Below, piece after piece: positions 1 through 64,000 of a stretch of DNA of 64,000 nt (positions within the stretch are counted from its first letter, which is position 1; every line of letters begins with the position of its first letter). The stretch lies in the sequence record OP557970.1; one strand, written 5' to 3'. The translations under genes were made by a program, and so were the position numbers. This DNA comes from Escherichia phage ph0021. The notes beneath the pieces are model-generated. The model worked only from the letters and a program-made list of their open reading frames with translations, made no database searches and had not been told where the DNA came from.

Positions 1-969
1 TTATTTCAGAAGAGTAACCTCAGCGATTTCTTCCCAACCGTTTTTGTCGGTCATAATAAAGTCAGCAAGATAAAGAGCAGTACGCAGTGAAACATTGCGT
101 AAACGATTAACATTGACTTTCATCCATGATAATGCTTTATAAGTTTCTTCATCAGAAAGACCGCGCTTTTGCATCATGTCGGTTGAAAGAATAACATCTT
201 CAACCCTGACCATAATTTCTTCATTAGTGTGAACACCCAAATCCAAATAAACTGAGCGGGACACTAATGCTTGTAAATGTGGAGCAAGTTTAGTACCACG
301 GTCTAATTCGCGGTCAATGTCAACGTTTGTGATAAAAACAATCGTTCCTTTAAATTCAAACTCACGCTCAATGCCTTTTTCTTCTAAGTAAGAAGATGCG
401 GTGCTCCAGCAGACTTTACGGGTCTCTCCAGTGTCCAGAGCAGCTTTCAGAAGATTAAGAATGTCCATATCAGAGAAAACATCCACATCATCAATCAAAA
501 GGACAGAATTCTCTTCACGATTATTCCAGAGCTGCTCATAAAGACCGATACCTGAGATTTTACCATTAATGCTTTTATATTCAATGTATCCAATATCATT
601 TGCTTTATTTAAAGCTTTATCTAAAGAATACGTTTTACCAATACCTGCTGCGCCAGAGATAATTAATGAACGAATGTTTCCGTTAATAATACCATTCGTC
701 ATCATTCCCATAACATTAAATCTTTTATTAATGCGGGTTTTCATATCTTCATATGATTCTTTAACTTCTTCAACTTTTACACCATCATATGAAATGTCTG
801 ATTTGTAAACCCAAACACCGCGACGCTTACCGTCAATTTCAACAAAAACTTTACCATCTCCTTGTGCATCTACTGGTGCATTATCTGGGAACCATTCGCC
901 TAAGAGCTCAAAAGTTCCAGAGATTTCTTTACCAAAGTAGATACCCTTATTGATAGTTACAGTTTTCAT
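1..969 (-). CDS. P-loop NTPase (AAA-like ATPase), early gene
   Basis: Minus ORF 1..981; Walker A GAAGIGKT and hhhhDD Walker B-like LLIDDVD; start moved to ATG at 969, 7 nt after GGAG; early promoter upstream. Confidence 0.6.
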   Translation of the reverse strand: MKTVTINKGIYFGKEISGTFELLGEWFPDNAPVDAQGDGKVFVEIDGKRRGVWVYKSDISYDGVKVEEVKESYEDMKTRINKRFNVMGMMTNGIINGNIRSLIISGAAGIGKTYSLDKALNKANDIGYIEYKSINGKISGIGLYEQLWNNREENSVLLIDDVDVFSDMDILNLLKAALDTGETRKVCWSTASSYLEEKGIEREFEFKGTIVFITNVDIDRELDRGTKLAPHLQALVSRSVYLDLGVHTNEEIMVRVEDVILSTDMMQKRGLSDEETYKALSWMKVNVNRLRNVSLRTALYLADFIMTDKNGWEEIAEVTLLK

Positions 970-1003
970 TTTATTCTCCAAATCTGTATCAGTTGATAGT
1001 TGT

Positions 1004-1055
1004 ATAGTACCATAAAGCTTTATGCTTGTAAACCGTTTTGTGAAAAAATTTTGAA
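1004..1055 (-). promoter_or_regulatory. T4-type early promoter (GTTTAC -35, 18-nt spacer, TACTAT -10, A/T-rich upstream tract)
   Basis: Minus strand reads TTTTTTCACAAAACGGTTTAC-18nt-TACTAT then leader ACAACTATCAACTGATACAG; same module recurs at 4600 and 15375. Confidence 0.5.
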
Positions 1056-1081
1056 ATAAAAAAGGGAGCCCGAAGGCTCCC
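1052..1081 (-). terminator. Rho-independent terminator (UUCG-tetraloop hairpin plus U-run)
   Basis: Minus strand GGGAGCC-UUCG-GGCUCCC followed by UUUUUUAUUU, directly after the stop of ORF 1084..2097. Confidence 0.55.
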
Positions 1082-1083
1082 TA

Positions 1084-2097
1084 TCATTTATAATAACTTC
1101 GGTGGTTTTCAAGATAGACCTTCTCAAGGAAGTCATCCCAGAAACCCATGTCTACTTTTTGCTGCATACCGTTCTTAGAAGCTTCAGTAGATGCTGCTTC
1201 TACTTGATCGACCACATCTTCCAAAAACTCTTGAACGGTTTTAAATGGATGTTTACCCAACTTCACGTCGAGAATAAATGGAGCGTCTTGAAGTGGATAG
1301 ACTAAGTCGCCAGTTTTGTAAATTTCCAATAGTTGGAGTCCACCACGGCAAGCATGACTCAAAGCTTTCCAGTCAATACCTTCATTGGCTTCGGCCTTAC
1401 GAGCACGTTCACCGTATTCAGCATCTAATTTATTCAGTGACTGCTTAAGCTCAATAAGAGAAAGCGTTGTCTGATATTTACGACCCAACACTGTGTAGAA
1501 CGTTTGTGGGCCTGTTTTCTCATGATTATGGAACACCCATTCACAGAATTCGTTTTCTGGAAGACGATGCTTAATATCTTCAACTTTAGTACGACGCTGC
1601 TTAATGGAACCGTCTTCTTGGTAATCAACCCATTGCTCAGGGATTTGATTAACTACTTTCAATACATCACGCAATGCGGCCAAACGAGAACCCTTAACAC
1701 CGTATTTAGAAGCTTGCTTGCGGACATATCCTAAATAGGATTTCATGTTAGTCGTATAAAAACGAGAACGATTGTCTTGAATAAACTTCCATACATCAGG
1801 CAAATCTGATTTAACCACTAGCTCAGGTGGAGTGTGAAGCATATCCAACGCTACAGTTTCACCGTCTGCTGCTAATTTAAAAAAATATTTAAGACTGTAT
1901 AGTTCATGGTCAATATCATCTTTAGTGTTTTTAGATGATGTGTTGTTAGTGTTTTTACTCATGTGCTCTTTGACATTTCCGATAAGAATATCGCGAGCAG
2001 GAGGAACAAAGATTTCTTTAAAATCGACATCAGATTCTGGTGTAGAAGTTCCATAAAGATGACTACCAAAATAGCTTTTCATTACTGTTTTCATCAT
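1084..2097 (-). CDS. Predicted nucleotidyltransferase (pol-beta-like NTase fold)
   Basis: 337 aa ORF; N-terminal GSHLYGTSTPESDVDF fits the hG[GS]x9-13Dh[DE]h NTase signature. Confidence 0.6.
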   Translation of the reverse strand: MMKTVMKSYFGSHLYGTSTPESDVDFKEIFVPPARDILIGNVKEHMSKNTNNTSSKNTKDDIDHELYSLKYFFKLAADGETVALDMLHTPPELVVKSDLPDVWKFIQDNRSRFYTTNMKSYLGYVRKQASKYGVKGSRLAALRDVLKVVNQIPEQWVDYQEDGSIKQRRTKVEDIKHRLPENEFCEWVFHNHEKTGPQTFYTVLGRKYQTTLSLIELKQSLNKLDAEYGERARKAEANEGIDWKALSHACRGGLQLLEIYKTGDLVYPLQDAPFILDVKLGKHPFKTVQEFLEDVVDQVEAASTEASKNGMQQKVDMGFWDDFLEKVYLENHRSYYK

Positions 2098-2555
2098 TCA
2101 GCCTTATATTCAATAACAGGACATACTTTAGCTTTACGAGCTTTTAAAAATTCAACGATAATCGATTTCTTGGGTTGAATAGGAGGTAAACCTTTATACG
2201 CTCTATCAATATTTTCTACGTGTAAAGCATAATCCTTTTTCCATTTATAATCTTTATATTTTTCACGCAAATGTGCAGGAATAACAAATGAACCGATAAC
2301 AAGTAAAACAACCAAAAGCGCAAGTATAAATGCCGATGGAAGAAGAGTCCATAAACTACCGAAAATAAGCCAACGTTGTAGGCTTTCTGCACAAATAATT
2401 GTTAACCCTACGAGTATAGCACACCCAAAAAAAGAAACGAAAAATGTAGGGATAACAATAGACCAAAAGTATGCACACAGTGTCTTAGGTCGTTTCCATT
2501 CGTCGTTAAACAGTTTGAATAATTTATAGTGCCAAGAGTTTTCATTAATAATCAT
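2094..2555 (-). CDS. Small membrane protein (two long hydrophobic segments)
   Basis: 153 aa ORF; hydrophobic stretches LCAYFWSIVIPTFFVSFFGCAILVGLTIICA and WLIFGSLWTLLPSAFILALLVVLLVIGSFVIPA; 4-nt overlap with downstream NTase. Confidence 0.5.
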   Translation of the reverse strand: MIINENSWHYKLFKLFNDEWKRPKTLCAYFWSIVIPTFFVSFFGCAILVGLTIICAESLQRWLIFGSLWTLLPSAFILALLVVLLVIGSFVIPAHLREKYKDYKWKKDYALHVENIDRAYKGLPPIQPKKSIIVEFLKARKAKVCPVIEYKAE

Positions 2556-2557
2556 AA

Positions 2558-3079
2558 TTATCCTTTCATTGAAGGTGTAACAGTTGTTAAATACTTAATC
2601 ATAGCTTCAGCTTCTGATTTTGATAATGAAATTTCTTCATTGTTTTGACGAATAGAAATAAAATCCGGATGACGGTCACCACCAGCTTTTAAAACACACA
2701 TATAAGTATCAGTTTCATCTTCAATATCTGAAATGATTGAAGCAGTTCCACATGAATGTGGTTTTTGATAAATCAATACAGCTTTTCTTCCGCCATTTGA
2801 CTGTTCATAAACTTTTAATACATCAAACAAATCACTTCTTTTATCAATAGCTAAAATGTTATTTTCATCTTCAATGTTAAATCCTTCGGATACTTCATAA
2901 AGTGTTACCCATAAATCACCGATGTCAATAACAGCATTTACGTTTCCACGGCTTTCAAGAGCATGACAAATTTTCTTGATTTCGTCATAACTCATTTTAA
3001 TAATATCATCTCCTTGAATAAGAAAGATGTCATTTTTAAATTCAACACGAATTAAACCACTTCCACTTGAAATAAACAT
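2558..3079 (-). CDS. Hypothetical protein, paralog of 3086..3652
   Basis: 173 aa ORF; C-terminal EAEAMIKYLTTVTPSM matches C-terminus of the adjacent ORF. Confidence 0.5.
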   Translation of the reverse strand: MFISSGSGLIRVEFKNDIFLIQGDDIIKMSYDEIKKICHALESRGNVNAVIDIGDLWVTLYEVSEGFNIEDENNILAIDKRSDLFDVLKVYEQSNGGRKAVLIYQKPHSCGTASIISDIEDETDTYMCVLKAGGDRHPDFISIRQNNEEISLSKSEAEAMIKYLTTVTPSMKG

Positions 3080-3085
3080 ATTTCC

Positions 3086-3652
3086 TCACTTTGAAATCAT
3101 AGTTGGAATGACAGAATCAAGATAAGTCTTTAGCGCAATAGCTTCGTCTTTGGTAAATGTAATGATATGTGATCGAAAATCATCAATTTGACGAATAGAT
3201 ACTACATCTCCCTCTTCATAGCATTTTGACACATTTAAAATAGTTTCATCATTCTGATCACACTGATCGCAAGCGTTAGTAATAATAGCATTGCAATTTT
3301 TGAGCCATTTTAAACTATGTTTTCTTTCATTAGAATAATAAAAATATTTAATGTAAGTTATAAAATTATCCCAATTATTAATTGATAAGCACATTGACTC
3401 GCTTTTAATATTAAATCCTGGGCATGAAGAATAAAAATGAATTTTATGCTCATCATTAATGCTTATAATTTTATCAGTGTAAGCATATTCAATTTGGGTT
3501 AAACGAACAATTTCGCTAGGCGTAAAATATAACATGTCATCTTCTTGCGTCAAACGATACATGTTATTTACTTTTTCTATAGCCAATTCACCAAAAAGTG
3601 GACTAACTTCTAATACTAATCGTTTCATATTGATTCTCTTCGACTCGCTCAC
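3086..3652 (-). CDS. Hypothetical Cys-containing protein, paralog of 2558..3079
   Basis: 188 aa ORF; CDQCDQ motif; C-terminal EAIALKTYLDSVIPTM; GTG or internal ATG start preceded by AGGAG. Confidence 0.5.
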   Translation of the reverse strand: MSESKRINMKRLVLEVSPLFGELAIEKVNNMYRLTQEDDMLYFTPSEIVRLTQIEYAYTDKIISINDEHKIHFYSSCPGFNIKSESMCLSINNWDNFITYIKYFYYSNERKHSLKWLKNCNAIITNACDQCDQNDETILNVSKCYEEGDVVSIRQIDDFRSHIITFTKDEAIALKTYLDSVIPTMISK

Positions 3653-3654
3653 AA

Positions 3655-3757
3655 TTACACACTCCTTTGAATAATATCAATAATGTTGTTCACCAGATTA
3701 TAAGTAAACATTGGATAATTATATTGAATCATCACATACACAACAAACAAAACTTTC
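3655..3757 (-). CDS. Small hydrophobic peptide (33 aa), candidate micro-ORF
   Basis: Hand-translated MKVLFVVYVMIQYNYPMFTYNLVNNIIDIIQRSV; preceded by AGGAGAAGAGA and an early-promoter-like GTTTAC-18-TATAGT. Confidence 0.25.
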
Positions 3758-3787
3758 ATTCTCTTCTCCTTGGCAGTTGACAAGATT

Positions 3788-3817
3788 ACTATATCATAAC
3801 CTTGCCAACTTGTAAAC
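3788..3817 (-). promoter_or_regulatory. Early-type promoter (GTTTAC -35, 18 nt, TATAGT -10)
   Basis: Minus strand GTTTACAAGTTGGCAAGGTTATGATATAGT upstream of the micro-ORF and ORF 3086..3652. Confidence 0.4.
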
Positions 3818-3819
3818 CA

Positions 3820-3993
3820 TTAAATGACGTTTTCAATAAAATTCTGAAGCTTTGTGTGAGCATCAACCATGATTTTCATTTCTTCCTTTGCGAAAGCTGT
3901 ACCTCTTTCTCGAGCAGAATACTCATAGTCAGAAACTGCATTAGCATATTCTTCAATTAGCTTCATTAAAAACATCTGCTTTTCAGTTTTCAT
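3820..3993 (-). CDS. Small hypothetical protein (57 aa) beginning MKTEKQ
   Basis: Hand-translated MKTEKQMFLMKLIEEYANAVSDYEYSARERGTAFAKEEMKIMVDAHTKLQNFIENVI; start region identical over 27 bp to that of gene 4180..4383. Confidence 0.4.
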   Translation of the reverse strand: MKTEKQMFLMKLIEEYANAVSDYEYSARERGTAFAKEEMKIMVDAHTKLQNFIENVI

Positions 3994-4177
3994 TATTCCA
4001 CCTAATCATTTCAAGATATTGGACTAACTTAGCTTTAGATTTATCCAAATCCTTTTTAGCTGCTTCTATACCGTCGTATGAATATCCTTCACAATGCTCA
4101 ACTGCTAATTGATATGAATCTATTTCAACATCACGTGCTAATTTAATGATTTTTTCAAACTGTTCGTGCGTTAGCAT
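3983..4177 (-). CDS. Hypothetical protein (64 aa)
   Basis: ORF track; tightly packed in minus-strand early gene array. Confidence 0.45.
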   Translation of the reverse strand: MLTHEQFEKIIKLARDVEIDSYQLAVEHCEGYSYDGIEAAKKDLDKSKAKLVQYLEMIRWNNEN

Positions 4178-4179
4178 AC

Positions 4180-4383
4180 TTAAACTCTCGTATTATGATC
4201 GATAATTTCATCAAGAAACATATCTAACGCTTCTATAGCATTATCCACTTTAGTTTCAAAGTCTTTAATGCCTTTATTCGAAATACCCGATGAATACCAA
4301 GCAAAGTCAATCAGCTCTTCATCTGCTTTGCGAATTGAAGCCACTAATTCCTTAATTTTATCCGCTTGCTTTTCAGTTTTCAT
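4180..4383 (-). CDS. Hypothetical protein (67 aa) beginning MKTEKQ
   Basis: Internal ATG of ORF 4180..4419 preceded by GGTGGAATA; same 27-bp initiation region as gene at 3993. Confidence 0.5.
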   Translation of the reverse strand: MKTEKQADKIKELVASIRKADEELIDFAWYSSGISNKGIKDFETKVDNAIEALDMFLDEIIDHNTRV

Positions 4384-4571
4384 TATTCCACCACATATGA
4401 CAGAGAGAATATTGCACACGCCATATGCGTTGCAGCTTCATCACACATATTATAACGTTTCTTAAGAAGTTCTACAAGTTCTTCACTAGTAACTTCATCC
4501 ATGTCGACGAAAAAATCACCATTAATGATGACGTAGATATTTCCTTCTTGATTAAGTGCTTCAATTTTCAT
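4383..4571 (-). CDS. Hypothetical protein (62 aa)
   Basis: ORF 4383..4616 trimmed to ATG at 4571, which follows AGGAG and the early promoter leader. Confidence 0.5.
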
Positions 4572-4599
4572 GATGTTCTCCTCTTTATCCGATAGTTGT

Positions 4600-4640
4600 A
4601 TAGTACCACAGCTCAAACGGAAAGTAAACCGGTAAAATGA
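4600..4640 (-). promoter_or_regulatory. T4-type early promoter (GTTTAC, 18 nt, TACTAT)
   Basis: -35 at 4624-4629 and -10 at 4600-4605 on minus strand; conserved leader ACAACTATC. Confidence 0.5.
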
Positions 4641-4661
4641 AAAAAGTCTCCCGAAGGAGAC
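4638..4661 (-). terminator. Rho-independent terminator (UUCG tetraloop)
   Basis: Minus strand GUCUCC-UUCG-GGAGAC followed by UUUUUU, directly after rI.-1 stop. Confidence 0.5.
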
Positions 4662-4666
4662 TAATG

Positions 4667-5053
4667 TTATTCGAGGGAAAGAAGATATTTACTCTGGTAA
4701 AACATTCCAGTAATATCATCTATCGTGCTTTGGATGGCTGGAGGCATTTCTTTATAAATGCTGTTAGATTGATCTAGTATGTGATCAATCATTTTAATTG
4801 TATCGGTAGGAAGTTTACTGGCATCTGGAATAGAAGGCGTGTATTTTCTACCAGAATACCCAAAATATTGCTCACCAAATTTATCAATCAAATCTGGCAA
4901 CTCAGAGAAAATAAAATCGTATGCTTTGTGTCTAGCATAACTTTTAGTTTCAAAATGCGCAGAATGAAAATAAGCTTGTGCAGCCATTAATAAACCTAAG
5001 TATTCATCTGCCTTTGAAGGTTTTCCACTTTGTGAAAAGTCGCTGAATTTCAT
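4667..5053 (-). CDS. rI.-1: RI.-1-like protein
   Basis: 128 aa ORF immediately downstream of rI with 4-nt overlap, as in T4. Confidence 0.55.
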
Positions 5054-5343
5054 TCAGTCTCCAATTTAATGTTCATAATTCTAGCGTATGATTGTGCCAT
5101 CTCCGCGCCTCGCTCTATACATTCAAAATCAGAAGAGCACGGGTCATTTTTATAGGTCGTTCTCATAAAACTATAGAATTGTTCAGACGATTCTACGCTT
5201 TTATTTTCAAAAAGCATATAAACGTGCCTAATACCAGATTCCATAAATTTATCAAAATGAGGATCGACATTCGCTTCAATCGGTGTAGATAAAGCAAACG
5301 CTAATCCTAGCATGGCAAATAGTGCCGTTGCTTTTAAGGCCAT
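5050..5343 (-). CDS. rI: RI lysis-inhibition regulator (periplasmic antiholin)
   Basis: 97 aa; signal peptide MALKATALFAMLGLAFALSTPIEA; matches T4 RI as recalled, same length. Confidence 0.85.
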   Translation of the reverse strand: MALKATALFAMLGLAFALSTPIEANVDPHFDKFMESGIRHVYMLFENKSVESSEQFYSFMRTTYKNDPCSSDFECIERGAEMAQSYARIMNIKLETE

Positions 5344-5355
5344 AAAGGCCTCCTA

Positions 5356-5568
5356 TCATTTTTGTCCTGTATTTACTTTATGCCGATGCACGGCCTTAAC
5401 TTTATCAAGGTATTTTTCAAAATTTCGCAATCTAGTATAGTCTGCCGGAGATTGGTTGAGTGATACTTCTCGACGCAAAGCTGAAATGATATTTCCAACT
5501 TCCCTACGAATTTCATCTAATTGAAGCACAGTAAGATTGCGAAGTTGCTTTTCAGTTAATTGTAGCAT
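5356..5568 (-). CDS. Hypothetical protein (rI.1 position)
   Basis: 70 aa ORF between rI and tk. Confidence 0.5.
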
Positions 5569-5610
5569 ATATACCCCTTTAGTTAGATAAACCTATTTAT
5601 AACTTTTGCA

Positions 5611-6192
5611 CTAACCGAGCTTTTTAGTTAATTCATTCCAATGTTTTCTACACAAAGAAACATAAATTTCATCACCAATACAGATTTGATTACCTTCTTT
5701 AACTGGTGTTCCATCTTCCGTTAATCGAGCTGTCATAATCGCTTTTTTACCACAATGACAAACTGCTTTTAGTTCAATAAGTTTATCTGCAATCGCCAAA
5801 AGTTCTTTAGAACCTTCAAATAATTTTCCAGCGAAATCAGTCCTTAGCCCATAAGCCATAACAGGAACATTATATGTATCAACAATTCGGCTTAATTGAT
5901 ACACTTGTTCAGTTTTTAAAAACTGAGCTTCATCTACAAATACGCAATGAATATCTTTTTGTGCTTCAGCCCATTTATAGAACTCAAAAATATCCATATC
6001 ATCCGTAATAATATTCGCTTCCTGTTTAATTCCAATGCGAGAAACGACTTCACAGACAGAATCGCGAGTATCAATAGCAGGCTTAAGAACTAATACACTC
6101 ATTCCACGTTCTTTATAATTATGTGCAGCAGTCAAAAGAGAAGCAGATTTTCCAGCATTCATTGCTGCGTAAGTAAAAATTAAACTCGCCAT
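5611..6192 (-). CDS. tk: Thymidine kinase
   Basis: 193 aa; P-loop NAGKSASLL, VDEAQF, C-terminal CxCG...C zinc motif; same length as T4 Tk. Confidence 0.95.
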   Translation of the reverse strand: MASLIFTYAAMNAGKSASLLTAAHNYKERGMSVLVLKPAIDTRDSVCEVVSRIGIKQEANIITDDMDIFEFYKWAEAQKDIHCVFVDEAQFLKTEQVYQLSRIVDTYNVPVMAYGLRTDFAGKLFEGSKELLAIADKLIELKAVCHCGKKAIMTARLTEDGTPVKEGNQICIGDEIYVSLCRKHWNELTKKLG

Positions 6193-6201
6193 ATCACCTT
6201 C

Positions 6202-6387
6202 TTAAAGCATATTCACATAAGCTATTAATTCGTTTTCTTTCTTATCAAACCGATCAGCAAATTCTTCTTGCTGTTCGGGAGATAGCGGGCCGTATTCATC
6301 ATAAAAGGTGTTTGCTTCTGTATGCTCATCTAGAAGTTCATGGATAAGCTCAAACAATTTATCTTTTTGTTCTTTACTCAGACTCAT
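6202..6387 (-). CDS. Hypothetical acidic small protein (tk.1 position)
   Basis: 61 aa ORF. Confidence 0.5.
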   Translation of the reverse strand: MSLSKEQKDKLFELIHELLDEHTEANTFYDEYGPLSPEQQEEFADRFDKKENELIAYVNML

Positions 6388-6553
6388 ATATTAATTTCCA
6401 GGAGTTTTAAAATAATTCGCTTTTGCTTAAATATTTCCATAGTTAAATGACCAGTATCTTTTTGACCGATTCCAATGGCAAAACCTTTATTGACAGCGAG
6501 TTCAATTAAATTATCAATCTCACGTAACACTTCATACTGTAACTCAAAACTAT

Positions 6554-6766
6554 TCATTTCGGTTTACCTTCTTTAACGAAATCTGGATAAGGATAAAATC
6601 CCGAATAAAATCCTTCACCTTTATGATTGATGCATCCTTTATTAGAACAATAGCACCAATAATCGAAATCACAAGCCATTTCATCGTTGCATAAAGCAAA
6701 AACAACTGGCCATTTACACTTTTCACAATGGGCATTTTTAAGAATACTAGTTTGGCTCATAACCAT
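6554..6766 (-). CDS. Cys-rich small protein (tk.2 position)
   Basis: 70 aa ORF with 9 Cys; preferred over overlapping ORF 6550..6735 in another frame. Confidence 0.45.
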   Translation of the reverse strand: MVMSQTSILKNAHCEKCKWPVVFALCNDEMACDFDYWCYCSNKGCINHKGEGFYSGFYPYPDFVKEGKPK

Positions 6767-6984
6767 GTAACCTTTAAGCAGTATTCTTCTACATGTTGTT
6801 TACGACCTTTCTTATCAATAAAGGTATATTCAACGAATGTTCCAATGTAGTCTTTATCTACATCATGCGGACTATTAATTGGACATTTAGTACGGCAAAT
6901 GCGTTCCCATTGACGAATAATTACTGCCTTATTCTTTGGGTCATATGGATGTGGATAATGTATATTCATAATAACGGTTCCCAA
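6757..6984 (-). CDS. Hypothetical protein (tk.3 position)
   Basis: 75 aa ORF. Confidence 0.45.
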   Translation of the reverse strand: MGTVIMNIHYPHPYDPKNKAVIIRQWERICRTKCPINSPHDVDKDYIGTFVEYTFIDKKGRKQHVEEYCLKVTWL

Positions 6985-7433
6985 TCAACAATCACAATTT
7001 CTAATTTAGAGGAATATGTATCTAAAATCCCCTCAATAATATCCCAGTTCCCTTTACCTATGCCTGCACCAATCCTAGGCATATAGATTGTAGGTTTAAT
7101 CAGTTTATTTTCACCAAACTCATTTAATTCTAACATACAATTCATTAAAGCGGAATACTCAAAATTTGGCCCTGGTTGAAATTGAGTATAAAGGTTGAAG
7201 CAATACGCTTTATGAGTCCTAAAGTATTTTTCATAGACTGAGTAAGAACCGAGTTTAGTTACATCACCCCATTCAGTCTGTAATTTATCAGCTTCCAAAA
7301 TTTTAGGGAAAGCTTTGGTTAATTGACCCGCTACGCCTGAACCCATAGTATGAAAACAATTGCATCCATGCGCAATATTTTTACCTTCAGCGAAAAGGGC
7401 GACAATATCGCCCTTGATATATTTTACAATCAT
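6966..7433 (-). CDS. Macro-domain protein (ADP-ribose binding/processing fold)
   Basis: 155 aa; GDIVALFAEGKNIAHGCNCFHTMGSGVAGQL and IGAGIGKG resemble macro-domain signatures. Confidence 0.6.
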   Translation of the reverse strand: MIVKYIKGDIVALFAEGKNIAHGCNCFHTMGSGVAGQLTKAFPKILEADKLQTEWGDVTKLGSYSVYEKYFRTHKAYCFNLYTQFQPGPNFEYSALMNCMLELNEFGENKLIKPTIYMPRIGAGIGKGNWDIIEGILDTYSSKLEIVIVDWEPLL

Positions 7434-7777
7434 CTAGTACTCAATCCTCGATTATAAGAATCTACCAAACGGTCAACCATTGAATGACAAGCGGCTTTAT
7501 CTTTCTCCTCCGCAACTGAACATTCTAAGGTATTCCACTTTTTAGCATATCGTTTTAATAATGTATCGTTTTTGTATCTGCTTGATTTATCTCTTTCTCC
7601 GTCTTTATATGCATATATTAATTTCTGTGCAAATTCAGCTTGGCATGCTTTATTTTTCCCACAATAATCCGCGGCAGTACGGTTTACATACTCTCTAATT
7701 TCAGTATATGATGTATCTGCTGACGCATAAGCAGAAAATGAAATTAATCCTATACATAAAACCAAAATTTTAGTCAT
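7430..7777 (-). CDS. Secreted small protein at the T4 vs position
   Basis: 115 aa ORF with N-terminal signal peptide; same length and position as T4 vs. Confidence 0.5.
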   Translation of the reverse strand: MTKILVLCIGLISFSAYASADTSYTEIREYVNRTAADYCGKNKACQAEFAQKLIYAYKDGERDKSSRYKNDTLLKRYAKKWNTLECSVAEEKDKAACHSMVDRLVDSYNRGLSTR

Positions 7778-8315
7778 TTACTATTTCCAAAAGTTTATTA
7801 TTTTTAAGGTAATTAGCCTTTTCTAGGACTTCAGAAGCATATTTAGAACCTGCTTTAACATTCCATCCCGAATTATAAGATGATATTGCTTTTCTTATAT
7901 CACCCTTATGTATATTTAACCAATAAGAAAGTTCAATGTACGCCCAGGAAGCTGAATTGGACCGTTTATTCAACATTCTTTTTATTTCAGCATCGGTCAT
8001 ATTATAACCAAGTTCCTTAACTCTTGCTCGCATAGTAGGTAAATAATTTTGGAACATTCCATAAGCGTGATGCTTTGGTTTAGATTTTAAATTAACTCCG
8101 CCAGAGCTTTCTTGCCATAAAATAGCAGCCATTATATGACCTAATCCGCTCTTGTGGATATTTTTGTGTGTTTTATATTTTCCATCCTTAGAAAATTGTT
8201 CCCCGAATTGATACGCGTAACGCATGTTATCGAGTTGGACATTACTGAAAGTATGCTCGGAGCTATGTGCCATCATTGAAATGGCCAATAGACCAGCGAG
8301 TAGTGCTTTTCTCAT
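7770..8315 (-). CDS. Periplasmic lytic-transglycosylase-like protein (SLT-like, vs.1 position)
   Basis: 181 aa; signal peptide; ILWQESSGG ... AYGMFQ ... SSYNSG resemble SLT motifs. Confidence 0.6.
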   Translation of the reverse strand: MRKALLAGLLAISMMAHSSEHTFSNVQLDNMRYAYQFGEQFSKDGKYKTHKNIHKSGLGHIMAAILWQESSGGVNLKSKPKHHAYGMFQNYLPTMRARVKELGYNMTDAEIKRMLNKRSNSASWAYIELSYWLNIHKGDIRKAISSYNSGWNVKAGSKYASEVLEKANYLKNNKLLEIVND

Positions 8316-8322
8316 GCTTACC

Positions 8323-8784
8323 TCATTGAGTTTTAATTACTGCTTTAGAAGCCTTTCCTGGTAAACGACGACTGTTAATAATTGCCATCCTGCATTGAAG
8401 CGACGGGTCTTTGAACTTCGCATTAGGTTTACAAACTGTAAATCCAAGCCAAAGATTTCCATCTGTGATTTCTAAACGTCCAGGACGATATTCAACCCCA
8501 TCAATAAAATCCTCGTCAATGTCAGGACGAAGAGGCATACTCAGGAATTCATTAACTTCTAAAACATGGTCTTTTATTTTATGGAATAATTCAAAAACGT
8601 ATGTCTCATCAATCTCCCGTTGAATTGCACGATCAAGAAGATGTTGAGAATATTTTAGATGAAACGATGAGACCCCTGCTGCTTTTGATGCCTCACGAAT
8701 CTCATTGTTAATTTGACGAAACTCCGACTCAAAGTGACGACGAAGCTTATTTCGACGGATAAAAACTTCTGTGTTGATAGTCAT
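8323..8784 (-). CDS. regB: RegB sequence-specific endoribonuclease
   Basis: 153 aa, same length and position as T4 RegB; sequence recognised. Confidence 0.9.
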   Translation of the reverse strand: MTINTEVFIRRNKLRRHFESEFRQINNEIREASKAAGVSSFHLKYSQHLLDRAIQREIDETYVFELFHKIKDHVLEVNEFLSMPLRPDIDEDFIDGVEYRPGRLEITDGNLWLGFTVCKPNAKFKDPSLQCRMAIINSRRLPGKASKAVIKTQ

Positions 8785-8811
8785 GTTATTCTCCTCTTAA
8801 CTGATAGAAAA

Positions 8812-8841
8812 ATTATACCACAGTCAAGAGGAAAAGTAAAC
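8812..8841 (-). promoter_or_regulatory. Early sigma70-type promoter for regB (GTTTAC, 18 nt, TATAAT)
   Basis: Minus strand GTTTACTTTTCCTCTTGACTGTGGTATAAT, then GAGGAG and ATG at 8784. Confidence 0.6.
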
Positions 8842-8843
8842 AG

Positions 8844-9122
8844 TTATTCTTTAAATCTAATCAATTTATTCATAGACTTTGAAACTTCTGCACGAACCTC
8901 ATGTAGATTTTTGAGCTGTTCAAGGCGCTGCGTATAGTAAGCAATTTCATCTTCTTCGAGGCAGTCCTGTGAATCTTCTTTAAGATAACGTGCATAGTCC
9001 TGGAAAGCTTTACGGACTACTTCCTGGAAATCATCAAGACTTTGAATTTTCTTAGGAGCAACAGATACACGACGAGGGGCAGTATAATACTCATAACCAA
9101 ACCCTGCGCTTAATTGAGCCAT
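8844..9122 (-). CDS. Hypothetical protein (vs.3 position)
   Basis: ORF 8844..9164 trimmed to ATG overlapping the upstream stop (TAATG). Confidence 0.5.
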
Positions 9123-9388
9123 TAATATTTTTCCTCTGGTTGGAACACAGCACGACAAGCCCACATACTAGCTTCTTTGAGTTTCGTTTTAGCAATAGTT
9201 AACTGATCTAGGCTTTCAGCATAATTCTTTGCGAATTCGTAGTCTTCACAATTATCTAGTGCTTCCCAGAATTCATCGTATAAAGCATCAAAGATAAGTC
9301 CTAAACGAACTTCAGCGTCTTTGATAGCATTCACTTTACCGATTTTCTCTTCAGTATGCGGCTTATAACCTTTAATGTCTTCAATCAT
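9122..9388 (-). CDS. Vs.4/Acb2-like protein (candidate cyclic-oligonucleotide sponge, anti-CBASS)
   Basis: 88 aa from ATG at 9388 preceded by GAGGAAG; fourth ORF after regB, the position of T4 vs.4; assignment by position and recall only. Confidence 0.5.
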
Positions 9389-9602
9389 ATTTGACTTCCT
9401 CACCAGTACATAAATCATATTCAACTAAACGAATAGGTTCATGAATGCCATATCCCTGAACAGAAATTTCTGTCGTAGGATAAATTCCATCAATATCACC
9501 CATATTCCACGCTTCGTTAAATTGCTGTTCGCCTGAATTACTAAACCACTCGGCGAAAGCATTTAGCACATCTTTAGAACCTTCAATAATTATCTTTGCC
9601 AT
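9381..9602 (-). CDS. Hypothetical protein (vs.5 position)
   Basis: 73 aa ORF. Confidence 0.5.
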   Translation of the reverse strand: MAKIIIEGSKDVLNAFAEWFSNSGEQQFNEAWNMGDIDGIYPTTEISVQGYGIHEPIRLVEYDLCTGEEVKYD

Positions 9603-9964
9603 TACAAACTCTCGGTGAAGGTACGAGCGATAACGTCGCGCTGCTGTTCCGGAGTCAGAGAGTTAAAGCGAACTGCATAACCGGATACACGGATGGTCAG
9701 TTGCGGATATTTGTCCGGATGCTTAACTGCATCTTCCAGAGTTTCACGACGCAGAACGTTAACGTTCAGATGTTGACCACCTTCAATTTTAACTGTAGGC
9801 TGTTGCTCAATTTCAATTTCACGGGCATGCAAACCATAGAAAATTTCTGGGTCTACAAAAGAGTCCTCTTTAAAGGTTTTAGAAACGATAATTCGTGCTT
9901 GAATACCATCTTCAAAATAAATAGTGCCTTTGTGTGTGCCTTCAAGAATTTGATATGCTTTCAT
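9602..9964 (-). CDS. GrcA/YfiD-like autonomous glycyl-radical cofactor
   Basis: 120 aa; C-terminal [59 protein letters not shown] carries the RVSGYAV glycyl-radical motif. Confidence 0.75.
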
Positions 9965-9971
9965 ATAAACC

Positions 9972-10352
9972 TCAATTAGAAAATAAATTTATCCAAGATT
10001 GTTCTTTAATTAAAAACGGCTCAGAATCATATGCCATTAAACTTTGCGTAATTAATCCTTTAAAAGGTCCATCAATAAATTCCATGGTAAAATACGGAAT
10101 TTTATTCATTAATCTTGCATTAGGAGCAGTGCACAAAACTCTGCATCCTTTAAATACACCTTTTTGTAATTTGTATTGCTTGGGATAAAATTCGCTCAAA
10201 ATGTTATTATTTGCTAAAATTTCAAAATGATTCACCAATTTATTTTTAATAGTTTTTGGCGAAAAATAAAGATATTCGAAAAGCTGAGTGTCTGTCATCA
10301 TTGCATTCCGATTACGAAAAACTGTGGACGAGTAATACCACCAATGCAACAT
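9972..10352 (-). CDS. Hypothetical protein, possibly 3-prime part of a split gene
   Basis: 126 aa ORF overlapping upstream ORF by 55 nt in a different frame. Confidence 0.4.
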
Positions 10353-10837
10353 TTACTATTGCAGCAGTATTGCACAGTTTCAATATGAATATCGTAAATT
10401 TTATCCATATCAGGAGATTTAACAGGCTCATCAATTATATACAAAATTCGTGAAAGCGATAAACCTCTGAACTTGCTACCTCTATTACCAACAAAACTAC
10501 GGACAGAATCAGTAAATAAACGAAAACGTATATCATCATTAGAATAACGCGAAAATTCCTTTTTAATGTTATTTGCAGAAATTTTAGCGTAAGCTGAAGT
10601 ATTAGAAAGAACAATAACTGTTCCGCCATCATACAACCAATTAGCAGCAAAGTTAGTCACAGCAATTGATTTACCGGATTGACGTCCACCATCTATACGA
10701 AGTGTGCAGTACTGTTTAAGTAATTCTTCAAATGGCAGGATATAATCGTTTTTACAGATTTCTTCTACTCTAGCATCAGAATGATGTGTAAAAGCATTCA
10801 TCAGGGATAGATAAGGACCAGTTAAAAATGTTCTCAT
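10298..10837 (-). CDS. P-loop protein (Walker A/B)
   Basis: ORF 10298..10888 trimmed to ATG at 10837 (MRTF...); GGRQSGKS Walker A and ILYIIDEP Walker B. Confidence 0.45.
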   Translation of the reverse strand: MRTFLTGPYLSLMNAFTHHSDARVEEICKNDYILPFEELLKQYCTLRIDGGRQSGKSIAVTNFAANWLYDGGTVIVLSNTSAYAKISANNIKKEFSRYSNDDIRFRLFTDSVRSFVGNRGSKFRGLSLSRILYIIDEPVKSPDMDKIYDIHIETVQYCCNSKCCIGGITRPQFFVIGMQ

Positions 10838-10993
10838 GTTATTTCTCTTAAGGTTTTTGGGCCATTCCGTGGCGCATGAATTGTCCATTTCTGTATTTAC
10901 CCATTACCGCACTCAGGCTCGACCTTATTACAGGTTGGCGGGAATCCCTCATAGAATCATGAGGTCCAGGTTGTTCCCATATTTCTTATTTGC

Positions 10994-11467
10994 TTATTTG
11001 AACGATTTAACGTACTGAATAGAACCTTTACTATTTACAAAGGCAATTTTACCATTTTTATTATACATGGTAGCAGTACGCTGATAGCCATAAGTTTGCT
11101 TACCAGATTGATAACCAACTAATGCAAAATTATCTTCACCCATTTTATTCTGTTTAGCGCGAATACGTTCATGGCCATGTGCCATAAGAACCTTAGCATC
11201 ACCAGTTGCAATGGATCGACGAGTTTTTTCATCTTCAACTGTATTAACAAAATCGTCAAATGAATCAAATTTAGCATGAGATTTATTATACAGTTTTCCA
11301 TCTACTGCATAATTATATCCTTGTACATCCATCTCAACTTCTGTACCATCATCCAATACAGCAGTGATTTTCTGACCTTTTTTAAATTTCAAAAGATCAG
11401 TAAAAGATTCAGCAATAATTTGAGAATTAATAGCTGCTTCAGTGATAAATTCTTGATATGTTTTCAT
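10994..11467 (-). CDS. Internal protein, IPIII-like, with capsid-targeting leader
   Basis: 157 aa; N-terminal MKTYQEFITE with LxE cleavage motif for the gp21 protease; lies just downstream of e as ipIII does in T4. Confidence 0.6.
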   Translation of the reverse strand: MKTYQEFITEAAINSQIIAESFTDLLKFKKGQKITAVLDDGTEVEMDVQGYNYAVDGKLYNKSHAKFDSFDDFVNTVEDEKTRRSIATGDAKVLMAHGHERIRAKQNKMGEDNFALVGYQSGKQTYGYQRTATMYNKNGKIAFVNSKGSIQYVKSFK

Positions 11468-11521
11468 ATGTTTCCTTTAAATATTTTAATTAGTAATTTG
11501 TCTCTTCGAGCAACTGTGAAT

Positions 11522-11551
11522 ATACTATCACAATTCTAGGAGAAAGTAAAC
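11522..11551 (-). promoter_or_regulatory. Early promoter for the IPIII-like gene (GTTTAC, 18 nt, TAGTAT)
   Basis: -35 at 11546-11551 and -10 at 11522-11527 on minus strand, overlapping the 3-prime end of e. Confidence 0.5.
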
Positions 11552-11555
11552 AACT

Positions 11556-12086
<531 letters not shown>

Positions 12087-12542
12087 TTAAAAGAGGCTGT
12101 TCATTATTCGGTAAAGTGAAGGACCCATCACATATTGCCACTGAGTACGAGGAATAAGAGCAAAAGCATCCATCTCTGGAATCATAACGCCATCTTTATT
12201 TTCAAAATAAGACTCGCAATGGCAATTTCTAAACATCTCATGCTCTACTGGAATCGTATAATAAAATAACTGTAAGTCTTTATTACTAGAATATTTAAAT
12301 ACACCTAGGTCTTCTAGAAGGTCTGGATTATAATTGCTAAAACCAGTCTCTTCTAAGCATTCTCTTTTTGCAGCTTCCAGTGCATTCAAATCAGAACTTT
12401 CTACACGCCCCTTTGGAATATCCCAGCGATGTGCCATCATTCCAGGCTTACGAGAACCAGTAACCCGACCCATAAATAAATCTTTATCTTCTGTCATAAA
12501 GATAATACCAGCTGATAGTGTTTTCATTTTAATTTCCTGCAT
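12087..12542 (-). CDS. nudE: Nudix hydrolase NudE (e.1)
   Basis: 151 aa; Nudix box GRVESSDLNALEAAKRECLEETG; position after e as in T4. Confidence 0.85.
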   Translation of the reverse strand: MQEIKMKTLSAGIIFMTEDKDLFMGRVTGSRKPGMMAHRWDIPKGRVESSDLNALEAAKRECLEETGFSNYNPDLLEDLGVFKYSSNKDLQLFYYTIPVEHEMFRNCHCESYFENKDGVMIPEMDAFALIPRTQWQYVMGPSLYRIMNSLF

Positions 12543-13012
12543 TCAGTGATAAAGTTATTTAAATTTTGAGTATATTTCTTTTCATCAAAAATCTTTTGTT
12601 GTCTGCGTAGCCGCCATGGCATTTCAATGAACGTGCACCATATCCCAGATAATATTGCTGCTGTCAAAATATTAACAAGTATGGTTAAAAGAATCCAATC
12701 TTCTATTCTGTCCATTGGATTTTTTATGAAAAAGTAAAATACGAATGATGTCACAGGAAGACTAATAATATACCACAGAATCATAATCTTATCTGTGAAC
12801 CAATCAGCGTTCGTTAACTTAGCGCGACCATTATAAATACACACGAATTTATCATCTGTTGCAGTAGATGACTTAACTGGTTGATATCCCATTCTAAACT
12901 CCCTAATCAACAAATTTTTCATATCTTCTGAACAGCCATTCCAGTCAACTCTATCAACTGGAATGCCATCATCCCCATCATCTAAATCATACCAGCGAGT
13001 TTTTAAAATCAT
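12524..13012 (-). CDS. Small membrane protein, member of a tandem paralog trio
   Basis: 162 aa; two hydrophobic segments; C-terminal FITECRKLK shared with the next two ORFs. Confidence 0.5.
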   Translation of the reverse strand: MILKTRWYDLDDGDDGIPVDRVDWNGCSEDMKNLLIREFRMGYQPVKSSTATDDKFVCIYNGRAKLTNADWFTDKIMILWYIISLPVTSFVFYFFIKNPMDRIEDWILLTILVNILTAAILSGIWCTFIEMPWRLRRQQKIFDEKKYTQNLNNFITECRKLK

Positions 13013-13371
13013 TTAATTTTCCTGCAATCGCTCACAAACTCTTTCATTGATTCATTTTCAATATAAGACATGTAGTTATTATATTCTTTTAACTGTATTT
13101 TGTAATCCTTTTTTCTTTGCCAATTTATTTTAAAATTATCATAATGAAAATATAACATGGTACCAAAGAATGAAAATAATGAAATAATTTTAGTATAGTG
13201 AAGTTCACTCCAAACTTCTGTTATATTTACTGTGCCGTCGATGTTTAAAATAAGACAGTCAATTAACAATCCAAAAAGACTACCCGCAAGAGCTGCAGCC
13301 AACGCCACAGCAAAAATTAAAAATGACTCAGGAAGCGAATATTTGACTTTATTTAGTTTTGGCTTTTGCAT
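13009..13371 (-). CDS. Small membrane protein, member of a tandem paralog trio
   Basis: 120 aa; hydrophobic segments; C-terminal FVSDCRKIK. Confidence 0.5.
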   Translation of the reverse strand: MQKPKLNKVKYSLPESFLIFAVALAAALAGSLFGLLIDCLILNIDGTVNITEVWSELHYTKIISLFSFFGTMLYFHYDNFKINWQRKKDYKIQLKEYNNYMSYIENESMKEFVSDCRKIK

Positions 13372-13766
13372 CGTGATTCCTTAACAAATTTCATAATTTC
13401 ATCAAATTCATATGCAGCAAGTTTAAGCTGGTGTTCCTTTTTAATCTTTTTACACTGCGCTTTCCAATCACGTACGCGTTTACGATAATGTCTTCCTTGA
13501 TACCAGTATCCTACCCAATTTACCGGTACTAATAAAAGTGGAACTACCAATGGAAGAATTAGCATTAACACAAGTATTTCGCCAGAATCAATATCAGTCA
13601 TAACATCTAAAACACCTCCAATAATCAATAGAATTACAAATGATATGAGTATAACAGGACCTATTAACGCATCAGTAGAAATTATCTGACGCTTTGATTC
13701 ATACTTCAACGGTTTACTTGGAAGGTATAGTGATGGTTTTGACATATTCTCTACATTCCTTAACAA
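13353..13766 (-). CDS. Small membrane protein, member of a tandem paralog trio
   Basis: 137 aa; hydrophobic segments; C-terminal FVKESRCKSQN. Confidence 0.5.
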   Translation of the reverse strand: MLRNVENMSKPSLYLPSKPLKYESKRQIISTDALIGPVILISFVILLIIGGVLDVMTDIDSGEILVLMLILPLVVPLLLVPVNWVGYWYQGRHYRKRVRDWKAQCKKIKKEHQLKLAAYEFDEIMKFVKESRCKSQN

Positions 13767-14328
13767 ATTTTTCTAATAATAAATCGCTTTCAAAATTTGG
13801 ATTTTCTACGAATTTATCAAAAAGATCATCAACAATAGTCAAGATATTCTTTTTACTAAGAATACGCTTATTTTCATATTTTGTTTCAGAGTCAACTATA
13901 AGAGTAAAGAAATATTTCTTTCCCTGAAATTTTACCGTAGTATCAATATAAAATAAATTTGATTTTTGTAAATTACGTTTAAACCATGCATCACTTAAAC
14001 TATAAACGCCAAGATAATCATAATCGTCGTTTAAATAACAAACCGTCCATTCAGGAGAAATGAAATCAGTAAATTCAACATCAAAATCACACGTCAATGA
14101 ATGAATTGATTCAATACTGTTAATGAGTATTCCAGGACGTATTAAAGACTTTTTACCTCTAGAAAATCTTCCGGAAAGGCTTTCATCGGTTTCATATGAA
14201 GACCCCCAATAGTAATTACGTCCTTCTGCCATGCGTTTAAGAGCATTTAGTAATTGGTCTGGAACATCAACCTGTCTTTGGAACTCTTCAAACATTGAAT
14301 TGAAATCACTTTGCATTTTCATTTTCAT
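13714..14328 (-). CDS. Hypothetical protein (204 aa)
   Basis: ORF with GGAG 9 nt upstream of the ATG at 14328. Confidence 0.5.
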   Translation of the reverse strand: MKMKMQSDFNSMFEEFQRQVDVPDQLLNALKRMAEGRNYYWGSSYETDESLSGRFSRGKKSLIRPGILINSIESIHSLTCDFDVEFTDFISPEWTVCYLNDDYDYLGVYSLSDAWFKRNLQKSNLFYIDTTVKFQGKKYFFTLIVDSETKYENKRILSKKNILTIVDDLFDKFVENPNFESDLLLEKFVKECREYVKTITIPSK

Positions 14329-14349
14329 TCCTATTTACTCCAAGTATAA

Positions 14350-14363
14350 GGGGCCGAAGCCCC
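14350..14363 (-). other. UUCG-tetraloop hairpin (RNA stability element or weak terminator)
   Basis: Minus strand GGGGC-UUCG-GCCCC, 6 nt after the stop of ORF 14370..14963; no U-run follows. Confidence 0.3.
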
Positions 14364-14369
14364 TTATCA

Positions 14370-14963
14370 TTATTTCAGAGAATTAATATATTCCTGAACA
14401 TCGGCAGAGGTAGTTTCAACCCCAGAAATATTACCGTTAAAGGTTTCAACTCGAGCAAGGGTATCTTCAATATCAACCTTAGTCAGTGCTGCAATTTCAA
14501 CTACATCATCGGCAGTACTAATTCCAAGGGCATTTGCTGCACGAGTTTCACGGATATATTCCAATTTAACAGCAAGTTCTTGACGAGCATCATCTAACTC
14601 AACTACTTTCTTGGCGATTTCAATTCGCATTTCAGCATAACCGTCAGCCTTAGTAGTCAACTGCTCAGCTGTTCGACGATATAGTAAACCGAGTTTAGCA
14701 TGCATTGTTACATCTTGGCCTTCGGAAAGAAGTTTACGAATTTCACGCTCTTTTGATTCAGCCTGTCGATTCTTTTCGACAATAAGTTCACGAATACGTT
14801 TTTCTTCATTAATAGATTTAACAGAAGCAGTTTTTAGGTCTTTAATTTTATCAAGTAGTTTTGCTGCTGCAGCAGTATACTGTTCTTCGACAGATAGATT
14901 TTTAGCCATAGCAGAGCCAAGTTTAGTGCGAATAAACTCAACAATTTTCTTCAGTGTGTTCAT
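14370..14963 (-). CDS. Coiled-coil protein (197 aa), possibly PspA/IM30-like
   Basis: ORF with heptad-rich Glu/Lys/Arg/Leu composition throughout; fold assignment is a guess. Confidence 0.45.
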
Positions 14964-15037
14964 AGTATTTCCTTAGGTTGATTAAGATTTAAAATCCGTA
15001 AAAGTAGTATTATACTCTATCATCAAGTTACAGGCTC

Positions 15038-15067
15038 ATAATATCTCAATCATGAGCCTATGTAAAC
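15038..15067 (-). promoter_or_regulatory. Early promoter (GTTTAC, 18 nt, TATTAT) with inverted repeat around the -10
   Basis: -35 at 15062-15067 abuts the stop of ORF 15068; 8-bp inverted repeat AGGCTCAT/ATGAGCCT at 15033-15040 and 15053-15060. Confidence 0.45.
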
Positions 15068-15331
15068 TTATTTCATATTATTGAAATATTCTTCTGCGAT
15101 TTCGTCGTTATCGTGGTAAACTTTAGAAGACAGTTTAACATAACCTTCTGCTGTGAACATGTTAATCACAACCTTTACAGTATACCACTGACCGTCTTCA
15201 TTACCCATTACTGCGTAAGTTTCAAACATCGGATGATCAGGACCGATAACTTTAATATCATTCACTGTACGACCGAAATCTTCTGAAACGCATTTCATAA
15301 AGAAGTTGAACAGTTCGCCGTAATTATCCAT
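15068..15331 (-). CDS. Hypothetical protein (87 aa)
   Basis: ORF 15068..15343 trimmed to ATG at 15331 after GGAG; same promoter and leader module as the gene at 969. Confidence 0.5.
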   Translation of the reverse strand: MDNYGELFNFFMKCVSEDFGRTVNDIKVIGPDHPMFETYAVMGNEDGQWYTVKVVINMFTAEGYVKLSSKVYHDNDEIAEEYFNNMK

Positions 15332-15374
15332 TTCATTCTCCAAGCTGTTTTCTGTATCAGTAGTTGATAGTTGT

Positions 15375-15420
15375 ATAGTACCATGGAAGAACAGAGATGT
15401 AAACAGTTTTGTGAAAAAAT
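15375..15420 (-). promoter_or_regulatory. T4-type early promoter (GTTTAC, 18 nt, TACTAT)
   Basis: -35 at 15399-15404 and -10 at 15375-15380 on minus strand, with A/T tract upstream. Confidence 0.5.
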
Positions 15421-15535
15421 TTTTTAAAAGTTTTAGGGAATTCTAGGGAGGGAAGGGGCAATTAAAGGATAGGATAATATATTATAAAGGGTAGAAACTA
15501 AATGATGCCTAGAGAGGCCCAGAAAGGTCTAGATG

Positions 15536-15564
15536 CCAAAAAGCCCTATCATTTAGATAGGGCT
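15536..15564 (-). terminator. Rho-independent terminator
   Basis: Minus strand AGCCCTATC-loop-GATAGGGCT followed by UUUUU, directly after the stop of ORF 15571..16137. Confidence 0.5.
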
Positions 15565-15570
15565 TTAAAA

Positions 15571-16137
15571 TTATTTGCTTAGTTTAGTTATTATAGCTTC
15601 TGCGGCAGCTTTTAGCTTAGATGCGGTGTTAATACGATTTTTAATTTCAGTATACGCATCGCCAAGAACATCAAGGCTATCGGAATAAACACTTACACTA
15701 TTGCGTTCGCTATTTGAAATAGAACCTTTAGTTTTGCGATCAAAATCGGTGTACACGTCTTGAAGATCACGGGCTGCCTTCTTTGCATCATCCAATGCAT
15801 CAAGAGCTTTATTCAAAGCATTAACATATTTTTTAGTGTCGAACATATTCTTAGAAATTTTGACAGGTGCACGTTCAGGAGTAGCTAAGGCAGATTTAGG
15901 AAGAACCTGTTTGCCAGATGCCAGTTTCTTAGAAATTTTGAAAAACGCTTTATTGAAATTATTTTCTTGACTCATCGTAAAAGAACTATTATCAATGTTA
16001 TACATTTCAATAGCTTTAGCTTTCCACTTAAGAAAATCGCCACGGTCTTTTGGGTCCAAGTGGAAGAATACTTTAGTAAGATCTGCTTCAGATGGTAATT
16101 TTGCTGCTTCGGTTAAAAATTCGGCGTAGGTTTTCAT
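15571..16137 (-). CDS. Internal-protein-like protein with capsid-targeting leader
   Basis: 188 aa; N-terminal MKTYAEFLTEA (LxE motif) as in T4 internal proteins. Confidence 0.55.
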   Translation of the reverse strand: MKTYAEFLTEAAKLPSEADLTKVFFHLDPKDRGDFLKWKAKAIEMYNIDNSSFTMSQENNFNKAFFKISKKLASGKQVLPKSALATPERAPVKISKNMFDTKKYVNALNKALDALDDAKKAARDLQDVYTDFDRKTKGSISNSERNSVSVYSDSLDVLGDAYTEIKNRINTASKLKAAAEAIITKLSK

Positions 16138-16218
16138 TTAAAATCCTTGAAATAATTTATTGGTTATTAATTATTTATCACGTTGTTATATGTAACAGCA
16201 TTCTCCGAGCGATTCAAA

Positions 16219-16247
16219 CTAAAAAGCCCCAACCTTTTGGTCGGGGC
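16219..16247 (-). terminator. Rho-independent terminator
   Basis: Minus strand GCCCCGACC-AAAA-GGUUGGGGC followed by UUUUU after the stop at 16256. Confidence 0.5.
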
Positions 16248-16255
16248 TAAGAATG

Positions 16256-16525
16256 TTATTTGATTTGTTTAGCAGACCAAATGCGGTCTTTGATGATTTT
16301 TTGGAGGTCTTCAACATACTCTAGGTCATGAGCATGTGGATTATCTTTGAAACTATGAGCTCGCGCAAGTTTCTGGCCTTCGGTTTTGATTACTAAAAGC
16401 TCTTTAAGGATAGCTTCATATTTAGCGATAATTCCTTTAACGATATTTTTTTTCTTGTGCAGCTTTAGGATCTGCTTTAGGAGCAGGTTTACCCGAAGCC
16501 TTTGCAAAAGCAGCGCCAGTAGCAA
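16256..16525 (-). CDS. Downstream reading frame of a split internal-protein-like gene
   Basis: ORF in the +1 frame relative to 16437..16730; continuous with it if the A8 run at 16446-16453 is read as A7. Confidence 0.35.
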   Translation of the reverse strand: MLLALLLQRLRVNLLLKQILKLHKKKNIVKGIIAKYEAILKELLVIKTEGQKLARAHSFKDNPHAHDLEYVEDLQKIIKDRIWSAKQIK

Positions 16526-16730
16526 CTAAACTTTTCCAGGCCATACTAACTGCATTTCCCGTAAATCCTTCTGCTTTCATGTCGCGAGCAAACTGGAATC
16601 GTGATTCGTCAGAAGCATCTTTATAGGAATATTTACCCGCTGCAATGGCTGCTTTTGCGACAGCTTGAATTTCGGTGCTAGATGCTTCATTTAACACCGC
16701 TTCATTTAAAAATTGAGCATATGATTTCAT
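16437..16730 (-). CDS. Internal-protein-like protein with capsid-targeting leader (possibly truncated by frameshift)
   Basis: 97 aa; N-terminal MKSYAQFLNEA; stops 3 codons after an A8 homopolymer; late promoter 30 nt upstream. Confidence 0.5.
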   Translation of the reverse strand: MKSYAQFLNEAVLNEASSTEIQAVAKAAIAAGKYSYKDASDESRFQFARDMKAEGFTGNAVSMAWKSLVATGAAFAKASGKPAPKADPKAAQEKKYR

Positions 16731-16760
16731 CTTATTTCCTGTTTTAATTCGTGGATTTAA

Positions 16761-16768
16761 TATACTAC
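16761..16768 (-). promoter_or_regulatory. Late promoter (TATAAATA)
   Basis: Minus strand TATAAATA about 30 nt upstream of the ATG at 16730. Confidence 0.5.
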
Positions 16769-16797
16769 TGTATTTATACTAAAAAGCCCCAACCTTT
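16769..16797 (-). terminator. Rho-independent terminator
   Basis: Minus strand GCCCCGACCGAAAGGUUGGGGC followed by UUUUU, at the 3-prime end of the noncoding RNA region. Confidence 0.5.
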
Positions 16798-17110
16798 CGG
16801 TCGGGGCTAAGCCTTGCGGCAACCTTGTCGTGGTTCCACCTGCTAAGGCAAGTGTTTGTACGAAACGCCGGGATTCGAACCCGGTTATTAAGTAGTTGAC
16901 GCTACTCAATATTTTTAAAAGGCCATATCTCGACCATATCCGAACGTTCCGTCAAAAACGCTACTCGGCTTACGGCAAAGATATTTCCTCGAATCGATAA
17001 TTCGGTGCGCCGTTTCTGCTGTGATAGTAAAGAGCCAGAACACAGTAAAACTGTGGGAGGAAACTATACTCCAGGGAACATCAGTCCGACGACTTACCGG
17101 TAGCGACCCG
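16798..17110 (-). ncRNA. Candidate stable structured RNA(s) downstream of tRNA-Arg (position of T4 species 1/2 RNAs, rnaC/rnaD)
   Basis: About 310 nt with no ORF; tRNA-like T-arm CCGGGTTCGAATCCCGG, several hairpins, terminator at 3-prime end. Confidence 0.35.
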
Positions 17111-17115
17111 GTTTC

Positions 17116-17466
17116 TTAATATTCTTTTAAAGAATCAATATATTCACGGCGTTTACGCCACAAATCAATTGCTTCATACGCGGATTCAGCATTTCGAATT
17201 AGCCGGCATTTATGTAAAGACTTATGATTTTGATATTGTGTAGATAACGGAATTGTATCTAAAAGGTCTTTACGATCAAAATATTCGTAACCATCTAAAC
17301 CAAATGAACGATTTTTGAGAAATTGCCAATGACCATATTCGTTTTCGACATAAACATAATCTGCATGCTGATAAAGCAAATTAATTACACGTTCAGAAAT
17401 AACAGTATCATTATGATTAAAATAGAATGTTAAATCATGAACTACTAAATAAACATTACCTTTCAT
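17116..17466 (-). CDS. Hypothetical protein (116 aa) within the tRNA region
   Basis: ORF between tRNA-Arg and the noncoding RNA region. Confidence 0.5.
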   Translation of the reverse strand: MKGNVYLVVHDLTFYFNHNDTVISERVINLLYQHADYVYVENEYGHWQFLKNRSFGLDGYEYFDRKDLLDTIPLSTQYQNHKSLHKCRLIRNAESAYEAIDLWRKRREYIDSLKEY

Positions 17467-17484
17467 ATTTTCCTCACTTATAAT

Positions 17485-17560
17485 TGGTCGAGGCAGTAGG
17501 GATCGAACCTACGACCTAGGACTTAGAAGGTCCTTGCTCTTCCTTCTGAGCTATGCCCCG
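17485..17560 (-). tRNA. tRNA-Arg (anticodon UCU), CCA encoded
   Basis: Hand-folded cloverleaf: 7-bp acceptor, GCUCAG D-arm, anticodon loop CUUCUAA, T-loop GGTTCGATC, discriminator A. Confidence 0.8.
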
Positions 17561-17564
17561 TAAT

Positions 17565-17640
17565 TGGGGTGACCGATGGGAGTCGAACCCATGACTACGA
17601 GAATCACAATCTCGAGTTCTACCAACTGAACTACGGCCAC
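17565..17640 (-). tRNA. tRNA-His (anticodon GUG), CCA encoded
   Basis: Hand-folded: anticodon loop UUGUGAU, discriminator C73; no G at -1 encoded (U at -1). Confidence 0.7.
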
Positions 17641-17754
17641 ATTAATACCTACTCCAACAATCAAGATGTCTTCACACGAAATTAAGAGAAGAGTGATCAG
17701 TTCAACCCCTATAATCGCGTCAAGTAGATATTAATGTGACAGTTGTCACAAATT

Positions 17755-17829
17755 TGGCGGACGTGATAGGATTCGAACCTATAACCAATCGCTTAACAGG
17801 CGATCGCTCTGCCATTGAGCTACACATCC
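17755..17829 (-). tRNA. tRNA-Asn (anticodon GUU), CCA encoded
   Basis: Hand-folded: anticodon loop CUGUUAA, discriminator G73, T-loop GGTTCGAAT. Confidence 0.75.
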
Positions 17830-17833
17830 AAAT

Positions 17834-17920
17834 TGGTGGGGAGTGATGGAGTCGAACCACCCGAGTCGCAATGACAATGGATTTACAGTCCACACCGCTA
17901 CCTCTACGGGATAACTCCCC
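17834..17920 (-). tRNA. tRNA-Tyr (anticodon GUA), type II, CCA encoded
   Basis: Hand-folded: anticodon loop CUGUAAA, long variable arm, discriminator A73. Confidence 0.75.
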
Positions 17921-17929
17921 AAATTAATT

Positions 17930-18004
17930 TGGTGGCCCTGGGTGGAATTGAACCACCATCTGGCGATTATGAGTCGCTTGCTTGAACCTTCCAGCTACAG
18001 GGCC
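17930..18004 (-). tRNA. tRNA with CAU anticodon (Ile by analogy to T4, or Met)
   Basis: Hand-folded: anticodon loop CUCAUAA; sits next to tRNA-Thr where T4 has tRNA-Ile. Confidence 0.7.
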
Positions 18005-18005
18005 T

Positions 18006-18081
18006 TGGTGCTGATTGACGGAATCGAACCGCCGACATCCTCATTACAAGTGAGGTGCTCTACCTACTGAGCTAAATCAGC
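18006..18081 (-). tRNA. tRNA-Thr (anticodon UGU), CCA encoded
   Basis: Hand-folded: anticodon loop CUUGUAA, 7-bp acceptor GCUGAUU/AAUCAGC. Confidence 0.8.
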
Positions 18082-18086
18082 AAAAC

Positions 18087-18176
18087 TGGCGGAGGCGATA
18101 GGATTTGAACCTATGAGTCGCCGGAGCGACTGCCGGTTTTCAAGACCGGTGCATTAAACCACTCTGCCACGCCTCC
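18087..18176 (-). tRNA. tRNA-Ser (anticodon UGA), type II, CCA encoded
   Basis: Hand-folded: anticodon loop CUUGAAA, long variable arm, discriminator G73. Confidence 0.8.
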
Positions 18177-18178
18177 AG

Positions 18179-18252
18179 TCTCCGTGGCAGGATTTGAACC
18201 TACGACATTCTGCTCCCAAAGCAGACGCTCTACCAAACTGAGCTACACGGAG
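18179..18252 (-). tRNA. tRNA-Pro (anticodon UGG), CCA not encoded
   Basis: Hand-folded: anticodon loop UUUGGGA; 3-prime end abuts tRNA-Ser 2 nt away (Pro-Ser dimer as in T4). Confidence 0.8.
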
Positions 18253-18262
18253 TAAATTGAAT

Positions 18263-18336
<74 letters not shown>

Positions 18337-18341
18337 AAATT

Positions 18342-18428
18342 TGGTGCGAGAAGTGGGACTCGAACCCACAAGGAAATCATTCCGCAGCATTTTAAGTGCT
18401 GTGCCTTTACCAATTTGACCATTCTCGC
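18342..18428 (-). tRNA. tRNA-Leu (anticodon UAA), type II, CCA encoded
   Basis: Sequence GCGAGAATGGTCAAATTGGTAAAGGCACAGCACTTAAAATGCTG... recognised as T4-like tRNA-Leu. Confidence 0.85.
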
Positions 18429-18429
18429 G

Positions 18430-18502
18430 CTGGGAATAAAGGACTCGAACCTTTGCATCTAGCAGTCAAAGTGCTATGCCTTACCAACTTGGCTAATTCC
18501 CA
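18430..18502 (-). tRNA. tRNA-Gln (anticodon UUG), CCA not encoded
   Basis: Hand-folded: anticodon loop CUUUGAC, U1-A72 pair, discriminator G73; 3-prime end abuts tRNA-Leu (Gln-Leu dimer as in T4). Confidence 0.8.
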
Positions 18503-18588
18503 ATTATTAACAAAGGCTCTTAAGCAAGAACCCTTGATGATAGAGGGTATTAATCAGTACGATATGAGTTAATAATAACAAATAATTC

Positions 18589-19104
18589 TTAAAGCAAATT
18601 AAACATTTTAACGGTCGGCAAAACAATTTCTTCTTCTATATAAGAGTATTTAACACTCTCAACTACACGCAAAAAATCATAATCATAATACTCAGAAGCA
18701 TTACCTAAAATATTAATAAGTCCTTCAAGCACTTTATTACCATTCACAAAAAATAAGTCAAATACACGTTCTTCATCTTCTTCAGATTTATTACCAAGAT
18801 CAACTTCTATGCGAAAGACCTTTTTAATGAATTCTGGATAAAGCTGGTCTGAGAACAGTCCTTCAACCAAGTATTCATAAATAAAAAGAGATTGCTCGCT
18901 GAACAAACCATTACCGCAATAGCGCTCAATTTTAGTACTAGAATATCTGCTTTTAAATTTCTTTAAAAGATACTGAAATTGTAAGATTTCATGCTCTTCT
19001 ACGCCAAACAGTGTTTTAGTTTTATAGTTGTCACCATCATTTTCCCAGGTAGTGACATCAATTACGTAACCCTGCGGAATTGTAGTACCTAAACAAATAT
19101 TCAT
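18589..19104 (-). CDS. Hypothetical protein (171 aa)
   Basis: ORF in the variable block between the tRNA cluster and the ipI-like gene. Confidence 0.5.
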   Translation of the reverse strand: MNICLGTTIPQGYVIDVTTWENDGDNYKTKTLFGVEEHEILQFQYLLKKFKSRYSSTKIERYCGNGLFSEQSLFIYEYLVEGLFSDQLYPEFIKKVFRIEVDLGNKSEEDEERVFDLFFVNGNKVLEGLINILGNASEYYDYDFLRVVESVKYSYIEEEIVLPTVKMFNLL

Positions 19105-19394
19105 TTGCTCACCATATTAATGTAAGTATATTTAATACATTCAAGACCCAAAGGATTCTTGAAAATATCATATTCAAGAGGACCTTTTTCCGTTTCAATA
19201 AAGAAATCAAAGTTAACTGTGTTAAATTTACGGTCTTCCTTCACTAATTTAACTTGAGAAGATGAACGGTCAATGTAAACCTTTTCAACTTCAAAACATG
19301 TTAAAATGCCATAATCATCAATCAAGGCTTTAGCTGCTTCTTGATCATATTTATATCCATTTTCAATGGATGATACTTTCGCATAAAGAATCAT
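19101..19394 (-). CDS. Hypothetical protein (97 aa)
   Basis: ORF with 4-nt overlap to the downstream ORF. Confidence 0.5.
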   Translation of the reverse strand: MILYAKVSSIENGYKYDQEAAKALIDDYGILTCFEVEKVYIDRSSSQVKLVKEDRKFNTVNFDFFIETEKGPLEYDIFKNPLGLECIKYTYINMVSK

Positions 19395-19396
19395 TA

Positions 19397-19795
19397 TCAG
19401 CCTTCATCAACAATAGTGTGAGTATTGGCATTTACGATTTGCCACCAGTCAAAGCGATTAGAACCCATCGGTTTGTTTTCATTTTCTTTGATAATGTCAC
19501 GGAGTTCATCTTCAGAGAATGCTTTAGCGATTAAATCGGTATACCCACCACGGGGATAATAATTATCACCTGCAAACAAAAGGAAATTTACCTTCCCGGA
19601 AGGAACATACGCTTCCTTAGGATACTTGTTTCCTGCGTGGTCAACCACTTCAATATAACGGTAAGGAATATCGGTTCTTTCAACCCATTGCCATGCCGCT
19701 GCAGGGGAATCGAAAGCATCTACACCTAAACGATTATCTTCATCTTTAGACGGATTATTTTCGTAATCCGCATATACATAATATTCAACGTTCAT
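19397..19795 (-). CDS. Hypothetical protein (132 aa)
   Basis: ORF; no motif recognised. Confidence 0.5.
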   Translation of the reverse strand: MNVEYYVYADYENNPSKDEDNRLGVDAFDSPAAAWQWVERTDIPYRYIEVVDHAGNKYPKEAYVPSGKVNFLLFAGDNYYPRGGYTDLIAKAFSEDELRDIIKENENKPMGSNRFDWWQIVNANTHTIVDEG

Positions 19796-19980
19796 TATTC
19801 ACCTTTAGAAATTTTATCCATAACGATAGCAATTAAACCAATTAAAAATGCTACTACAAGTGAAAAAACATTTTCTGCCGTAGTCAATAATCCGCATATA
19901 AATCCAACAAACATTGAAAAACTGAAAGCGGAAGCAGAAATTGCAATAGCAACATTTCGAATTAATTCACAACGTTTCAT
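19795..19980 (-). CDS. Small membrane protein (61 aa)
   Basis: ORF 19795..20121 trimmed to ATG at 19980 after GAGGAG; hydrophobic core AIAISASAFSFSMFVGFICGLL...LVVAFLIGLIAIV. Confidence 0.5.
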   Translation of the reverse strand: MKRCELIRNVAIAISASAFSFSMFVGFICGLLTTAENVFSLVVAFLIGLIAIVMDKISKGE

Positions 19981-20008
19981 TTTATTCTCCTCAGTAGTTG
20001 ATAGGGTA

Positions 20009-20038
20009 ATAGTATCACTACCCCATCTAAAAGTAAAC
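20009..20038 (-). promoter_or_regulatory. Early promoter (GTTTAC, 18 nt, TACTAT) with -10 inside an imperfect inverted repeat
   Basis: -35 at 20033-20038 abuts the ipI-like stop; inverted repeat GATAGGGTA/TACCCCATC flanks the -10. Confidence 0.45.
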
Positions 20039-20272
20039 TTATTTTTTACGAAAAATTGATTTATTTTCTGCTGCCCATTTTTCAATAACTGCAGCAGGAC
20101 CAGTAACAACAATTTTATCACCGTAATCTTCTGCGGCGAGTTGACCGAAATTATCTAATGCATCACGAAGAACTCCATGAGGCATTTCACCCATTTTATC
20201 TTTCTTGCCAGTGTAAATAAACTCAACTTTTACATCAGCAGTTTCAGCAATAAATTCTTGGTAAGTTTTCAT
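20039..20272 (-). CDS. Internal protein I-like (capsid-targeted, candidate injected anti-restriction protein)
   Basis: 77 aa from ATG at 20272; N-terminal MKTYQEFIAE, the canonical T4 internal-protein leader; ipI position upstream of 57B. Confidence 0.6.
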   Translation of the reverse strand: MKTYQEFIAETADVKVEFIYTGKKDKMGEMPHGVLRDALDNFGQLAAEDYGDKIVVTGPAAVIEKWAAENKSIFRKK

Positions 20273-20306
20273 TTTGATTTCCATTTGGTTTTGTTTTGAT
20301 AGGGTA

Positions 20307-20336
20307 ATAGTATCACAACTAAAACCCTATGTAAAC
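20307..20336 (-). promoter_or_regulatory. Early promoter (GTTTAC, 18 nt, TACTAT) with inverted repeat around the -10
   Basis: -35 at 20331-20336; 7-bp inverted repeat ATAGGGT/ACCCTAT flanks the -10. Confidence 0.45.
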
Positions 20337-20348
20337 AACTTTGTGAAA

Positions 20349-20606
20349 TTATTTTAAATCTTCTAATCGTTTCTTCATCTTAGAACCATTTTTAGCAATT
20401 TCTCCTGCATCGGAGCATAATGCTAAAAGTGCTTTAACTTTAGTTTGGTCTCCTTTAAAAGATGAAGGATCGACCGCAGCAGCAAGTTCTTTAATACGAG
20501 AGAAAAGACGCTCAGCTTCAGCTAAAGCCATTCCAAGCTTTACTTCCATACCGTGGGAAGATTCAGTGATAGTAGTTTTTGTAACAAACTCTTTGAAAGT
20601 TTTCAT
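20349..20606 (-). CDS. Internal-protein-like small protein
   Basis: 85 aa; N-terminal MKTFKEFVTKTTITE resembles the internal-protein leader. Confidence 0.5.
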   Translation of the reverse strand: MKTFKEFVTKTTITESSHGMEVKLGMALAEAERLFSRIKELAAAVDPSSFKGDQTKVKALLALCSDAGEIAKNGSKMKKRLEDLK

Positions 20607-20636
20607 TTTATTTTCCTAATTAATTTTGATGAGGTA

Positions 20637-20666
20637 ATAGTATCACTACCTCATCAGCACGTAAAC
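20637..20666 (-). promoter_or_regulatory. Early promoter (GTTTAC, 18 nt, TACTAT) with perfect 9-bp inverted repeat around the -10
   Basis: GATGAGGTA at 20628-20636 and TACCTCATC at 20646-20654 flank the -10 at 20637-20642. Confidence 0.45.
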
Positions 20667-20678
20667 AACTTTGTGAAA

Positions 20679-21363
<685 letters not shown>

Positions 21364-21364
<1 letters not shown>

Positions 21365-22089
21365 TATAGTACCTTTAGTGTATTTTTAATTTTAGAAAAA
21401 AGTTCTTCAAGAGAACCATCGTTTGTAATTACTAAATCGCCATCACGAATTGGCAATCCAGCTTCTGTAATATGTGTATCATTGGATTTTTGACCAGGAC
21501 GAACTACATGAATTACTGTAGCACCCATCGCCCTAGCCGCATCCATTTCATGATCTTGACGGGTATCAGGAACGATATAATAATCATAACCTGAGTTAAA
21601 TTTATCAAGATAATCTAAAGCAAATAATTTTACCCAGTACATGCGGTCGAAGTTATTAACAATCAAATCCGTACCTAGGGCTTGCATCAGACGACGGACT
21701 GACCATTGATCTTCAATATTATTTATAACGTCAATAATCTTGTTAAATGCTACGGAATTAACTGATTCTTGTCCTTCGTCATCAAAAACAAACACACTTT
21801 TAATTGGGCTTTTACCATTAAGATAGCAAAATGCTTGTTCCATAATCGTGATTACTTCTAATTTAGTTAGATTTAAATTAGTCTCACGATCATAGTCAAT
21901 TCCTTCAAACTCTTTACGAGTTAAGCAAGGATAGTCGGTATTTGCAGCAAATACTCCCCATGCATAAGCCAATGCATCCTTAATAGGACCAGCAAGTTGG
22001 TATTTAACTGCAGAATAATTGCTCATGATAAAATCAGCAGTAGTATCTTTTCCACTACGCTTTACACCGCTTAAAAAGATTAGTTTCAT
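21364..22089 (-). CDS. 1: Deoxynucleoside monophosphate kinase
   Basis: 241 aa; P-loop GVKRSGKDT; T4 gp1 length and position. Confidence 0.9.
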
Positions 22090-22138
22090 ATGTTTCTCCT
22101 CAAATTTAGTTAAGATTATAACACATGAAACTGAAGCA

Positions 22139-22669
22139 TTAAACTTCCGCTATAATTTTTCCATCTTTTTCTACTTGAAAATACGTATAAGGAATCGTTG
22201 CTGTACATACTAAAGCCGGGTCTGAATCTTCTGTGTAGCTAAATTCTACTTCAGATAGGTCAGAAACCCAAGGCTTATAAAAATTTATTGACATCACGAT
22301 TTCAGTTTTGCTATTATCTAAAATGTAAAGCGTAATGTATTCAGGACCTGTTTTTTGGGCAGTATTTTCACCTGTAAGATAGTTGCTAGTTCCTAGCATC
22401 CATTCATACATTCCTATCCATGACTTAAGTTCTTCATCAACTATAAATCTCACGATGAGTGGATCGTACTCAAATGTAGCACCTGGACGTTGTGCTCGGC
22501 CCAGTCCAAACGGCCCAGTCACGGTATCAGTAACAGGTATTCTAATTCCTGGAATAGGAACTGACTGAGCATTTAAAGTAAAAGCAGATGTAGTATTACT
22601 ATGTGGTATTGATACTACAAAGTTAGTTGTATTTGCTTGGTTAAAAATTTGTTGTAGTGCTTGCGACAT
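22139..22669 (-). CDS. 3: gp3 tail tube terminator (sheath stabiliser)
   Basis: ORF 22139..22750 trimmed to internal ATG giving 176 aa, the T4 gp3 length. Confidence 0.8.
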   Translation of the reverse strand: MSQALQQIFNQANTTNFVVSIPHSNTTSAFTLNAQSVPIPGIRIPVTDTVTGPFGLGRAQRPGATFEYDPLIVRFIVDEELKSWIGMYEWMLGTSNYLTGENTAQKTGPEYITLYILDNSKTEIVMSINFYKPWVSDLSEVEFSYTEDSDPALVCTATIPYTYFQVEKDGKIIAEV

Positions 22670-22775
22670 ATATTCCTCATAATGCTTTATAACTGTTGGT
22701 GGTATAATGGGTCTAAGTCCCTTCCATTCAATTCCATTTAGAACAAACAACAGAAAAGAATGGAAGATAATAGAA

Positions 22776-23600
22776 TTAGATATTTGACCAGACTTTGTTT
22801 GCAGAGAAACGTTTTCCTTTTGAAACGAACTGCTGAAGTGGCATTAACACAACGTTCGCCCAGTCTTTCGGGGCGATTTCAACAAGGCTACCCATAATAT
22901 TACCAGGTATATATGCCTTAATCATTTGGTCTGCACCCCTAAATCCTTTCACTTGACTCCAATCAATTTTTAATTTCGTTTTATTAGTAATAGTAGGTGT
23001 ATTTGCATATTGCTTTAAAAGCTCTTCTAGAAATTGCTGACGAGCTTTAGGTGGAATATAGTGCAGGTTTAATCCGTACATTAAATTATGCTTACCTAAA
23101 CCAAGATAAATTATCAAAGGAAATTTATCCCAGTAAGGAAGAGTTTCCTTGTGTTTAGCATCATAAGCAAAAGCATATATTCGTCCCGGCTGCGGGCGAA
23201 CAACTTTATGTCCTTTTACTTGCTTAATAGTTTCAGCAAACCACTTTCTGGTTTTATTATTAATTGCTGCACCTTCATTACGAATTTTATCGCGCAATGT
23301 TTGTCTGAATGAATTTATCATAAGCAGTTGTCTTTCTTGCTTATTGAGCTTATTCATTGGTTTTGATTCAAGCTTTTGAATCTTTTCAGCTGTTTTAATT
23401 CCTGAAGCATATTTTGACATTGCCGAAGTAAACGTAGAGTATTTGATTCCTCTTTCTTCAGCAAATTGTTTTCCTGTCATTCCTTTTGCTTTGGCCTTTT
23501 TATATTCAAGACCTATTTGAATCCATTTCTTTTCGTTTAATGATTGCTTAACCTTTGGAACTTGGGGAGTGCTTTCATTAATTATTTGAAAAATAGCCAT
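22776..23600 (-). CDS. 2: gp2 DNA-end protector protein
   Basis: 274 aa, T4 gp2 length and position. Confidence 0.85.
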
Positions 23601-24052
23601 TATGCCCCCTTAAAGCCAAGAGCTCGTAATCCATCTTCTGTTAAAATTCTAAATTTTATTCCACGCTTTTCAGCTAAAGCTTGCGCTGCTTTCCATTTGT
23701 CAGTGTTCACAGACCAGGTATAAATTTCATTCATAAATCTTTTCTTCGCTGCGGTTGTTAGATGTGCTGGTTTAACTGGTGGTTGTGTTTCTTTTTTAGG
23801 TTTTATTTCAATAAAAAATTCTTGTCCAGAAGAATCTTTCATCCAAATATCCATGAAGTATCTACGTTTTTTCCCTTCTGCATTACAAAAATAAGGAATT
23901 ACTGCTGTTTCACTACCCCATGCAATAATTTCTGGATTTTTATCTAACCATTCAAAAAAGAATTTTTCCCAATTTGATCTATACGTAATTTTTTTAGGGT
24001 CACCTCTATACTTTGATATATTTTTAGGAACCCATTTTCCAGAATATGCCAT
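23600..24052 (-). CDS. 4: gp4 head completion protein
   Basis: 150 aa, T4 gp4 length and position; overlaps gene 2 by 1 nt. Confidence 0.85.
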
Positions 24053-24063
24053 TGGATTCTCCT

Positions 24064-24086
24064 TATAAATAGATAATATATTTATA
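24064..24086. promoter_or_regulatory. Divergent pair of late promoters (TATAAATA on each strand)
   Basis: Plus TATAAATA at 24064-24071 for gene 53; minus TATAAATA at 24079-24086 for gene 4. Confidence 0.6.
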
Positions 24087-24099
24087 AACAGGAGGGCCC

Positions 24100-24690
24100 A
24101 TGCTCTTTACATTTTTTGATCCGATTGAATATGCGGCCAAAACGGTGAATAAAAACGCGCCGACTATTCCTATGACAGATATTTTTAGAAACTATAAAGA
24201 CTATTTTAAACGTGCTCTTGCGGGATACCGCTTACGTACTTATTATATTAAAGGTTCACCACGCCCGGAAGAATTAGCAAATACTATATATGGAAATCCA
24301 CAGTTGTATTGGGTTTTATTGATGTGTAATGATAATTATGACCCGTATTATGGATGGATTACTTCGCAAGAAGCTGCTTATCAAGCATCTATACAAAAAT
24401 ACAAAAACGTAGGTGGAGACCAAATAGTATATCATGTGAATGAGAACGGTGAAAAATTTTATAATTTAATATCATACGATGATAATCCATATGTTTGGTA
24501 TGACAAAGGCGATAAAGCTAGAAAATATCCTCAATATGAAGGAGCACTTGCTGCTGTTAATACGTATGAAGATGCTGTTCTTGAAAATGAAAAACTTCGT
24601 CAAATAAAAATAATAGCAAAATCAGACATCAATTCATTTATGAACGACCTTATACGTATAATGGAGAAATCTTATGGAAATGATAAGTAA
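24100..24690 (+). CDS. 53: gp53 baseplate wedge protein
   Basis: 196 aa, T4 gp53 length and position. Confidence 0.9.
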   Translation: MLFTFFDPIEYAAKTVNKNAPTIPMTDIFRNYKDYFKRALAGYRLRTYYIKGSPRPEELANTIYGNPQLYWVLLMCNDNYDPYYGWITSQEAAYQASIQKYKNVGGDQIVYHVNENGEKFYNLISYDDNPYVWYDKGDKARKYPQYEGALAAVNTYEDAVLENEKLRQIKIIAKSDINSFMNDLIRIMEKSYGNDK

Positions 24691-26401
24691 TAACCTTAAT
24701 TGGTTTGTTGGTGTTGTTGAAGATAGAATGGACCCATTAAAATTAGGTCGTGTTCGTGTTCGTGTGGTTGGTCTGCATCCACCTCAAAGAGCACAAGGCG
24801 ATGTAATGGGTATTCCAACTGAAAAATTACCATGGATGTCAGTTATTCAACCTATAACTTCTGCAGCAATGTCTGGAATTGGAGGTTCTGTTACTGGACC
24901 GGTAGAAGGAACTAGAGTTTATGGTCATTTTTTAGACAAATGGAAAACTAACGGAATTGTCCTTGGCACGTATGGTGGAATAGTTCGCGAAAAACCGAAT
25001 AGACTTGAAGGATTTTCTGACCCAACTGGGCAATATCCTAGACGTTTAGGAAATGATACTAATGTATTAAACCAAGGCGGAGAAGTAGGATATGATTCGT
25101 CTTCTAATATTATCCAAGATAGCAATCTAGACACTGCGATAAATCCTGATGATAGACCGCTATCAGAGATTCCAACTGATGATAATCCAAATATGTCAAT
25201 GGCTGAAATGCTTCGCCGTGATGAAGGATTAAGACTAAAAGTCTATTGGGATACAGAAGGATATCCGACAATTGGTATTGGTCATCTTATCATGAAGCAG
25301 CCAGTTCGTGATATGACTCAAATTAATAAAGTTTTATCGAAACAAGTTGGTCGTGAAATTACTGGAAACCCAGGTTCTATTACAATGGAAGAAGCGGTAA
25401 CTTTATTTGAACGTGATTTAGCTGATATGCAACGTGACATTAAATCACATTCTAAAGTTGGCCCAGTTTGGAAAGCAGTTAATCGTTCTCGTCAAATGGC
25501 GTTAGAAAATATGGCATTTCAGATGGGTGTTGGTGGTGTAGCTAAATTTAACACAATGTTAACTGCTATGTTAGCAGGAGATTGGGAAAAAGCATATAAA
25601 GCCGGTCGTGATTCATTGTGGTATCAACAAACAAAAGGCCGTGCATCCCGTGTTACCATGATTATTCTTACGGGAAATTTGGAATCATATGGTGTTGAAG
25701 TGAAAACCCCAGCTAGGTCTCTATCAGCAATGGCTGCTACTGTAGCTAAATCTTCTGACCCTGCTGACCCTCCTATTCCAAATGACTCGAGAATTTTATT
25801 CAAAGAACCAGTTTCTTCATATAAAGGCGAATATCCTTATGTGCATACAATGGAAACTGAAAGTGGACATATTCAGGAATTTGATGATACCCCTGGGCAA
25901 GAACGATACAGATTAGTTCATCCAACTGGAACTTATGAAGAAGTATCACCGTCAGGAAGAAGAACAAGAAAAACTGTTGATAATTTGTATGATATAACCA
26001 ACGCTGATGGTAATTTTTTGGTAGCCGGTGATAAAAAGACTAACGTCGGTGGATCAGAAATTTATTACAACATGGATAATCGTCTTCACCAAATAGATGG
26101 AAGCAATACAATATTTGTTCGAGGCGATGAAACTAAGACGGTTGAAGGTAATGGAACTATCCTAGTTAAAGGTAATGTTACTATTGTAGTTGAAGGTAAT
26201 GCTGACATTACAGTTAAAGGAGATGCTACCACTTTAGTTGAAGGAAATCAAACTAATACAGTAAATGGAAATCTTTCTTGGAAAGTTGCTGGAACAGTTG
26301 ATTGGGACGTTGGTGGTGATTGGACAGAAAAAATGGCATCTATGAGTTCTATTTCATCTGGTCAATACACAATTGATGGATCGAGGATTGACATTGGCTA
26401 A
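24674..26401 (+). CDS. 5: gp5 baseplate hub subunit with tail lysozyme domain
   Basis: 575 aa; internal lysozyme domain MAEMLRRDEGLRLKVYWDTEGYPTIGIGHL paralogous to e; C-terminal VxGxxxxx beta-helix repeats. Confidence 0.95.
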   Translation: MEMISNNLNWFVGVVEDRMDPLKLGRVRVRVVGLHPPQRAQGDVMGIPTEKLPWMSVIQPITSAAMSGIGGSVTGPVEGTRVYGHFLDKWKTNGIVLGTYGGIVREKPNRLEGFSDPTGQYPRRLGNDTNVLNQGGEVGYDSSSNIIQDSNLDTAINPDDRPLSEIPTDDNPNMSMAEMLRRDEGLRLKVYWDTEGYPTIGIGHLIMKQPVRDMTQINKVLSKQVGREITGNPGSITMEEAVTLFERDLADMQRDIKSHSKVGPVWKAVNRSRQMALENMAFQMGVGGVAKFNTMLTAMLAGDWEKAYKAGRDSLWYQQTKGRASRVTMIILTGNLESYGVEVKTPARSLSAMAATVAKSSDPADPPIPNDSRILFKEPVSSYKGEYPYVHTMETESGHIQEFDDTPGQERYRLVHPTGTYEEVSPSGRRTRKTVDNLYDITNADGNFLVAGDKKTNVGGSEIYYNMDNRLHQIDGSNTIFVRGDETKTVEGNGTILVKGNVTIVVEGNADITVKGDATTLVEGNQTNTVNGNLSWKVAGTVDWDVGGDWTEKMASMSSISSGQYTIDGSRIDIG

Positions 26402-26930
26402 TATACTTCCAATGAGCGCTGATTTAGGAGAATCCATGGAAGGTTCTTCTATCGACGTCACCTTTACCGCTCAATTAGAAACAGGTGAAACGTTAGTATC
26501 TATAAATATAACTAGTTACGAAGAAACTCCTGGGGTTTTAGTAGAAGAAAATCGCTTATATGGAACATATGAATCTGTATTTGGTTTCGGAAATGACGCG
26601 TTGAAATATCGTTTAGATGATGAATTTAAAACTGCTGCTTCATGGGAAGACCTTCCAACTGATTCTAATACTCAGTTATATTTATGGAAAGCTCCTCAAA
26701 ATCTCCAGAAGACATTCACTTACGAAGTAACATTAATATATGACTACCAAGAACAAAGTGAATCTGGAGGTTCTGGCAGTAATTCTAGGTCATCTTCTGA
26801 TACTACTGAACCGACTGATCCTCCTGCTCCAGTAAGAAAAACTCTCGTTAAAAATTATACTAAAACTATAGTTGGAAATTGGAGTCGTTGGGCTAATAAA
26901 TTGAGAAGCTATGTGTATGAGAGGTCATAG
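26373..26930 (+). CDS. Gene 5.1-like hypothetical protein
   Basis: 185 aa ORF between genes 5 and 5.4. Confidence 0.6.
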   Translation: MMDRGLTLANILPMSADLGESMEGSSIDVTFTAQLETGETLVSINITSYEETPGVLVEENRLYGTYESVFGFGNDALKYRLDDEFKTAASWEDLPTDSNTQLYLWKAPQNLQKTFTYEVTLIYDYQEQSESGGSGSNSRSSSDTTEPTDPPAPVRKTLVKNYTKTIVGNWSRWANKLRSYVYERS

Positions 26931-27224
26931 ATGTCAGGATTAAGTTATGATAAATGTGTTACTGCTGGTCATGAAGCATGGCCTCCAACAGTTGTGAATG
27001 CTACACAAAGTAAAGTATTCACTGGAGGAATTGCTGTTCTCGTAGCAGGTGATCCAATTACAGAACATACAGAAATTAAAAAGCAATATGAAACACATGG
27101 CGGAGTGACACAACCTAGAACTTCTAAGGTATATGTCACAGGAAAGAAAGCTGTTCAAATGGCTGATCCAATATCATGCGGTGATACTGTGGCTCAGGCA
27201 TCATCTAAAGTATTCATTAAATAG
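26931..27224 (+). CDS. 5.4: gp5.4 PAAR-repeat spike-tip protein
   Basis: 97 aa, T4 gp5.4 length and position. Confidence 0.85.
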
Positions 27225-27232
27225 GATTTAAA

Positions 27233-29215
27233 ATGGCAAATACCCCTGTAAATTATCAATTAACAAGAACAGCAAATGCTATTCCCGAGATATTCGTCGG
27301 GGGTACGTTTGCTGAAATAAAACAAAACCTCATTGAATGGCTTAATGGCCAAAATGAATTTTTGGATTATGATTTTGAAGGCTCAAGATTAAACGTTCTG
27401 TGCGACCTTTTAGCTTATAATACATTGTACATTCAGCAGTTTGGTAATGCTGCTGTGTATGAAAGCTTTATGCGTACTGCTAACTTACGAAGTTCAGTTG
27501 TTCAGGCTGCACAAGATAATGGATATTTACCTACTTCAAAATCCGCTGCACAGACCGAAATTATGTTAACATGCACCGACGCATTGAATAGAAATTACAT
27601 TACTATTCCTCGCGGTACTCGCTTTTTAGCATATGCAAAGGATACTTCTGTTAATCCATATAACTTCGTTTCTACCGAAGACGTTATTGCTATTCGTGAT
27701 AAAAATAACCAATATTTTCCACGTTTAAAATTGGCCCAGGGACGTATAGTAAGAACTGAAATCATTTATGATAAATTAACACCTATTATCATTTATGACA
27801 AAAATATAGATAGAAACCAAGTTAAGCTGTATGTTGATGGAGCAGAATGGATTAACTGGACAAGAAAGTCAATGGTTCATGCTGGTTCTACATCAACAAT
27901 TTACTACATGCGTGAAACTATTGATGGAAATACTGAATTTTATTTTGGTGAAGGTGAGATTTCCGTTAATGCGGCAGAAGGAGCATTGACTGCTAATTAT
28001 ATTGGAGGTCTTAAACCTACTCAGAACTCTACGATTGTTATTGAGTACATCAGTACTAACGGTGCAGATGCGAATGGCGCAGTCGGATTTTCATATGCAG
28101 ATACATTGACAAATATAACTGTCATCAACATTAATGAAAACCCAAATGATGACCCAGATTTTGTTGGAGCAGACGGCGGCGGTGACCCAGAAGATATTGA
28201 GCGTATTCGCGAATTGGGTACTATTAAACGCGAAACCCAGCAACGCTGCGTAACTGCGACTGACTATGATACATTCGTTTCAGAGAGATTTGGTTCTATT
28301 ATTCAGGCAGTTCAGACTTTCACTGATTCTACTAAACCTGGGTATGCATTTATTGCTGCTAAACCTAAATCAGGTCTGTATTTAACTACCGTACAGCGTG
28401 AAGATATTAAAAATTATCTCAAAGACTATAATTTAGCTCCTATTACACCATCAATTATTTCTCCTAATTACCTTTTTATTAAGACTAATTTAAAAGTCAC
28501 ATATGCTTTAAATAAGCTGCAAGAATCCGAACAGTGGCTCGAAGGTCAAATAATTGATAAAATTGATCGTTATTATACCGAAGATGTAGAAATTTTTAAC
28601 TCATCTTTCGCTAAATCTAAGATGTTGACATATGTAGATGATGCAGATCATTCTATCATTGGCTCATCAGCGACAATTCAAATTGTTCGTGAAGTACAAA
28701 ACTTCTATAAAACACCTGAAGCAGGTATTAAATACAATAATCAAATAAAAGACCGTTCTATGGAATCTAATACGTTTTCATTTAATTCTGGACGAAAGGT
28801 TGTAAATCCTGATACTGGTTTAGAAGAAGATGTATTATATGACGTTCGTATAGTATCAACAGACCGAGATTCTAAAGGAATTGGTAAAGTTATTATTGGT
28901 CCATTTGCTTCTGGCGATGTTACAGAAAATGAAAACATTCAGCCGTATACGGGCAACGATTTTAACAAATTAGCAAATTCTGATGGACGCGACAAATACT
29001 ATGTTATCGGTGAAATAAATTATCCAGCTGACATGATTTATTGGAATATCGCTAAAATTAATTTAACATCTGAAAAATTTGAAGTTCAGACTATTGAATT
29101 ATATTCTGACCCAACCGATGATGTTATCTTTACTCGCGATGGTTCACTGATTGTATTTGAAAATGACTTACGTCCACAATACTTAACTATCGATTTGGAG
29201 CCTATATCACAATGA
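27233..29215 (+). CDS. 6: gp6 baseplate wedge protein
   Basis: 660 aa, T4 gp6 length. Confidence 0.95.
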   Translation: MANTPVNYQLTRTANAIPEIFVGGTFAEIKQNLIEWLNGQNEFLDYDFEGSRLNVLCDLLAYNTLYIQQFGNAAVYESFMRTANLRSSVVQAAQDNGYLPTSKSAAQTEIMLTCTDALNRNYITIPRGTRFLAYAKDTSVNPYNFVSTEDVIAIRDKNNQYFPRLKLAQGRIVRTEIIYDKLTPIIIYDKNIDRNQVKLYVDGAEWINWTRKSMVHAGSTSTIYYMRETIDGNTEFYFGEGEISVNAAEGALTANYIGGLKPTQNSTIVIEYISTNGADANGAVGFSYADTLTNITVININENPNDDPDFVGADGGGDPEDIERIRELGTIKRETQQRCVTATDYDTFVSERFGSIIQAVQTFTDSTKPGYAFIAAKPKSGLYLTTVQREDIKNYLKDYNLAPITPSIISPNYLFIKTNLKVTYALNKLQESEQWLEGQIIDKIDRYYTEDVEIFNSSFAKSKMLTYVDDADHSIIGSSATIQIVREVQNFYKTPEAGIKYNNQIKDRSMESNTFSFNSGRKVVNPDTGLEEDVLYDVRIVSTDRDSKGIGKVIIGPFASGDVTENENIQPYTGNDFNKLANSDGRDKYYVIGEINYPADMIYWNIAKINLTSEKFEVQTIELYSDPTDDVIFTRDGSLIVFENDLRPQYLTIDLEPISQ

Positions 29216-32200
29216 CAGTAAAAGCACCTTCAGTCACTAGTCTCAGAATTTCCAAGTTATCCGCTAATCAGGTGCAAGTACGCTGGGATGACGTTGGTGC
29301 TAATTTCTACTATTTTGTAGAAATCGCTGAGACAAAAACAAACTCGGGGGAAAATCTCCCGAGTAATCAATATAGATGGATTAACTTAGGATATACTGCA
29401 AATAACAGCTTCTTTTTTGATGATGCTAATCCATTGACATCATACATTATCAGAGTAGCTACAGCTGCGCAAGATTTTGAGCAGTCTGATTGGATTTATA
29501 CCGAAGAGTTTGAAACTTTTGCTACAAATGCTTATACATTTCAAAACATGATTGAAATGCAATTAGCCAATAAATTCATTCAGGAAAAATTTACTCTTAA
29601 TAATTCTGATTATGTTAATTTTAATAATGACACTATAATGGCTGCATTGATGAATGAATCATTTCAATTCAGCCCATCGTATGTTGATGTTTCATCAATA
29701 AGTAATTTTATTATTGGTGAAAATGAGTATCATGAAATACAAGGTTCTATTCAGCAAGTATGTAAGGATATTAACCGAGTTTATTTGATGGAATCAGAAG
29801 GAATTCTATATCTTTTTGAGCGCTATCAACCTGTAGTTAAAGTATCCAATGATAAAGGTCAAACCTGGAAAGCTGTAAAGCTCTTCAATGATCGTGTAGG
29901 ATATCCTTTATCTAAGACTGTATATTACCAATCTGCGAGCACAACATACGTTCTAGGATACGACAAGATTTTCTATGGCCGCAAATCTACTGATGTTAAA
30001 TGGTCAGCTGATGATGTCAGATTTAGTTCGCAGGATATAACATTCGCTAAACTTGGTGATCAACTTCATTTAGGATTTGATGTTGAAATCTTTGGTACTT
30101 ATGCTACATTACCTGCAAATGTGTATCGTATAGCTGAAGCTATTACTTGCACCGATGATTACATTTACGTTGTCGCCAGAGACAAAGTTAGATACATAAA
30201 AACGAGTAATGCACCTATAGATTCTGATCCATTATCTCCAACATATTCGGAAAGACTTTTTGAACCTGATACAATGACTATAACCGGAAATCCTAAAGCA
30301 GTATGCTATAAAATGGATTCTATCGGTGATAAAGTTTTTGCTCTTATTATTGGTGAAGTTGAAACATTAAATGCTAATCCTAGAACATCAAAAATAATTG
30401 ATTCTGCTGATAAAGGAATATATGTTTTGAATCAAGACACGAAAACATGGAAAAGAGTTTTCGGTAATACCGAAGAAGAAAGAAGACGTATTCAACCTGG
30501 ATACGCAAACATGTCAACTGACGGTAAATTAGTTTCTCTGTCTTCGAGTAATTTTAAATTTTTAAGTGATAATGTTGTTAATGACCCTGAAACTGTGGTG
30601 AAATATCAGTTAATCGGTGCTGTTAAATATGAATTTCCTCGTGAATGGCTAGCCGATAAGCATTATCATATGATGGCATTTATAGCGGATGAAAAATCTG
30701 ATTGGGAAACTTTTACGCCTCAACCGATGAAATATTATGCAGAACCATTCTTTAACTGGTCTAAAAAATCTAACACACGTTGTTGGATAAACAACTCTGA
30801 CAGAGCTGTAGTAGTTTATGCTGATTTAAAATACACTAAAGTTATAGAAAATATTCCGGAAACATCGCCAGATAGATTAGTTCATGAATACTGGGATGAT
30901 GGTGATTGTACGATAGTAATGCCAAATGTTAAATTCACAGGATTTAAAAAATATGCGTCTGGGATGCTTTTTTATAAATCTTCTGGTGAAATAATTTCTT
31001 ACTATGATTTTAACTATCGAGTGAAAGACACAGTTGAAATAATTTGGAAGCCAACTGGAATATTTTTAAAAGCATTTTTACAAAACCAAGAGCGTGAAAC
31101 TCCTTGGTCACCAGAAGAAGAGCATGGATTAGCTGACCCTGATTTAAGACCATTGATTGGCACAATGATGCCTGATTCTTATTTACTACAAGATTCGAAT
31201 TTTGAGGCATTTTGCGAAGCATATATTCAATATCTTTCTGATGGATATGGAACTCAGTATAACAATTTACGAAATTTAATTCGTAACAAATATCCACGAG
31301 AAGAGCATGCATGGGAATATTTGTGGTCAGAGATATATAAAAGAAACATTTATTTAAATGCTGACAAACGTGATGCTGTTGCAAGATTTTTTGAATCACG
31401 TAGTTATGATTTTTATTCTACTAAAGGAATTGAAGCATCATACAAGTTTCTTTTTAAAGTTCTTTATAATGAAGAAGTTGAAATTGAAATTGAATCTGGG
31501 GCTGGTACTGAATATGACATAATCGTTCAATCTGATTCTTTGACTGAAGATTTAGTAGGACAAACGATTTATACAGCCACAGGAAGATGTAATGTTACTT
31601 ATATAGAAAGAAGTTATTCTAATGGTAAATTGCAATGGACCGTAACTATTCATAATCTTTTGGGAAGATTAATTGCTGGTCAAGAAGTTAAAGCAGAAAG
31701 ACTCCCTAGTTTTGAAGGCGAAATTATTCGTGGAGTTAAAGGAAAGGATTTGCTTCAAAACAATATAGACTATATTAATAGAAGTAGATCATACTATGTA
31801 ATGAAAATTAAATCCAATTTACCTTCTTCCCGCTGGAAATCTGACGTTATTCGTTTTGTTCATCCAGTAGGATTTGGATTTATAGCAATTACCCTTTTAA
31901 CGATGTTTATTAATGTTGGTTTAACTCTTAAACATACAGAGACTATAATTAATAAATACAAAAACTATAAATGGGATTCTGGATTGCCTACTGAATATGC
32001 TGATAGAGTAGCTAAATTAACTCCAACCGGTGAAATTGAGTATGATTCAGTAACAGGCGAAGCAATTTATGAACCTGGCCCAATGGCTGGTGTAAAATAT
32101 CCTCTTCCTGATGACTATAATGCTGAAAATAATAATTCAATATTTCAAGGTCAATTGCCATCTGAACGACGTAAATTAATGAGTCCTCTATTTGATGCAT

Positions 32201-32310
32201 CTGGAACAACATTTGCACAATTTAGGGATTTAGTTAATAAACGTCTAAAAGATAATATAGGAAATCCAAGAGACCCTGAAAATCCAACACAGGTTAAAAT
32301 AGATGAATGA
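29212..32310 (+). CDS. 7: gp7 baseplate wedge protein
   Basis: 1032 aa, T4 gp7 length. Confidence 0.95.
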   Translation: MTVKAPSVTSLRISKLSANQVQVRWDDVGANFYYFVEIAETKTNSGENLPSNQYRWINLGYTANNSFFFDDANPLTSYIIRVATAAQDFEQSDWIYTEEFETFATNAYTFQNMIEMQLANKFIQEKFTLNNSDYVNFNNDTIMAALMNESFQFSPSYVDVSSISNFIIGENEYHEIQGSIQQVCKDINRVYLMESEGILYLFERYQPVVKVSNDKGQTWKAVKLFNDRVGYPLSKTVYYQSASTTYVLGYDKIFYGRKSTDVKWSADDVRFSSQDITFAKLGDQLHLGFDVEIFGTYATLPANVYRIAEAITCTDDYIYVVARDKVRYIKTSNAPIDSDPLSPTYSERLFEPDTMTITGNPKAVCYKMDSIGDKVFALIIGEVETLNANPRTSKIIDSADKGIYVLNQDTKTWKRVFGNTEEERRRIQPGYANMSTDGKLVSLSSSNFKFLSDNVVNDPETVVKYQLIGAVKYEFPREWLADKHYHMMAFIADEKSDWETFTPQPMKYYAEPFFNWSKKSNTRCWINNSDRAVVVYADLKYTKVIENIPETSPDRLVHEYWDDGDCTIVMPNVKFTGFKKYASGMLFYKSSGEIISYYDFNYRVKDTVEIIWKPTGIFLKAFLQNQERETPWSPEEEHGLADPDLRPLIGTMMPDSYLLQDSNFEAFCEAYIQYLSDGYGTQYNNLRNLIRNKYPREEHAWEYLWSEIYKRNIYLNADKRDAVARFFESRSYDFYSTKGIEASYKFLFKVLYNEEVEIEIESGAGTEYDIIVQSDSLTEDLVGQTIYTATGRCNVTYIERSYSNGKLQWTVTIHNLLGRLIAGQEVKAERLPSFEGEIIRGVKGKDLLQNNIDYINRSRSYYVMKIKSNLPSSRWKSDVIRFVHPVGFGFIAITLLTMFINVGLTLKHTETIINKYKNYKWDSGLPTEYADRVAKLTPTGEIEYDSVTGEAIYEPGPMAGVKYPLPDDYNAENNNSIFQGQLPSERRKLMSPLFDASGTTFAQFRDLVNKRLKDNIGNPRDPENPTQVKIDE

Positions 32311-33307
32311 TTCAAGTGTTATCTATCGTGCGATAGTTACTTCAAAATTTAGAACAGAAAAAATGTTGAATTTTTATAATTCAATTGGAAGTGGTCCGGA
32401 TAAAAACACTATCTTTATTACATTTGGAAGATCAGAACCATGGTCATCAAACGAAAATGAGGTGGGATTTGCCCCACCTTATCCCACCGATTCTGTGTTA
32501 GGTGTAACTGACATGTGGACGCATATGATGGGAACAGTAAAGGTTCTTCCATCAATGCTTGATGCAGTTATTCCTCGTCGAGATTGGGGAGATACTAGAT
32601 ATCCGGATCCGTATACATTTAGAATTAACGATATTGTAGTGTGTAACTCAGCTCCTTACAACGCTACTGAATCAGGCGCAGGCTGGTTAGTATATCGTTG
32701 TTTAGATGTTCCTGATACCGGAATGTGTTCAATCGCATCTTTAACTGATAAGGATGAATGCCTTAAATTAGGCGGAAAATGGACACCTTCTGTTAGGTCA
32801 ATGACTCCTCCTGAAGGTCGAGGAGATGCTGAAGGAACAATTGAACCTGGGGACGGGTATGTATGGGAATATCTTTTTGAGATTCCACCCGATGTATCTA
32901 TAAATAGATGCACGAATGAATATATCGTGGTTCCTTGGCCTGAGGAATTAAAAGAAGACCCGACTAGATGGGGATATGAAGATAATCTCACTTGGCAGCA
33001 AGATGATTTTGGATTAATTTACCGGGTTAAGGCAAATACTATCCGTTTTAAAGCATATTTAGATTCAGTTTACTTTCCTGATGCTGCATTGCCAGGAAAT
33101 AAAGGATTTAGACAAATATCAATAATTACGAATCCTCTTGAAGCTAAAGCTCATCCAAATGACCCAAACGTTAAAGCTGAAAAGGATTATTATGATCCAG
33201 AAGATTTAATGAGGCATTCGGGCGAAATGATTTATATGGAAAATAGGCCACCTATTATCATGGCAATGGATCAAACAGAAGAAATCAATATTCTGTTTAC
33301 ATTTTAA
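32303..33307 (+). CDS. 8: gp8 baseplate wedge protein
   Basis: 334 aa, T4 gp8 length. Confidence 0.95.
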   Translation: MNDSSVIYRAIVTSKFRTEKMLNFYNSIGSGPDKNTIFITFGRSEPWSSNENEVGFAPPYPTDSVLGVTDMWTHMMGTVKVLPSMLDAVIPRRDWGDTRYPDPYTFRINDIVVCNSAPYNATESGAGWLVYRCLDVPDTGMCSIASLTDKDECLKLGGKWTPSVRSMTPPEGRGDAEGTIEPGDGYVWEYLFEIPPDVSINRCTNEYIVVPWPEELKEDPTRWGYEDNLTWQQDDFGLIYRVKANTIRFKAYLDSVYFPDAALPGNKGFRQISIITNPLEAKAHPNDPNVKAEKDYYDPEDLMRHSGEMIYMENRPPIIMAMDQTEEINILFTF

Positions 33308-33312
33308 ATTAA

Positions 33313-33337
33313 GGGAGCCCATGGGCTCCCTTTTTCT
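33313..33337 (+). terminator. Rho-independent terminator after gene 8
   Basis: GGGAGCCC-AU-GGGCUCCC followed by UUUUU. Confidence 0.55.
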
Positions 33338-33338
33338 T

Positions 33339-33346
33339 TATAAATA
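33339..33346 (+). promoter_or_regulatory. Late promoter (TATAAATA) for gene 9
   Basis: TATAAATA about 25 nt upstream of the gp9 ATG. Confidence 0.6.
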
Positions 33347-33370
33347 CTATAAACTCATAAGGAAACCGCT

Positions 33371-34237
33371 ATGTTCATTCAAGAACCAAAGAAATTGATT
33401 GATACCGGCGAAATTGGTAACGCTTCTACTGGTGATATCTTATTCGACGGTGGTAATAAAATTAATAGTGATTTTAACGCAATTTATAATGCGTTTGGCG
33501 ATCAGCGTAAAATGGCAGTAGCAAATGGCACTGGAGCAGATGGTCAAATTATCCATGCTACTGGGTATTATCAAAAACACTCTATTACAGAGTACGCAAC
33601 TCCAGTGAAAGTTGGCACTAGACATGATATTGATACCTCTACTGTAGGTGTTAAAGTTATTATTGAAAGAGGCGAACTCGGCGATTGTGTTGAATTCATT
33701 AACTCTAATGGATCAATATCAGTTACTAATCCTTTAACAATTCAAGCTATTGATTCAATTAAAGGTGTTTCAGGTAATTTAGTAGTAACTAGCCCATATA
33801 GTAAAGTAACTTTACGCTGTATTTCATCTGATAATTCTACATCGGTTTGGAATTATTCTATTGAAAGTATGTTTGGACAAAAGGAATCACCAGCTGAAGG
33901 TACATGGAATATTTCTACATCCGGATCAGTTGATATTCCACTATTTCATCGCACTGAATACAATATGGCTAAATTGTTAGTTACGTGCCAATCGGTAGAT
34001 GGAAGAAAAATTAAAACGGCAGAAATAAATATTCTTGTAGATGCTGTTAATTCAGAAGTCATTTCTTCTGAATATGCTGTCATGCGGGTTGGAAATGAAA
34101 CAGAAGAAGACGAAATCGCTAATATTGCATTTAGTATTAAAGAAAATTATGTAACGGCAACTATAAGTTCTTCAACTGTCGGTATGAGAGCAGCAGTTAA
34201 AGTTATCGCTACGCAGAAAATCGGGGTGGCTCAATAA
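33371..34237 (+). CDS. 9: gp9 baseplate protein (long tail fibre socket)
   Basis: 288 aa, T4 gp9 length. Confidence 0.95.
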   Translation: MFIQEPKKLIDTGEIGNASTGDILFDGGNKINSDFNAIYNAFGDQRKMAVANGTGADGQIIHATGYYQKHSITEYATPVKVGTRHDIDTSTVGVKVIIERGELGDCVEFINSNGSISVTNPLTIQAIDSIKGVSGNLVVTSPYSKVTLRCISSDNSTSVWNYSIESMFGQKESPAEGTWNISTSGSVDIPLFHRTEYNMAKLLVTCQSVDGRKIKTAEINILVDAVNSEVISSEYAVMRVGNETEEDEIANIAFSIKENYVTATISSSTVGMRAAVKVIATQKIGVAQ

Positions 34238-36042
34238 TGAAACAAAATATTAATATCGGTAATGTTGTAGATGATGGTACCGGTGACTACCTGCGTAAAG
34301 GTGGTATAAAAATAAATGAAAACTTTGATGAGCTTTATTATGAACTTGGTGACGGTGATGTTCCATATTCAGCTGGTGCCTGGAAAACTTATAATGCTTC
34401 ATCAGGACAAACACTAACAGCAGAATGGGGAAAATCATACGCTATTAATACTTCGTCTGGAAGAGTAACACTGCAACTTCCTAAAGGAACTGTTAATGAT
34501 TATAATAAAGTAATTAGAGCTAGGGATGTATTTGCAACATGGAATGTTAATCCAGTTACTTTAGTAGCCGCTTCTGGTGATACTATCAAAGGATCATCGT
34601 CATCGGTTGAAATTAACGTTCAATTTAGTGATTTAGAGCTAGTTTATTGCGCTCCGGGCCGTTGGGAATATGTCAAAAATAAACAAATTGACAAAATTAT
34701 TAGTTCAGACATTAGCAATGTAGCTCGTAAAGAATTTTTAGTCGAAGTTCAAGGACAAACAGACTTTTTAGATATTTTCCGTGGAACTAGTTATAATGTT
34801 AATAACATCCGAGTAAAACATCGTGGTAACGAATTGTATTACGGTGATGTATTTAGCGAAAACAGTGACTTTGGCTCTCCGGGCGAAAATGAAGGCGAAT
34901 TAGTTCCTCTTGATGGATTTAATATTCGATTAAGACAGCCTTGTAATATTGGTGACACCGTTCAAATTGAAACATTTATGGATGGTGTATCGCAATGGAG
35001 AAGTTCATATACAAGACGCCAAATAAAAGTACTGGATTCAAAACTAACATCAAAGACTTCTTTAGAAGGAAGCATTTATGTTACTGATTTATCGGCGATG
35101 AAATCAATTCCATTTTCTGCATTTGGATTAATTCCTGGTGAACCCATTAATCCTAACTCTCTTGAGGTTCGTTTTAATGGAATTTTACAGCAGCAGGCTG
35201 GAACAGCTGGATATCCTCTGTTTTTGTGTGAAGGCGCTAATTCAGATACGCAAGAAGGATGTATATCTCTTGGCGGCGAATGGAAAGAATCAAACACCGA
35301 TTATTCTATAGAATATGAAGACGGAAAACCTATCAGTCTTTTATTTGATAGAAAATTTGAATCCGGTGACATTATCGTTATAACATGGTTCAATAATGAT
35401 TTAGGAACTCTTTTAGAAAAAGATGACATTATTGAATTAACGGATGACCGTTATGTTAGCAAAGGATCATCTACCGAAGTTACTGGTGATGTAGCCTTAA
35501 CGGATTTTGATAAAATCGGTTGGCCAAATGTTGAAAAAGTTGATTCTTATACTAGAACGTATAATTCAATATCATCTATTTTCGATAGCATTTATCCTGT
35601 AGGTTCAATTTATGAAAATGCTATAAATCCAAATAATCCGGCGACTTATATGGGATTTGGTTCATGGAAATTATTTGGTAAAGGACAGGTTTTAGTAGGA
35701 TGGAATGATGATGTTACGGATCCAAACTTTGCTTTAAACAATAATGATTTAGATTCTAGCGGAAATCCTTCACATACTGCCGGTGGAACAGTTGGAACAA
35801 CAACAGTGACACTTGAGAATGCAAATCTTCCTGCAACTAAAACCGACGAAAGAGTTTTAATTGAAGACGAAAACGGATCAGTTATTATTGGAGGTTGCCA
35901 ATATGACCCAGATGAAACTGGTCCTATATATACAAAATATCGTGAAGACTACGCAACAACAAACTCTTCACATACTCCTCCTGCTAATATTAGTAATATT
36001 CAACCGTCTATTACTGTATACCGTTGGATAAGGATTGCATAA
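34237..36042 (+). CDS. 10: gp10 baseplate wedge / short tail fibre attachment protein
   Basis: 601 aa, close to T4 gp10 length. Confidence 0.95.
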
Positions 36043-36701
36043 TGAGTTTACTTAATAATAAAGCGGGAGTTATTTCCCGCTTAGCAGATTTTCTTGGTTT
36101 TAGAACTAAGAAAAATGATATTTCGGTTATGAATAATCAGCCAGTAGGCGCTGTAACAATTTCACAAATAGCAAAAGGTTTTTATGACCCAAATGTAGAA
36201 TCTGCTATCAATGATGTTAGAAATATGGCAGAGCAACAGGTTGGAGCTGTATTAGTTAATATAAGCGGCGTATCTCCTACTGGCGTGCAACAAACAGACT
36301 ATTGGTCATTTGAAGGAACCGTTACTGATACTTCAGCCAAACCAGGTGATCCAGTTATTGTTAACATGTTTGGTATTCCAGTTAAAGCTACTAATGGAAT
36401 GACTTCAATTGAATTTACTAGTGCTGTTAGAACAGCTCTACAGGAAATGGTTGTAAAATTTATTGCAATTGATTCATTTGAAGACCATCCTACTATAGGG
36501 AATAAAATACAAGTTAAGTATTTAGATAACCAAGAACATATCTTAGAGCAATACTCCGATAAAGGAATTACTTTCAAACAAGAAATAATTTCTCCTTCTA
36601 AACCCGGGTATGGAACTTGGCAATTATTAGGTGCGCAAACTGTTACGCTAGATAGTCACACACAACCTACAGTATTTTATTATTTTGAGAGAATAGCATG
36701 A
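36042..36701 (+). CDS. 11: gp11 baseplate wedge protein
   Basis: ORF 36024..36701 trimmed to [13 protein letters not shown] giving 219 aa (T4 gp11 length); ATGA overlap with gene 10 stop. Confidence 0.9.
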
Positions 36702-38248
36702 GTAACAATACATATCAGCACGTATCAAATGAATCAAAATATGTTAAATTCGATCCCACTGGATCGAATTTTCCTGGCACTGTTACGACAGTACAGTCTG
36801 CATTATCAAAAATAAGTAATATCGGCGTAAATGGTATTCCTGATGCAACTATGGAAGTTAAAGGAATAGCAATGATTGCATCAGAGCAAGAGGTTTTAGA
36901 TGGAACAAATAATTCTAAAATCGTTACACCAGCTACATTAGCAACAAGATTATTGTATCCAAATGCTACTGAAACTAAATATGGTTTAACGCGCTATTCA
37001 ACAAATGAAGAAACATTAGAAGGCTCAGATAATAATTCATCAATAACGCCGCAAAAACTGAAATACCATACTGATGATGTGTTCCAAAATAGATATTCGT
37101 CTGAGTCATCAAACGGGGTTATTAAAATATCATCTACGCCTGCGGCTTTGGCTGGTGTTGATGATACTACGGCGATGACTCCGCTAAAAACCCAAAAACT
37201 CGCAATAAAATTAATTTCACAAATAGCTCCTTCCGAAGATACTGCATCAGAATCTGTGAGAGGTGTGGTTCAATTATCAACTGTTGCGCAAACTCGTCAA
37301 GGAACTCTCCGCGAAGGATATGCAATTTCTCCGTATACCTTTATGAATTCTGTTGCAACACAAGAATATAAGGGTGTTATACGTTTAGGAACACAATCGG
37401 AAATTAACAGTAATTTAGGAGATGTTGCAGTAACAGGTGAAACACTAAATGGTCGAGGAGCTACTGGTTCTATGCGTGGAGTAGTTAAATTAACGACGCA
37501 AGCCGGTATTGCCCCTGAAGGTGATAGTTCTGGAGCATTAGCGTGGAACGCAGATGTAATTAATACGCGTGGTGGACAAACTATTAATGGTTCTTTAAAT
37601 TTAGACCATCTTACAGCAAATGGAATTTGGTCACGCGGTGGAATGTGGAAAAATGGCGATCAACCTGTTGCCACTGAAAGATATGCGTCCGAACGAGTTC
37701 CGGTTGGAACTATTATGATGTTTGCGGGTGATTCAGCACCTCCAGGTTGGATTATGTGTCATGGTGGAACCGTGTCAGGTGACCAATTTCCTGATTATAG
37801 AAACGTAGTTGGAACAAGATTTGGTGGCGATTGGAATAATCCTGGCGTTCCTGATATGCGGGGTCTTTTCGTCAGAGGAGCTGGCACAGGCGGTCATATT
37901 TTAAATCAACGAGGACAAGATGGTTATGGAAAGGATAGACTTGGCGTAGGATGTGACGGAATGCATGTTGGTGGTGTTCAAGCACAACAAATGTCATACC
38001 ATAAACACGCCGGTGGTTGGGGGGAATATAACAGAAGTGAAGGCCCATTTGGCGCGTCTGTTTATCAAGGATATCTTGGAACTAGAAAATATGCCGACTG
38101 GGATAATGCTTCATACTTCACTAATGATGGATTTGAATTAGGCGGACCGAGAGATGCCCTTGGTACACTTAATCGTGAAGGATTAATTGGTTATGAAACT
38201 AGACCATGGAATATATCATTAAACTATATTATTAAAGTTCATTACTAA
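36698..38248 (+). CDS. 12: gp12 short tail fibre
   Basis: 516 aa; T4 gp12 position; C-terminal receptor-binding region. Confidence 0.9.
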
Positions 38249-38257
38249 GGATTACAA

Positions 38258-39715
38258 ATGATTGAATTAAAAGATTTACCTTTTGTTGATAGCGTTCCTG
38301 ATGAAGGTCAGGAACGTATTTCATGGATTAAAAATGGTGAAGAAATACTAGGAGCTAGCACTAAGTATGGAAACGATGGATCAATGAATAGACCAATTGT
38401 TTCCGTGTTTAAAAATGTTGAGGTTCTTGACGAAAATATAGGAATTCTTAAAACTGCCATTGAAACATCGCAGAAAGATATTAAAACAATTCAAGGAGTT
38501 TTAGATGTATCAGGAGATATAGAAGCACTATCGCAGATCAGTGTTAATAAAAATGACATATCAAATTTAAAGACACTTACTAATGAACACACTGATATAT
38601 TAACTGGAACTAATAATACAGTTGACAAAATTATTGCTGATATAGGTCCATTTAATGATGAAGAAAACTCTGTTTATAGAACAATTAGAAATGATTTATT
38701 GTGGATTAAACAAGAACTAGGGCAATATTCTGGCCAAGACATTAACGGTCTTCCTGTTGTTGGTAATGCTAGCACAGGAATGAAACATAGAATAATAACA
38801 AATAGTACATTATTATCTTCACAAGGCATTCGTTTAAGTGAATTAGAAAATAAATTTACTGAATCTGACGTAGGATCATTGACGGTTGAAGTTGGTAAAT
38901 TACGCGATGAACTTGGTAATAAACCAGTAGATTTTGGACCAAATATTTATAATAGATTAAACACTATAGATGATAAACAAACTTTAATAAATTCTGATAT
39001 AGCAGAAATTAAATCTTCTATTGGATACCCAGAAAATGTTTCTATAATAACAGAAATTAATAATAACAAAAGTAGCATTGAATCTATTAATAATGAATTA
39101 AATCAGAGTGAAGGTGTTAAACAGCGCTTAACGGCTATTGAAACTTCTATAGGTTCAGATGATATTCCTTCTAGTATTAAAGGAAAAATTAAAAATCACA
39201 CAACTTCTATTGAGTCTTTAAACGGAATTGTTGGTGAAAACACTTCGTCTGGTTTAAGAGCGAATGTTTCGTGGTTAAATCAAATTGTTGGAACTGACTC
39301 CAGCGGAGGACAACCGTCTCCTTCTGGATCTCTATTAAATAAAGTTTCAGTGCTTGAAGGAGAAGTTTCAGTTTTAAACAATAATGTTCAAAATATACAA
39401 GTTGAAATAGGAAATAATAGAACAGGAATTAAAGGTCAAGTTATTGAACTTACTTCACTTATAAATGGAAATAATCCTGACGGATCAACTGTTGAAGAAC
39501 GAGGATTAACTAATTCTATAAAAACGAATGAAACTAACATTGCGGCAGTCACGCATGAAGTAAATACAGCTAAAGACAATATATCCTCTTTACAGAGCAG
39601 CGTTCAAGCTCTACAAGAAGCGGGTTATATTCCTGAAGCTCCAAAAGATGGCCAAGCTTACGTTCGTAAAGACGGCGAATGGGTACTACTTTCTACCTTT
39701 TTATCACCAGCATAA
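38258..39715 (+). CDS. wac: Fibritin (whisker antigen control) with C-terminal foldon
   Basis: 485 aa; C-terminal [27 protein letters not shown] foldon. Confidence 0.95.
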
Positions 39716-39746
39716 CATGGGGCCGCAAGGCCCCAAAGGATTTTAA

Positions 39747-41448
<1,702 letters not shown>

Positions 41449-41489
41449 TAAATATTATAAACTAATTAAAGCCCAGATTAGGAGAAATC

Positions 41490-44630
<3,141 letters not shown>

Positions 44631-44658
44631 TATTAAAGCATATTAAAGAGGATTAAAA

Positions 44659-46638
44659 ATGACTTTATTATCTCCGGGCATTGAGCTCAAAGAAACCACG
44701 GTTCAAAGCACCGTGGTTAATAACTCTACTGGTACAGCAGCTTTGGCCGGTAAATTCCAGTGGGGTCCTGCTTTTCAGATTAAACAGGTTACAAACGAAG
44801 TAGATTTAGTTAATACTTTTGGTCAACCTACAGCTGAAACTGCTGACTATTTTATGTCTGCGATGAATTTCTTGCAGTACGGAAATGACTTACGAGCAGT
44901 TCGTGCTGTTGATAGAGATACCGCTAAAAACTCATCGCCAATTGCTGGTAATATTGAATACACAATTTCTACCCCAGGTAGTAACTACGCGGTTGGAGAT
45001 AAAATCACGGTCAAATATGTTTCAGATGATATTGAAACTGAAGGTAAAATTACTGAAGTAGACGCAGATGGAAAAATTAAGAAAATTAATATTCCTACTG
45101 CAAAAATTATCGCTAAAGCGAAAGAAGTCGGTGAATATCCGGAATTAGGTTCTAACTGGACTGCGGAAATTTCTTCGTCTTCCTCTGGTTTAGCTGCAGT
45201 AATAACTCTTGGAAAAATTATTACTGATTCTGGTATTTTATTAGCTGAAATTGAAAATGCTGAAGCTGCTATGACAGCGGTTGACTTTCAAGCAAATCTT
45301 AAAAAATACGGAATTCCAGGAGTAGTAGCGCTTTATCCAGGCGAATTGGGCGATAAAATTGAAATTGAAATCGTATCTAAAGCTGACTATGCAAAAGGAG
45401 CTTCTGCATTACTCCCAATTTATCCGGGCGGTGGTACTCGCGCATCTACTGCTAAAGCAGTGTTTGGATATGGACCACAAACTGATTCACAGTACGCTAT
45501 TATAGTTCGTCGCAATGATGCTATTGTTCAAAGCGTTGTTCTTTCAACTAAGCGTGGTGAAAAAGATATTTACGATAGTAACATCTATATCGATGACTTT
45601 TTCGCAAAAGGCGGCTCAGAATATATTTTTGCAACTGCGCAAAACTGGCCAGAAGGCTTCTCTGGAATTTTAACTCTGTCTGGTGGATTATCATCAAATG
45701 CTGAAGTAACAGCAGGAGATTTGATGGAAGCTTGGGACTTCTTTGCTGACCGTGAATCCGTTGATGTTCAGCTGTTTATTGCGGGTTCTTGTGCCGGTGA
45801 ATCTTTAGAAACAGCATCTACTGTCCAAAAACACGTCGTTTCAATTGGGGATGCTCGCCAAGATTGCTTAGTATTGTGCTCTCCTCCGCGTGAAACTGTA
45901 GTTGGAATTCCTGTAACTCGTGCTGTTGACAACTTAGTCAACTGGAGAACCGCAACAGGTTCATACACTGATAATAACTTTAATATCAGTTCAACCTATG
46001 CAGCAATCGACGGCAACTACAAATATCAGTATGACAAATATAATGATGTGAATCGTTGGGTTCCATTAGCAGCTGATATTGCCGGTTTATGCGCAAGAAC
46101 TGATAACGTATCTCAGACTTGGATGTCTCCAGCTGGTTATAATCGTGGTCAGATTCTTAACGTTATTAAACTTGCTATTGAAACCCGCCAGGCTCAGCGC
46201 GACCGTTTATACCAAGAAGCTATCAACCCAGTAACTGGTACAGGTGGCGATGGTTACGTATTGTATGGTGATAAAACAGCTACTTCTGTTCCTTCTCCGT
46301 TTGATCGTATTAACGTTCGTCGTCTGTTTAATATGTTAAAAACGAATATCGGACGTAGTTCAAAATATCGTTTGTTCGAATTAAACAACGCGTTTACTCG
46401 TTCATCATTCCGCACAGAAACTGCCCAATACTTGCAGGGAATTAAAGCTCTCGGTGGAATTTATGAATATCGTGTAGTTTGCGATACAACAAATAATACT
46501 CCGTCAGTAATTGATAGAAATGAGTTTGTTGCAACATTCTACATTCAACCGGCTCGTAGTATAAATTATATCCAACTTAATTTCGTCGCAACTGCTACTG
46601 GTGCAGATTTTGATGAGTTAACTGGTCTTGCAGGTTAA
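44659..46638 (+). CDS. 18: gp18 tail sheath protein
   Basis: 659 aa, T4 gp18 length. Confidence 0.97.
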   Translation: MTLLSPGIELKETTVQSTVVNNSTGTAALAGKFQWGPAFQIKQVTNEVDLVNTFGQPTAETADYFMSAMNFLQYGNDLRAVRAVDRDTAKNSSPIAGNIEYTISTPGSNYAVGDKITVKYVSDDIETEGKITEVDADGKIKKINIPTAKIIAKAKEVGEYPELGSNWTAEISSSSSGLAAVITLGKIITDSGILLAEIENAEAAMTAVDFQANLKKYGIPGVVALYPGELGDKIEIEIVSKADYAKGASALLPIYPGGGTRASTAKAVFGYGPQTDSQYAIIVRRNDAIVQSVVLSTKRGEKDIYDSNIYIDDFFAKGGSEYIFATAQNWPEGFSGILTLSGGLSSNAEVTAGDLMEAWDFFADRESVDVQLFIAGSCAGESLETASTVQKHVVSIGDARQDCLVLCSPPRETVVGIPVTRAVDNLVNWRTATGSYTDNNFNISSTYAAIDGNYKYQYDKYNDVNRWVPLAADIAGLCARTDNVSQTWMSPAGYNRGQILNVIKLAIETRQAQRDRLYQEAINPVTGTGGDGYVLYGDKTATSVPSPFDRINVRRLFNMLKTNIGRSSKYRLFELNNAFTRSSFRTETAQYLQGIKALGGIYEYRVVCDTTNNTPSVIDRNEFVATFYIQPARSINYIQLNFVATATGADFDELTGLAG

Positions 46639-46644
46639 TTGATT

Positions 46645-47283
46645 ATGGGGCTTCGGCCCCTATTCTCGAGGAAACAAGTGATTATTTCTAAGTTTGTTAC
46701 AATAAAACCAAGAAATCATTCAAAAATGTGGTCGACAATTCTGGGATATAAAGTATCATATCATGATACAGTATCTGTTCCAATAGAATTAATGCCAAAG
46801 AATAGTAATAAAATAGTTGACGCTAAATGTGATTTGTGTGGTACTAAATTTAGTAGAAGCATTCAACTTTTAAATAGAACACCCACACATGCATGTAGAA
46901 AATGTAGCATTAAACAAGTTGCTATTAAAAATTCTGAAGTTCAATCTGGAATAAGCAGACCATGGCAAAGAGGTGATAAACATCCTCGATGGACTGGTAA
47001 AAGAAAAGAGTTTGCATTATATGCTAGTAGAGTTCATTCTATAACTAAGTCAGCTAAAATAAGAAAAATCTGGTCAAAATGGCCGAATGCTGATAAAATA
47101 GGAGTGTGTGGCGTAGAAGGTGCTTACCAACTCGATCATAAAGTATCTATCAAATATGGATTTGATAATTTAATTCCGCCGGAAATTATAGCAAGCGTAA
47201 AAAATTTAGAAATAATCACTTGGGAATCTAACCGAGAAAAGTCAAAAAGAAATAGCGTAGATCTTTGGGATTTACTAGAATGA
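46645..47283 (+). CDS. HNH-type endonuclease, probable freestanding homing endonuclease inserted between genes 18 and 19
   Basis: 212 aa from ATG at 46645; N-terminal CxxC...CxxC; C-terminal YQLDHKVSIKYGFDN...NLEIITWESNREKSKRN resembles HNH_3-type motif; T4 has no ORF here. Confidence 0.6.
   Translation: MGLRPLFSRKQVIISKFVTIKPRNHSKMWSTILGYKVSYHDTVSVPIELMPKNSNKIVDAKCDLCGTKFSRSIQLLNRTPTHACRKCSIKQVAIKNSEVQSGISRPWQRGDKHPRWTGKRKEFALYASRVHSITKSAKIRKIWSKWPNADKIGVCGVEGAYQLDHKVSIKYGFDNLIPPEIIASVKNLEIITWESNREKSKRNSVDLWDLLE
46648..46661 (+). other. UUCG-tetraloop hairpin overlapping the start of the HNH ORF
   Basis: GGGGC-UUCG-GCCCC begins 3 nt into the HNH reading frame, just after the gene 18 stop. 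Confidence 0.5.
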
Positions 47284-47289
47284 TTCTAA

Positions 47290-47316
47290 AGGCCTGTTTC
47301 GGCAGGCCATATAAAT
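47290..47316 (+). promoter_or_regulatory. Hairpin plus late promoter (TATAAATA), first of two upstream of gene 19
   Basis: GGCCTG-TTTCGG-CAGGCC at 47290-47307, then TATAAATA at 47309-47316. Confidence 0.5.
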
Positions 47317-47368
47317 ACACTATATCCTTAATTCTTTAATTCTATATGCCCTAGGTTAAACATAGGGA

Positions 47369-47376
47369 TATAAATA
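47369..47376 (+). promoter_or_regulatory. Late promoter (TATAAATA) for gene 19
   Basis: TATAAATA 15 nt upstream of the gp19 ATG, preceded by a short hairpin. Confidence 0.6.
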
Positions 47377-47390
47377 CTACAGAGGCTAAT

Positions 47391-47882
47391 ATGTTTGTAG
47401 ATGATGTAACACGAGCGTTTGAATCTGGTGATTTTGCTCGACCTAACTTATTCCAAGTAGAAATTTCTTATCTTGGACAAAATTTTACGTTTCAATGTAA
47501 AGCCACTGCTTTACCTGCTGGTATTGTAGAAAAAATTCCAGTCGGATTTATGAACCGTAAAATTAACGTAGCAGGCGATCGTACATTCGATGACTGGACT
47601 GTTACAGTAATGAACGATGAAGCTCATGATGCTCGCCAGAAGTTCGTTGATTGGCAAAGCATTGCTGCGGGGCAAGGAAACGAAATTACTGGTGGAAAAC
47701 CTGCAGAGTATAAAAAGAGCGCTATCGTTCGTCAATATGCTCGTGACGCTAAAACAGTAACAAAAGAAATTGAAATTAAAGGTCTGTGGCCTACTAACGT
47801 GGGTGAACTTCAGTTAGATTGGGATTCAAACAATGAAATCCAAACATTTGAAGTAACTCTTGCTCTCGATTATTGGGAATAA
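47391..47882 (+). CDS. 19: gp19 tail tube protein
   Basis: 163 aa, T4 gp19 length. Confidence 0.97.
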   Translation: MFVDDVTRAFESGDFARPNLFQVEISYLGQNFTFQCKATALPAGIVEKIPVGFMNRKINVAGDRTFDDWTVTVMNDEAHDARQKFVDWQSIAAGQGNEITGGKPAEYKKSAIVRQYARDAKTVTKEIEIKGLWPTNVGELQLDWDSNNEIQTFEVTLALDYWE

Positions 47883-47887
47883 AATGA

Positions 47888-49539
<1,652 letters not shown>

Positions 49540-49540
<1 letters not shown>

Positions 49541-49773
49541 TGGAAGGTTTAATTGAAGCTATTAAATCAAACGACCTCGTAGCCGCTCGTAAATTATTTG
49601 CTGAAGCCATGGCTGCAAGAACGATTGATTTAATTAAAGAAGAAAAAATCGCTATCGCTCGTAATTTCTTAATCGAAGGTGAAGAACCTGAAGACGAGGA
49701 TGATGACGAAGATGGTGATGATAAAGACGACAAAAAAGACAAAGACTCTGACGAAGACGAGGATGATGAATAA
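49540..49773 (+). CDS. 67: gp67 prohead core protein
   Basis: 77 aa with acidic C-terminal tail. Confidence 0.9.
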
Positions 49774-50198
49774 TGCTTCTGATCCCTGAAACTCATGAAT
49801 TAGTTCTCGAGAATGTCGAAGCACTTATTCCTGAAGCACAGAGTCGCTTTGACGAATTGTCTTCTGCTTTAAATAAAGACGATATAAATACAATTGTCGA
49901 GAATATGCTTGATGATGAAACTGATTTAGCGGTTGCATTAGCTTCTATTAATGAAAATATGCCGTTAAATGAATTTATCGTTAAACATGTTTCCGCCCGT
50001 GGTGAAATTACTCGCACTAAAGACCGCAAAACGCGTGAACGTAATGCATTTCAAACCACTGGGCTGTCTAAAGCAAAACGTAGACAAATTGCTCGTAAAG
50101 CTACCAAAACGAAGATTGCCAATCCAGCAGGTCAATCTCGTGCTCAGCGTAAGCGTAAAAAAGCTCTTAAACGCCGTAAAGCATTAGGATTAAGCTAA
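49773..50198 (+). CDS. 68: gp68 prohead core protein
   Basis: 141 aa, T4 gp68 length. Confidence 0.9.
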
Positions 50199-50836
50199 TG
50201 AATGAACCCCAATTACTAATTGAAACTTGGGGTCAACCTGGCGAAATTATTGATGGCGTACCAATGCTTGAATCTCATGATGGAAAAGACTTAGGTTTAA
50301 AACCGGGTTTATACATCGAAGGAATATTCATGCAAGCGGAAGTCGTCAATAGAAATAAACGTCTTTATCCAAAACGTATATTAGAAAAAGCGGTAAAAGA
50401 CTATATTAATGAGCAAGTTTTAACTAAACAAGCTCTCGGAGAATTAAATCATCCTCCACGCGCTAATGTTGACCCGATGCAAGCCGCTATCATTATAGAA
50501 GATATGTGGTGGAAAGGAAATGACGTATACGGACGAGCTCGTGTTATTGAAGGTGACCATGGTCCTGGAGATAAATTAGCAGCTAATATTCGTGCCGGAT
50601 GGATTCCAGGAGTTTCTTCTCGTGGATTAGGTTCATTGACTGACACGAATAAAGGTTATCGTATCGTAAACGAAGGATTCAAATTAACTGTAGGTGTTGA
50701 TGCAGTATGGGGTCCAAGTGCTCCAGATGCATGGGTAACTCCTAAGGAAATTACCGAATCACAGACGGCGGAAGCCGATACAAGTGCCGATGACGCCTAT
50801 ATGGCTCTCGCAGAGGCCATGAAAAAAGCGTTATAA
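50198..50836 (+). CDS. 21: gp21 prohead core protease
   Basis: 212 aa, T4 gp21 length. Confidence 0.95.
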   Translation: MNEPQLLIETWGQPGEIIDGVPMLESHDGKDLGLKPGLYIEGIFMQAEVVNRNKRLYPKRILEKAVKDYINEQVLTKQALGELNHPPRANVDPMQAAIIIEDMWWKGNDVYGRARVIEGDHGPGDKLAANIRAGWIPGVSSRGLGSLTDTNKGYRIVNEGFKLTVGVDAVWGPSAPDAWVTPKEITESQTAEADTSADDAYMALAEAMKKAL

Positions 50837-50839
50837 ATA
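50832..50839 (+). promoter_or_regulatory. Late promoter (TATAAATA) for gene 22
   Basis: TATAAATA overlapping the gene 21 stop, about 28 nt before the gp22 ATG. Confidence 0.55.
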
Positions 50840-50866
50840 TTATTATCTAAACAACAGGACTACAAA

Positions 50867-51676
50867 ATGCTTAAAGAACAACTGATTGCCGAAGCGCAGA
50901 AAATTGATGCTTCCGTTGCTCTTGATAGTATTTTCGAATCAGTTAATATTTCTCCGGAAGCAAAAGAAACTTTCGGCACTGTATTCGAAGCTACCGTCAA
51001 GCAGCACGCCGTTAAATTAGCTGAATCTCATATCGCTAAAATTGCTGAAAAAGCAGAAGAAGAAGTAGAAAAAAATAAAGAAGAAGCAGAAGAAAAAGCT
51101 GAGAAGAAAATCGCTGAGCAAGCTTCTAAATTCCTTGACCATCTTGCAAAAGAATGGCTCACTGAAAATAAATTAGCAGTTGATAAAGGCATCAAAGCCG
51201 AACTGTTTGAATCCATGCTTGGTGGATTAAAAGAGCTCTTTGTTGAACACAACGTTGTTGTTCCAGAAGAATCAGTTGATGTTGTAGCTGAAATGGAAGA
51301 AGAGCTGCAAGAACATAAAGAAGAATCAGCTCGTCTGTTCGAAGAACTCAATATGCGCGACGCATATATCAATTATGTGCAGCGTGAAGTGGCATTGAGC
51401 GAAAGTACTAAAGATCTGACTGAGTCTCAAAAAGAAAAAGTCTCTGCTCTGGTCGAAGGTATGGATTATTCAGATGAATTCTCAAATAAATTGAGTGCCA
51501 TCGTAGAAATGGTGAAGAAGTCTAATAAAGATGAAAGCACTATTACTGAGGGTATAAATACTCCTGATACTGAAGCAGCCGGACTGAATTTCGTCACTGA
51601 AGCTGTAGAAGATAAATCTGCACAAGGTGCAGAAGATATTGTAAGTGTATATGCGAAAGTCGCATCTCGTTTCTAA
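50867..51676 (+). CDS. 22: gp22 major prohead scaffolding core protein
   Basis: 269 aa, acidic coiled-coil, T4 gp22 length. Confidence 0.95.
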   Translation: MLKEQLIAEAQKIDASVALDSIFESVNISPEAKETFGTVFEATVKQHAVKLAESHIAKIAEKAEEEVEKNKEEAEEKAEKKIAEQASKFLDHLAKEWLTENKLAVDKGIKAELFESMLGGLKELFVEHNVVVPEESVDVVAEMEEELQEHKEESARLFEELNMRDAYINYVQREVALSESTKDLTESQKEKVSALVEGMDYSDEFSNKLSAIVEMVKKSNKDESTITEGINTPDTEAAGLNFVTEAVEDKSAQGAEDIVSVYAKVASRF

Positions 51677-51694
51677 TTTTAAAGGTTAACACAA

Positions 51695-53260
51695 ATGACT
51701 ATCAAAACTAAAGCTGAACTTTTGAACAAATGGAAGCCATTACTGGAAGGTGAAGGTTTACCGGAAATTGCTAATAGCAAACAAGCGATTATCGCTAAAA
51801 TCTTTGAAAACCAGGAAAAAGATTTCCAGACAGCTCCGGAATATAAAGACGAAAAAATTGCTCAGGCATTCGGTTCTTTCTTAACAGAAGCTGAAATCGG
51901 TGGTGACCACAGTTACAATGCTACCAACATCGCTGCAGGTCAGACTTCTGGAGCAGTAACTCAGATTGGCCCAGCTGTTATGGGTATGGTACGTCGTGCT
52001 ATTCCTAACCTGATTGCTTTCGATATTTGTGGTGTTCAGCCAATGAACAGCCCGACTGGCCAGGTATTTGCTCTCCGTGCAGTATATGGTAAAGACCCTA
52101 TCGCTGCTGGCGCTAAAGAAGCTTTCCATCCAATGTATGCCCCAGACGCGATGTTCTCTGGACAGGGTGCTGCTAAGAAATTCCCAGCTCTGGCTGCTGA
52201 CACTACTACTGTTGTAGGTGATATCTATACTCACTTCTTCCAAGAAACTGGTACTGTATATCTGCAAGCTTCTGCTATCGTAACACTTGATTCTAGTGCA
52301 ACTGATGCAGCTAAATTAGATGCAGAAGTTAAGAAACAAATGGAAGCTGGTGCACTGGTAGAAATCGCTGAAGGTATGGCTACTTCTATCGCTGAACTCC
52401 AGGAAGGTTTCAACGGTTCTACCGATAACCCATGGAATGAAATGGGCTTCCGTATCGATAAACAAGTTATCGAAGCTAAATCTCGCCAACTGAAAGCTGC
52501 TTACTCTATCGAATTAGCACAAGACCTCCGTGCTGTTCACGGTATGGATGCTGATGCTGAACTGTCTGGTATTCTGGCTACAGAAATCATGCTGGAAATC
52601 AACCGTGAAGTTGTTGATTGGATTAACTACTCAGCTCAGGTTGGTAAATCTGGTATGACCCTGACTCCGGGTTCTAAAGCTGGCGTATTTGACTTCCAGG
52701 ACCCAATCGATATTCGTGGTGCTCGCTGGGCAGGTGAATCCTTTAAAGCTCTGTTGTTCCAGATTGACAAAGAAGCAGTTGAAATTGCTCGTCAGACCGG
52801 TCGTGGTGAAGGTAACTTCATTATCGCTTCCCGTAACGTAGTTAACGTTCTGGCTTCAGTTGATACCGGCATTTCTTATGCTGCACAGGGTCTGGCTACC
52901 GGCTTTAACACTGATACTACCAAGTCAGTATTTGCTGGTGTTCTGGGTGGTAAATACCGTGTATATATCGACCAGTATGCTAAACAGGATTATTTCACTG
53001 TAGGTTATAAAGGTCCGAACGAAATGGATGCTGGTATTTACTACGCTCCATATGTAGCTCTGACTCCGCTGCGTGGTTCCGATCCGAAGAACTTCCAACC
53101 GGTAATGGGATTCAAAACTCGTTACGGTATCGGTATCAACCCATTTGCAGAATCCGCTGCTCAGGCTCCGGCTTCTCGCATCCAGAGCGGTATGCCTTCT
53201 ATTCTGAATAGCCTTGGTAAAAACGCTTACTTCCGCCGTGTATATGTTAAAGGTATCTAA
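51695..53260 (+). CDS. 23: gp23 major capsid protein precursor
   Basis: 521 aa, T4 gp23 length; uninterrupted. Confidence 0.98.
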   Translation: MTIKTKAELLNKWKPLLEGEGLPEIANSKQAIIAKIFENQEKDFQTAPEYKDEKIAQAFGSFLTEAEIGGDHSYNATNIAAGQTSGAVTQIGPAVMGMVRRAIPNLIAFDICGVQPMNSPTGQVFALRAVYGKDPIAAGAKEAFHPMYAPDAMFSGQGAAKKFPALAADTTTVVGDIYTHFFQETGTVYLQASAIVTLDSSATDAAKLDAEVKKQMEAGALVEIAEGMATSIAELQEGFNGSTDNPWNEMGFRIDKQVIEAKSRQLKAAYSIELAQDLRAVHGMDADAELSGILATEIMLEINREVVDWINYSAQVGKSGMTLTPGSKAGVFDFQDPIDIRGARWAGESFKALLFQIDKEAVEIARQTGRGEGNFIIASRNVVNVLASVDTGISYAAQGLATGFNTDTTKSVFAGVLGGKYRVYIDQYAKQDYFTVGYKGPNEMDAGIYYAPYVALTPLRGSDPKNFQPVMGFKTRYGIGINPFAESAAQAPASRIQSGMPSILNSLGKNAYFRRVYVKGI

Positions 53261-53275
53261 TCTTTGACGATTTAA

Positions 53276-53303
53276 GGGACCTTCGGGTCCCTTTAGTTGT
53301 TTT
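53276..53303 (+). terminator. Rho-independent terminator after gene 23
   Basis: GGGACC-UUCG-GGUCCC followed by UUUAGUUGUUUUU. Confidence 0.6.
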
Positions 53304-53308
53304 TATGG

Positions 53309-53316
53309 TATAAATA
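53309..53316 (+). promoter_or_regulatory. Late promoter (TATAAATA) for gene 24
   Basis: TATAAATA about 28 nt upstream of the gp24 ATG. Confidence 0.6.
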
Positions 53317-53343
53317 AATCATATAAACCAAAAGGAAAGCGCA

Positions 53344-54627
53344 ATGGCTAAAATCAACGAACTTCTGCGCGAATCAACCACAACGAATAGCAACTCAATC
53401 GGTCGCCCAAATCTCGTTGCTTTGACTCGCGCTACCACTAAATTAATATATTCTGACATTGTAGCAACGCAAAGAACTAATCAACCTGTTGCTGCTTTTT
53501 ATGGTATCAAATACCTTAACCCAGACAACGAATTTACATTTAAAACTGGTGCTACTTATGCTGGCGAAGCTGGATATGTAGACCGAGAACAAATCACAGA
53601 ATTAACAGAAGAGTCTAAATTAACTCTCAATAAAGGCGATTTATTCAAATATAATAATATCGTTTATAAAGTATTAGAAGATACACCATTTGCTGATATT
53701 GAAGAAAGCGATTTAGAATTAGCTCTTCAGATTGCAATCGTTCTTTTAAAGGTTCGTCTATTTTCTGATGCAGCGTCAACAAGCAAATTTGAAAGCTCTG
53801 ATAGCGAAATTGCTGATGCTAGATTCCAGATTAATAAATGGCAAACCGCAGTTAAATCTCGTAAACTTAAAACTGGTATCACAGTTGAATTAGCACAAGA
53901 TTTAGAAGCAAACGGATTCGATGCTCCTAATTTCTTGGAAGATTTGCTTGCAACCGAAATGGCAGATGAAATCAATAAAGATATTCTGCAGTCTTTGATT
54001 ACAGTATCAAAACGTTATAAAGTTACAGGAATTACTGATACTGGATTCATTGATTTGAGTTATGCATCTGCACCTGAAGCTGGTCGTTCATTATACCGAA
54101 TGGTGTGTGAAATGGTTTCACATATCCAGAAAGAATCAACTTATACTGCAACGTTCTGTGTTGCTTCAGCTCGTGCTGCTGCGATTCTTGCTGCATCAGG
54201 TTGGTTAAAACATAAACCAGAAGATGATAAATATCTTTCACAAAATGCCTACGGGTTCTTAGCTAATGGTTTACCGCTTTATTGCGATACTAACAGCCCA
54301 TTAGATTATGTAATCGTTGGTGTGGTAGAAAATATTGGCGAAAAAGAAATTGTTGGGTCAATTTTCTATGCTCCGTATACAGAAGGTCTTGACTTAGATG
54401 ACCCTGAACATGTAGGTGCATTTAAAGTTGTAGTTGATCCAGAAAGTTTGCAGCCATCTATCGGTTTATTAGTTAGATATGCTTTATCTGCAAATCCTTA
54501 TACTGTAGCAAAAGATGAAAAAGAAGCAAGAGTAATTGATGGTGGAGACATGGATAAAATGGCGGGTCGTTCAGATTTGTCTGTTTTATTAGGCGTTAAG
54601 CTACCAAAAATTATTGTTGATGAATAA
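53344..54627 (+). CDS. 24: gp24 capsid vertex protein
   Basis: 427 aa, T4 gp24 length; follows gene 23 after only 83 bp. Confidence 0.95.
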   Translation: MAKINELLRESTTTNSNSIGRPNLVALTRATTKLIYSDIVATQRTNQPVAAFYGIKYLNPDNEFTFKTGATYAGEAGYVDREQITELTEESKLTLNKGDLFKYNNIVYKVLEDTPFADIEESDLELALQIAIVLLKVRLFSDAASTSKFESSDSEIADARFQINKWQTAVKSRKLKTGITVELAQDLEANGFDAPNFLEDLLATEMADEINKDILQSLITVSKRYKVTGITDTGFIDLSYASAPEAGRSLYRMVCEMVSHIQKESTYTATFCVASARAAAILAASGWLKHKPEDDKYLSQNAYGFLANGLPLYCDTNSPLDYVIVGVVENIGEKEIVGSIFYAPYTEGLDLDDPEHVGAFKVVVDPESLQPSIGLLVRYALSANPYTVAKDEKEARVIDGGDMDKMAGRSDLSVLLGVKLPKIIVDE

Positions 54628-54633
54628 AACAAA

Positions 54634-54654
54634 GGGACCGAAAGGTCCCTTTTT
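54634..54654. terminator. Bidirectional rho-independent terminator between gene 24 and rnlB
   Basis: GGGACC-GAAA-GGUCCC flanked by A-run on one side and T-run on the other, between convergent genes. Confidence 0.6.
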
Positions 54655-54656
54655 AT

Positions 54657-55661
54657 TTAGCTCACCAACTCAATCCAAGCTGGACGAAGTACATCTTGTA
54701 CCATTTTAACTAATTCCTTTTTAATCAAAGAAGGATTATCTGCTTGAGTTAGAGTAATACCTTCACGAGAAGTTTCTTCCAAAATATCTTGAACAGTTAA
54801 TCCCATCACCTTTCCAAAATCTTTTGGACCAATTTCACCAATTTTAGAAATAACGTTATTTACTCGGTTCAGTGTAACGTAGCAAGCTAAAATTCCCAGC
54901 AATTTATTATCAGCTTCTGACAGCTCAACTTTAGCTTTAATAGGCTTATCAGACTTTTTCTTTTCACTAAATTTGGAATTCTTGCATTTAATAGCTACAC
55001 GATTGCCATTAGGCATCCAAGAAGGATAACAAGGTTTCAATACATATCCTTCAGCGGTAAATACTTCGCCTTTTGCTTCGGCATTCCAAACGCATTTATT
55101 TGCATCAACTAATCCAGCATGGTCTACTGTAAAATTATAATCTTGGACGACAGAATCTAAATCATTTGGCAATTTAATAAGCTCTTCAAATTTACCGCGA
55201 CCTAAAAGTGGAGCCATTTTAAATTTAAATGTATTGCAGAATGATTCCATCATATAATCGTCGACATAAGTCACATCACCACTTTCTGTAGTGACAATAA
55301 TGTCAAATACATAAAAATCTTTATCGCCATAATCAACATTCTTCTGAATGCCAGGTCCAGCGAATTCGCCAAAGACTTGATAAGATACAACAGCTGAGGT
55401 TTCCATAATATCTTGTACTGCTTTAATGGAATCAGCGTAATTCTTTAGAATAATTTCATACCCAAAGAAATCTTCAGCAGGAAGAATCGGTCCAGTACGT
55501 TTAGCGCAAGTTACTTTATCACGCTCAATAATCAATGAGAAATTTGTACCATGAATCTTTTCACGAGCTACCCACTCGCCGCCAGTCAATCCCAAGCTAT
55601 AAAGTTTTTCAATAAATTTAGAGTTGTAATGATTTTCAAGACTGCTATACTTTTTAAACAT
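54657..55661 (-). CDS. rnlB: RNA ligase 2
   Basis: 334 aa; ligase motif I KIHGTN; T4 Rnl2 length and position. Confidence 0.95.
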
Positions 55662-55670
55662 AATTAATCC

Positions 55671-55949
55671 TCAAAATGTAATTTCTAACCAATCACCATC
55701 ACGCTGATCACTATTGACTTTAAAGCTAAATCCTTCTTTTCTCAGCCAATCACCAATTTCTTCAGTAATCAATTTATCGCGAGCAGTACAATAATAATTA
55801 AAATGTGTTTTACCTTGTTCAGCTGCTTTATTAGCAAGTTCCGAAAAATCTTTAATAAAACACTCTAGCTTAAACTGTTTACTTTTGAATGCTTTTTCTC
55901 GTAATTGATTAGCAAAAGATTCATTTTCATAAAGATCATACTGTTCCAT
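55671..55949 (-). CDS. Hypothetical protein (92 aa) between rnlB and hoc
   Basis: ORF track; position of T4 24.x ORFs. Confidence 0.5.
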   Translation of the reverse strand: MEQYDLYENESFANQLREKAFKSKQFKLECFIKDFSELANKAAEQGKTHFNYYCTARDKLITEEIGDWLRKEGFSFKVNSDQRDGDWLEITF

Positions 55950-55952
55950 TTT

Positions 55953-56150
55953 TCACCTTTTATTAATATGTCTTTTTCTATAGACAACTTTTTCTCGAGT
56001 TTCAAATTTATTCTTAGCAGTCATAGCTCGAGCCCATAATACAGCCACTTCTTTTGCCTGTAAGTTTAATTCACGAGCAATTTCAATGAATGACTTTCCA
56101 GACTCATGAAGAGTAAACACCACAACCTCAGTTCTCATAATCAATCTCAT
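55953..56150 (-). CDS. Small basic protein, possible helix-turn-helix (65 aa)
   Basis: ORF with FIEIARELNLQAKEVAVLWARA helix-turn-helix-like segment. Confidence 0.45.
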   Translation of the reverse strand: MRLIMRTEVVVFTLHESGKSFIEIARELNLQAKEVAVLWARAMTAKNKFETREKVVYRKRHINKR

Positions 56151-56204
56151 GTTATCGAGTTGATGCCATTATATACATCATTTTCTGATTGTGTTTTGTG
56201 TGCT

Positions 56205-56233
56205 TTCAAAATGAAGAAAGGGGCCGAAGCCCC
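56205..56233 (-). terminator. Rho-independent terminator after hoc (UUCG tetraloop)
   Basis: Minus strand GGGGC-UUCG-GCCCC followed by UUUCUUCAUUUUG. Confidence 0.5.
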
Positions 56234-56239
56234 TTATGA

Positions 56240-57373
56240 TTATGGATAGGTATAGATGATACCAGTTTCTAAAGCAGTTTTGTGAATGATGTATCCATTA
56301 CGCGATTCTTGGACATCAACTTCTGGATAGTCTTTCATCATCTTCTGAAGAGTGTAACGATGCAGGTAGTATTTACTATCTGGATCTTCAGTTTTCCAAT
56401 CTTTACCTTCTTCGGTCATTTTTTGGATTTCATCCATAACCCACCAACCGCACCAAATGTAAGCTGAAGTACGATGTGGAAGAGGATGAACATAAGGTAG
56501 TTCACCTTCTGGTTCTGGAGCAACTTTATCAGTCACTTGAACTTGACCTTCTGCTGTAATAGTTTTGCTATCGTAATCAGTTGCAGTAATAGTTGCAGTA
56601 ACTTCAATAGTTTGACTTCCAATAGATGAGGTATCAACGGTATATACATTAGTTGACCCTTCTACAGGAAAAGAATCTTTCTTCCATGAATACGCAATTT
56701 GCGCTTCTTCTGGAGCATCAGTGACATTAGCAGTAAATGTAGCCGAAGCATCTTGTTGAACGTTAATAGAAGGAGGAGTCAATGTAACCTGTGGATTCAT
56801 TGTCTTCTTATTAACTGTTAATGATACTTCATTCGAAGTAACTTCCTTTTCATTGTAATTTTCAGCAGTTACTTGGGCTACGCATTTAATTCTTTTTACT
56901 CCACTTGTAGTTGGAGTATATCTAAATGTAGAGTTAGTTTCTCCACCAACTTGTGAATCATCTACATACCACTGATACGTAGCAGATGCTCCATCAGGTT
57001 GAGAAGCCAAAGCAGCAGTAAATTCAACAGCTGTTCCAATCACTCCAGCCGCAGGACTAGCAGGAGTTACGGCTAAGGTAGTTGTCTGTGTCTTATTTTG
57101 AACTGTGATAGTTGTAGTAGCTTCTGCTGTTTCAGCATCAGTATCTGGGACTGGGTTTGTTGCAACTACTTTAATAGTCTTTTGACCGGCAGGTCCTTTT
57201 AATACATAACTAAAAGTTGCTTCAGCTCCATCTTGTGGAACATCATCTACAGTCCAAGCATAGGTAATAGTTCCGTCTCCAGTTTGACCACTGGGTGTAG
57301 CAGTAAACTGCTTAGTTTCATCAATAACCCCCCCTGTCGGTGTTTTAGGAGTTATATCAACTGTAAAAGCCAT
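56240..57373 (-). CDS. hoc: Hoc highly immunogenic outer capsid protein (Ig-like domains)
   Basis: 377 aa; repeated Ig-like segments rich in T/V/A; T4 Hoc length and position. Confidence 0.9.
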   Translation of the reverse strand: MAFTVDITPKTPTGGVIDETKQFTATPSGQTGDGTITYAWTVDDVPQDGAEATFSYVLKGPAGQKTIKVVATNPVPDTDAETAEATTTITVQNKTQTTTLAVTPASPAAGVIGTAVEFTAALASQPDGASATYQWYVDDSQVGGETNSTFRYTPTTSGVKRIKCVAQVTAENYNEKEVTSNEVSLTVNKKTMNPQVTLTPPSINVQQDASATFTANVTDAPEEAQIAYSWKKDSFPVEGSTNVYTVDTSSIGSQTIEVTATITATDYDSKTITAEGQVQVTDKVAPEPEGELPYVHPLPHRTSAYIWCGWWVMDEIQKMTEEGKDWKTEDPDSKYYLHRYTLQKMMKDYPEVDVQESRNGYIIHKTALETGIIYTYP

Positions 57374-57382
57374 AAGTTATCC

Positions 57383-58063
57383 TTATTTTAATGTTACGAA
57401 AGAAGAATTGCGTGTTTCACGAATTAAAACTGATCCGTCACGGTTAATGTAATAAATTAAGCTAAATAAAGTTTGGTGTGCTGATGCATGCTCAAAACTA
57501 GTTGGGTGAGATTTCCAATCCGGAGTTTCAGCAATCCATTGATAAATCCACCAAGGAACAGTGCAGAATCCTGGATTTTTTCCAATCAGCTGAAGATTTG
57601 GGCTAAAGTTTTCCGGAAGAGTAAATACAGACGGCTTTTCAGATTCAATAATCTCAGCTATAGCCTGTTCAAATTTTTCTTCAACAAAAGGAGTATCTTC
57701 AATCAAAACTGAGGTATTTTCAGGAATTTTATCCGTTTCTACTACTTCAATTTTAATGTCAGATTTAACCGGAGAATCAATCAGAAGTGCTGCTTCTGGA
57801 TTGACTTCTTCATCGTCATATTTTAACCCCTCTGCAGCATCAGCAGCATCAATTAAGTCTTTAATAGATAACCCATCAGTCTCCGGCATAGGTTCACTAG
57901 CGAGCTTCTGGAGGGCTTCTTCAATATCAACAACGATATTATCAAAAGATTTATTCTTTTTGACCTTTATACCAAACTGTTCAGCATATTCAGCTAATTT
58001 AGCTTTAGCTTCTTTGTTATCATCAAGAGCCTTCAGCTCTGCAATATAATCTTTATCTATCAT
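57383..58063 (-). CDS. inh: Inh, inhibitor of prohead protease
   Basis: 226 aa ORF at the T4 inh position between hoc and uvsW. Confidence 0.6.
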   Translation of the reverse strand: MIDKDYIAELKALDDNKEAKAKLAEYAEQFGIKVKKNKSFDNIVVDIEEALQKLASEPMPETDGLSIKDLIDAADAAEGLKYDDEEVNPEAALLIDSPVKSDIKIEVVETDKIPENTSVLIEDTPFVEEKFEQAIAEIIESEKPSVFTLPENFSPNLQLIGKNPGFCTVPWWIYQWIAETPDWKSHPTSFEHASAHQTLFSLIYYINRDGSVLIRETRNSSFVTLK

Positions 58064-58076
58064 AATATTTCCTCAG

Positions 58077-58084
58077 TATAAATA
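58077..58084 (+). promoter_or_regulatory. Late promoter (TATAAATA) for uvsW
   Basis: TATAAATA about 30 nt upstream of the uvsW ATG. Confidence 0.55.
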
Positions 58085-58113
58085 TAGATATATTTATTAC
58101 ATGGTATTTAGAC

Positions 58114-59625
58114 ATGACTGACATTAAAGTACATTTTTATGATTTTAGTCACGTGAGAATTGATTGTGAAGAAAGTACATTTCATGAACTCCGTGATTTC
58201 TTTAGCTTTGAAGCTGATGGGTATCGTTTTAATCCGAAGTACAGATATGGCCACTGGGATGGACGAATCCGTCTGTTAGATTATAATCGTCTTCTTCCAT
58301 TCGGCTTAGTCGGGCAAATTAAAAAGTTCTGTGATAACTTTGGCTATAAAGCCTGGATTGACCCACAAATTAACGAAAAAGAAGAATTATCAAGAAAAGA
58401 TTTTGATGAATGGCTTTCTAAATTAGAAATCTATTCAGGAAATAAAAGAATTGAACCCCACTGGTATCAAAAAGATGCAGTGTTCGAAGGATTAGTTAAT
58501 CGTCGTAGAATTCTTAATCTTCCAACTTCGGCTGGTAAATCTTTAATTCAAGCTTTGCTTGCGCGATATTATTTTGAAAATTATGAAGGTAAAATTCTTA
58601 TCATTGTTCCAACAACTGCTCTGACAACTCAGATGGCTGATGACTTCGTCGACTATCGTCTATTCAGTCATGCAATGATAAAGAAAATTGGTGGCGGAGC
58701 ATCAAAAGATGATAAATATAAAAATGATGCGCCAGTCGTTGTTGGTACATGGCAAACTGTAGTAAAACAACCAAAAGAATGGTTCTCACAGTTTGGAATG
58801 ATGATGAATGATGAATGCCATCTTGCTACAGGAAAAAGTATTTCATCTATCATATCAGGATTAAATAACTGTATGTTTAAATTTGGTCTATCTGGTTCAT
58901 TACGTGATGGCAAAGCCAATATCATGCAGTATGTTGGAATGTTCGGTGAAATATTTAAGCCAGTAACGACTTCTAAGTTAATGGAAGATGGACAAGTAAC
59001 TGAGCTAAAAATTAATAGTATTTTTCTTCGTTATCCTGATGAGTTCACTACTAAATTAAAGGGAAAAACTTATCAAGAAGAAATAAAAATTATTACGGGG
59101 CTTAGTAAAAGAAATAAATGGATCGCTAAATTAGCTATTAAGCTTGCGCAGAAAGATGAAAACGCTTTTGTCATGTTTAAACATGTATCGCATGGTAAAG
59201 CTATTTTCGATTTAATTAAAAATGAATACGATAAAGTTTATTACGTATCAGGGGAAGTTGATACCGAAACCCGCAATATAATGAAAACCTTAGCTGAAAA
59301 TGGTAAAGGAATAATTATAGTAGCTAGTTATGGTGTATTTTCTACTGGTATTTCAGTTAAAAATCTGCATCATGTTGTTTTAGCGCACGGTGTTAAATCA
59401 AAAATCATTGTATTACAAACAATCGGTCGTGTATTACGTAAGCATGGTTCTAAAACAATTGCAACAGTCTGGGACCTCATAGATGACGCAGGCGTCAAGC
59501 CAAAATCTGCTAATACGAAAAAGAAATATGTTCATTTGAACTATCTTTTAAAACACGGCATTGATCGTATTCAGCGCTACGCAGATGAAAAATTTAATTA
59601 CGTAATGAAAACAGTTAATTTATAA
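58114..59625 (+). CDS. uvsW: UvsW RNA-DNA and DNA-DNA helicase
   Basis: 503 aa; SF2 helicase motifs (PTSAGKS, DECH); T4 UvsW recognised. Confidence 0.95.
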   Translation: MTDIKVHFYDFSHVRIDCEESTFHELRDFFSFEADGYRFNPKYRYGHWDGRIRLLDYNRLLPFGLVGQIKKFCDNFGYKAWIDPQINEKEELSRKDFDEWLSKLEIYSGNKRIEPHWYQKDAVFEGLVNRRRILNLPTSAGKSLIQALLARYYFENYEGKILIIVPTTALTTQMADDFVDYRLFSHAMIKKIGGGASKDDKYKNDAPVVVGTWQTVVKQPKEWFSQFGMMMNDECHLATGKSISSIISGLNNCMFKFGLSGSLRDGKANIMQYVGMFGEIFKPVTTSKLMEDGQVTELKINSIFLRYPDEFTTKLKGKTYQEEIKIITGLSKRNKWIAKLAIKLAQKDENAFVMFKHVSHGKAIFDLIKNEYDKVYYVSGEVDTETRNIMKTLAENGKGIIIVASYGVFSTGISVKNLHHVVLAHGVKSKIIVLQTIGRVLRKHGSKTIATVWDLIDDAGVKPKSANTKKKYVHLNYLLKHGIDRIQRYADEKFNYVMKTVNL

Positions 59626-59637
59626 GGGCTTCGGCCC
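59626..59637 (+). other. UUCG-tetraloop hairpin between uvsW and uvsW.1
   Basis: GGGC-UUCG-GCCC immediately after the uvsW stop and before the GGAG of uvsW.1. Confidence 0.45.
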
Positions 59638-59638
59638 T

Positions 59639-59881
59639 TTGGAGAAAAAGATGTTACTAGAATTTAAACAATTTCTTTATGAAGCTTCTATTGATGAATT
59701 TATGGGTAAAATTGCCTCTTGTCAAACATTAGAAGGTTTAGAAGAACTTGAAGCTTATTATAAGAAAAGAGTTAAAGAAACAGAACTCAAAGATACTGAT
59801 GATATCTCAGTCAGAGATGCTTTGGCAGGAAAAAGAGCTGAATTAGAAGATTCAGACGATGAAGTAGAAGAAAGCTTTTAA
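59639..59881 (+). CDS. uvsW.1: UvsW.1 small acidic protein
   Basis: 80 aa ORF directly after uvsW. Confidence 0.75.
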   Translation: MEKKMLLEFKQFLYEASIDEFMGKIASCQTLEGLEELEAYYKKRVKETELKDTDDISVRDALAGKRAELEDSDDEVEESF

Positions 59882-59937
59882 ATTAAAAAAGGCCCAACCA
59901 AAAAAGGAAGGGCCAAAACTATAGACTAAAGGTCACA

Positions 59938-60105
59938 CTATAGCAAAAGTTGTGTTTCATTTAATTGTTCTTCCGAACTTTCTGAAACTGGTAGTTCTTT
60001 AATGTAATTATAGCAAGGCCCAGGATGTACAGGACCTTTGTCTGTTTCAACAACCAATGCAGAATCGATTGGAGTTTTACAGACAACACAAATCTTATCT
60101 GACAT
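59938..60105 (-). CDS. UvsY.-2-like small Cys-containing protein (55 aa)
   Basis: Hand-translated MSDKICVVCKTPIDSALVVETDKGPVHPGPCYNYIKELPVSESSEEQLNETQLLL; below the 60-aa cutoff of the ORF track. Confidence 0.5.
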   Translation of the reverse strand: MSDKICVVCKTPIDSALVVETDKGPVHPGPCYNYIKELPVSESSEEQLNETQLLL

Positions 60106-60133
60106 GATTGTCTCCTCTGAATTATATATCTAT

Positions 60134-60358
60134 TTATACAACTCTCATATGCATATCAATGCCCATATCTTTAGAATAAAAATATTCATCAAGATATCCG
60201 GCAAATTTTCCTTTAATATAAAGGACATCTTCACCACACGGGTGATCGGCCAGGATACGAATATCCTGACGCTTGAGATTATACTTTTTCATTAAGAATT
60301 GAATTTCCGTTTCAAATTCTTCTTCATAATTAAAAGCATCATCAATGCTATATCTCAT
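60134..60358 (-). CDS. UvsY.-1-like protein
   Basis: 74 aa ORF immediately downstream of uvsY, 1-nt overlap. Confidence 0.6.
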   Translation of the reverse strand: MRYSIDDAFNYEEEFETEIQFLMKKYNLKRQDIRILADHPCGEDVLYIKGKFAGYLDEYFYSKDMGIDMHMRVV

Positions 60359-60771
60359 TATTTTCCAGCCTCAAATGCCCGCATGTCTTGAATATGCTTA
60401 ATAGCAAATCCACGTGATTTAATAGCATCAAGAGCTCCGCTACAGAAATCCAATAAAATCCCCCAATACTGTAACGAGGTATCAACCTTTAAAACATCCT
60501 TATCAGCTGATAAAACTGTCTTCATTTCTGATTTCTCATAGCGGTCCATACTAAATTCATCACCATCTCCTCGTCCCGAGTAATAGTCTAATTTAGCTTT
60601 AAGAGCAACTTTTTTCTGTGCATCAATTCTAAGCATTTCCTTTTTAATACTTGAATGCTTATTGAGCCATTTACTATATAACATCACATTATTAGCTGCT
60701 TCATACTGTAATTTAGACGAATCTATAAACACATCTTTCTTCAATTCTTCTTGAAGATCTTCTAATCTCAT
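60358..60771 (-). CDS. uvsY: UvsY recombination mediator protein
   Basis: 137 aa, T4 UvsY length and position. Confidence 0.9.
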   Translation of the reverse strand: MRLEDLQEELKKDVFIDSSKLQYEAANNVMLYSKWLNKHSSIKKEMLRIDAQKKVALKAKLDYYSGRGDGDEFSMDRYEKSEMKTVLSADKDVLKVDTSLQYWGILLDFCSGALDAIKSRGFAIKHIQDMRAFEAGK

Positions 60772-60811
60772 ATTGTTCTCTATTCAATTGTTATTGGATG
60801 GACTTAGATTC

Positions 60812-60837
60812 ATTATACCACGTTTATACGTGAAGCA
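60812..60837 (-). promoter_or_regulatory. MotA-dependent middle promoter for uvsY (MotA box plus -10)
   Basis: Minus strand AATGCTTCA, 13 nt, TATAAT, about 40 nt upstream of the uvsY ATG. Confidence 0.55.
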
Positions 60838-61236
60838 TTATACTCTATTACTGGAAGCCAGTTGCAGTTTTATCTGCTCAATATCATCAGGGTTATCGAT
60901 GACCGAAAAGCGTATTTCTACTATCAGAGTATAATCATCATAAACTGGTATTACATTAACTGCTAATTTATCAATACGTGGCTCGTAGTTTCTTACTGCG
61001 CTTTCGATATTGCGCTCAACCGTGTCAGCAGTAAGAGGAGTCATATTCTCAAAAAGTTGGTCAGATAAATCGCATCCAAATTCTGGGTCAAATGGCCTTG
61101 ACCCTTTCCTGGTTGTAATAATTCCCAAAAGGCTATTTTTAATTGACCTTAATCCAAGAGATCTAGAAACGTCTTTGTCCCAATCCATTTTCATCTCTGG
61201 GTCAATATCAGAATAAAGCTTATTAATATTTGCCAT
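60838..61236 (-). CDS. 25: gp25 baseplate wedge protein
   Basis: 132 aa, T4 gp25 length. Confidence 0.95.
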   Translation of the reverse strand: MANINKLYSDIDPEMKMDWDKDVSRSLGLRSIKNSLLGIITTRKGSRPFDPEFGCDLSDQLFENMTPLTADTVERNIESAVRNYEPRIDKLAVNVIPVYDDYTLIVEIRFSVIDNPDDIEQIKLQLASSNRV

Positions 61237-61862
61237 TACAATAGCTCAAAGAATTCTTTGAGTCCTCTTATTACATGAGCGTGAGTTTTTCCACACTCTG
61301 GACATTTAATTGGAACAGCCAAATAAACAGTAGGCTTTAAAAGCATATCTTTTATAGCTACAATATCTGACTCTGTGATGATAGAATATAAATCTTCCAG
61401 TTCTTTTTCATTTAAGTCTTCAACTGGAATGCTTTCACCGTTAGCGTGAATCGTTTCTATACATGATACTATCATGTGGGCTATATTTTTATCATCAAAA
61501 ATTTTAGGGTAATGGAATTTAATTTTAATGTCACCCAGTGTATACCAGAGGTCTTCTGGTGCATCTATTTGTGTATGTAATAGATTTATATGGGTTGGTA
61601 TTTCAGTTCCGCAGGTGCACTTCCAGGAGTTTTCGTGATTAACTTCGCCAAGAGAATGTGCCCATAAATGAATCAACAATAGTTCTGATTCTTGACGATT
61701 TAAATCTTTTGCATTTGTGCAGTCTTTGATTAGCTTTTTAACAATTACTTCTACGGAACCATTATTTTTGGCAGTAATAAGTTCTAGATATTCTTTAAGC
61801 GTGAATGCGCGACAGTTGATTATTTTAGAACCAACTCTCACATCAAATTTGTATTCATACAT
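61236..61862 (-). CDS. 26: gp26 baseplate hub protein
   Basis: 208 aa, T4 gp26 length. Confidence 0.9.
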
Positions 61863-61883
61863 ATTTAGCTCCTTTATTTATCA

Positions 61884-61895
61884 TATTTATAAATA
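61884..61895. promoter_or_regulatory. Overlapping divergent late promoters (TATAAATA on both strands)
   Basis: Plus-strand TATTTATAAATA: minus TATAAATA at 61884-61891 for gene 26, plus TATAAATA at 61888-61895 for gene 51. Confidence 0.55.
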
Positions 61896-61912
61896 GAATA
61901 AAAGGAGCATCT

Positions 61913-62665
61913 ATGGCAAACATTATTCGTTGTAAATTACCAGATGGTGTTCATCGTTTTAAACCATTTACGGTAGAAGATTATCGAGATTTTTTGTTAG
62001 TTCGAAACGATATAGAACATCGGTCACCACAAGAACAAAAAGAAGTAATTGCTGATTTAATTGCTGATTATTTTGGAGACTATCCAAAGACTTGGCAACC
62101 ATTTATATTTTTGCAGGTATTTGTAGGTTCAATAGGTAAAACTAAAGTACCAGTCACATTTGTATGTCCAAAATGTAAAAAAGAAAAGACAGTTCCATTT
62201 GAAATATATCAAAAAGAATTAAAGGAACCTATTTTTGATGTAGCTAATGTTAAAATTAAATTAAATTTTCCTTCTGAGTTTTATGAAAATAAAGCAAAGA
62301 TGATTACTGAAAATATTCATTCTGTTCAAGTAGATGAAATGTGGTATGATTGGAAGGAAATTAGTGAATCAAGTCAAATAGAACTTGTTGACGCCATCGA
62401 GATAGAAACATTAGAAAAAATTCTCGATGCAATGAATCCTATTAATTTAACATTGCACATGTCGTGTTGCGATAAGTACATTAAAAAATACACTGATATA
62501 GTAGATGTGTTTAAGCTATTAGTTAATCCAGATGAGATATTTACTTTTTATCAAATCAATCACACACTCGTAAAAAGTAATTATAGCTTAAATTCAATAA
62601 TGAAAATGATTCCTGCCGAGCGCGGATTCGTATTAAAACTGATTGAGAAGGATAAACATCAATGA
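61913..62665 (+). CDS. 51: gp51 baseplate hub assembly catalyst
   Basis: 250 aa, T4 gp51 position. Confidence 0.9.
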
Positions 62666-63834
62666 GTATGTTACAACGTCCTGGATATCCAAATCTCAGC
62701 GTTAAATTATTTGAGAGTTATGACGCTTGGAGTAATAATAGATTTGTTGAATTAGCTGCTACTATTACCACATTAACTATGCGTGACTCTCTTTATGGTC
62801 GAAATGAAGGAATGCTGCAGTTTTATGATTCTAAAAACATCCATACAAAAATGGATGGAAATGAAATAATTCAGATTTCTGTAGCTAATGCAAACGATAT
62901 TAATAATGTTAAAACACGAATTTATGGATGCAAGCATTTTTCCGTGTCAGTAGATTCAAAAGGCGATAACATCATTGCTATTGAATTGGGAACTATTCAT
63001 TCTATAGAAAATCTTAAATTTGGTAGACCATTTTTCCCTGATGCCGGTGAATCTATAAAGGAAATGCTTGGCGTAATTTATCAAGATCGTACATTATTAA
63101 CTCCAGCGATAAATGCTATTAATGCTTATGTTCCTGATATTCCATGGACTAGCACATTTGAAAACTATTTGTCATATGTAAGAGAAGTTGCTCTAGCGGT
63201 AGGAAGCGATAAGTTCGTATTTGTATGGCAAGACATCATGGGAGTTAACATGATGGACTATGATATGATGATAAATCAAGAACCATATCCAATGATTGTC
63301 GGTGAGCCAACTTTAATAGGTCAATTCGTCCAAGAATTGAAATATCCATTAGCATATGATTTTGTTTGGTTGACTAAATCAAATCCGCATAAACGCGATC
63401 CAATGAAAAATGCTACTATCTATGCTCATTCATTTTTAGATTCTTCATTACCAATGATTACTACAGGAAAGGGTGAAAACTCTATTGTAGTGTCAAGGTC
63501 AGGTGCTTATTCTGAAATGACTTATAGAAATGGATATGAAGAAGCTATTCGTCTTCAGACTATGGCGCAGTATGATGGTTACGCTAAATGTTCTACTGTC
63601 GGTAATTTTAACTTGACTCCTGGCGTTAAAATTATTTTTAATGATAGTAAAAACCAATTTAAAACAGAATTTTACGTTGATGAAGTTATTCACGAATTAT
63701 CAAATAATAATTCCGTAACTCATCTTTATATGTTCACTAATGCAACGAAACTGGAAACAATCGACCCAGTTAAGGTTAAAAATGAATTTAAAACTGATAC
63801 TACCACTGAAGAAAGTAGTTCTTCCGATAAGTAA
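62662..63834 (+). CDS. 27: gp27 baseplate hub subunit
   Basis: 390 aa; T4 gp27 sequence recognised. Confidence 0.95.
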
Positions 63835-64000
63835 TAAAGAAGTTTCTATTCCTAAGATGGGTCTTAAACATTATAACATTTTAAAAGATGTTAAAGGTCC
63901 TGATGAAAATTTAAAGCTTCTTATTGATTCTATTTGTCCAAATTTATCACCGGCAGAAGTTGATTTCGTTTCTATTCATTTGCTAGAATTTAATGGAAAG
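63782..64000 (+). CDS. 28: gp28 baseplate hub protein, 5-prime partial (runs off window)
   Basis: Hand-translated [73 protein letters not shown]; overlaps the gp27 3-prime end; no stop before window end. Confidence 0.7.

Follow-up and report, generated by a model that had tools for sequence, protein, structure and literature searches.

The vs.6 locus and its family

The gene described here lies within a 64,000-nt stretch of the Escherichia phage ph0021 record OP557970.1, hereafter the window. It is an open reading frame (ORF) that runs from an ATG to a TAA and coincides exactly with the 120-codon, minus-strand span that an earlier sequence-only reading had marked as coding (Table 1). A Shine-Dalgarno sequence, which overlaps the vs.7 stop codon, is separated from the ATG by five bases, and the stop of the ORF itself forms a TAATG at 9602 in which it overlaps the start of the next gene. 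Judged from this layout, the genes are as tightly spaced as is usual where a phage cluster is co-translated. A scan of positions 8200..12200 for promoters and terminators returned counts as in shuffled sequence (15 vs 14.8; 2 vs 2.0), with no site directly upstream of the ORF.

Table 1. Features of the GrcA-like gene in the window
Feature	Position	Strand	Basis
vs.6 / grcA-like ORF, 120 aa (T4 vs.6/Y06I ortholog)	9602..9964	minus	ORF list, T4 identity, gene order, PHROG 1209
Codons 1-60, phage-type N-terminal half, diverged GrcA homolog	9785..9964	minus	GC3, codon test, alignment, AF2
Codons 61-118, glycyl-radical domain, DNA derived from Escherichia grcA	9611..9784	minus	nt identity, GC3, NJ tree
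RVSGYAVRF glycyl-radical motif, residues 92-100	9665..9691	minus	sequence read
Radical glycine G95, codon GGT	9682..9680	minus	alignment with YfiD G102 and PflB G734
GAGG ribosome-binding site (Shine-Dalgarno)	9970..9973	minus	sequence read

The same reading had likened the C-terminal ~60 residues, with their RVSGYAVRF motif, to host GrcA, and this likeness is borne out, as residues 61-120 are identical to E. coli GrcA at 59 of 60 positions. The Pfam Gly_radical domain (PF01228) is detected with an E-value of 7.5e-18 (65.5 bits, cut-off 22.2). Among solved structures the best relative is E. coli YfiD/GrcA (PDB 6owr; E=2.3e-41, ORF residues 22-120), followed by the C-terminus of the pyruvate formate-lyase (PFL) PflB (residues 697-759; E=1.3e-25), and the last 63 residues of the ORF match both PflB 697-759 and GrcA. 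The similarity therefore covers far more than a few residues, the motif glycine is conserved in all three proteins, and by sequence comparison the resemblance to GrcA and PflB is far beyond chance. When the predicted structure is searched with Foldseek, the 50 best matches listed comprise only YfiD (6owr) and PFL-type C-termini.

Among family profiles, phrog_1209 (PHROG) aligns over the full length, residues 1-120 on its positions 1-121 (E=1.5e-62). The NCBIfam GrcA equivalog model (TIGR04365) scores 154.7 bits (E=1.3e-45, profile positions 25-126 of 126), which is under its cut-off of 170 bits—i.e. a curator's threshold rather than a biochemical feature—because the N-terminal half of the protein has diverged.

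Orthology with T4 vs.6

The ORF is 97.5-98% identical at the amino acid level to T4 Vs.6 (NP_049730.1; NC_000866 63557-63919), which is the protein named Y06I in the biochemical literature. The two proteins have the same length and differ at 3 of 120 residues (Q54 in the window for P in T4, R73 for H, and D84 for E), and their genes differ at 13 nt, 3 of which alter an amino acid. Both genes are flanked by vs.5 and vs.7 within the regB-to-e cluster, and tblastn of the T4 neighbour genes on the window finds order and strand conserved throughout (tk, tk.4, vs, vs.1, regB, vs.3, vs.4, vs.5, the ORF, vs.7, vs.8, e, and nudE). T4 itself has only one GrcA-like ORF by tblastn, with one place taken per record.

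According to two articles that cite Wagner et al. 2001 (PMC8683613, PMC13450708), a spare-part function has been validated for only two proteins, E. coli YfiD and T4 Y06I; in both, the glycyl radical is put on by the PFL-activating enzyme, and both restore the activity of oxygen-cleaved PFL. The proposal of the sequence-only reading, a phage version of such a spare part, is supported, and by orthology with Vs.6/Y06I the window protein would share this function.

Homologs of GrcA are widespread in phages, being found by tblastn in 1,588 of 50,697 phage records. They include T4-like genera (Tequatro-, Mosig-, Jiaoda-, Slopek-, Karam-, and Biquartavirus), T5-like Demerecviridae, and jumbo phages, and further homologs occur in many metagenome clusters; conservation across these groups argues for selection. 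RefSeq names T4 vs.6 and many of its orthologs GrcA, and many of the 1,588 homologs already bear the annotation GrcA or "pyruvate formate-lyase". The finding of the gene is therefore not new, a point that the sequence-only reading had missed: the gene has been described and annotated before, and so has its biochemical role. In itself it contributes nothing further to a case that has been a textbook spare-part example since 2001. In the literature searched, we found no experiment with the window protein or with phage mutants in vs.6.

A radical domain near-identical to Escherichia grcA

At the DNA level, the two halves of vs.6 behave very differently. By BLAST, the 3'-terminal ~185 nt of vs.6 (window 9602..9786) align with grcA in every one of 5,426 complete E. 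coli genomes, the best-matching records showing 95.7% nucleotide identity, while the 5' half gives no DNA-level alignment with E. coli grcA. Over a tract of 174 nt, the window is 96.6% identical to E. coli grcA (six differences) and T4 is identical at 173 of 174 positions (one difference). Codon-by-codon comparison shows that the T4 tract runs from E61 to E118 and is bordered by phage-type codons, four on its 5' side and two on its 3' side, and the mosaic junction falls at the same place in T4 as in the window. The 3' end of the window tract (TTC ACC GAG) is more phage-like than that of T4, which suggests that the tract ends differently in the two phages.

Base composition and codon usage follow the same boundary. 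GC3 is 0.23 in codons 1-60, as in the neighbouring phage genes (0.21-0.27), vs 0.45 in the remainder of the gene, where E. coli grcA has 0.43. Where T4 and E. coli have identical amino acids, they share the codon at 57 of 59 sites in the C-terminal part and at 7 of 17 in the N-terminal part. By the same measure, E. coli grcA shares 47 of 60 codons with Citrobacter and 34 of 58 with Salmonella. In a neighbor-joining (NJ) tree of the tract, Escherichia groups with the window, T4, and a Mosigvirus (bootstrap 97%). When E. coli grcA is searched against phages, 645 records match at ≥90% identity, and every one of the phage matches listed at ≥95% begins at grcA nt 200 and extends through the 3' end.

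On these nucleotide comparisons, vs.6 is a mosaic, in which an old, AT-rich phage sequence makes up codons 1-60 and codons 61-118 are near-identical to Escherichia grcA; the glycyl-radical half is one that, by the same evidence, was overwritten by host grcA through recombination. Such overwriting accounts for the radical half being a near-exact copy of the host part.

Two other origins of the tract are ruled out. Convergence through codon bias conflicts with the many synonymous sites at which enterobacteria with the same protein sequence differ, and with the AT-rich phage codons used in the 5' half of vs.6. T4 and E. coli also share many T-ending codons (CAT, TAT, and TTT), as well as AAG, and these are not known as favoured codons. 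The other candidate, pflB as the DNA donor, is excluded because the residues of the tract are of GrcA type, which makes grcA the donor.

Our literature search found no paper on host-derived grcA tracts; key older T4 literature lies outside that search and may hold an earlier mention. The mosaic origin with host grcA may therefore be unreported.

The N-terminal half

The phage-type half is a recognizable but strongly diverged GrcA homolog. It is identical to E. coli GrcA at 18 of 51 aligned residues (about 35%), shares 10 of 17 codons with it, and is seven residues shorter. In an alignment of 46 sequences, motifs common with bacterial GrcA are found around Q5, A23-R24, K29, E33-D34, and R48-E49.

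AlphaFold2 (AF2) predicts this half as a small beta-sheet domain (pLDDT 87-90), joined to the radical domain by a low-confidence linker at residues 57-65. This predicted order differs from what is known of YfiD, whose N-terminal residues 1-60 are reported as disordered in solution by NMR (PMC8683613, PMC13450708). In YfiD, the N-terminal half is needed for binding to cleaved PFL and for efficient radical installation (PMC8683613). Because this half is both diverged in the phage and important for PFL binding in YfiD, the affinity or the target of the phage protein could differ. Foldseek searches with the predicted beta domain return only weak KOW/SH3-like matches (E 0.1-0.6), none of them significant.

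A second tract in Klebsiella phages

Twenty-one sites of the tract (12%) distinguish E. coli grcA from K. pneumoniae grcA and serve to tell the two donors apart. T4 is E. coli-like at all 21 sites, with none that are K. pneumoniae-like or other. By contrast, a Jiaodavirus-like IMG/VR contig (UViG_2974754850, here L123) is K. pneumoniae-like at 19 of 21 sites, E. coli-like at 1, and different from both at 1. For KP179 the comparison covers the first 96 nt only, where 11 of 12 sites are K. pneumoniae-like, 1 is E. coli-like, and none is other. Over these first 96 nt, the tracts of Klebsiella T-even phages (L004 1681-1863 and L123) are 97-99% identical to K. pneumoniae grcA, the value for L123 being 99%. 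The residues L77 and E81 are also found in both Klebsiella phages examined and in K. pneumoniae GrcA, and are absent from E. coli GrcA.

The K. pneumoniae grcA used here (L178 200-583) was taken from a chromosome misfiled among plasmids; the source record, CP125156.1, is deposited as a 'plasmid', and at 5.37 Mb is evidently the chromosome. In a K. aerogenes record (LR134122.1, L179), grcA appears frameshifted.

E. coli and K. pneumoniae are 12% apart in the tract, and the N-terminal halves of the phages differ by about 25%; a single ancestral event is insufficient to explain both tracts. From the sequences, at least two host-to-phage gene conversions, independent of each other and each ending where homology ends, are well supported. 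This would be a clean, datable case of host-to-phage gene conversion in lytic T-even phages, involving at least two host genera, and could be of modest importance. When Salmonella grcA is searched against the phage collection, no copy exceeds 84% identity, so host tracking is not seen for the Salmonella phages of this collection. Karamvirus, Slopekvirus, T5-like, and jumbo lineages carry older, drifted C-terminal halves.

Relation to the anaerobic ribonucleotide reductase

The sequence-only reading had also suggested a link with the phage anaerobic ribonucleotide reductase (RNR). The window itself does not show such a link, which gains indirect support from gene order in jumbo phages and from the use of formate by class III RNR. 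The genes nrdD and nrdG are encoded elsewhere in the genome, at 80309-82593 of OR584013.1, a record of which part is identical to the window; this is outside the window and 17.4 kb from vs.6, and the window shows no linkage between them. Across the window phage and T4 the distance is 17-20 kb, and the genes are physically linked in neither.

Gene context in other phages is more suggestive. In three related jumbo phages of ~350 kb that infect Yersinia, Klebsiella, and Salmonella (Yersinia fHe-Yen9-03, Klebsiella K64-1-like OR532817.1, and Salmonella MK268344.1), a GrcA homolog sits between nrdD and nrdG. The cluster is ordered nrdD, grcA, (DUF4326), nrdG (L094 3185-6163, L096 3183-5830, and L011 1-3345), and in L096 the GrcA homolog and nrdG share 4 nt. 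Matches to NrdD occur in 2,925 phage records, and these cover every lineage where GrcA is seen, the overlap being at the level of lineages. Literature searches on a PFL/RNR link in jumbo phages, on GrcA in Tequatrovirus, and on auxiliary metabolic genes returned nothing relevant. The nrdD-grcA-nrdG clusters are a modest observation and possibly an unreported one.

A metabolic rationale for this context can be proposed, as PFL is the enzyme that makes formate. In class III RNRs of the E. coli/T4 subtype, both reducing equivalents come from formate (PMC4493059). A PFL that is kept alive would therefore keep the phage reductase supplied, and gene context suggests this route, from GrcA through PFL to NrdD, as a rationale. 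Such a link could explain why lytic enterobacterial phages keep the gene and by what means they secure dNTPs in the low-oxygen gut.

Proposed function and alternatives

We consider it highly probable, at roughly 85%, that vs.6 encodes an autonomous GrcA/YfiD-type glycyl-radical cofactor for oxygen-cleaved host PFL, the radical half of which was overwritten by host grcA. The phage would make the 14-kDa Vs.6 protein in the infected cell, where oxygen would cleave host PFL at its Gly734 radical. Vs.6 would then bind the cleaved enzyme, probably via its N-terminal half; the host PFL-activating enzyme (PflA) would install a radical on G95 within the heptapeptide RVSGYAV, which is present exactly in the window protein, and the C-terminal domain of Vs.6 would replace the lost PFL C-terminus. 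For both T4 Y06I and E. coli YfiD, binding, radical installation, and rescue of PFL have been reported, and we infer them for the window protein by its 97.5-98% identity to Y06I. The presumed benefit to the phage would be a supply of energy and acetyl-CoA, and possibly of formate for its class III RNR.

Comparison with the known proteins fits this reading. The C-terminal domain of PflB (residues 697-759; PDB 1H16, 2PFL) has the same fold and motif as Vs.6, with an rmsd of 2.3 Å over 51 columns in Foldseek. In contrast to PflB, Vs.6 has no catalytic barrel, and where PflB-type sequence reads NREMLLDAMENP...KEQQQDVITRTFTQSM it has GrcA-type residues instead. Like Vs.6, E. coli GrcA/YfiD (PDB 6OWR) is a standalone protein of ~14 kDa; unlike grcA, vs.6 is encoded by a phage, in an early-gene-like cluster.

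Instead of repairing PFL, Vs.6 might be a decoy that soaks up the PFL-activating enzyme or occupies PFL, and so shuts down or redirects host fermentation. The strong divergence from the host of the half that binds PFL in YfiD would suit a decoy, as would the confident folding predicted for it where the YfiD counterpart is reported as disordered. However, the catalytic half is near-identical to the host part, as a working replacement requires, and Y06I is reported to restore the activity of cleaved PFL (PMC8683613), which makes a decoy very unlikely. We hold it just as improbable that Vs.6 serves the phage class III RNR directly and not host PFL, either by replacing the radical part of NrdD after oxygen cleavage or by acting with the phage activase NrdG, as its substrate or partner. 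NrdD is itself an oxygen-cleavable glycyl-radical enzyme, and the jumbo-phage clusters, the 4-nt overlap with nrdG, and the presence of NrdD matches in every phage lineage with a GrcA homolog all speak for such a role. Against it, a spare part must copy what it replaces, and Vs.6 copies the C-terminus of PFL and GrcA; no RNR is found among its 32 PDB sequence matches at E≤0.001 or its 50 best Foldseek matches, and this makes replacement of NrdD unlikely. Structures of T4 NrdD are present in the PDB. The distance of vs.6 from nrdD/nrdG in the window phage and T4 also speaks against a direct role, as does the report, in PMC8683613, that Y06I works with PFL-AE and PFL.

The host-like stretch could also be a neutral by-product of recombination between phage and degraded host DNA, in a gene with no role in infection. 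T-even phages recombine heavily, about 175 nt of homology is enough, and the conversion tracts do end where homology ends. Nevertheless, the ORF is uninterrupted, has a ribosome-binding site, and is translationally coupled; its homologs are conserved in phage records of several families, and conservation of the phage-type N-terminal half extends beyond single genera. Of the 13 nucleotide differences from T4, 3 change an amino acid, and a neutral origin appears to us the least probable of the three alternatives, with hardly any weight left to it.

Returning to the spare-part function for PFL, a broader proposal joins it to the observations above: the radical half of phage grcA would be repeatedly overwritten by the grcA of the current host through homologous recombination, and the spare part would thereby stay adaptively matched to host PFL and PflA. 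The gene would then form part of an anaerobic dNTP module, suggested by the jumbo-phage clusters, in which rescued PFL feeds formate to the phage class III RNR. Taken as a whole this proposal is tentative and we would sooner expect it to fail than to hold, with the adaptive value of the conversions and an operating formate link being conjecture.

Relatives of the window and neighbouring features

The window is 100% identical to part of a record named "Pseudomonas phage PsgM02F" (OR584013.1 72487..8488, reverse complement), for which the deposited host is P. coronafaciens pv. garcae (Pseudomonas coronafaciens), a host that counts against the PFL function proposed above. At ~97% identity the window also matches hundreds of T4-type phages from Escherichia, and E. 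coli Tequatrovirus genomes show this level of identity. Given this identity and the Escherichia-derived grcA tract, the stated Pseudomonas host looks doubtful on sequence grounds.

The surroundings of vs.6 differ from T4 in several respects. A vs.5-like ORF (window 9381-9602) encodes 73 aa vs 58 aa in T4, and the T4 vs.5 protein matches the window in two frames, which indicates a frameshift in either the window phage or T4. For vs.8, too, the match is split between two frames (10301..10846 and 10857..10952), which points to a frameshift or an indel. Relative to T4, denV is absent from window positions 10298-11467, and ipII and ipIII are replaced by one different internal protein of 157 aa (10994..11467), which has a weak N-terminal match to ipII. 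Further along, on the minus strand at 17485-18502, the window carries 11 tRNA genes (Arg, His, Asn, Tyr, Met(CAT), Thr, Ser, Pro, Gly, Leu, and Gln). T4 has eight tRNA genes, so this cluster would hold three more.

Follow-up and report, generated by a model that had tools for sequence, protein, structure and literature searches.

A PspA-like gene and four genes with a common C-terminal tail suggest a membrane-protection module in T4-type phages

In the Psp and Lia systems, small inner-membrane partners (PspB/PspC, or LiaI) recruit the proteins PspA or LiaH. Phage T4 encodes Imm, Sp, rI, rIII and RIIA/B, small early-expressed proteins with roles at the inner membrane or in the periplasm. The architecture of the Psp and Lia systems has been reviewed (PMC11237479), and a pspA-like gene has been reported beside terD in the 'Jug' jumbo gut phages (PMC12880540). 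The PspA/ESCRT-III surveys that were examined are broad in scope and make no mention of phage members. Among virulent phages T4 is the best studied, yet its genes e.2 to e.6 are still 'unknown': all five are carried as hypothetical or of unknown function (T4 annotation; PMC11879866 supplement), and the literature, looked up under the gene names, holds annotation tables only. The analysis of their counterparts presented here suggests that e.6, together with four genes that bear a common C-terminal tail, may constitute a phage-encoded membrane-protection module.

Gene content of the e.2-e.6 block

The window (the whole 64-kb stretch of DNA that was analysed) belongs to a T4-type phage and shows 100% identity with record OR584013. 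Five ORFs, all on the minus strand and with overlapping stop and start codons, occupy positions 12524-14963. The sizes given for them in an earlier note made from the sequence (162, 120, 137, 204 and 197 aa, overlapping and on the same strand) hold, with 130 aa for the third ORF when it is read from ATG. The 137-aa form of this ORF (13353-13766) starts from TTG; initiation at the ATG (13745) gives 130 aa and agrees with the annotation of T4 and with the PHROG alignment, in which residue 8 is the first to be aligned.

Judged on their sequences and beyond their shared position, the five ORFs are the orthologues of T4 e.2, e.3, e.4, e.5 and e.6. Order, strand and overlaps are the same as in T4 (NC_000866, T4p125-T4p129), and nucleotide identity to T4 is ~92-97% for four of the five genes. 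The alignment of e.2 with T4 requires gaps because the gene is split there: intact in the window (162 aa), it is represented in the reference T4 by an annotated 102-aa part and a 36-aa C-terminal ORF. The block had earlier been placed where T4 has e.2-e.8; the T4 counterpart stands and the range does not, since by orthology the block is e.2-e.6 themselves. Its features are the following.

12524..13012, minus strand: e.2 orthologue, 162 aa, with an acidic N-terminal domain of ~75 aa and two predicted TM helices
13009..13371, minus strand: e.3 orthologue, 120 aa, with a strong TM segment, a weaker one and a cytoplasmic C-terminal helix, as predicted
13353..13745, minus strand: e.4 orthologue, 130 aa from ATG, predicted N-in with two TM helices and a basic cytoplasmic C-terminal helix
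13714..14328, minus strand: e.5 orthologue, 204 aa, soluble
14346..14367, minus strand: G+C-rich hairpin (AAGGGGCTTCGGCCCCTT) between e.6 and e.5, the coding strand having no T-run behind it
14370..14963, minus strand: e.6 orthologue, 197 aa, a divergent PspA/Vipp1 (IM30, ESCRT-III superfamily) homologue

The terminator scan lists the hairpin on the opposite strand only, and it may serve as an RNA stabiliser or attenuator. The promoter scan returned nothing above shuffled expectation. As single queries, the five proteins match nothing significantly in Pfam, NCBIfam or the PDB sequences. The model of e.5 is of low confidence and has no fold match; homologues of e.5 appear as PF26876 in a newer Pfam release.

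The C-terminal tail, its linkage to e.6 and the proposed module

Towards their C-termini, e.2, e.3, e.4 and e.5 have a tail in common with the consensus L-x-x-F-[IV]-x-[ED]-C-R, located as follows.

12536..12553, minus strand: tail of e.2, FITECR (F154-R159), overlapping the nudE start region
13021..13038, minus strand: tail of e.3, FVSDCR (F112-R117), followed by CRKIK-stop codons that contain the e.2 Shine-Dalgarno and the ATGA start/stop overlap
13371..13388, minus strand: tail of e.4, FVKESR (F120-R125), overlapping the e.3 Shine-Dalgarno and start codon
13750..13767, minus strand: tail of e.5, FVKECR (F188-R193), within a predicted C-terminal helix (183-198)

The copy in the 204-aa e.5 (EKFVKECREY) had been missed in the earlier note, which described a shared C-terminal motif for the three membrane proteins. 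That motif is far from a chance occurrence: taken together, the window's 198 ATG-ORFs with a length of 40 aa or more contain the pattern [FWY][IV]xx[CS][RK] 8 times, five of the eight lie in a C-terminal tail, and four of these five belong to the consecutive genes e.2-e.5. In ~123 kb of T4 sequence and in the 64-kb window, the tail is confined to e.2-e.5, barring a match in thymidine kinase (YVSLCRK, window 5611-6192) that was judged to be due to chance.

The tail family is defined here by a motif within the last 40 residues that is conserved as a peptide and encoded by a gene adjoining an e.6 orthologue; it includes e.2-e.5, and 75 distinct tailed ORFs were found across 26 loci. When 1547 ORFs were searched with a tail HMM, the members, themselves the seeds, were recovered at E<=0.011 and the next ORF at E 0.14.

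The ORF directly after e.6 is tailed in all 24 related Straboviridae loci that were examined (L003-L026), which span nine genera, and the tailed proteins at these loci fall into several clusters that are unrelated by BLAST. The tail also co-varies with lineage. In a Proteus Bragavirus, Y takes the place of F in 6 of 6 tails, and in the Ackermannviridae the genes behind the PspA-like one encode a soluble protein and three proteins with a single TM segment (55-61 aa), all of which end in I-V-x-x-A-R. Because the Straboviridae tail HMM leaves the Ackermannviridae tails undetected, the likeness between the two is one of pattern and synteny alone. The tail is strictly linked to e.6 in Straboviridae and Ackermannviridae; the most distant e.6 relatives (L030, L035 and L036) have no tailed neighbour.

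The preferred reading, to which a little less than an even chance is given, is that an e.6 core and the tail-docked e.2-e.5 make up one conserved phage membrane module. Its core would be e.6, a fast-diverged PspA/Vipp1 (IM30) member with an N-terminal amphipathic helix and a long helical hairpin. Of the downstream partners, e.5 is soluble, and e.4, e.3 and e.2 are small hairpin proteins of the inner membrane with both ends predicted to be cytoplasmic. All four close with the same short amphipathic helix, the tail, which may act as a docking peptide for a single common partner, most simply e.6. In such an arrangement e.2-e.4 could, by analogy with the bacterial PspB/PspC and LiaI, anchor or nucleate a PspA-like polymer at the inner membrane, on its cytoplasmic side, with e.5 as a possible soluble adaptor or regulator. 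The likely purpose would be to keep the inner membrane of the infected cell sealed and energised, under stresses that may come from injection, from lysis inhibition and holin accumulation, or from host abortive-infection pore-formers. Constraint differs between the putative core and the membrane partners: the ratio of synonymous to non-synonymous codon differences is 19:1 for e.6 as against ~1:2 for e.2, e.3 and e.4. A CRISPRi-ART screen assigned 'Not Fit' to the knock-downs of T4 e.2-e.6 (PMC11879866 supplement), which is read as no measurable fitness defect. Given this class and the split of e.2 in T4, any role would be conditional.

An unlikely alternative is that the tail serves as a docking or sorting peptide for a shared partner different from e.6, which would be merely syntenic; candidates are a host protein (for example PspA/PspF, FtsH or a chaperone) and a further conserved protein of the phage. 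Conservation at the peptide level and co-variation with lineage would suit one partner of any kind, among them a host protein whose form varies from Proteus to enterobacterial and other hosts, and the lack of tailed neighbours beside the most distant e.6 relatives fits as well. However, e.6 is the sole gene that stands alongside tailed genes at every locus in both Straboviridae and Ackermannviridae, and the tail variant tracks the phage family, not the host, with I-V-x-x-A-R in the Ackermannviridae of Salmonella and Erwinia versus F-I-x-x-C-R in enterobacterial Straboviridae.

Relationships of the membrane proteins and of e.6

Kyte-Doolittle peaks fall at residues 78-96 and 106-124 of e.2, at 19-37 and, more weakly, ~57-75 of e.3, and at 31-49 and 57-75 of e.4. 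The two hydrophobic segments that had been described for each protein are accordingly a strong pair in e.2 and e.4, and one strong and one weaker segment in e.3. Topology prediction places TM helices in all three proteins, which have a common arrangement of two predicted TM helices, basic N- and C-terminal flanks and acidic loops.

The proposal that the three arose by tandem duplication and divergence does not hold on alignment, as neither BLASTP, hhalign nor iterative HMM searches extend the similarity beyond the tail. BLASTP among e.2, e.3 and e.4 aligns 15-37 C-terminal residues (E 0.008-0.1). With the tail present, hhalign relates e.2 to e.3 at 81% probability over 17 columns; with the tails trimmed, every pair of the three falls below 3%. 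The e.2, e.3 and e.4 clusters remain apart when sequences are clustered after trimming, and iterative HMM searches from each protein end in disjoint families with no members in common. A deep search with e.3 returned only relatives of at least 69% identity, which therefore provide no bridge to e.2 or e.4. The similarity is limited to ~15 C-terminal residues, and the three proteins are separate orthologous groups, each kept across several genera. Since the soluble e.5 has the same tail, sharing it does not establish a recent tandem duplication. The membrane proteins had also been called diversifying, and they do evolve fast: non-synonymous codon differences exceed synonymous ones in 9 of 10 comparisons of e.2, e.3 and e.4.

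It is consequently improbable that e.2, e.3 and e.4 are tandem paralogues acting as independent exclusion or defence-evasion membrane proteins, with e.5 and e.6 as unrelated neighbours. Their topology, small size, tandem overlap and tail are alike, as are the N-termini of e.3 and e.4 (MQKPKL and MSKPSL), and an exact 16-mer, AAATTTGTTAAGGAAT, found in both the e.5 and e.4 tails, is common to the e.5/e.4 and e.4/e.3 junctions; rapid evolution and a number of tailed membrane genes that differs among genera would also agree with paralogy. These points are outweighed by the absence of similarity outside the tail and by the separate conservation of three old orthologous groups. Soluble e.5-like proteins are tailed too, and the tail tracks e.6 at every locus. 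Known exclusion and defence families are unmatched, the five proteins having no defence or exclusion profile match in PADLOC. Compared with Pfam and NCBIfam, e.2, e.3 and e.4 give nothing above noise and show no membership of PspB (PF06667), PspC (PF04024) or LiaI-LiaF-TM; nor is there similarity of e.2-e.4 to PspB, PspC or LiaI.

The e.6 protein of the window is 99.5% identical to that of T4. Its AF2 model contains helices at residues 3-22, 25-80 and 86-145, the hairpin having a pLDDT of 81-94, and in a Foldseek comparison with the PDB all 8 of the 8 best matches are Vipp1. The hydrophobic moment of helix 0 is 0.45, as compared with 0.42 in PspA and 0.57 in Vipp1. The predicted structure has the PspA layout, in which an N-terminal amphipathic helix (alpha-0) precedes an alpha1 / alpha2+3 hairpin.

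Profile comparisons point in the same direction. When the e.6 family profile (A4, 41 sequences) was run with hmmsearch against 177,635 PDB sequences, Vipp1 ranked first (E 7.3e-5, residues 1-146 to 1-147), and Vipp1/PspA accounted for 8 of the 9 best matches, aligned from residue 1 to ~146. Aligned with PspA+Vipp1 by hhalign, the family gives 88% probability over 137 columns (E 2.8e-6) and a score of 44.4, versus 18.4 for the reversed control, 12.1+-2.0 for column-shuffled and 18.3+-3.9 for block-shuffled controls. Two family members, P0124 and P0125, reach 35.1 and 39.0 bits on PF04012 (PspA_IM30), for which the cut-off is 33.9 bits. Against the e.6 profile they give E 1e-21 and 3e-20, respectively, and in tblastn P0124 matches T4 e.6 along 97% of its length (E 5e-8). 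On these matches the 197-aa protein is best described as a divergent PspA/Vipp1 (IM30) homologue within the ESCRT-III superfamily, and its earlier description as "PspA-like" is upheld by the Vipp1/PspA profile matches and by the members that pass PF04012.

With the window protein or a narrow profile the sequence matches are insignificant. The window e.6 and 30 close relatives have no PF04012 match at E<=0.05-0.1, and the window protein alone reaches no Pfam threshold. A narrow 30-sequence profile is insignificant against the PDB sequences and gives an hhalign probability of only 9% against PspA, so the wider family alignment is required. These weak results are what a generic coiled-coil or BAR-like helical protein with a merely compositional resemblance to PspA would give, but this reading is very unlikely, as the profile matches to Vipp1/PspA run end-to-end from residue 1 and rank first among PDB sequences, the shuffled and reversed controls score far lower, and P0124 and P0125 exceed a curated threshold. 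The family is small: of 1.84 billion representative proteins it accounts for only 45 clusters, and by context it belongs to Straboviridae and Ackermannviridae.

Codon usage in the tail and comparison with known systems

The tail is conserved as a peptide. Among its 50 distinct versions the Cys codon is TGT in 24 and TGC in 25, Arg is encoded by AGA, AGG, CGA, CGT, CGC and CGG, and 1-25 residues follow the motif. The local identity of tails within the window is partly nucleotide-level, because they house the ribosome-binding site of the gene that follows and fall into two pairs with identical DNA. Translational coupling or ribosome binding as the cause of the motif was rejected on codon usage and the variable distance to the stop, the overlap within this genome being real. 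Scarcely credible, and already largely refuted, is the reading of the tail as a nucleotide-level feature with no protein meaning (the RBS, start and stop of coupled genes, or a recombination-promoting short repeat), since, although the next gene's Shine-Dalgarno and start codon lie inside the window tails and the tails pair by identical DNA, all synonymous codons, from both Arg families, are used at the conserved residues, the position of the Shine-Dalgarno within the motif is not the same in e.2/e.3 as in e.4/e.5, and a stop 1-25 codons from the motif leaves no fixed register to the next start.

A wider proposal, possible but doubtful, is that Straboviridae (T4-type) and Ackermannviridae (ViI-type) own a self-contained 'phage shock' system, in which fast-evolving small membrane anchors and a soluble adaptor, all docking through one lineage-specific tail, would target a PspA/ESCRT-III-like e.6 polymer to the inner membrane. 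The system would guard the seal and the energised state of the infected cell's membrane against leakage through holins, damage from superinfection or abortive-infection pore-formers of the host. With a PspA/ESCRT-III-type gene in >1,100 sequenced T4-like and ViI-like phages, these phages would come with membrane-maintenance machinery of their own. This bears on envelope upkeep in T-even infections during lysis inhibition and rII/Rex-type exclusion, and on the possible blunting by phages of membrane-targeting abortive-infection effectors. The lineage-co-varying tail provides a concrete docking-peptide hypothesis and a possible handle for partners of bacterial PspA-like proteins.

Like PspA/Vipp1 (PF04012), e.6 has an amphipathic helix at the N-terminus and a long helical hairpin behind it, and the helix boundaries agree. 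It differs in being phage-encoded, in its length (197 aa versus ~220-270 aa), in a C-terminal third that is unlike and is modelled with low confidence, and in having diverged so far that the window protein stays below the Pfam cut-off. Polymerisation and membrane binding are putative properties of e.6.

The T4 proteins Imm, Sp, rI, rIII and RIIA/B have no sequence or family match to e.2-e.6 and are without the tail, which none of the other scanned T4 ORFs carries. The 'Jug' phages likewise encode a PspA-like gene, but they are another phage group with another neighbourhood, for which no tailed partners are described (PMC12880540). Relative to the Psp and Lia systems, the partners in the phages are unrelated in sequence to PspB, PspC and LiaI, and their set is variable (one to several), with an F-I-x-E-C-R or I-V-x-x-A-R tail that is also present on a soluble protein. 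The phage module has no PspF or LiaRS-type regulator, and any interaction of the partners with e.6 is putative. What it has in common with Psp and Lia is the arrangement itself, in which a PspA-type gene adjoins genes for small membrane proteins with predicted cytoplasmic C-terminal helices.

The e.6-to-e.2 region

The window is from a T4-type phage, and comparison with the T4 reference annotation identifies five minus-strand ORFs as orthologues of T4 genes:

12524-13012, minus strand: e.2, 162 aa
13009-13371, minus strand: e.3, 120 aa
13353-13745, minus strand: e.4, 130 aa
13714-14328, minus strand: e.5, 204 aa
14370-14963, minus strand: e.6, 197 aa

The earlier note gave e.4 137 aa by using an upstream TTG; the annotated ATG yields 130 aa and fits the PHROG alignment. 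Over positions 12000-15400 the window matches GenBank OR584013 (“Pseudomonas phage PsgM02F”) at 100% identity, and many Tequatrovirus genomes of Escherichia and Shigella at 96-97%. Since the same 3.4 kb is so close to many E. coli and Shigella phages, the recorded host of OR584013, Pseudomonas coronafaciens, deserves caution.

Each of the five genes has a separate PHROG of unknown function and is annotated as hypothetical in T4, and single-protein searches with each found no match in Pfam, NCBIfam, PADLOC or solved structures. The names that public records give to e.6 (“host specificity protein”) and to e.3 or e.4 (“sulfurtransferase” or “DNA primase”) find no support in the present analyses. 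A CRISPRi-ART study lists e.2-e.6 as “Unknown,” gives their prior essentiality as “UNKNOWN” and places the knock-downs in the class “Not Fit” (PMC11879866 supplement). We read “Not Fit” as no measurable laboratory defect, a label that is not very informative because the lysozyme gene e carries it too (PMC11879866 supplement).

Between the e.6 stop, which it directly follows, and the e.5 ribosome-binding site lies a G+C-rich hairpin (14346-14367) whose loop region contains CTTCGG. It has no T-run after it on the coding strand, and may stabilise or attenuate the RNA so that e.6 expression is set apart from that of the downstream genes. Three further ORFs begin with the leader that typically targets T4 internal proteins to the capsid:

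10994-11467, minus strand: Ip-like leader ORF, begins MKTYQEFITEAA
15571-16137, minus strand: Ip-like leader ORF, begins MKTYAEFLTEAAK
16437-16730, minus strand: Ip-like leader ORF, begins MKSYAQFLNEAV

Because ORFs upstream of e.6 begin with this leader, two extra Ip-like genes are assigned there, occupying the place of T4 e.7, e.8 and segB. Related phages carry, between an e.3-like gene and nudE, a distinct set of small soluble ORFs arranged in tandem (65-101 aa), each of which ends W[VF]SSSxxC or WY[PT]SSC (L018 6522-7766, JS10; L026 6945-7739, JK42; L022 6299-6825, a Karamvirus); no such set is seen in the window.

The C-terminal tail of e.2 to e.5

Hydropathy places transmembrane (TM) segments at 78-96 and 106-124 in e.2 and at 31-49 and 57-75 in e.4, and one strong (19-37) and one weaker segment in e.3, largely as the earlier note described. 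The three proteins have basic flanks and acidic loops, meaning that, by the positive-inside rule, both ends should be cytoplasmic. Their shared C-terminal motif is real and extends to e.5, which had been overlooked. The pattern [FWY][IV]xx[CS][RK] occurs eight times in the 198 ATG-ORFs of the window, five times in a C-terminal tail; four of these five belong to the consecutive genes e.2, e.3, e.4 and e.5, and the fifth to thymidine kinase. In T4 (~123 kb scanned) the only carriers are e.2-e.5 and tk. Residues L, F, I and C of the tail consensus, L-x-x-F-[IV]-x-[ED]-C-R, lie on one helix face, and in the e.5 model the tail is inside helix 183-198.

In the window e.2 is intact, but in reference T4 (NC_000866 67472-67960) it is broken in two: the annotated ORF covers the N-terminal part (102 aa), and the tail (ending NNFITECRKLK) is kept on an ORF of its own, 36 aa long; the two fragments form separate PHROGs (phrog_35263 and phrog_35580).

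The earlier note attributed the trio to tandem duplication and divergence, which the comparisons do not demonstrate. Pairwise BLASTP of e.2, e.3 and e.4 aligns only 15-37 C-terminal residues (E 0.008-0.1). Full-length hhalign gives 81% probability over 17 columns for e.2-e.3 and 70% over 12 columns for e.2 against the Dhakavirus e.5 type; after tail trimming, all pairs fall below 3%. Tail-trimmed BLASTP clustering (75 tailed ORFs, 26 loci) separates e.2, e.3, e.4 and e.5, and tail-trimmed iterative HMM searches (931 ORFs) return four disjoint families, each kept in several genera. A database-wide e.3 search reached no relative below 69% identity. Because no trimmed comparison links any pair, whole-gene common ancestry cannot be shown, and, judged from sequence, the shared part is a module, not a whole gene.

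There are weak hints of junction duplication. The N-termini of e.3 (MQKPKL) and e.4 (MSKPSL) are alike. The e.4 and e.5 tails have a common exact 16-mer, AAATTTGTTAAGGAAT (13376-13391 and 13755-13770), and those of e.2 and e.3 a common 21-nt string, GAWTGCAGGAAAWTWAAATGA (18/21 nt; 12524-12544 and 13009-13029), which spans the Shine-Dalgarno sequence and ATGA overlap of the next gene. Both pairs take in the Shine-Dalgarno sequence or the start of the gene that follows, and are possible substrates for recombination-driven gain or loss of array members.

e.6 as a PspA/Vipp1 relative and its neighbors

The suggestion that the 197-aa protein is PspA-like gains support from Vipp1/PspA profile matches and from PspA_IM30 scores of family members. 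The AF2 model of e.6 (mean pLDDT 74.7, and 81-94 in the hairpin) has helices at 3-22, 25-80 and 86-145; Foldseek against the PDB gives Vipp1 for all of its best eight matches (best E 3.7e-4), with archaeal CdvB and PspA next. An exhaustive profile search covering 1.84 billion representative proteins delimits a compact family of 45 clusters, full-length members being ~195-209 aa. Against all PDB sequences, its 41-sequence alignment ranks Vipp1 first (E 7.3e-5), and eight of the nine top matches are Vipp1/PspA, with positions 1-146 aligned to 1-147. With E. coli PspA and Synechocystis Vipp1, both verified against PDB entries, hhalign gives 88% probability over 137 columns from residue 1. Two family members (P0124 and P0125) exceed the Pfam gathering score for PspA_IM30, and P0124 matches T4 e.6 directly (E 5e-8, 97% of length). 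Kinship is thus settled at the level of sequence evidence; e.6 is a diverged rather than typical member, since the window protein alone and a narrower profile fall below significance.

The gene is present in 1,106 phage records (tblastn). It is strongly conserved: compared with T4, e.6 has 19 synonymous and one non-synonymous codon difference; in e.2/e.3/e.4, non-synonymous exceed synonymous differences in nine of ten comparisons. Phage homologues are mentioned neither in a broad phylogenomic Psp survey nor in a review from 2025 on ESCRT-III in bacteria and archaea, and no report tying T4 e.6 to PspA was found in a non-exhaustive literature search; jumbo gut phages are reported to carry a pspA-like gene (PMC12880540).

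The ORF immediately downstream of e.6 bears the tail in all 24 related loci (IMG/VR and GenBank), which span Tequatro-, Mosig-, Dhaka-, Jiaoda-, Karam-, Biquarta-, Ishiguro-, Pseudoteven- and Bragavirus. These proteins have 154-315 aa, bar one frameshifted 92-aa fragment, and form several BLAST-unrelated clusters. Farther downstream lie two-TM proteins with the same tail in varying number (four consecutive in a Karamvirus), and in a Proteus Bragavirus Y replaces F in six of six tails. The P0124 clade is Ackermannviridae. In Agtrevirus pSal-SNUABM-02 (Salmonella; L039 4001-5728) a soluble 183-aa protein (...IETIVARARGQ...) comes after the PspA-like gene, and then three single-TM proteins of 59, 55 and 61 aa ending IVENARGRRR, IVNKARGRRK and IVSQARSRRQ, and Erwinia phage Bue1 (L041 4001-6217) is similar. 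This Ackermannviridae version adjoins DNA ligase and helicase genes, with single-TM proteins of 55-72 aa and the tail I-V-x-x-A-R(G)RR, which goes undetected by the Straboviridae tail HMM. As the gene orders match, the layout (PspA-like gene, soluble tailed protein, small tailed membrane proteins) is kept in two phage families, the tail differing by lineage. Among the e.6 relatives examined, the three that are most distant have no tailed neighbor.

A docking model for the module

In the simplest model, the tail would be a docking helix for a single common partner. We propose e.6 for this role because it is the only gene always accompanying the tail; another shared protein, of host or phage, is a conceivable if unlikely partner. 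With e.6 as partner, the small membrane proteins would anchor a PspA-like polymer to the inner membrane, with e.5 as soluble adaptor; tail-e.6 contact, membrane recruitment and a role in infection are what we infer. The object of interest is the whole e.6-to-e.2 module, not the trio, and the earlier proposal that e.2-e.4 are independent exclusion proteins seems rather improbable. It is very improbable that e.6 is a generic coiled coil: the hhalign score with PspA and Vipp1 is 44.4, against 18.4 for reversed, 12.1+-2.0 for column-shuffled and 18.3+-3.9 (maximum 35.3) for block-shuffled controls. An RNA-level origin was examined because the tails and the ribosome-binding sites of the following genes overlap, and a nucleotide-level feature can be given hardly any weight: in 50 distinct DNA versions the conserved residues spread over synonymous codons (Cys: TGT 24, TGC 25; Arg: AGA 8, AGG 12, CGA 5, CGT 14, CGC 5, CGG 1) and between 1 and 25 codons separate the motif from the stop, which argues for conservation of the peptide.

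PspB and PspC recruit PspA, and LiaI recruits LiaH. The docking model would make the e.6 module a counterpart of these systems, whose architecture has been described (PMC11237479).

Follow-up and report, generated by a model that had tools for sequence, protein, structure and literature searches.

The internal proteins IPI, IPII and IPIII of bacteriophage T4 carry a capsid-targeting sequence and are substrates of the prohead protease gp21; IPI* acts as an inhibitor of the GmrSD restriction enzyme, and the T4 internal proteins counter host defences. T4 has also provided the classical examples of frameshift hot spots at A-runs, namely those of rII, to which the slipped-strand model of Streisinger applies. 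A third group of systems comprises genes whose reading frame is rescued by transcriptional slippage, such as spa13 of Shigella, dnaX of Thermus and elements of the IS630 type. The gene described here, which belongs to a T4-like phage and is divided into two frames by a run of eight A residues, bears a likeness to each of these groups.

The window, by which the whole stretch of 64,000 nucleotides under analysis is meant, was found to be 100% identical to Pseudomonas phage PsgM02F (OR584013), a T4-like Tequatrovirus. On its minus strand a truncated ORF of 97 codons plus stop (16437-16730) begins with ATG at 16730 and closes with TAA at 16439-16437, the codons at its 3' end being GCA CAA GAA(93) AAA AAA TAT CGT TAA. 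The A8 homopolymer lies at 16453-16446 of the minus strand, corresponding to T8 at 16446-16453 on the plus strand, and the stop is placed three codons past it, with K-Y-R as the out-of-frame codons. The +1 frame is open from AAT (16447-16445) for 63 codons up to TAA at 16258-16256, and this out-of-frame 3' part of the same gene, TAA included, occupies 16256-16447 of the minus strand. Both elements of this layout had been described in the first-pass annotation, and reading of the sequence confirmed them; its further statement that loss of one A would give a single fused protein also holds, the length being corrected from about 158 to 157 residues. The ancestral tract is A7, read as the codons GAA-AAA-AAT (E-K-N), and comparison with relatives marked the run as the site of a +1A insertion that is polymorphic in length (A6, A7, A8 and A9). 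The codons ATG, GTG and TTG are all absent from the +1 frame past the stop, as read from the sequence, and the sole mechanical start for the 3' frame is a TTG at 16525, within the upstream ORF; lacking a start codon of its own, the 3' frame is therefore not an independently initiated gene. The A8 is the only A/T run of eight or more in the 64-kb window, for which base composition predicts about 10, and the runs of seven or more number five against about 31 predicted, a depletion of about 6-fold. The observed numbers are well under the prediction, and long A/T runs are therefore strongly avoided in this genome. The deposited annotation of the locus lists a 97-residue protein together with a spurious ORF of 32 residues.

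Both pieces of the gene matched the protein family phrog_2280, whose function is unknown. The upstream ORF covered profile positions 1-90 (E 2.8e-37) and the downstream frame positions 92-172 (E 8.8e-16); the latter match is far beyond chance, and the earlier impression that the downstream sequence reads like genuine protein was well founded. Searches of Pfam with the upstream half, the downstream half and the intact protein returned no family, and a search of Rfam over 16200-17500 gave sub-threshold noise only. The gene is present in about 400 phage records. In phage G50 and the great majority of relatives the tract is A7 and the gene is one ORF of 474 nt, and A7 with a single 157-residue gene was found in about 97% of the roughly 335-400 related genomes. 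The comparison of orthologs proposed in the first-pass annotation as a check thus returned one ORF in the relatives, and not two separate ORFs.

The surroundings of the gene are those of a discrete transcription unit. The T4 late-promoter consensus TATAAATA is located at 16771-16778 on the minus strand, 40 nt upstream of the ATG, and the element is given as a predicted late promoter in the annotation of fPS-65; the consensus has 24 matches in the window compared to 10.5 expected. It is followed on the same strand by a Shine-Dalgarno-like element, GGAA, at about 16738-16741, as read from the sequence. The upstream boundary of the cassette is an intrinsic-terminator hairpin, AGCCCCGACCGAAAGGTTGGGGCT, with a T-run (16785-16808, minus strand), which ends the tRNA/rnaD/rnaC unit, is annotated as a terminator in G50, G28 and fPS-65, and matches the spacer between rnaC and e.8 of T4. 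A second, near-identical terminator hairpin occurs at 16225-16248 (minus strand), only 7 nt past the stop codon of the fused frame, and the transcription unit is therefore sized for the 157-residue gene. In T4 the order is tRNA-Arg, rnaD, rnaC, a spacer of 284 bp and e.8; in the window rnaC lies at 16859-16997 and rnaD at 17004-17116, and the T4 spacer matches on either side of two inserted genes, the A8 gene and a neighbour at 15571-16137, its hairpin segment matching once again at 16218-16250. The neighbour (minus strand, 188 residues) also belongs to phrog_2280, has the same type of leader, MKTYAEFLTE/A (the stroke marks the predicted prohead-protease site), and is intact, with a tract of A6. 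In the contigs GEVE14/JGI this neighbour is split by an A6 to A7 change, at an alignment position near that of the tract of the A8 gene.

On sequence comparison, then, the locus represents a single gene interrupted by a +1A insertion and not two genes, because the two pieces in the window match the two halves of phrog_2280, because A7 and the 474-nt ORF are found in G50 and in about 97% of the relatives, and because the terminator comes after the stop of the fused frame and the 3' frame has no start codon.

The product begins with MKSYAQFLNE/AVLNE/A, which may be compared with MKTYQEFIAE/A in IPII and IPIII and MKTFKEF...ITE/A in IPI of T4. Its leader is about 10 residues long and closes with an L/I-x-E motif, the predicted site of the prohead protease (LNE/A, and again VLNE/A). 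A six-frame scan of the 64-kb window for M-K-[ST]-[YF]-x-x-F returned five ORFs only, namely the A8 gene, its neighbour, two ORFs at the ipI locus (20039-20606) and one at the ipII/III locus (10994-11467). The late transcription characteristic of internal proteins is represented by the TATAAATA element upstream of the gene. The designation "internal-protein-like" in the first-pass annotation is therefore borne out by leader and late promoter, with the qualification that the locus is rnaC-e.8 and not ipI. An assignment to the ipI locus was considered and discarded, given the position of the gene between rnaC and e.8 and the presence of separate ipI-locus genes in the window, at 20039-20606. BLASTP against the T4 internal proteins gave no significant alignment past the leader, that is, after residue 11. 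This absence of homology to IPI-III is not strictly disqualifying, because the known internal proteins also lack it mutually, those of the T-even phages having in common just the capsid-targeting sequence (PMC3012670). A literature search for virion proteomics of the phrog_2280 family found none. The product carries the T4 capsid-targeting leader, and for this reason packaging in the head is proposed: by analogy with IPI-III it would most likely be loaded in the prohead core, trimmed behind L-x-E and, once packaged alongside the DNA, injected, and the same analogy suggests a putative role against host defences. The leader and the likeness to IPI-III also suggest that the gene is dispensable.

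The AlphaFold (AF2) model of the intact protein (mean pLDDT 75) consists of a disordered leader (residues 1-14), a three-helix N-domain (18-71), a P/A/K-rich linker of low confidence (about 76-87) and a helical hairpin (88-124 and 131-154), for which the out-of-frame 3' part codes. Searches of PDB and BFVD with this model returned nothing outside the family and gave no functional lead. Yersinia phage fHe-Yen9-01 and Klebsiella phage KP01 have distant homologues, in which the N-domain is shared and the C-terminal part is different. Because of the model and of these homologues, which share the N-domain only, the frameshift (codons 93-95) is placed at the predicted boundary of the C-terminal module. 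The truncated ORF is made up of the capsid-targeting-type leader, the three-helix N-domain, the P/A/K-rich linker, K-Y-R and TAA, and the A8 allele is accordingly composed so that its predicted product retains leader, N-domain and linker and is devoid of the C-terminal module.

The occurrence of the A8 form was established by a census of 335 records with a 73-nt query having conserved flanks. Exact A8 matches were obtained for SF2-1, teqhal, PYps55T and AUBRB02, and ungapped A8 matches with one SNP for G28, EC128, ECO07P3 and PsgM02F. A8 is present in at least 8 of the 335 records, all eight being annotated with the truncated CDS of 294 nt, and the split arrangement amounts to about 3% of GenBank records. 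Phage fPS-65 has A9 and a product of 112 residues with a junk tail of 18, and F26 has an A6 allele. The protein database contains an A8-type product (P0008, ...QEKKYC) and two of A6 type (P0006 and P0009), in lineages only 70-85% identical to the present one. As an observation on the lengths themselves, there are more insertions than deletions, an imbalance not obviously expected of simple neutral slippage.

At least 10 contigs, drawn from ENA, JGI, Logan and NCBI and for the most part assembled from metagenomes, encode the exact 97-residue product, and A8 was present in all nine of them that were retrieved. Since no difference separates GEVE14 from the JGI contig over 3.3 kb, these two were counted once, which gives at least 8 distinct contigs. 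ERR13983364 differs from GEVE14/JGI by about 1%, and CHOI22 is 4 SNPs and 3 indels apart from GCA_033543955; A8 is common to the members of each of these slightly diverged pairs, and the allele is therefore inherited in nature. An exact-pattern scan of IMG/VR gave three A7 and no A8, and a gapped-pattern scan of JGI metagenomes gave five matches, all A7, each set being too small for a frequency of a few percent. The split form was found in none of the eight contigs of these sets, and because both small sets of uncultured phages are entirely A7 (8/8) the natural frequency of the frameshifted alleles may be lower than in the isolate collection. For T4_ev240, possibly an evolved phage with a truncated allele, a search of the literature found no descriptive paper.

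The rate at which such a run is misread was controlled with a mirror-image query directed at a sense-strand A7 run in the essential gene 4 (head closure; 23989-23995), which showed A8 in 0 of 502 genomes. For a T7 run in a non-essential gene (2427-2433) there was no T8 among the matches listed, a weak comparison since the 142 records have variable flanks. The genome of PsgM02F was obtained by Illumina sequencing and assembled with Shovill/Pilon at very deep coverage (PMC10815195), and that of fPS-65 by MiSeq at more than 200x (PMC7917993). A8 is a genuine, heritable allele. The first-pass annotation had left three origins for the split, namely a sequencing error, a recent frameshift mutation and a deliberate slippage site with two products. 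The first does not stand, since A8 recurs in independent Illumina assemblies and metagenome contigs and the gene 4 control gave 0/502; error can be dismissed as a general cause, and it is unlikely in the present record.

The frameshifted alleles have arisen repeatedly, as far as can be deduced from their haplotypes. There are 17 A8/A9 copies on at least 12 haplotypes, which are interspersed among A7 haplotypes. Among the A8 copies the SNPs closest to the run, one 30 nt upstream of it and the other 5 nt downstream, are combined in three different ways. The nearest relatives of G28 at this gene are all A7, and the A8 haplotype of CHOI22/GCA_033543955 is the same as the A7 contig IMGVR_33000 over the 5' 381 nt except for the length of the run, a single 3' substitution being the only other difference seen. 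The interspersed haplotypes, the combinations of SNPs, the A6 and A9 alleles and the divergent lineages together imply at least six or seven independent slippage events. A single old A8 allele spread by recombination was considered as the sole explanation and rejected, both by the three combinations of flanking SNPs and by the A6- and A8-type alleles of lineages 70-85% identical.

Decay of the 3' part was assessed after the run had been reset to A7 in each frameshifted copy. The 63-codon 3' frame was open and free of private amino-acid changes in 17/17 copies, and the pN/pS of the 3' part was 0.096 in the frameshifted copies against 0.085 in the intact ones; the 5' part gave 0.02-0.05. The variants seen in the 3' part of the window (H in ...ARAHSF and L in ...EDLQ) occur also in intact alleles, e.g. 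P0002. Because no 3' decay was found in any of the 17 copies, each frameshift would be young, or reverting, or the 3' part would be otherwise exposed to selection.

The explanation that we regard as probable is that the window carries a genuine +1A slipped-strand insertion at an A7 hot spot in a dispensable, late, leader-bearing gene, that its product is truncated at the C-terminus, and that the event is one of many short-lived ones. Replication slippage in PsgM02F would have added one A to the A7 tract (GAA-AAA-AAT), at the putative end of the flexible linker and start of the C-terminal helical module. The tract would act as a slippage hot spot, at which bases have been gained and lost many times independently within the gene family; the gene being presumably dispensable, frameshift alleles would persist until they are sampled in a few percent of genomes, and those sampled would all be too recent for decay of the 3' part. 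Among the three origins listed in the first-pass annotation it is thus the recent frameshift mutation that finds support, as one of many independent young A6/A8/A9 events without 3' decay.

It is tempting to consider the A-tract as a contingency locus, that is, as a heritable and reversible switch between a full-length and a C-truncated form of an injected protein. Such a switch would hedge between hosts in which the C-terminal module is useful, for instance by inhibiting a defence system, and hosts in which it is sensed or costly. Much of what has been described above would agree with this: the tract varies in both directions (A6, A7, A8 and A9) and does so recurrently across lineages, the OFF alleles are heritable and are found in uncultured phages, and neither decay nor relaxed selection of the 3' part was seen in any of the 17 OFF copies, as expected of reverting alleles. 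Length alleles in and out of frame occur among close relatives, and the downstream frame is preserved in the OFF forms, as in a contingency locus. The tract is moreover among only five runs of seven or more in a genome that avoids such runs about 6-fold; it stands at a domain boundary, where slippage would produce a clean truncation; and the neighbouring gene of the same family has an A-tract at a similar position which also expands in nature. A precedent is provided by the polyG tracts of Campylobacter phages (Sorensen et al. 2021, Cell Rep 35:109214, as cited in PMC10877375). However, A7 is short beside the classical contingency tracts, and in a15 and G3G6 it is interrupted by a synonymous GAA to GAG change without apparent consequence, while an uninterrupted A7 is the likeliest encoding of E-K-N under AT-rich codon usage. 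The OFF alleles amount to a few percent only and were found in 0/8 contigs of the two metagenome sets. The preserved 3' frame would likewise be left by very young irreversible mutations, and a balance between mutation and selection at a hot spot, in a gene that is dispensable, fits identical data. We therefore hold such a switch to be possible but rather unlikely. If it were real, it would give the first example of an internal protein subject to phase variation and, within the T4 group, the first described contingency locus formed by an A-tract; the anti-defence cargo that enters with the DNA would be diversified across the phage population, and the neighbouring gene could switch independently by means of its own A-tract.

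Programmed recoding, the last of the origins listed in the first-pass annotation, would make of A8 a deliberate slippage site for the RNA polymerase or the ribosome, from which both a 97-residue and an approximately 157-residue product are obtained. A-runs are known sites of transcriptional slippage in bacteria, an example being the A11 of Citrobacter tssM (PMC4256274), and runs of 9 A or T are included among slippage sites (PMC5009743). If tRNA-Lys re-paired at +1, from AAA to AAA, the protein encoded by A7 would, as read from the sequence, be restored exactly, and the 3' frame is preserved in the frameshifted copies. Against this, the out-of-frame arrangement is an exception of about 3%, the single in-frame A7 ORF being the rule in about 97% of the orthologues, and the slippery run is not conserved, reading AGAAAAA in a15 and G3G6 through the same synonymous change. 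The 86 nt 3' of the run fold no better than shuffled sequences (MFE -10.2 kcal/mol, z +0.93), which leaves the site without a stimulatory structure; no Shine-Dalgarno-like element was seen upstream of the run, and the A-site codon past the point of shift is not a rare one and not a stop. Restoration of the frame would call for one A lost or two gained, and for E. coli RNA polymerase on the poly(A) runs tested the deletion type of slippage was undetected, with at least 8 A required for detectable insertion (PMC6260861); the bacterial genes that rely on slippage have runs of 9-11 (PMC5009743, PMC4256274), compared to 8 here. Finally, the A6 and A9 alleles shift into the other frame, for which no single recoding rule would correct. 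Deliberate slippage is on these grounds very improbable, while a low level of non-programmed rescue, e.g. by re-pairing of tRNA-Lys, may occur. That the true phage has A7 and an intact gene, the eighth A being an error of sequencing or assembly, would suit the fact that homopolymers are classic error sites, that the extra base is the only lesion of the gene and that A7 prevails in the overwhelming majority of relatives, but it can hardly be maintained against Illumina data polished with Pilon at very high depth, an identical truncated protein on at least 10 contigs from unrelated projects, 0/502 A8 at the matched run of gene 4, and an A8 common to close but non-identical strains.

Frameshifts in homopolymers of phage accessory genes are in themselves nothing unusual. 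Less ordinary are the recurrence of A6, A8 and A9 at one tract in wild T4-like phages, documented here, and the recognition of phrog_2280 as a two-module candidate internal protein, as which the family can be flagged. The tract would be a natural hot spot at which a probably injected protein loses its C-terminal module time and again in wild T4-like phages. If switching should turn out to be fast or selected, it would point to a host factor met by this module, and isogenic phages with A7 and A8 would provide an easy genetic handle for assigning a function to the uncharacterised internal protein. As regards annotation, a gene split by A8 in a phage genome sequenced on Illumina is not necessarily an error, and a homopolymer control in an essential gene separates error from biology with public data alone; the deposited pair of 97- and 32-residue ORFs is better read as one frameshifted gene.

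The comparison with described systems can now be made in more specific terms. The genes rescued by slippage, such as tssM of Citrobacter rodentium with its A11 (PMC4256274), resemble the A8 gene in having a stop just past the poly-A and a functional C-terminal part in another frame; in those genes, however, the runs are of 9-11 nt and the split is conserved, whereas here the run is of 8, the split is a minority allele and a deletion is needed. The hypermutable polyG tracts of Campylobacter phages (Sorensen et al. 2021), to which the simple-sequence contingency loci of bacteria may be added, are similar in that they affect an accessory or host-interaction gene, vary in length among close relatives and switch the frame with the downstream frame preserved. 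They differ in consisting of at least 9 G compared to 7 A, with the OFF alleles being rare here and the tract not conserved in every lineage; the target in our case is a putative injected protein and not a receptor-binding protein, and the variation is seen as sequence polymorphism among strains.

The likeness to IPI-III of T4 lies in the leader pattern with its L/I-x-E motif, in the late promoter directly upstream and in a small gene placed in a variable region, with homology to other internal proteins limited to the leader. In contrast to IPI-III, the A8 gene is situated between rnaC and e.8, where T4 has only the 284-bp spacer, and not in the ipI or ipII/III loci, and the predicted phrog_2280 fold is all-helical and two-module, whereas IPI* is compact and alpha/beta (PMC3012670). 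With the A-run hot spots of T4 the locus has in common the gain or loss of a single base, a T4-type genome and DNA polymerase, recurrence at the same site and a non-essential gene that would tolerate the change; while the classical hot spots were defined by laboratory mutants, the one described here is a natural polymorphism spread over hundreds of wild isolates and metagenomes, the sampled alleles of which appear to be young.

The A/T homopolymers were strongly depleted across the whole window, in which five runs of at least 7 were observed against about 31 predicted from composition, and one run of at least 8 against about 10; such a deficit would fit selection against tracts prone to slippage. 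Besides the A8 tract, the runs of at least 7 are at 1879-1885 (a nucleotidyltransferase gene), 2427-2433 (a membrane-protein gene), 23989-23995 (gp4) and 51069-51075 (the gp22 scaffold gene).

The minus-strand neighbour of the A8-split gene (15571-16137, 188 aa) belongs to the same PHROG, also bears the N-terminal capsid-targeting leader and contains an A6 tract (ACT AAAAAA TAT, T-K-K-Y), which is similarly placed along the protein. In two contigs that share the A8, GEVE14 and JGI 3300045988, its counterpart (2101-2665 in both) has an A7 tract and is broken into 104 + 81 aa. Both genes of that phage are frameshifted, each at its A-tract. Three further minus-strand ORFs with such a leader were found, one at the ipII/III locus (10994-11467) and two at the ipI locus (20039-20272 and 20349-20606), their leaders being MKTYQEFITEA, MKTYQEFIAET and MKTFKEFVTK...; the sequences of these ORFs differ from those of T4 IPI-III. 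With these, the candidates for internal proteins encoded by the phage number five, all inside 10 kb.

The record OR584013, whose sequence is identical to the window, annotates two small hypothetical minus-strand CDSs at 16757-16909 and 16915-17043, which are probably spurious because both overlap the window's version of rnaC, a stable RNA of T4 (16859-16997, 99% identical to T4); rnaD is located at 17004-17116. Also spurious is a 32-aa CDS of the same record (16219-16317), which falls within the 3' part of the split gene that is out of frame. OR584013 was deposited as a phage of Pseudomonas coronafaciens pv. garcae (PMC10815195), an unusual host for a Tequatrovirus genome; it is 95-97% identical to Tequatrovirus phages of E. 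coli, Shigella and Yersinia.

In T4 rnaD directly follows tRNA-Arg, with segB on the other side of tRNA-Arg, whereas in the window a minus-strand 116-aa ORF of unknown function (phrog_3355, 17116-17466) lies between them. By comparison of 15332-15562 and 16776-16858 with the T4 rnaC-e.8 spacer, the split gene and its leader-bearing neighbour are insertions into what in T4 is a bare 284-bp spacer. Each constitutes a cassette bounded by a near-identical minus-strand terminator hairpin, AGCCCCGACC[G/A]AAAGGTTGGGGCT (16785-16808 and 16225-16248). Relatives carry one or two cassettes, some with a GIY-YIG homing endonuclease upstream. Shuffling of promoter/stem-loop cassettes has been described in T4-like phages (PMC4122927), and the leader-bearing cassettes at rnaC-e.8 resemble it.

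Follow-up and report, generated by a model that had tools for sequence, protein, structure and literature searches.

Two small stable RNAs, species 1 and 2 (rnaC and rnaD), have been known in phage T4 since the 1970s. Does the noncoding stretch at the end of the tRNA operon of Escherichia phage ph0021 encode the same pair, and what could RNAs of this kind be for? The function of rnaC and rnaD is still given as unknown (PMC3014915, PMC9697503, PMC12685909), and the literature that we searched contained no functional or structural study of either.

Layout of the tRNA operon and its 3' end

All coordinates refer to the window, the whole stretch of 64,000 nucleotides that was analysed. The tRNA genes, the ORF that follows them, rnaD, rnaC and all their parts, the trailer, the terminator and the promoter motif lie on its minus strand. 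The source phage is a Tequatrovirus (T4-like): an 801-nt query matches 762 phage records, the best being OR584013 at 100%.

The tRNA cluster, as called by ARAGORN and Rfam, comprises 11 genes (18502..17485), the last of which is tRNA-Arg(UCU) (17485..17560). The stable-RNA element lies further along the same strand, from 17119 to about 16780, and consists of rnaD, a spacer, rnaC, a trailer and a terminator. The initial annotation had drawn it at 16798-17110, and these boundaries have to be replaced. It had also placed the element downstream of tRNA-Arg, which is right for the order but not as an immediate neighbourhood: a 116-aa ORF (17116..17466; phrog_3355, of unknown function) lies between tRNA-Arg and rnaD, with a stop codon that overlaps the 5' leader of rnaD. 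T4 has no ORF at this place, and the 116-aa ORF is a feature of ph0021; the same tRNA-Arg/ORF/rnaD arrangement is also present in other Tequatrovirus records. A third conserved structured element occurs within the tRNA cluster, at 17754..17641.

The two RNAs are orthologues of T4 rnaD and rnaC

In the T4 annotation (NC_000866), rnaC is found at 70908-71046 (species 1, 139 nt) and rnaD at 71053-71171 (species 2, 119 nt). Direct alignment to these annotated genes establishes the orthology of both RNAs. The rnaC of ph0021 (16859..16997, 139 nt) is identical to its T4 counterpart at 138 of 139 positions. Its rnaD (17004..17119, 116 nt) matches T4 over the 5' ~46 nt, except for the extreme 5' end and one indel, and is identical to it over the last 22 nt, AUCACAGCAGAAACGGCGCACC. 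In between, ~45 nt at the centre defy alignment with T4 rnaD: they represent a variant common to phiWec190 and PBES02/POP17, different from that of T4. Covariance models built from homologues, R1 for rnaC and R2 for rnaD, each gave a single match in the 64-kb window, namely rnaC at 160.3 bits and rnaD at 113.6 bits.

The equivalence with T4 rnaC and rnaD had been proposed initially from position, to be given up if neither similarity nor a stable transcript was seen; the similarity is clear. The positional argument itself survives in part. The order rnaD-rnaC, the strand, the 6-nt spacer, the trailer and the terminator are all equal in the two phages. The spacer at the rnaD/rnaC junction, GAAUUA (16998..17003), corresponds to AAAUUA in T4 and resembles the CCA-AAUU spacers that separate tRNAs of the same cluster. 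However, rnaD of T4 begins 1 nt past the CCA of tRNA-Arg, with rnaC 6 nt past rnaD (NC_000866), and in ph0021 the 116-aa ORF parts tRNA-Arg from rnaD. This displaced start is positional variation, not a failure of any family-defining trait. Altogether, the interval 17119..16780 holds the orthologous counterpart of T4 rnaD and rnaC and forms the 3' end of the tRNA operon. As the locus is a textbook T4 feature, its presence in a T4-like phage is expected; it is already known, and ordinary in such a genome.

Past rnaC, a 3' trailer of three small hairpins (16809..16858) is conserved in T4, JS10, MN01 and VR7. The intrinsic terminator of the tRNA/stable-RNA operon follows (16780..16808), with a 10-bp stem, a GAAA loop and a U tract; its sequence, AGCCCCGACCGAAAGGTTGGGGCT and then TTTTT at 16808..16785, bears out the strong 3' terminator of the initial annotation. 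Just beyond it, a motif search located TATAAATA (16771..16778), which we take to be the T4 late-promoter consensus, ~41 nt upstream of an ATG at 16730. The late promoter that had been placed here is thus retained as a motif, but the adjacent gene, described as an internal-protein gene, is only leader-like to that class. This 97-aa gene starts with MKSYAQFLNEA, similar to the capsid-targeting leader of T4 internal proteins, and its paralogue at 16137..15571 begins with MKTYAEFLTEA. The 97-aa product has no BLASTP similarity to T4 IPI and belongs to no named family; we set its internal-protein identity aside, the likeness to T4 IPI stopping at the N-terminal leader. T4 has e.8 in place of these downstream paralogues.

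Folding and family searches

The 351-nt region folds well beyond shuffled sequence (z = -5.71), in agreement with the structured interval noticed at the outset. The signal is also strong for rnaC alone (z = -4.56) and for the trailer with the terminator (z = -4.75); rnaD alone is thermodynamically unexceptional (z = -0.19).

An Rfam scan of the interval returned no family at gathering threshold and, with E up to 10, just sub-threshold tRNA-like fragments. The tRNA-Sec model (RF01852) reached 17 bits, its threshold being 47, and the mascRNA model matched 17 nt of the T arm at 14 bits. ARAGORN found no tRNA or tmRNA in the interval, nor did Rfam give a tmRNA match there even at E up to 10. No match to the region or to the 3' minihelix of rnaC came up when 5,426 complete E. 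coli genomes were searched by blastn. Among bacterial genomes, the matches listed for a loose rnaD pattern look like chance, most of them in GC-rich genomes, and pattern scans of metagenomes and IMG/VR for rnaC added little diversity beyond GenBank phages. In many GenBank records these RNAs are covered by 'hypothetical protein' CDSs or by a 95-nt "tRNA-Met".

rnaC folds as a covarying cloverleaf

The comparison covered 29 distinct sequences of rnaC, taken from Tequatro-, Gapriver-, Kanagawa-, Karam-, Moon-, Gelderland- and Marfavirus as well as unclassified relatives. Their consensus is a cloverleaf. In T4 numbering, an acceptor-like stem pairs C2-G8 with C131-G137; a hairpin P2 occupies 9-78, followed by an A/U-rich linker and a hairpin P3 at 87-112; after P3 come three linker nucleotides and a T arm at 114-130. 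In ph0021 the acceptor-like stem is made of the 5' strand CGAUUCG (16990..16996) and the 3' strand CGUUUCG (16867..16861). P2 (16920..16989), at the D-arm position, is an irregular hairpin of 70 nt whose helices covary. P3 (16886..16911) takes the position of the anticodon arm, and 8 of its 9 stem pairs show double changes. The T arm, CCGGG-UUCGAAU-CCCGG (16868..16884), has a covarying stem as well, G-C in 15 sequences and U-A in 12. This is the tRNA-like T-arm sequence CCGGGUUCGAAUCCCGG seen before, now located at 16884..16868; it directly abuts the 3' acceptor strand and matches the T-arm segments of Rfam tRNA-like models.

Pair 4-135 of the acceptor is split between A-U (14 sequences) and G-C (15), and the two central U·U mismatches of the stem are invariant (29/29). 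Over the whole alignment, 94% of the pairing cells are paired, against 84.5% in column shuffles and 37-51% with partners slid; double changes occur at 19 pairs, a number reached by none of 500 shuffles. P2 and P3 keep fixed lengths (70-71 and 26 nt, respectively), although P2 exists in two strongly divergent sequence forms. Conservation is highest in the acceptor-like stem with its U·U pair, in the junction and in the loops of P2 and P3.

We rejected two other pairings. An alternative acceptor, ACGGAACG/CGUUCCGU or ACGGAACG/CGUUUCGU, the choice of ARAGORN and of the Rfam tRNA-Sec model, is broken in CIP9 and Melville-type sequences. In the minimum-free-energy fold of the 351-nt region, GAAACG at the rnaD 3' end pairs with CGUUUC at the rnaC 3' end; this is not conserved, and we discard it because rnaC occurs elsewhere without an adjacent rnaD and its acceptor covaries with its own 5' end.

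Several features are shared with canonical tRNA (RF00005): a 7-bp acceptor-like stem abuts a T stem of 5 bp capped by a UUCGAAU loop, and four arms in cloverleaf order are found within tRNA operons, at junctions of the CCA-AAUUA type. Contrary to tRNA, rnaC has a 70-nt hairpin instead of a D arm, a 6-nt loop at the anticodon position that is predicted to be paired, and the invariant pair of U·U mismatches in its acceptor-like stem, and its scores fall short of all tRNA thresholds. It carries no encoded CCA after its 3' end, with Marfavirus a possible exception. The CIP9 clade has UGCAUGC as its T loop instead of UUCGAAU, which means that recognition through the T loop and elbow is not universally preserved.

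A predicted kissing helix in rnaC

The apical loop of P2, UUGACG (16950..16955), is complementary to the P3 loop, CGUCAA (16896..16901). The complementarity covers six bases and is kept in 29 of 29 rnaC sequences. In Marfavirus, which infects Klebsiella, the loops read UUGGCG and CGCCAA, a compensatory change from A-U to G-C; the covarying pair is A-U in 25 and G-C in 4 of the distinct sequences. Outside Marfavirus both loops are invariant, whereas their stems vary freely. The covariation represents a single evolutionary event, which makes its support suggestive rather than statistical, and in this measure the P2 and P3 loops are predicted to form a kissing helix.

P3 (~10 bp), the 6-bp kiss and the apical P2 helix (4-6 bp) together approximate the rest of P2 (18-22 bp). 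These matching lengths are consistent with the need of an intramolecular fold-back; the predicted kiss may form within one rnaC molecule or in a head-to-tail dimer of two. Kissing complexes with fully paired loops of 6-7 nt are known from HIV TAR-TAR* and ColE1 RNAI-RNAII. Like them, the 6-nt loops of rnaC are perfectly complementary and could form a quasi-continuous helix; unlike them, both loops belong to one molecule and their pairing is predicted from sequence comparison. We found no description of a P2-P3 pairing in the literature searched; the classic papers of the 1970s lie outside it, and we claim no priority.

rnaD has a different, covarying fold

For rnaD we aligned 18 sequences by MAFFT and 42 distinct ones to the covariance model. 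Helix H1 is the hairpin ACCGG-GUCGCUA-CCGGU (17096..17112; rnaD 8-12 with 20-24). Among the 42 distinct homologues all six of its pairs show double changes, with lineage-dependent stems such as UCGGG/CCCGA, ACAGGG/CCCUGU and UCCAUGA/UCAUGGA, and Certrevirus rnaD carries an insertion of ~50 nt in it.

Helix H2 is long-range. Its 5' strand, G-[bulged U]-CGUCG (17087..17093), lies inside the invariant AAGUCGUC and pairs with the 3' strand CGGCGC (17007..17012), after which comes the tail ACC. G27 pairs with C113, U28 is bulged, and 29-33 pair with 108-112. H2 is paired in 42/42 homologues with an invariant U·G pair, and compensatory changes replace G-C by C-G at one pair (28 vs 14) and by A-U at another (40 vs 2). 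The ACC tail is present in 21 of the 42 homologues, and T4 rnaD ends with ACCA.

Helix H3, AGUAUAG/CUUUACU (17026..17070; rnaD 50-56 with 88-94), has double changes at 5 of 5 modelled pairs and encloses H4, a variable inner hairpin, CACAGU-UUU-ACUGUG. We tried a further hairpin, AGUC-GUCG-GACU, and rejected it: it is broken in phiWec190, PBES02 and PM2, where H2 is compensated instead.

In the covariance-model alignment of 42 sequences, 90.1% of the pairing cells are paired, against 67.8% in shuffles and 32-42% with partners slid, a figure that leans towards structure as this alignment was fitted to the model. The MAFFT alignment of 18 sequences gives 86.6% against 72.3%. The invariant motifs AAGUCGUC, YCCCUG and GGCG are all present in ph0021. 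By these comparisons rnaD is an RNA of three covarying helices with an invariant closing helix, unrelated to rnaC. The covariation check that had been suggested across T4-like phages supports a fold for each RNA, and selection acts on the structure of both.

rnaC and rnaD are independent modules of tRNA clusters

rnaD extends beyond T4-like phages, to Vequintavirinae and Stephanstirmvirinae, and occurs altogether in three unrelated myovirus lineages. Within Vequintavirinae, an rnaD-like element stands directly after tRNA-Met in W70 and, in the Certreviruses PBES02 and POP17, between tRNA-Ser and tRNA-Asn and between tRNA-Lys and tRNA-Asn, respectively. In phiWec190 (Stephanstirmvirinae, Phapecoctavirus) it lies between tRNA-Tyr and tRNA-Thr, and in myPSH1140 and KpV477 (Karamvirus and Jiaodavirus) between tRNA-Asn and tRNA-Asp. 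rnaC, for its part, is flanked by tRNA-Trp and tRNA-Gly in Melville and SonariX and follows tRNA-Met in CIP9 and Klebsiella phage EI. Wherever neighbours were examined, the RNA present stands among or beside tRNA genes, with tRNA-tRNA-like junctions made of CCA and then AAUUA.

The two RNAs are distributed independently. JS10 has rnaD without rnaC, Melville and SonariX have rnaC without an adjacent rnaD, and contigs of CIP9, Moon and Marfavirus hold both RNAs, but apart. rnaC and rnaD are independent modules.

Proposed processing and role

We now propose, with a probability of about 0.8, that the locus encodes rnaD and rnaC orthologues with covarying folds, which travel as passengers of the phage tRNA operon and are excised by the host. 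Host tRNA-maturation enzymes would cut both from the polycistronic tRNA precursor, with RNase P acting at the rnaC 5' end and endonuclease cleavage and exonuclease trimming at the CCA-like junctions. Once excised, rnaC and rnaD would accumulate owing to their compact fold. One observation counts against this scheme: the 5' end of ph0021 rnaD cannot arise via the tRNA-Arg junction used in T4.

A minihelix of acceptor and T arm is the kind of substrate that RNase P and 3' trimming enzymes recognise. On this ground, the tRNA-like module of rnaC may serve as a handle for processing and recognition, through which the RNA is excised and stabilised. Non-decoding RNAs that are substrates or mimics for tRNA enzymes include mascRNA (MALAT1), the tRNA-like RNAs of gammaherpesvirus 68 and the tRNA-like domains of bacterial YrlA Y-RNAs. 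By analogy with these, the rnaC module plausibly recruits RNase P and tRNA enzymes for its processing; it differs from them in its P2-P3 architecture and shares no sequence or Rfam relationship beyond the 17-nt T-arm match. The pairing of P2 with P3 would lock the loop at the anticodon position into a duplex and so block decoding. rnaC is read as non-decoding because this loop has 6 nt and is complementary to that of P2. The function that we prefer for rnaC, though with low confidence, is that of a non-decoding tRNA mimic; it would occupy or recruit some factor of the host or the phage that recognises tRNA.

For rnaD, a ligand role is suggested by the invariant H2, which has a bulged U and a U·G pair, by the invariant CCCUG and by the horizontal spread among unrelated Enterobacterales phages. 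Most probably it would serve a host factor of Enterobacterales as a sequence-specific ligand or scaffold. T4 RNAC and RNAD are classed as late RNAs, with support from a northern blot with an RNAC probe (PMC9697503). In addition, a SNP was mapped to the rnaD region in all T4-like BW1 lines evolved on the semi-permissive ECOR34 (PMC12685909), and its recurrence is a hint of host-specific function.

More speculatively, rnaC, rnaD and the element at 17754..17641 might form a class of horizontally spread "tRNA-operon passenger RNAs" of large Enterobacterales myoviruses. Within it, rnaC would be a kiss-locked, uncleavable, non-decoding decoy or adaptor that counters a host factor or defence aimed at tRNA, and rnaD the sequence-specific ligand of another host factor. 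We regard this extended proposal as a rather doubtful one.

Alternative explanations

Both RNAs could instead be passive by-products or cis-acting spacers that help to fold, process and terminate the tRNA precursor and do nothing in trans, a reading that we consider unlikely. T4 deletions that take out these RNAs are viable on laboratory hosts. Their place in or next to tRNA clusters, flanked by tRNA-like junctions wherever neighbours were examined, would fit such a role. So would 50 years in which no function was found (PMC3014915). However, loops and joining strands, namely UUGACG/CGUCAA, the U·U tandem, AAGUCGUC and CCCUG, are strongly conserved beyond what processing would need; rnaD has spread to unrelated phage subfamilies; the RNAs accumulate stably in T4 (PMC9697503); and the rnaD-region SNP recurred under host adaptation (PMC12685909). 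It is less easy still to see them as small RNAs that base-pair with phage or host mRNAs, for instance through UUCCUCC of rnaD against a Shine-Dalgarno sequence. Most rnaD variants do carry UUCCUCC, UUCCCUC or UUCCUCU inside H3, but T4 rnaD has no CU-rich motif in a single-stranded context, and no target was found. Moreover, the invariant parts of rnaD are either helical (H2) or short motifs without obvious complements, and the two rnaC loops are predicted to pair with each other. We judge this improbable.

The remaining readings concern the class of molecule. An unusual decoding tRNA was called by ARAGORN in SonariX (L003:1554-1648, tRNA-Met) and by some GenBank annotators (95 nt), and the tRNA-Sec model aligns weakly with rnaC at its 17 bits. 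That rnaC decodes is nonetheless very improbable: the called acceptor ACGGAACG/CGUUCCGU fails in CIP9 and Melville-type sequences, the covarying one uses the true rnaC 5' end, the 6-nt loop at the anticodon position is invariant and complementary to the P2 loop, and the interval holds no ARAGORN call and no Rfam tRNA match at threshold. A self-cleaving, hammerhead-like ribozyme is hardly credible for rnaD. CUGAUG after H2 and GAAAC before its 3' strand recall one in both ph0021 and T4, but CUGAUG is not conserved (homologues have CUGAAG, CAGAGG, CUAUG or CACUUUAA), the junction has no third stem, and no Rfam ribozyme family appears even at E up to 10. Finally, the interval has next to no chance of encoding small proteins, so that its initial description as noncoding is upheld. 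The ORFs that overlap it, besides the 'hypothetical protein' features of many records, are mechanical ones of 32-50 aa that start with TTG or GTG and continue past the terminator; what distinguishes the homologues (138-142 nt) are 1-nt indels and compensatory stem substitutions, which argues against coding; and T4 annotates both genes as stable RNAs.

Significance

Few non-coding RNAs of phages have been known for longer than rnaC and rnaD, yet these two have no Rfam family. Models of the R1/R2 type would correct the widespread mis-annotation over them in GenBank. The comparative folds, the predicted loop pairing and tandem U·U of rnaC and the invariant H2 of rnaD make a 50-year-old question, that of their function, testable.

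Gene content and structured elements of the tRNA cluster

The tRNA cluster (17485-18502) comprises 11 genes, compared with 8 in T4: Tyr, Asn and His tRNAs are gained relative to that phage. After tRNA-Thr, a tRNA with a CAU anticodon (called Met) takes the place of the T4 tRNA-Ile, and segB is absent between this tRNA and the distal ones.

Within the cluster, in the interval between tRNA-Asn and tRNA-His, we found a third structured non-coding stretch, unannotated, at 17641-17754 (minus strand). Its folding z-score is -4.36, and its long closing helix shows compensatory changes with respect to phages Melville and SonariX. The element is kept in 355 phage records, comprising a subset of Tequatrovirus together with phages of Klebsiella, Enterobacter, Salmonella and Erwinia; none was seen in the T4 region that we examined. 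Upstream of it, between tRNA-Gln and tRNA-His, Melville (locus L005, 966-1060) and SonariX (locus L003, 1040-1135) have one more non-coding segment, which is conserved and about 100 nt long. The two copies are nearly identical, and the segment has no counterpart in the window.

A tRNA-like sequence lies in Escherichia phage phiWec190 (locus L045, approximately 530-596), just upstream of the rnaD-like element and beneath an annotated CDS. It combines an acceptor GGACUUG/CGAGUCC with a T arm GCAGG-UAUCGAAU-CCUGC, and is not called by ARAGORN.

Coding sequences flanking rnaC and rnaD

Contrary to T4, where no ORF separates tRNA-Arg from rnaD, the window phage has a 116-aa ORF (phrog_3355) inserted there at 17116-17466 on the minus strand, its stop codon overlapping the 5′ leader of rnaD. 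The ORF has no Pfam match. In many other Tequatrovirus records, the match to this stretch is split in two and extends over about 1,286 bp, meaning that about 485 bp extra are carried there.

Downstream, two near-identical terminators, AGCCCCGACC[A/G]AAAGGTTGGGGCT, stand one on each side of the 97-aa gene, at 16225-16248 and 16785-16808 (both minus strand). The next gene after it, of 188 aa (15571-16137), is its paralogue, both belonging to phrog_2280. The leaders of the two proteins follow the pattern MK[ST]YA[QE]FL.EA and resemble those of internal proteins; T4 IPI itself shows no similarity to either protein.

Annotation of the homologues in GenBank

The sole 100% identical GenBank record, OR584013, is titled 'Pseudomonas phage PsgM02F', with Pseudomonas coronafaciens as host. 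The sequence itself is that of a typical Tequatrovirus of the Escherichia/Shigella type.

Mis-annotation of rnaC and rnaD homologues is widespread in the matched GenBank records. In many of them, the homologues are overlaid by CDSs labelled 'hypothetical protein'; in SonariX, a 95-nt 'tRNA-Met' covers part of rnaC, and a tRNA-Met feature is likewise annotated beneath the match in PG7 and the kv_tblp phages. Among the matches listed, the labels rnaC and rnaD are borne only by T4 and a few RB phages.

Follow-up and report, generated by a model that had tools for sequence, protein, structure and literature searches.

The closest described relatives of the genes analysed here are trna.2, trna.3 and trna.4 of bacteriophage T4 (NP_049746-8; UniProt P13324, P13323 and P13322), which lie between tRNA-Gln and the internal-protein (Ip) locus. 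In T4, trna.2 and trna.3 give rise to early RNA and early protein and trna.4 to early RNA (PMC9697503, supplement), and all three are classed as 'Not Fit' by CRISPRi-ART (PMC11879866, supplement) and as 'Non-essential' by HIDEN-SEQ (bioRxiv 10.1101/2025.11.20.689424, supplement). The latter study used defence-rich isolates as hosts for its T4 screen, and no trna.2-4 hit is mentioned in its main text (bioRxiv 10.1101/2025.11.20.689424). T4 Trna.2 is furthermore enriched in a DRT1 pull-down (PMC13275509). A further set of relatives, RB32ORF135c, RB69ORF151c, 44RRORF127c and T2_138 (phrog_2290), comprises hypothetical proteins of non-T4 T-even phages, with the RB32 and T2 members located at the same site upstream of the tRNA array. 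Annotations of T4 and related phages have listed these genes as conserved hypotheticals for decades, and the layout of the locus is available in public records. Our literature search retrieved no study addressing the function of trna.3 or trna.4, and none of the four genes is mentioned in the Silas-lab papers on accessory genes and injected proteins.

Two other systems are relevant for comparison. The T-even internal proteins (IpI, IpII and Ip5-Ip9) are injected anti-restriction proteins, i.e. accessory and host-range related; they neighbour the trna.x genes on the same strand and share with them a promoter/hairpin repeat, but are far more polymorphic and possess a capsid-targeting N-terminus, whereas the trna.x products of T4 are early and non-virion. 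Comparative genomics by Burroughs and Aravind and work on NARP NAD reconstitution have reportedly described phage RNA-repair and NAD/ADP-ribose neighbourhoods, which we take to include Pnk/PNKP, Rnl, RlaP, HD, Thg1, NADAR, YAcAr/cpYpsA and NAMPT with NMNAT-Nudix. The phrog_2290 protein is not among these components as described and is unlike all of them in sequence and fold, yet its distant homologues occur within such neighbourhoods, in many cases right beside a component gene or with start and stop codons that overlap.

In the window, i.e. the complete stretch of 64,000 nucleotides analysed from Escherichia phage ph0021 (OP557970.1), the region between the tRNA genes and the Ip locus is, judged from its sequence, an early Tequatrovirus operon of four genes (Table 1). 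The four open reading frames of 171, 97, 132 and 61 residues are present exactly as the earlier note described them, on the minus strand in the ORF list of the window, in the order trna.4 - trna.3 - trna.2 - ORF171 reading toward the tRNA array. Each start (N-termini MNICLGTT, MILYAKVS, MNVEYYVY and MKRCELIR) is preceded by a Shine-Dalgarno-like sequence on inspection, and stop and start codons overlap or nearly overlap at the junctions (TAATG, TGAtaATG and ATGA); hence, the four genes form one translationally coupled unit. The mechanical ORF of trna.4 extends to a GTG at 20121, but the ATG preceded by GAGGAG yields 61 residues, as in the T4 orthologue. Order, strand and position are shared with T4 trna.2, trna.3 and trna.4, which belong to the same PHROG families (93%, 65% and 100% identity, respectively); the T4 locus differs in carrying another allele of the Trna.3 N-terminal domain and in lacking ORF171, the extra gene of the window between trna.2 and tRNA-Gln. 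ORF171 itself shows no material difference from the RB32 and T2 members of its family.

Table 1 Features of the four-gene interval and its flanks (window coordinates).
Feature	Position	Strand	Basis or description
11-tRNA gene array, directly downstream of the four genes	17485..18502	-	ARAGORN, Rfam
86-nt spacer between ORF171 and tRNA-Gln, with 11-bp hairpin	18503..18588	-	RNA fold
ORF171, 171 aa	18589..19104	-	'WENDGD' family (phrog_2290; RB32ORF135c/RB69ORF151c-like)
trna.2 orthologue, 97 aa, acidic	19101..19394	-	phrog_2023 match
trna.3 orthologue, 132 aa	19397..19795	-	two small alpha/beta domains
trna.4 orthologue, 61 aa	19795..19980	-	membrane protein, two transmembrane helices predicted; topology read from sequence as N-in/C-in hairpin
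T4-type early promoter-like element, GTTTAC-N14-GTGATACTAT	20009..20038	-	read from sequence
Two internal-protein cassettes: 81 aa, phrog_8111; 85 aa, Ip5-like, phrog_3499	20039..20694	-	

The promoter-like element directly follows the stop codon of the upstream Ip gene and is part of a promoter/hairpin repeat family with three copies (19996-20066, which contains it, 20294-20364 and 20624-20694). The record of phage ASO78A labels this element as a T4 early promoter that overlaps a terminator hairpin. A generic sigma-70 scan gave promoter matches at background level, without enrichment. At the other end of the operon, the tRNA array begins on the same strand after a spacer that is 96% conserved in T4, folds at -19.7 kcal/mol (z = -1.97) and is a predicted terminator according to the ASO78A annotation; a generic terminator scan, itself at background level, found none in this spacer. 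An Rfam scan of 16000-20800 returned tRNAs only. In T4, transcription of the tRNA genes starts at promoters upstream of the trna.x ORFs, and for the window we likewise predict an early promoter and co-transcription of the four genes with the tRNAs.

The neighbour previously labelled 'ipI-like' is not an IpI orthologue, but the phrog_8111 cassette followed by the Ip5-like phrog_3499 cassette, each with a copy of the promoter/hairpin repeat in front of it and each encoding a capsid-targeting start (MKTYQEFIxE-like; MKT[YF][QK]EF). The content of this locus varies between phages, with ipI in T4, Ip7-Ip9-Ip5 in RB32, ip5-ip7 in T2 and five cassettes in VR20. The hypervariability that the earlier note ascribed to the region applies to the adjoining internal-protein locus, which is polymorphic, but not to the four-gene block, in which Trna.4 is 100% identical to that of T4. 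Real variability resides in the internal-protein cassettes beside the block. The block is only moderately variable, through presence or absence of single genes (trna.3 is missing in T2 and trna.2 in VR20) and divergent Trna.3 N-terminal alleles. The proximity to internal proteins and Acb1 noted before is confirmed, as the block adjoins the Ip locus and Acb1 (57B), a 2H-phosphoesterase, lies 1.6 kb upstream of ORF171.

All four genes are under purifying selection, with dN/dS between 0 and 0.35 in comparisons to T4, T2, RB32, G53 and VR20. For trna.4, dN is 0 against T4, T2 and RB32 at dS 0.10-0.16, trna.2 has a dN/dS of 0.07-0.22, and trna.3 displays the highest values in the block (0.26-0.35). 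PHROG profiles match the four proteins with E-values from 6e-35 to 9e-68, and hundreds of phage records contain annotated genes that are identical or nearly so. Among 609 Escherichia-named records carrying gp1, trna.4 is found in 543, trna.3 in 517 and trna.2 in 511, and ORF171 is found in 229 of about 609. No family of established function was recovered: scans against Pfam (a copy without the PF26894 model), NCBIfam and PADLOC gave nothing significant for any of the four proteins, and PDB sequence and profile searches with ORF171, Trna.2 and Trna.3 yielded no match below E 0.01, so that the initial impression of proteins without recognisable motifs is upheld for all four in the domain libraries and for the three soluble ones in the PDB. 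Profile, PDB and fold searches detected no similarity to a known enzyme, RNA-repair or anti-defence family, and ORF171, Trna.2 and Trna.3 give no PDB sequence match to Acb1/Acb2, Tad, Gad, anti-CRISPRs, Ocr, Dmd, Ip proteins or other anti-defence proteins of solved structure. Comparison of gene content across T-even phages, as the earlier note had suggested, identifies three of the genes as T4 orthologues, none with a characterised housekeeping function; its proposal of host-takeover or anti-defence roles is therefore not contradicted.

Trna.4 (phrog_1692, E 6e-35 over 61/61 positions; T4 NP_049748) occurs in 779 phage records, in 428 of them at ≥99% identity, and its hydropathy profile displays two hydrophobic stretches, from which a two-helix inner-membrane protein is predicted. 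Trna.3 matches phrog_1411 over its full length (E 1e-55) and combines a variable N-terminal half (46% identity to T4) with a C-terminal half (85%) that holds a conserved 'YYPxGG...DWWQIV' domain, the block NFLLFAGDNYYPxGG...FDWWQIVNA being invariant in the homologue alignment; the label PF26894 is precomputed on Trna.3 homologues. The two halves have a similar secondary-structure pattern, but an internal tandem duplication finds no support in a sequence shuffle test, in which 121 of 500 shuffles scored as well. Trna.2 (phrog_2023, full-length, E 1e-48; 799 phage records) is 92.6% identical to its T4 counterpart (NP_049746) and differs only in the last ~9 residues, a consequence of a 520-bp deletion in T4.

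The same deletion, with its junction at window positions 18609-19128, explains the absence of ORF171 from T4. The family (phrog_2290, full-length, E 9e-68) is otherwise widespread, with members in about 570 phage records and in hundreds of metagenomic contigs, and is present in T2 (86.5% identity), RB32 (96.5%), Mosigvirus, Klebsiella and Aeromonas straboviruses and many unrelated large-phage contigs; source records name the cluster members 'hypothetical protein' only. In Aeromonas phage avDM1 and in Bragavirus, homologues occupy the same gene 1-to-tRNA interval; those of Klebsiella phages lie inside the tRNA array. From this position shared across genera, ORF171 is probably ancestral at the site in Straboviridae and was lost by T4. 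Since T4, the model phage, has deleted the gene, the family has never been sampled by T4 genetics.

The predicted ORF171 structure is confident (pLDDT 93) and without a fold match in the PDB; a weak GFP match in the PDB search (DDGNYKT) was discarded as a coincidental beta-turn. A Pfam scan of 104 family members likewise returned nothing. Two motifs stand out, a W-E-N-D-[G/A]-D hairpin at residues 20-25 and a C-terminal R-V-[V/F]-[E/D] at residues 146-149. The hairpin motif is retained in BLAST-derived homologues of 28-36% identity, and the family is conserved down to 25% identity; in the metagenomic set, which was gathered by word-seeded searches, motif invariance is for that reason partly an ascertainment effect. 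The three soluble proteins of the block have pI values of 4.5-5.0, and the ORF171 family is acidic throughout (median pI 4.5), a uniform acidity equally compatible with a protein inhibitor or a nucleic-acid mimic.

We surveyed the gene neighbourhoods of 46 ORF171 lineages defined at ≤60% identity, which are not fully independent, as the set includes nine or ten straboviruses and several jumbo-phage loci with shared distances of ~1.7-2 kb. A co-oriented tRNA gene is located within 5 kb in 21/46 lineages and within 200 nt in seven. ORF171-tRNA distances are skewed toward short values overall (KS p = 9e-6 against a uniform +/-10 kb expectation, with kinship between lineages remaining), and outside strabovirus-like lineages a tRNA lies within 200 nt in 3/13 cases (p = 0.002, same expectation). 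Adjacency to tRNAs is nevertheless not universal, with no tRNA within 10 kb in about half of the lineages. A control family derived from a degenerate DNA pattern had a tRNA at 1/11 loci, all in small phages, which makes it a poor control. Genes of the RNA-repair and NAD guild, with identities confirmed by Pfam, recur next to the homologues: RNA ligase is linked in five of the 46 lineages, directly adjacent in two (overlapping in L016, 8 nt away in L071), RlaP in two, among them L016, and PNKP in one (L061, 115 nt). Further neighbours are YqeY (overlapping in L070, 0.56 kb away in L017), YAcAr (34 nt, L053), NMNAT-Nudix (69 nt, L072), NAMPT (0 nt, L063), NADAR (1.6 kb, L070) and, in Klebsiella phages, gp30.3 (1 nt). 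Neither a tRNA nor a guild gene is near ORF171 in 12/46 lineages. In the window, neither Pnk nor RNA ligase is found next to ORF171, and the only related genes in its vicinity are the tRNA array and Acb1 (57B). Large phages pack tRNAs, RNA ligases, NAD genes and small accessory genes into the same early regions, and the enrichment may therefore reflect insertion tolerance rather than shared function.

Based on these observations, we infer that the four genes serve accessory host interaction rather than replication or morphogenesis, and tentatively favour an early operon of such genes in which ORF171 acts on RNA ends or NAD/ADP-ribose-type nucleotides. ORF171 would then be a small acidic enzyme or ligand-binding protein, with the tip of the W-E-N-D-[G/A]-D hairpin as a putative DxD-type metal site complemented by R146 and the G64-N65 loop. 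We hypothesise that it takes part in tRNA repair or in NAD-linked counter-defence, where the protein may be part of a phage island for tRNA repair and NAD salvage. The bolder version, namely that ORF171 founds an undescribed family with a new fold, a small acidic enzyme or a sensor of nucleotides whose hairpin metal site would be E-x-D-x-D, and an overlooked component of tRNA-repair/NAD counter-defence that would, for example, process a repair intermediate or an NAD-derived signal, we consider doubtful. If true, it would explain why the gene travels with tRNA arrays, RNA ligase, PNKP, RlaP, NADAR, YAcAr and NAMPT in unrelated large phages. The acidic site, the confident model unlike any solved structure and the recurrent gene linkage together make ORF171 a testable candidate for a so far missed factor with which phages withstand immunity that cleaves tRNA or depletes NAD.

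The earlier note regarded the genes as candidates for host takeover or anti-defence, which is plausible given T4 early expression and dispensability, the Trna.2-DRT1 link and the ORF171 neighbourhoods, but unproven, with no similarity to known anti-defence proteins. In its generic form, each protein would block one host immunity protein in the manner of Ocr, Dmd, IPI or anti-CRISPRs, and the closeness to tRNAs and RNA repair would be incidental. Early, dispensable trna.x genes in T4, the low pI of the soluble proteins and the ORF171 family, recovery of Trna.2 with DRT1 (PMC13275509), the fast N-terminal domain of Trna.3 and a position beside Ip anti-restriction cassettes and Acb1 all agree with this alternative. 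We nonetheless judge it somewhat unlikely, as an invariant six-residue acidic motif plus an invariant arginine is rare in inhibitors of fast-evolving defence proteins, and that of ORF171 spans Escherichia, Klebsiella, Aeromonas and Proteus-group phages and metagenomic contigs at 25-30% identity. Moreover, Trna.4 and Trna.2 are almost invariant over hundreds of phages, unlike arms-race genes, and the HIDEN-SEQ main text names no trna.2-4 hit on defence-rich isolates (bioRxiv 10.1101/2025.11.20.689424). It is improbable that the proteins are instead quasi-housekeeping helpers in maturation, modification, charging or stability of the phage's own tRNAs, since these mature without ORF171 in T4, without trna.3 in T2 and without trna.2 in VR20, the trna.x genes are dispensable in T4, half or so of the ORF171 lineages have no nearby tRNA, and acidic proteins are unusual among RNA binders. 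Such a function would be in line with the predicted shared transcription unit and orientation with the tRNA array, an orientation recurring for ORF171 in many phages, with T4 tRNA transcription from upstream of the trna.x ORFs and with the vicinity of YqeY, a GatB-like, tRNA-related domain, in L070 and L017.

That the four genes encode further packaged internal proteins, injected with the DNA, is suggested by the adjoining Ip cassettes and the common promoter element, but is highly improbable: the capsid-targeting start of both neighbouring Ip ORFs is absent from all four, Trna.4 is a predicted membrane protein, and T4 Trna.2 and Trna.3 are early products (PMC9697503) whereas head components are late. 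Scarcely credible is finally that the ORFs are non-functional or selfish filler retained by linkage alone, compatible as this may be with the lack of a known function, dispensability in T4 and presence/absence polymorphism. Selection and conservation largely refute this view already, in particular the dN/dS values up to 0.35 at most, the absence of amino acid replacements in trna.4 and the deep conservation and confident predicted fold of ORF171, and Trna.2 and Trna.3 are detected as proteins in T4 (PMC9697503).

Under the favoured reading of an accessory host-interaction operon, Trna.3 may bear a fast-evolving N-terminal specificity domain on a conserved C-terminal scaffold domain, and Trna.2 could contact DRT1-type defence proteins. 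Both are cheap to follow up, Trna.3 for the combination of a widespread ~62-residue domain with a variable one and Trna.2 for its published link to DRT1.

We show that the four genes form an accessory operon that is early, conserved and non-essential, evolves under purifying selection and reads toward the tRNA array. The earlier note had placed four ORFs between the tRNA cluster and the ipI-like internal-protein (Ip) gene, and they are found at exactly the positions it gave, each preceded by a Shine-Dalgarno sequence. All four are under purifying selection, with dN/dS of 0-0.35 across the block and, for trna.4, dN = 0 at a dS of 0.10-0.16 versus T4, T2 and RB32; the selection data exclude that the ORFs are junk. 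Given the junctions TAATG, TGAtaATG and ATGA, the genes constitute one translationally coupled operon. All genes of the region lie on the minus strand, transcribed in the order gene 1, 57A, 57B/Acb1, two Ip cassettes, the four ORFs and the tRNAs.

Features in and around the operon (window coordinates)
Feature	Position	Strand	Length
57B/Acb1	20679-21137	-	
Ip cassette, first in transcription order	20349-20606	-	
Ip cassette, second in transcription order	20039-20284	-	
Promoter/hairpin repeat, three copies	19996-20066; 20294-20364; 20624-20694		
trna.4 orthologue	19795-19980	-	61 aa
trna.3 orthologue	19397-19795	-	132 aa
Conserved C-terminal part of Trna.3	19400-19594		~62 residues
trna.2 orthologue	19101-19394	-	97 aa
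ORF171	18589-19104	-	171 aa
ORF171-to-tRNA-Gln spacer with hairpin	18503-18588		
11 tRNA genes	18502-17485	-	
phrog_3355 ORF	17116-17466		116 aa
rnaC/rnaD-like stretch	16832-17116		
ORF with capsid-targeting-like motif	16437-16730		97 aa
ORF with capsid-targeting-like motif	15571-16137		188 aa

The element GTTTAC-N14-GTGATACTAT is located at 20038-20009, just past the upstream Ip gene's stop codon, within a 5-9-bp stem and as part of a ~45-70-nt repeat, one copy of which precedes each Ip cassette and one the trna.4 operon. The annotation of phage ASO78A lists this element as a T4 early promoter that overlaps a terminator-like hairpin, and the RB32 record names the repeat a 43-bp direct repeat flanking the Ip cassettes; it is probably a recombination substrate for cassette shuffling. 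Window 18400-20700 and 21364-22089 are 100% identical to GenBank OR584013.1, 'Pseudomonas phage PsgM02F', and many Escherichia and Shigella Tequatrovirus genomes match 18400-20700 at 97-98% identity. Apart from its listed host, Pseudomonas coronafaciens, OR584013.1 is the genome of an ordinary Tequatrovirus of the E. coli type; a second 'Pseudomonas' record, PV654520.1, is likewise near-identical, and the host labels of both look doubtful.

PHROG profiles match all four genes (phrog_1692, phrog_1411, phrog_2023 and phrog_2290), and the annotated T4 and RB32 records identify the first three as trna.4, trna.3 and trna.2. Judged by their sequences, which carry all the defining features, these three belong to their T4 families and ORF171, the 171-aa gene, to phrog_2290. 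Database names are 'hypothetical protein' throughout, and none of the ORFs belongs to any characterised functional family. T4 Trna.4 is 100% identical to the window protein, Trna.2 92.6%, with differences confined to the last ~9 residues, and Trna.3 65% (46% in the N-terminal and 85% in the C-terminal half), whereas ORF171 has no T4 counterpart. In the alignment, window 18609-19128 is missing from T4 (NC_000866, 72.5-72.9 kb), a clean 520-bp deletion that takes out the end of trna.2 together with almost the whole of ORF171; the body of T4 trna.2 is thereby fused to the leftover 3' end of ORF171, which explains its different tail and stop codon. In T2, RB32 and Mosigvirus G53 an ORF171 homologue directly precedes the tRNA genes, and in Gaprivervirus VR20 one small ORF separates the two. 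Bragavirus and Aeromonas phage avDM1 carry the homologue farther upstream, still within the gene1-to-tRNA interval, and in Klebsiella phages it lies within the tRNA array. Since homologues occupy this interval in other genera, T4 probably represents the derived state. The genes of the earlier note were already catalogued as hypothetical, and the ORF171 family is the part worth pursuing.

The same note had called the block variable. This holds for gene content (T4 lacks ORF171, T2 trna.3 and VR20 trna.2) and for Trna.3, which falls into three identity classes, but the variation is modest compared to the adjacent Ip locus, and the block is less variable than claimed. Cassette number and kind differ in every phage examined: ipI in T4, Ip7-Ip9-Ip5 in RB32, ip5-ip7 in T2, five cassettes in VR20, and a phrog_8111 Ip followed by an Ip5-like one in the window. 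By tblastn against 50,697 phage records, with gp1 as denominator (1547 records, 609 of them Escherichia-named), trna.4 is present in 779 (543), trna.3 in 760 (517), trna.2 in 799 (511) and ORF171 in 572 (229). In 428 records the identity of Trna.4 is 99% or higher, and ORF171 has the widest phylogenetic spread of the four, including 141 Klebsiella and 53 Aeromonas records.

In T4, time-resolved omics assigns early RNA to all three trna.x genes and early protein to trna.2 and trna.3 (PMC9697503 supplement). All three are 'Not Fit' upon CRISPRi-ART knock-down (PMC11879866 supplement) and 'Non-essential' in HIDEN-SEQ transposon mapping, with 23/25, 39/40 and 16/17 insertion-tolerant sites (bioRxiv 10.1101/2025.11.20.689424 supplement). 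The sole functional hint for the T4 orthologues is a pull-down with the defence reverse transcriptase DRT1, in which two T4 proteins, Trna.2 and Inh, were enriched (PMC13275509).

The profile search for ORF171 returned 258 metagenomic proteins, which are 118-200 aa long and all lack a Pfam domain. In a 104-sequence alignment G12, E21, N22, D23, D25 and R146 are invariant, and Y13, T18, W20, G24, Y27, T29, F50, G64, N65 and V147 at least 90% conserved, an invariance that is partly ascertainment as the metagenomic searches were seeded by exact words. BLAST-derived homologues of 28-36% identity from Klebsiella, Bragavirus and Aeromonas AP1 phages retain W-E-N-D-[G/A]-D and R-V-[V/F]-[E/D]. The AlphaFold model is confident (pLDDT 92.8, pTM 0.86) and places the motif at the tip of a β-hairpin (residues 12-21 and 25-35); the chain then continues through a helix and a variable helical insert to a closing strand (147-156), with R146 just before it. 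The model has no fold match among solved structures, and the BFVD search returned only uncharacterised phage proteins (Klebsiella JD18, Stenotrophomonas Mendera and IME-SM1, Vibrio X1, Aeromonas phiAS4).

Dereplication of 68 homologue loci at ≤60% identity left 46 lineages, not fully independent, of which 21 have a tRNA gene within 5 kb, 10 within 1 kb and 7 within 200 nt, in every case on the same strand. Where a tRNA lies within 10 kb, distances are strongly skewed short versus uniform expectation (KS p = 9e-6); in non-strabovirus-like lineages, 3/13 have one within 200 nt (p = 0.002) and 8/13 within 2 kb (p = 0.001), the sole control family for tRNA distance being from small phages. Counting a tRNA within 5 kb or a tabulated, Pfam-confirmed gene within 10 kb, 34/46 lineages are included.

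Protein-coding neighbours of ORF171 homologues (L numbers denote individual loci)
Neighbour	Lineages	Spacing
RNA ligase (RNA_ligase + PHA02142 OB domain)	5	overlapping in L016; 8 nt in L071
RlaP	2	overlapping in L016
PNKP	1	115 nt in L061
HD_4	2	2.1 kb in L016
YAcAr, plus cpYpsA	4 + 1	34 nt in L053
NADAR, plus T4 gp30.3 family	3 + 5	1 nt in Klebsiella phages
YqeY	3	overlapping in L070
NAMPT	4	0 nt in L063
NMNAT-Nudix	2	69 nt in L072
DUF7275	6	5 nt in L037

L016 also carries an AAA_33 kinase and Thg1. In several unrelated contigs (L072 9235-13208, L063, L059) the homologue adjoins a NAMPT and NMNAT-Nudix pair, a combination known as a phage NAD+-reconstitution pathway; in L072 a YAcAr gene lies upstream. 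A ~310-350-aa DUF7277 + DUF7275 protein occurs near homologues in six lineages (adjacent in L037, 9061-9984; L076, 6228-7268; also L022, L028, L042 and L066).

We propose that the four genes may have a part in interaction with the host, the anti-defence role suggested in the earlier note being a candidate. In ORF171, three features taken together point to a putative catalytic or ligand-binding site rather than to a protein that binds a single fast-evolving protein of the host: the invariant E-x-D-x-D hairpin tip and Arg, the unmatched fold, and the RNA-repair genes, NAD/ADP-ribose genes and tRNA arrays that repeatedly lie directly beside its homologues. Membership in a tRNA-repair and NAD counter-defence guild is a tentative assignment, more probably wrong than right, and the boldest reading, a new family of enzymes or sensors within the RNA-repair and NAD islands of phages, has a similarly low probability. 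In large phages tRNAs, RNA-repair, NAD and small accessory genes share early regions, which weakens the neighbourhood reading, and the acidity of the family throughout (median pI 4.5) would fit a generic inhibitor, a role about as likely as the guild one.

Beyond host interaction, action in phage-tRNA maturation would agree with an operon reading toward the tRNA array, but is less likely because T4, T2 and VR20 each do without one of the genes. Packaging as Ip-like proteins is unlikely, as a capsid-targeting sequence is absent from all four ORFs.

In agreement with the earlier remark that the ORFs lack recognisable motifs, Pfam, NCBIfam and PADLOC scans of all four gave no significant match, nor did PDB sequence and profile searches with ORF171, Trna.2 and Trna.3. 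The Trna.3 model comprises two small α/β domains (pLDDT 86, pTM 0.50). In an exhaustive HMMER search its C-terminal part emerged as a widespread family with the pattern [F/Y]LLF.G..YYP.GG..D...DWWQIVD..T..IV, so Trna.3 consists of a conserved domain and a fast-evolving N-terminal one. Its 556 cluster representatives (threshold E ≤ 1e-3) are for the most part standalone proteins of 60-75 aa, with one fusion to an HTH_31 domain, and 'YYPxGG...DWWQIVD' has no model in the Pfam copy scanned. A shuffle test gave no support for a tandem duplication in Trna.3. Trna.4, with two hydrophobic helices, a short TTAEN loop and charged ends, reads as a putative N-in/C-in hairpin.

The tRNA array (Gln, Leu, Gly, Pro, Ser, Thr, Met/Ile-CAU, Tyr, Asn, His and Arg) contains no segB homing endonuclease and is closer to the T2-type arrangement than to the eight tRNAs plus segB of T4. 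An 11-bp hairpin (AAGGGUUCUUG/CUUA/AGAGCCUUU) in the ORF171-to-tRNA-Gln spacer is kept in T4 and annotated as a terminator in one relative; as it lacks a good U-tract, it could instead mark where the tRNA precursor is processed. A G+C-richer stretch that lacks a long ORF shares 90.7% identity with rnaC and rnaD, the small stable RNAs of T4 (species 1 and 2 RNA), for which Rfam holds no family, and the phrog_3355 ORF lies between it and tRNA-Arg. On the other side of the array, two ORFs with an N-terminal capsid-targeting-like MK[TS]YA[EQ]F motif probably encode IpIII- and IpII-type internal proteins.
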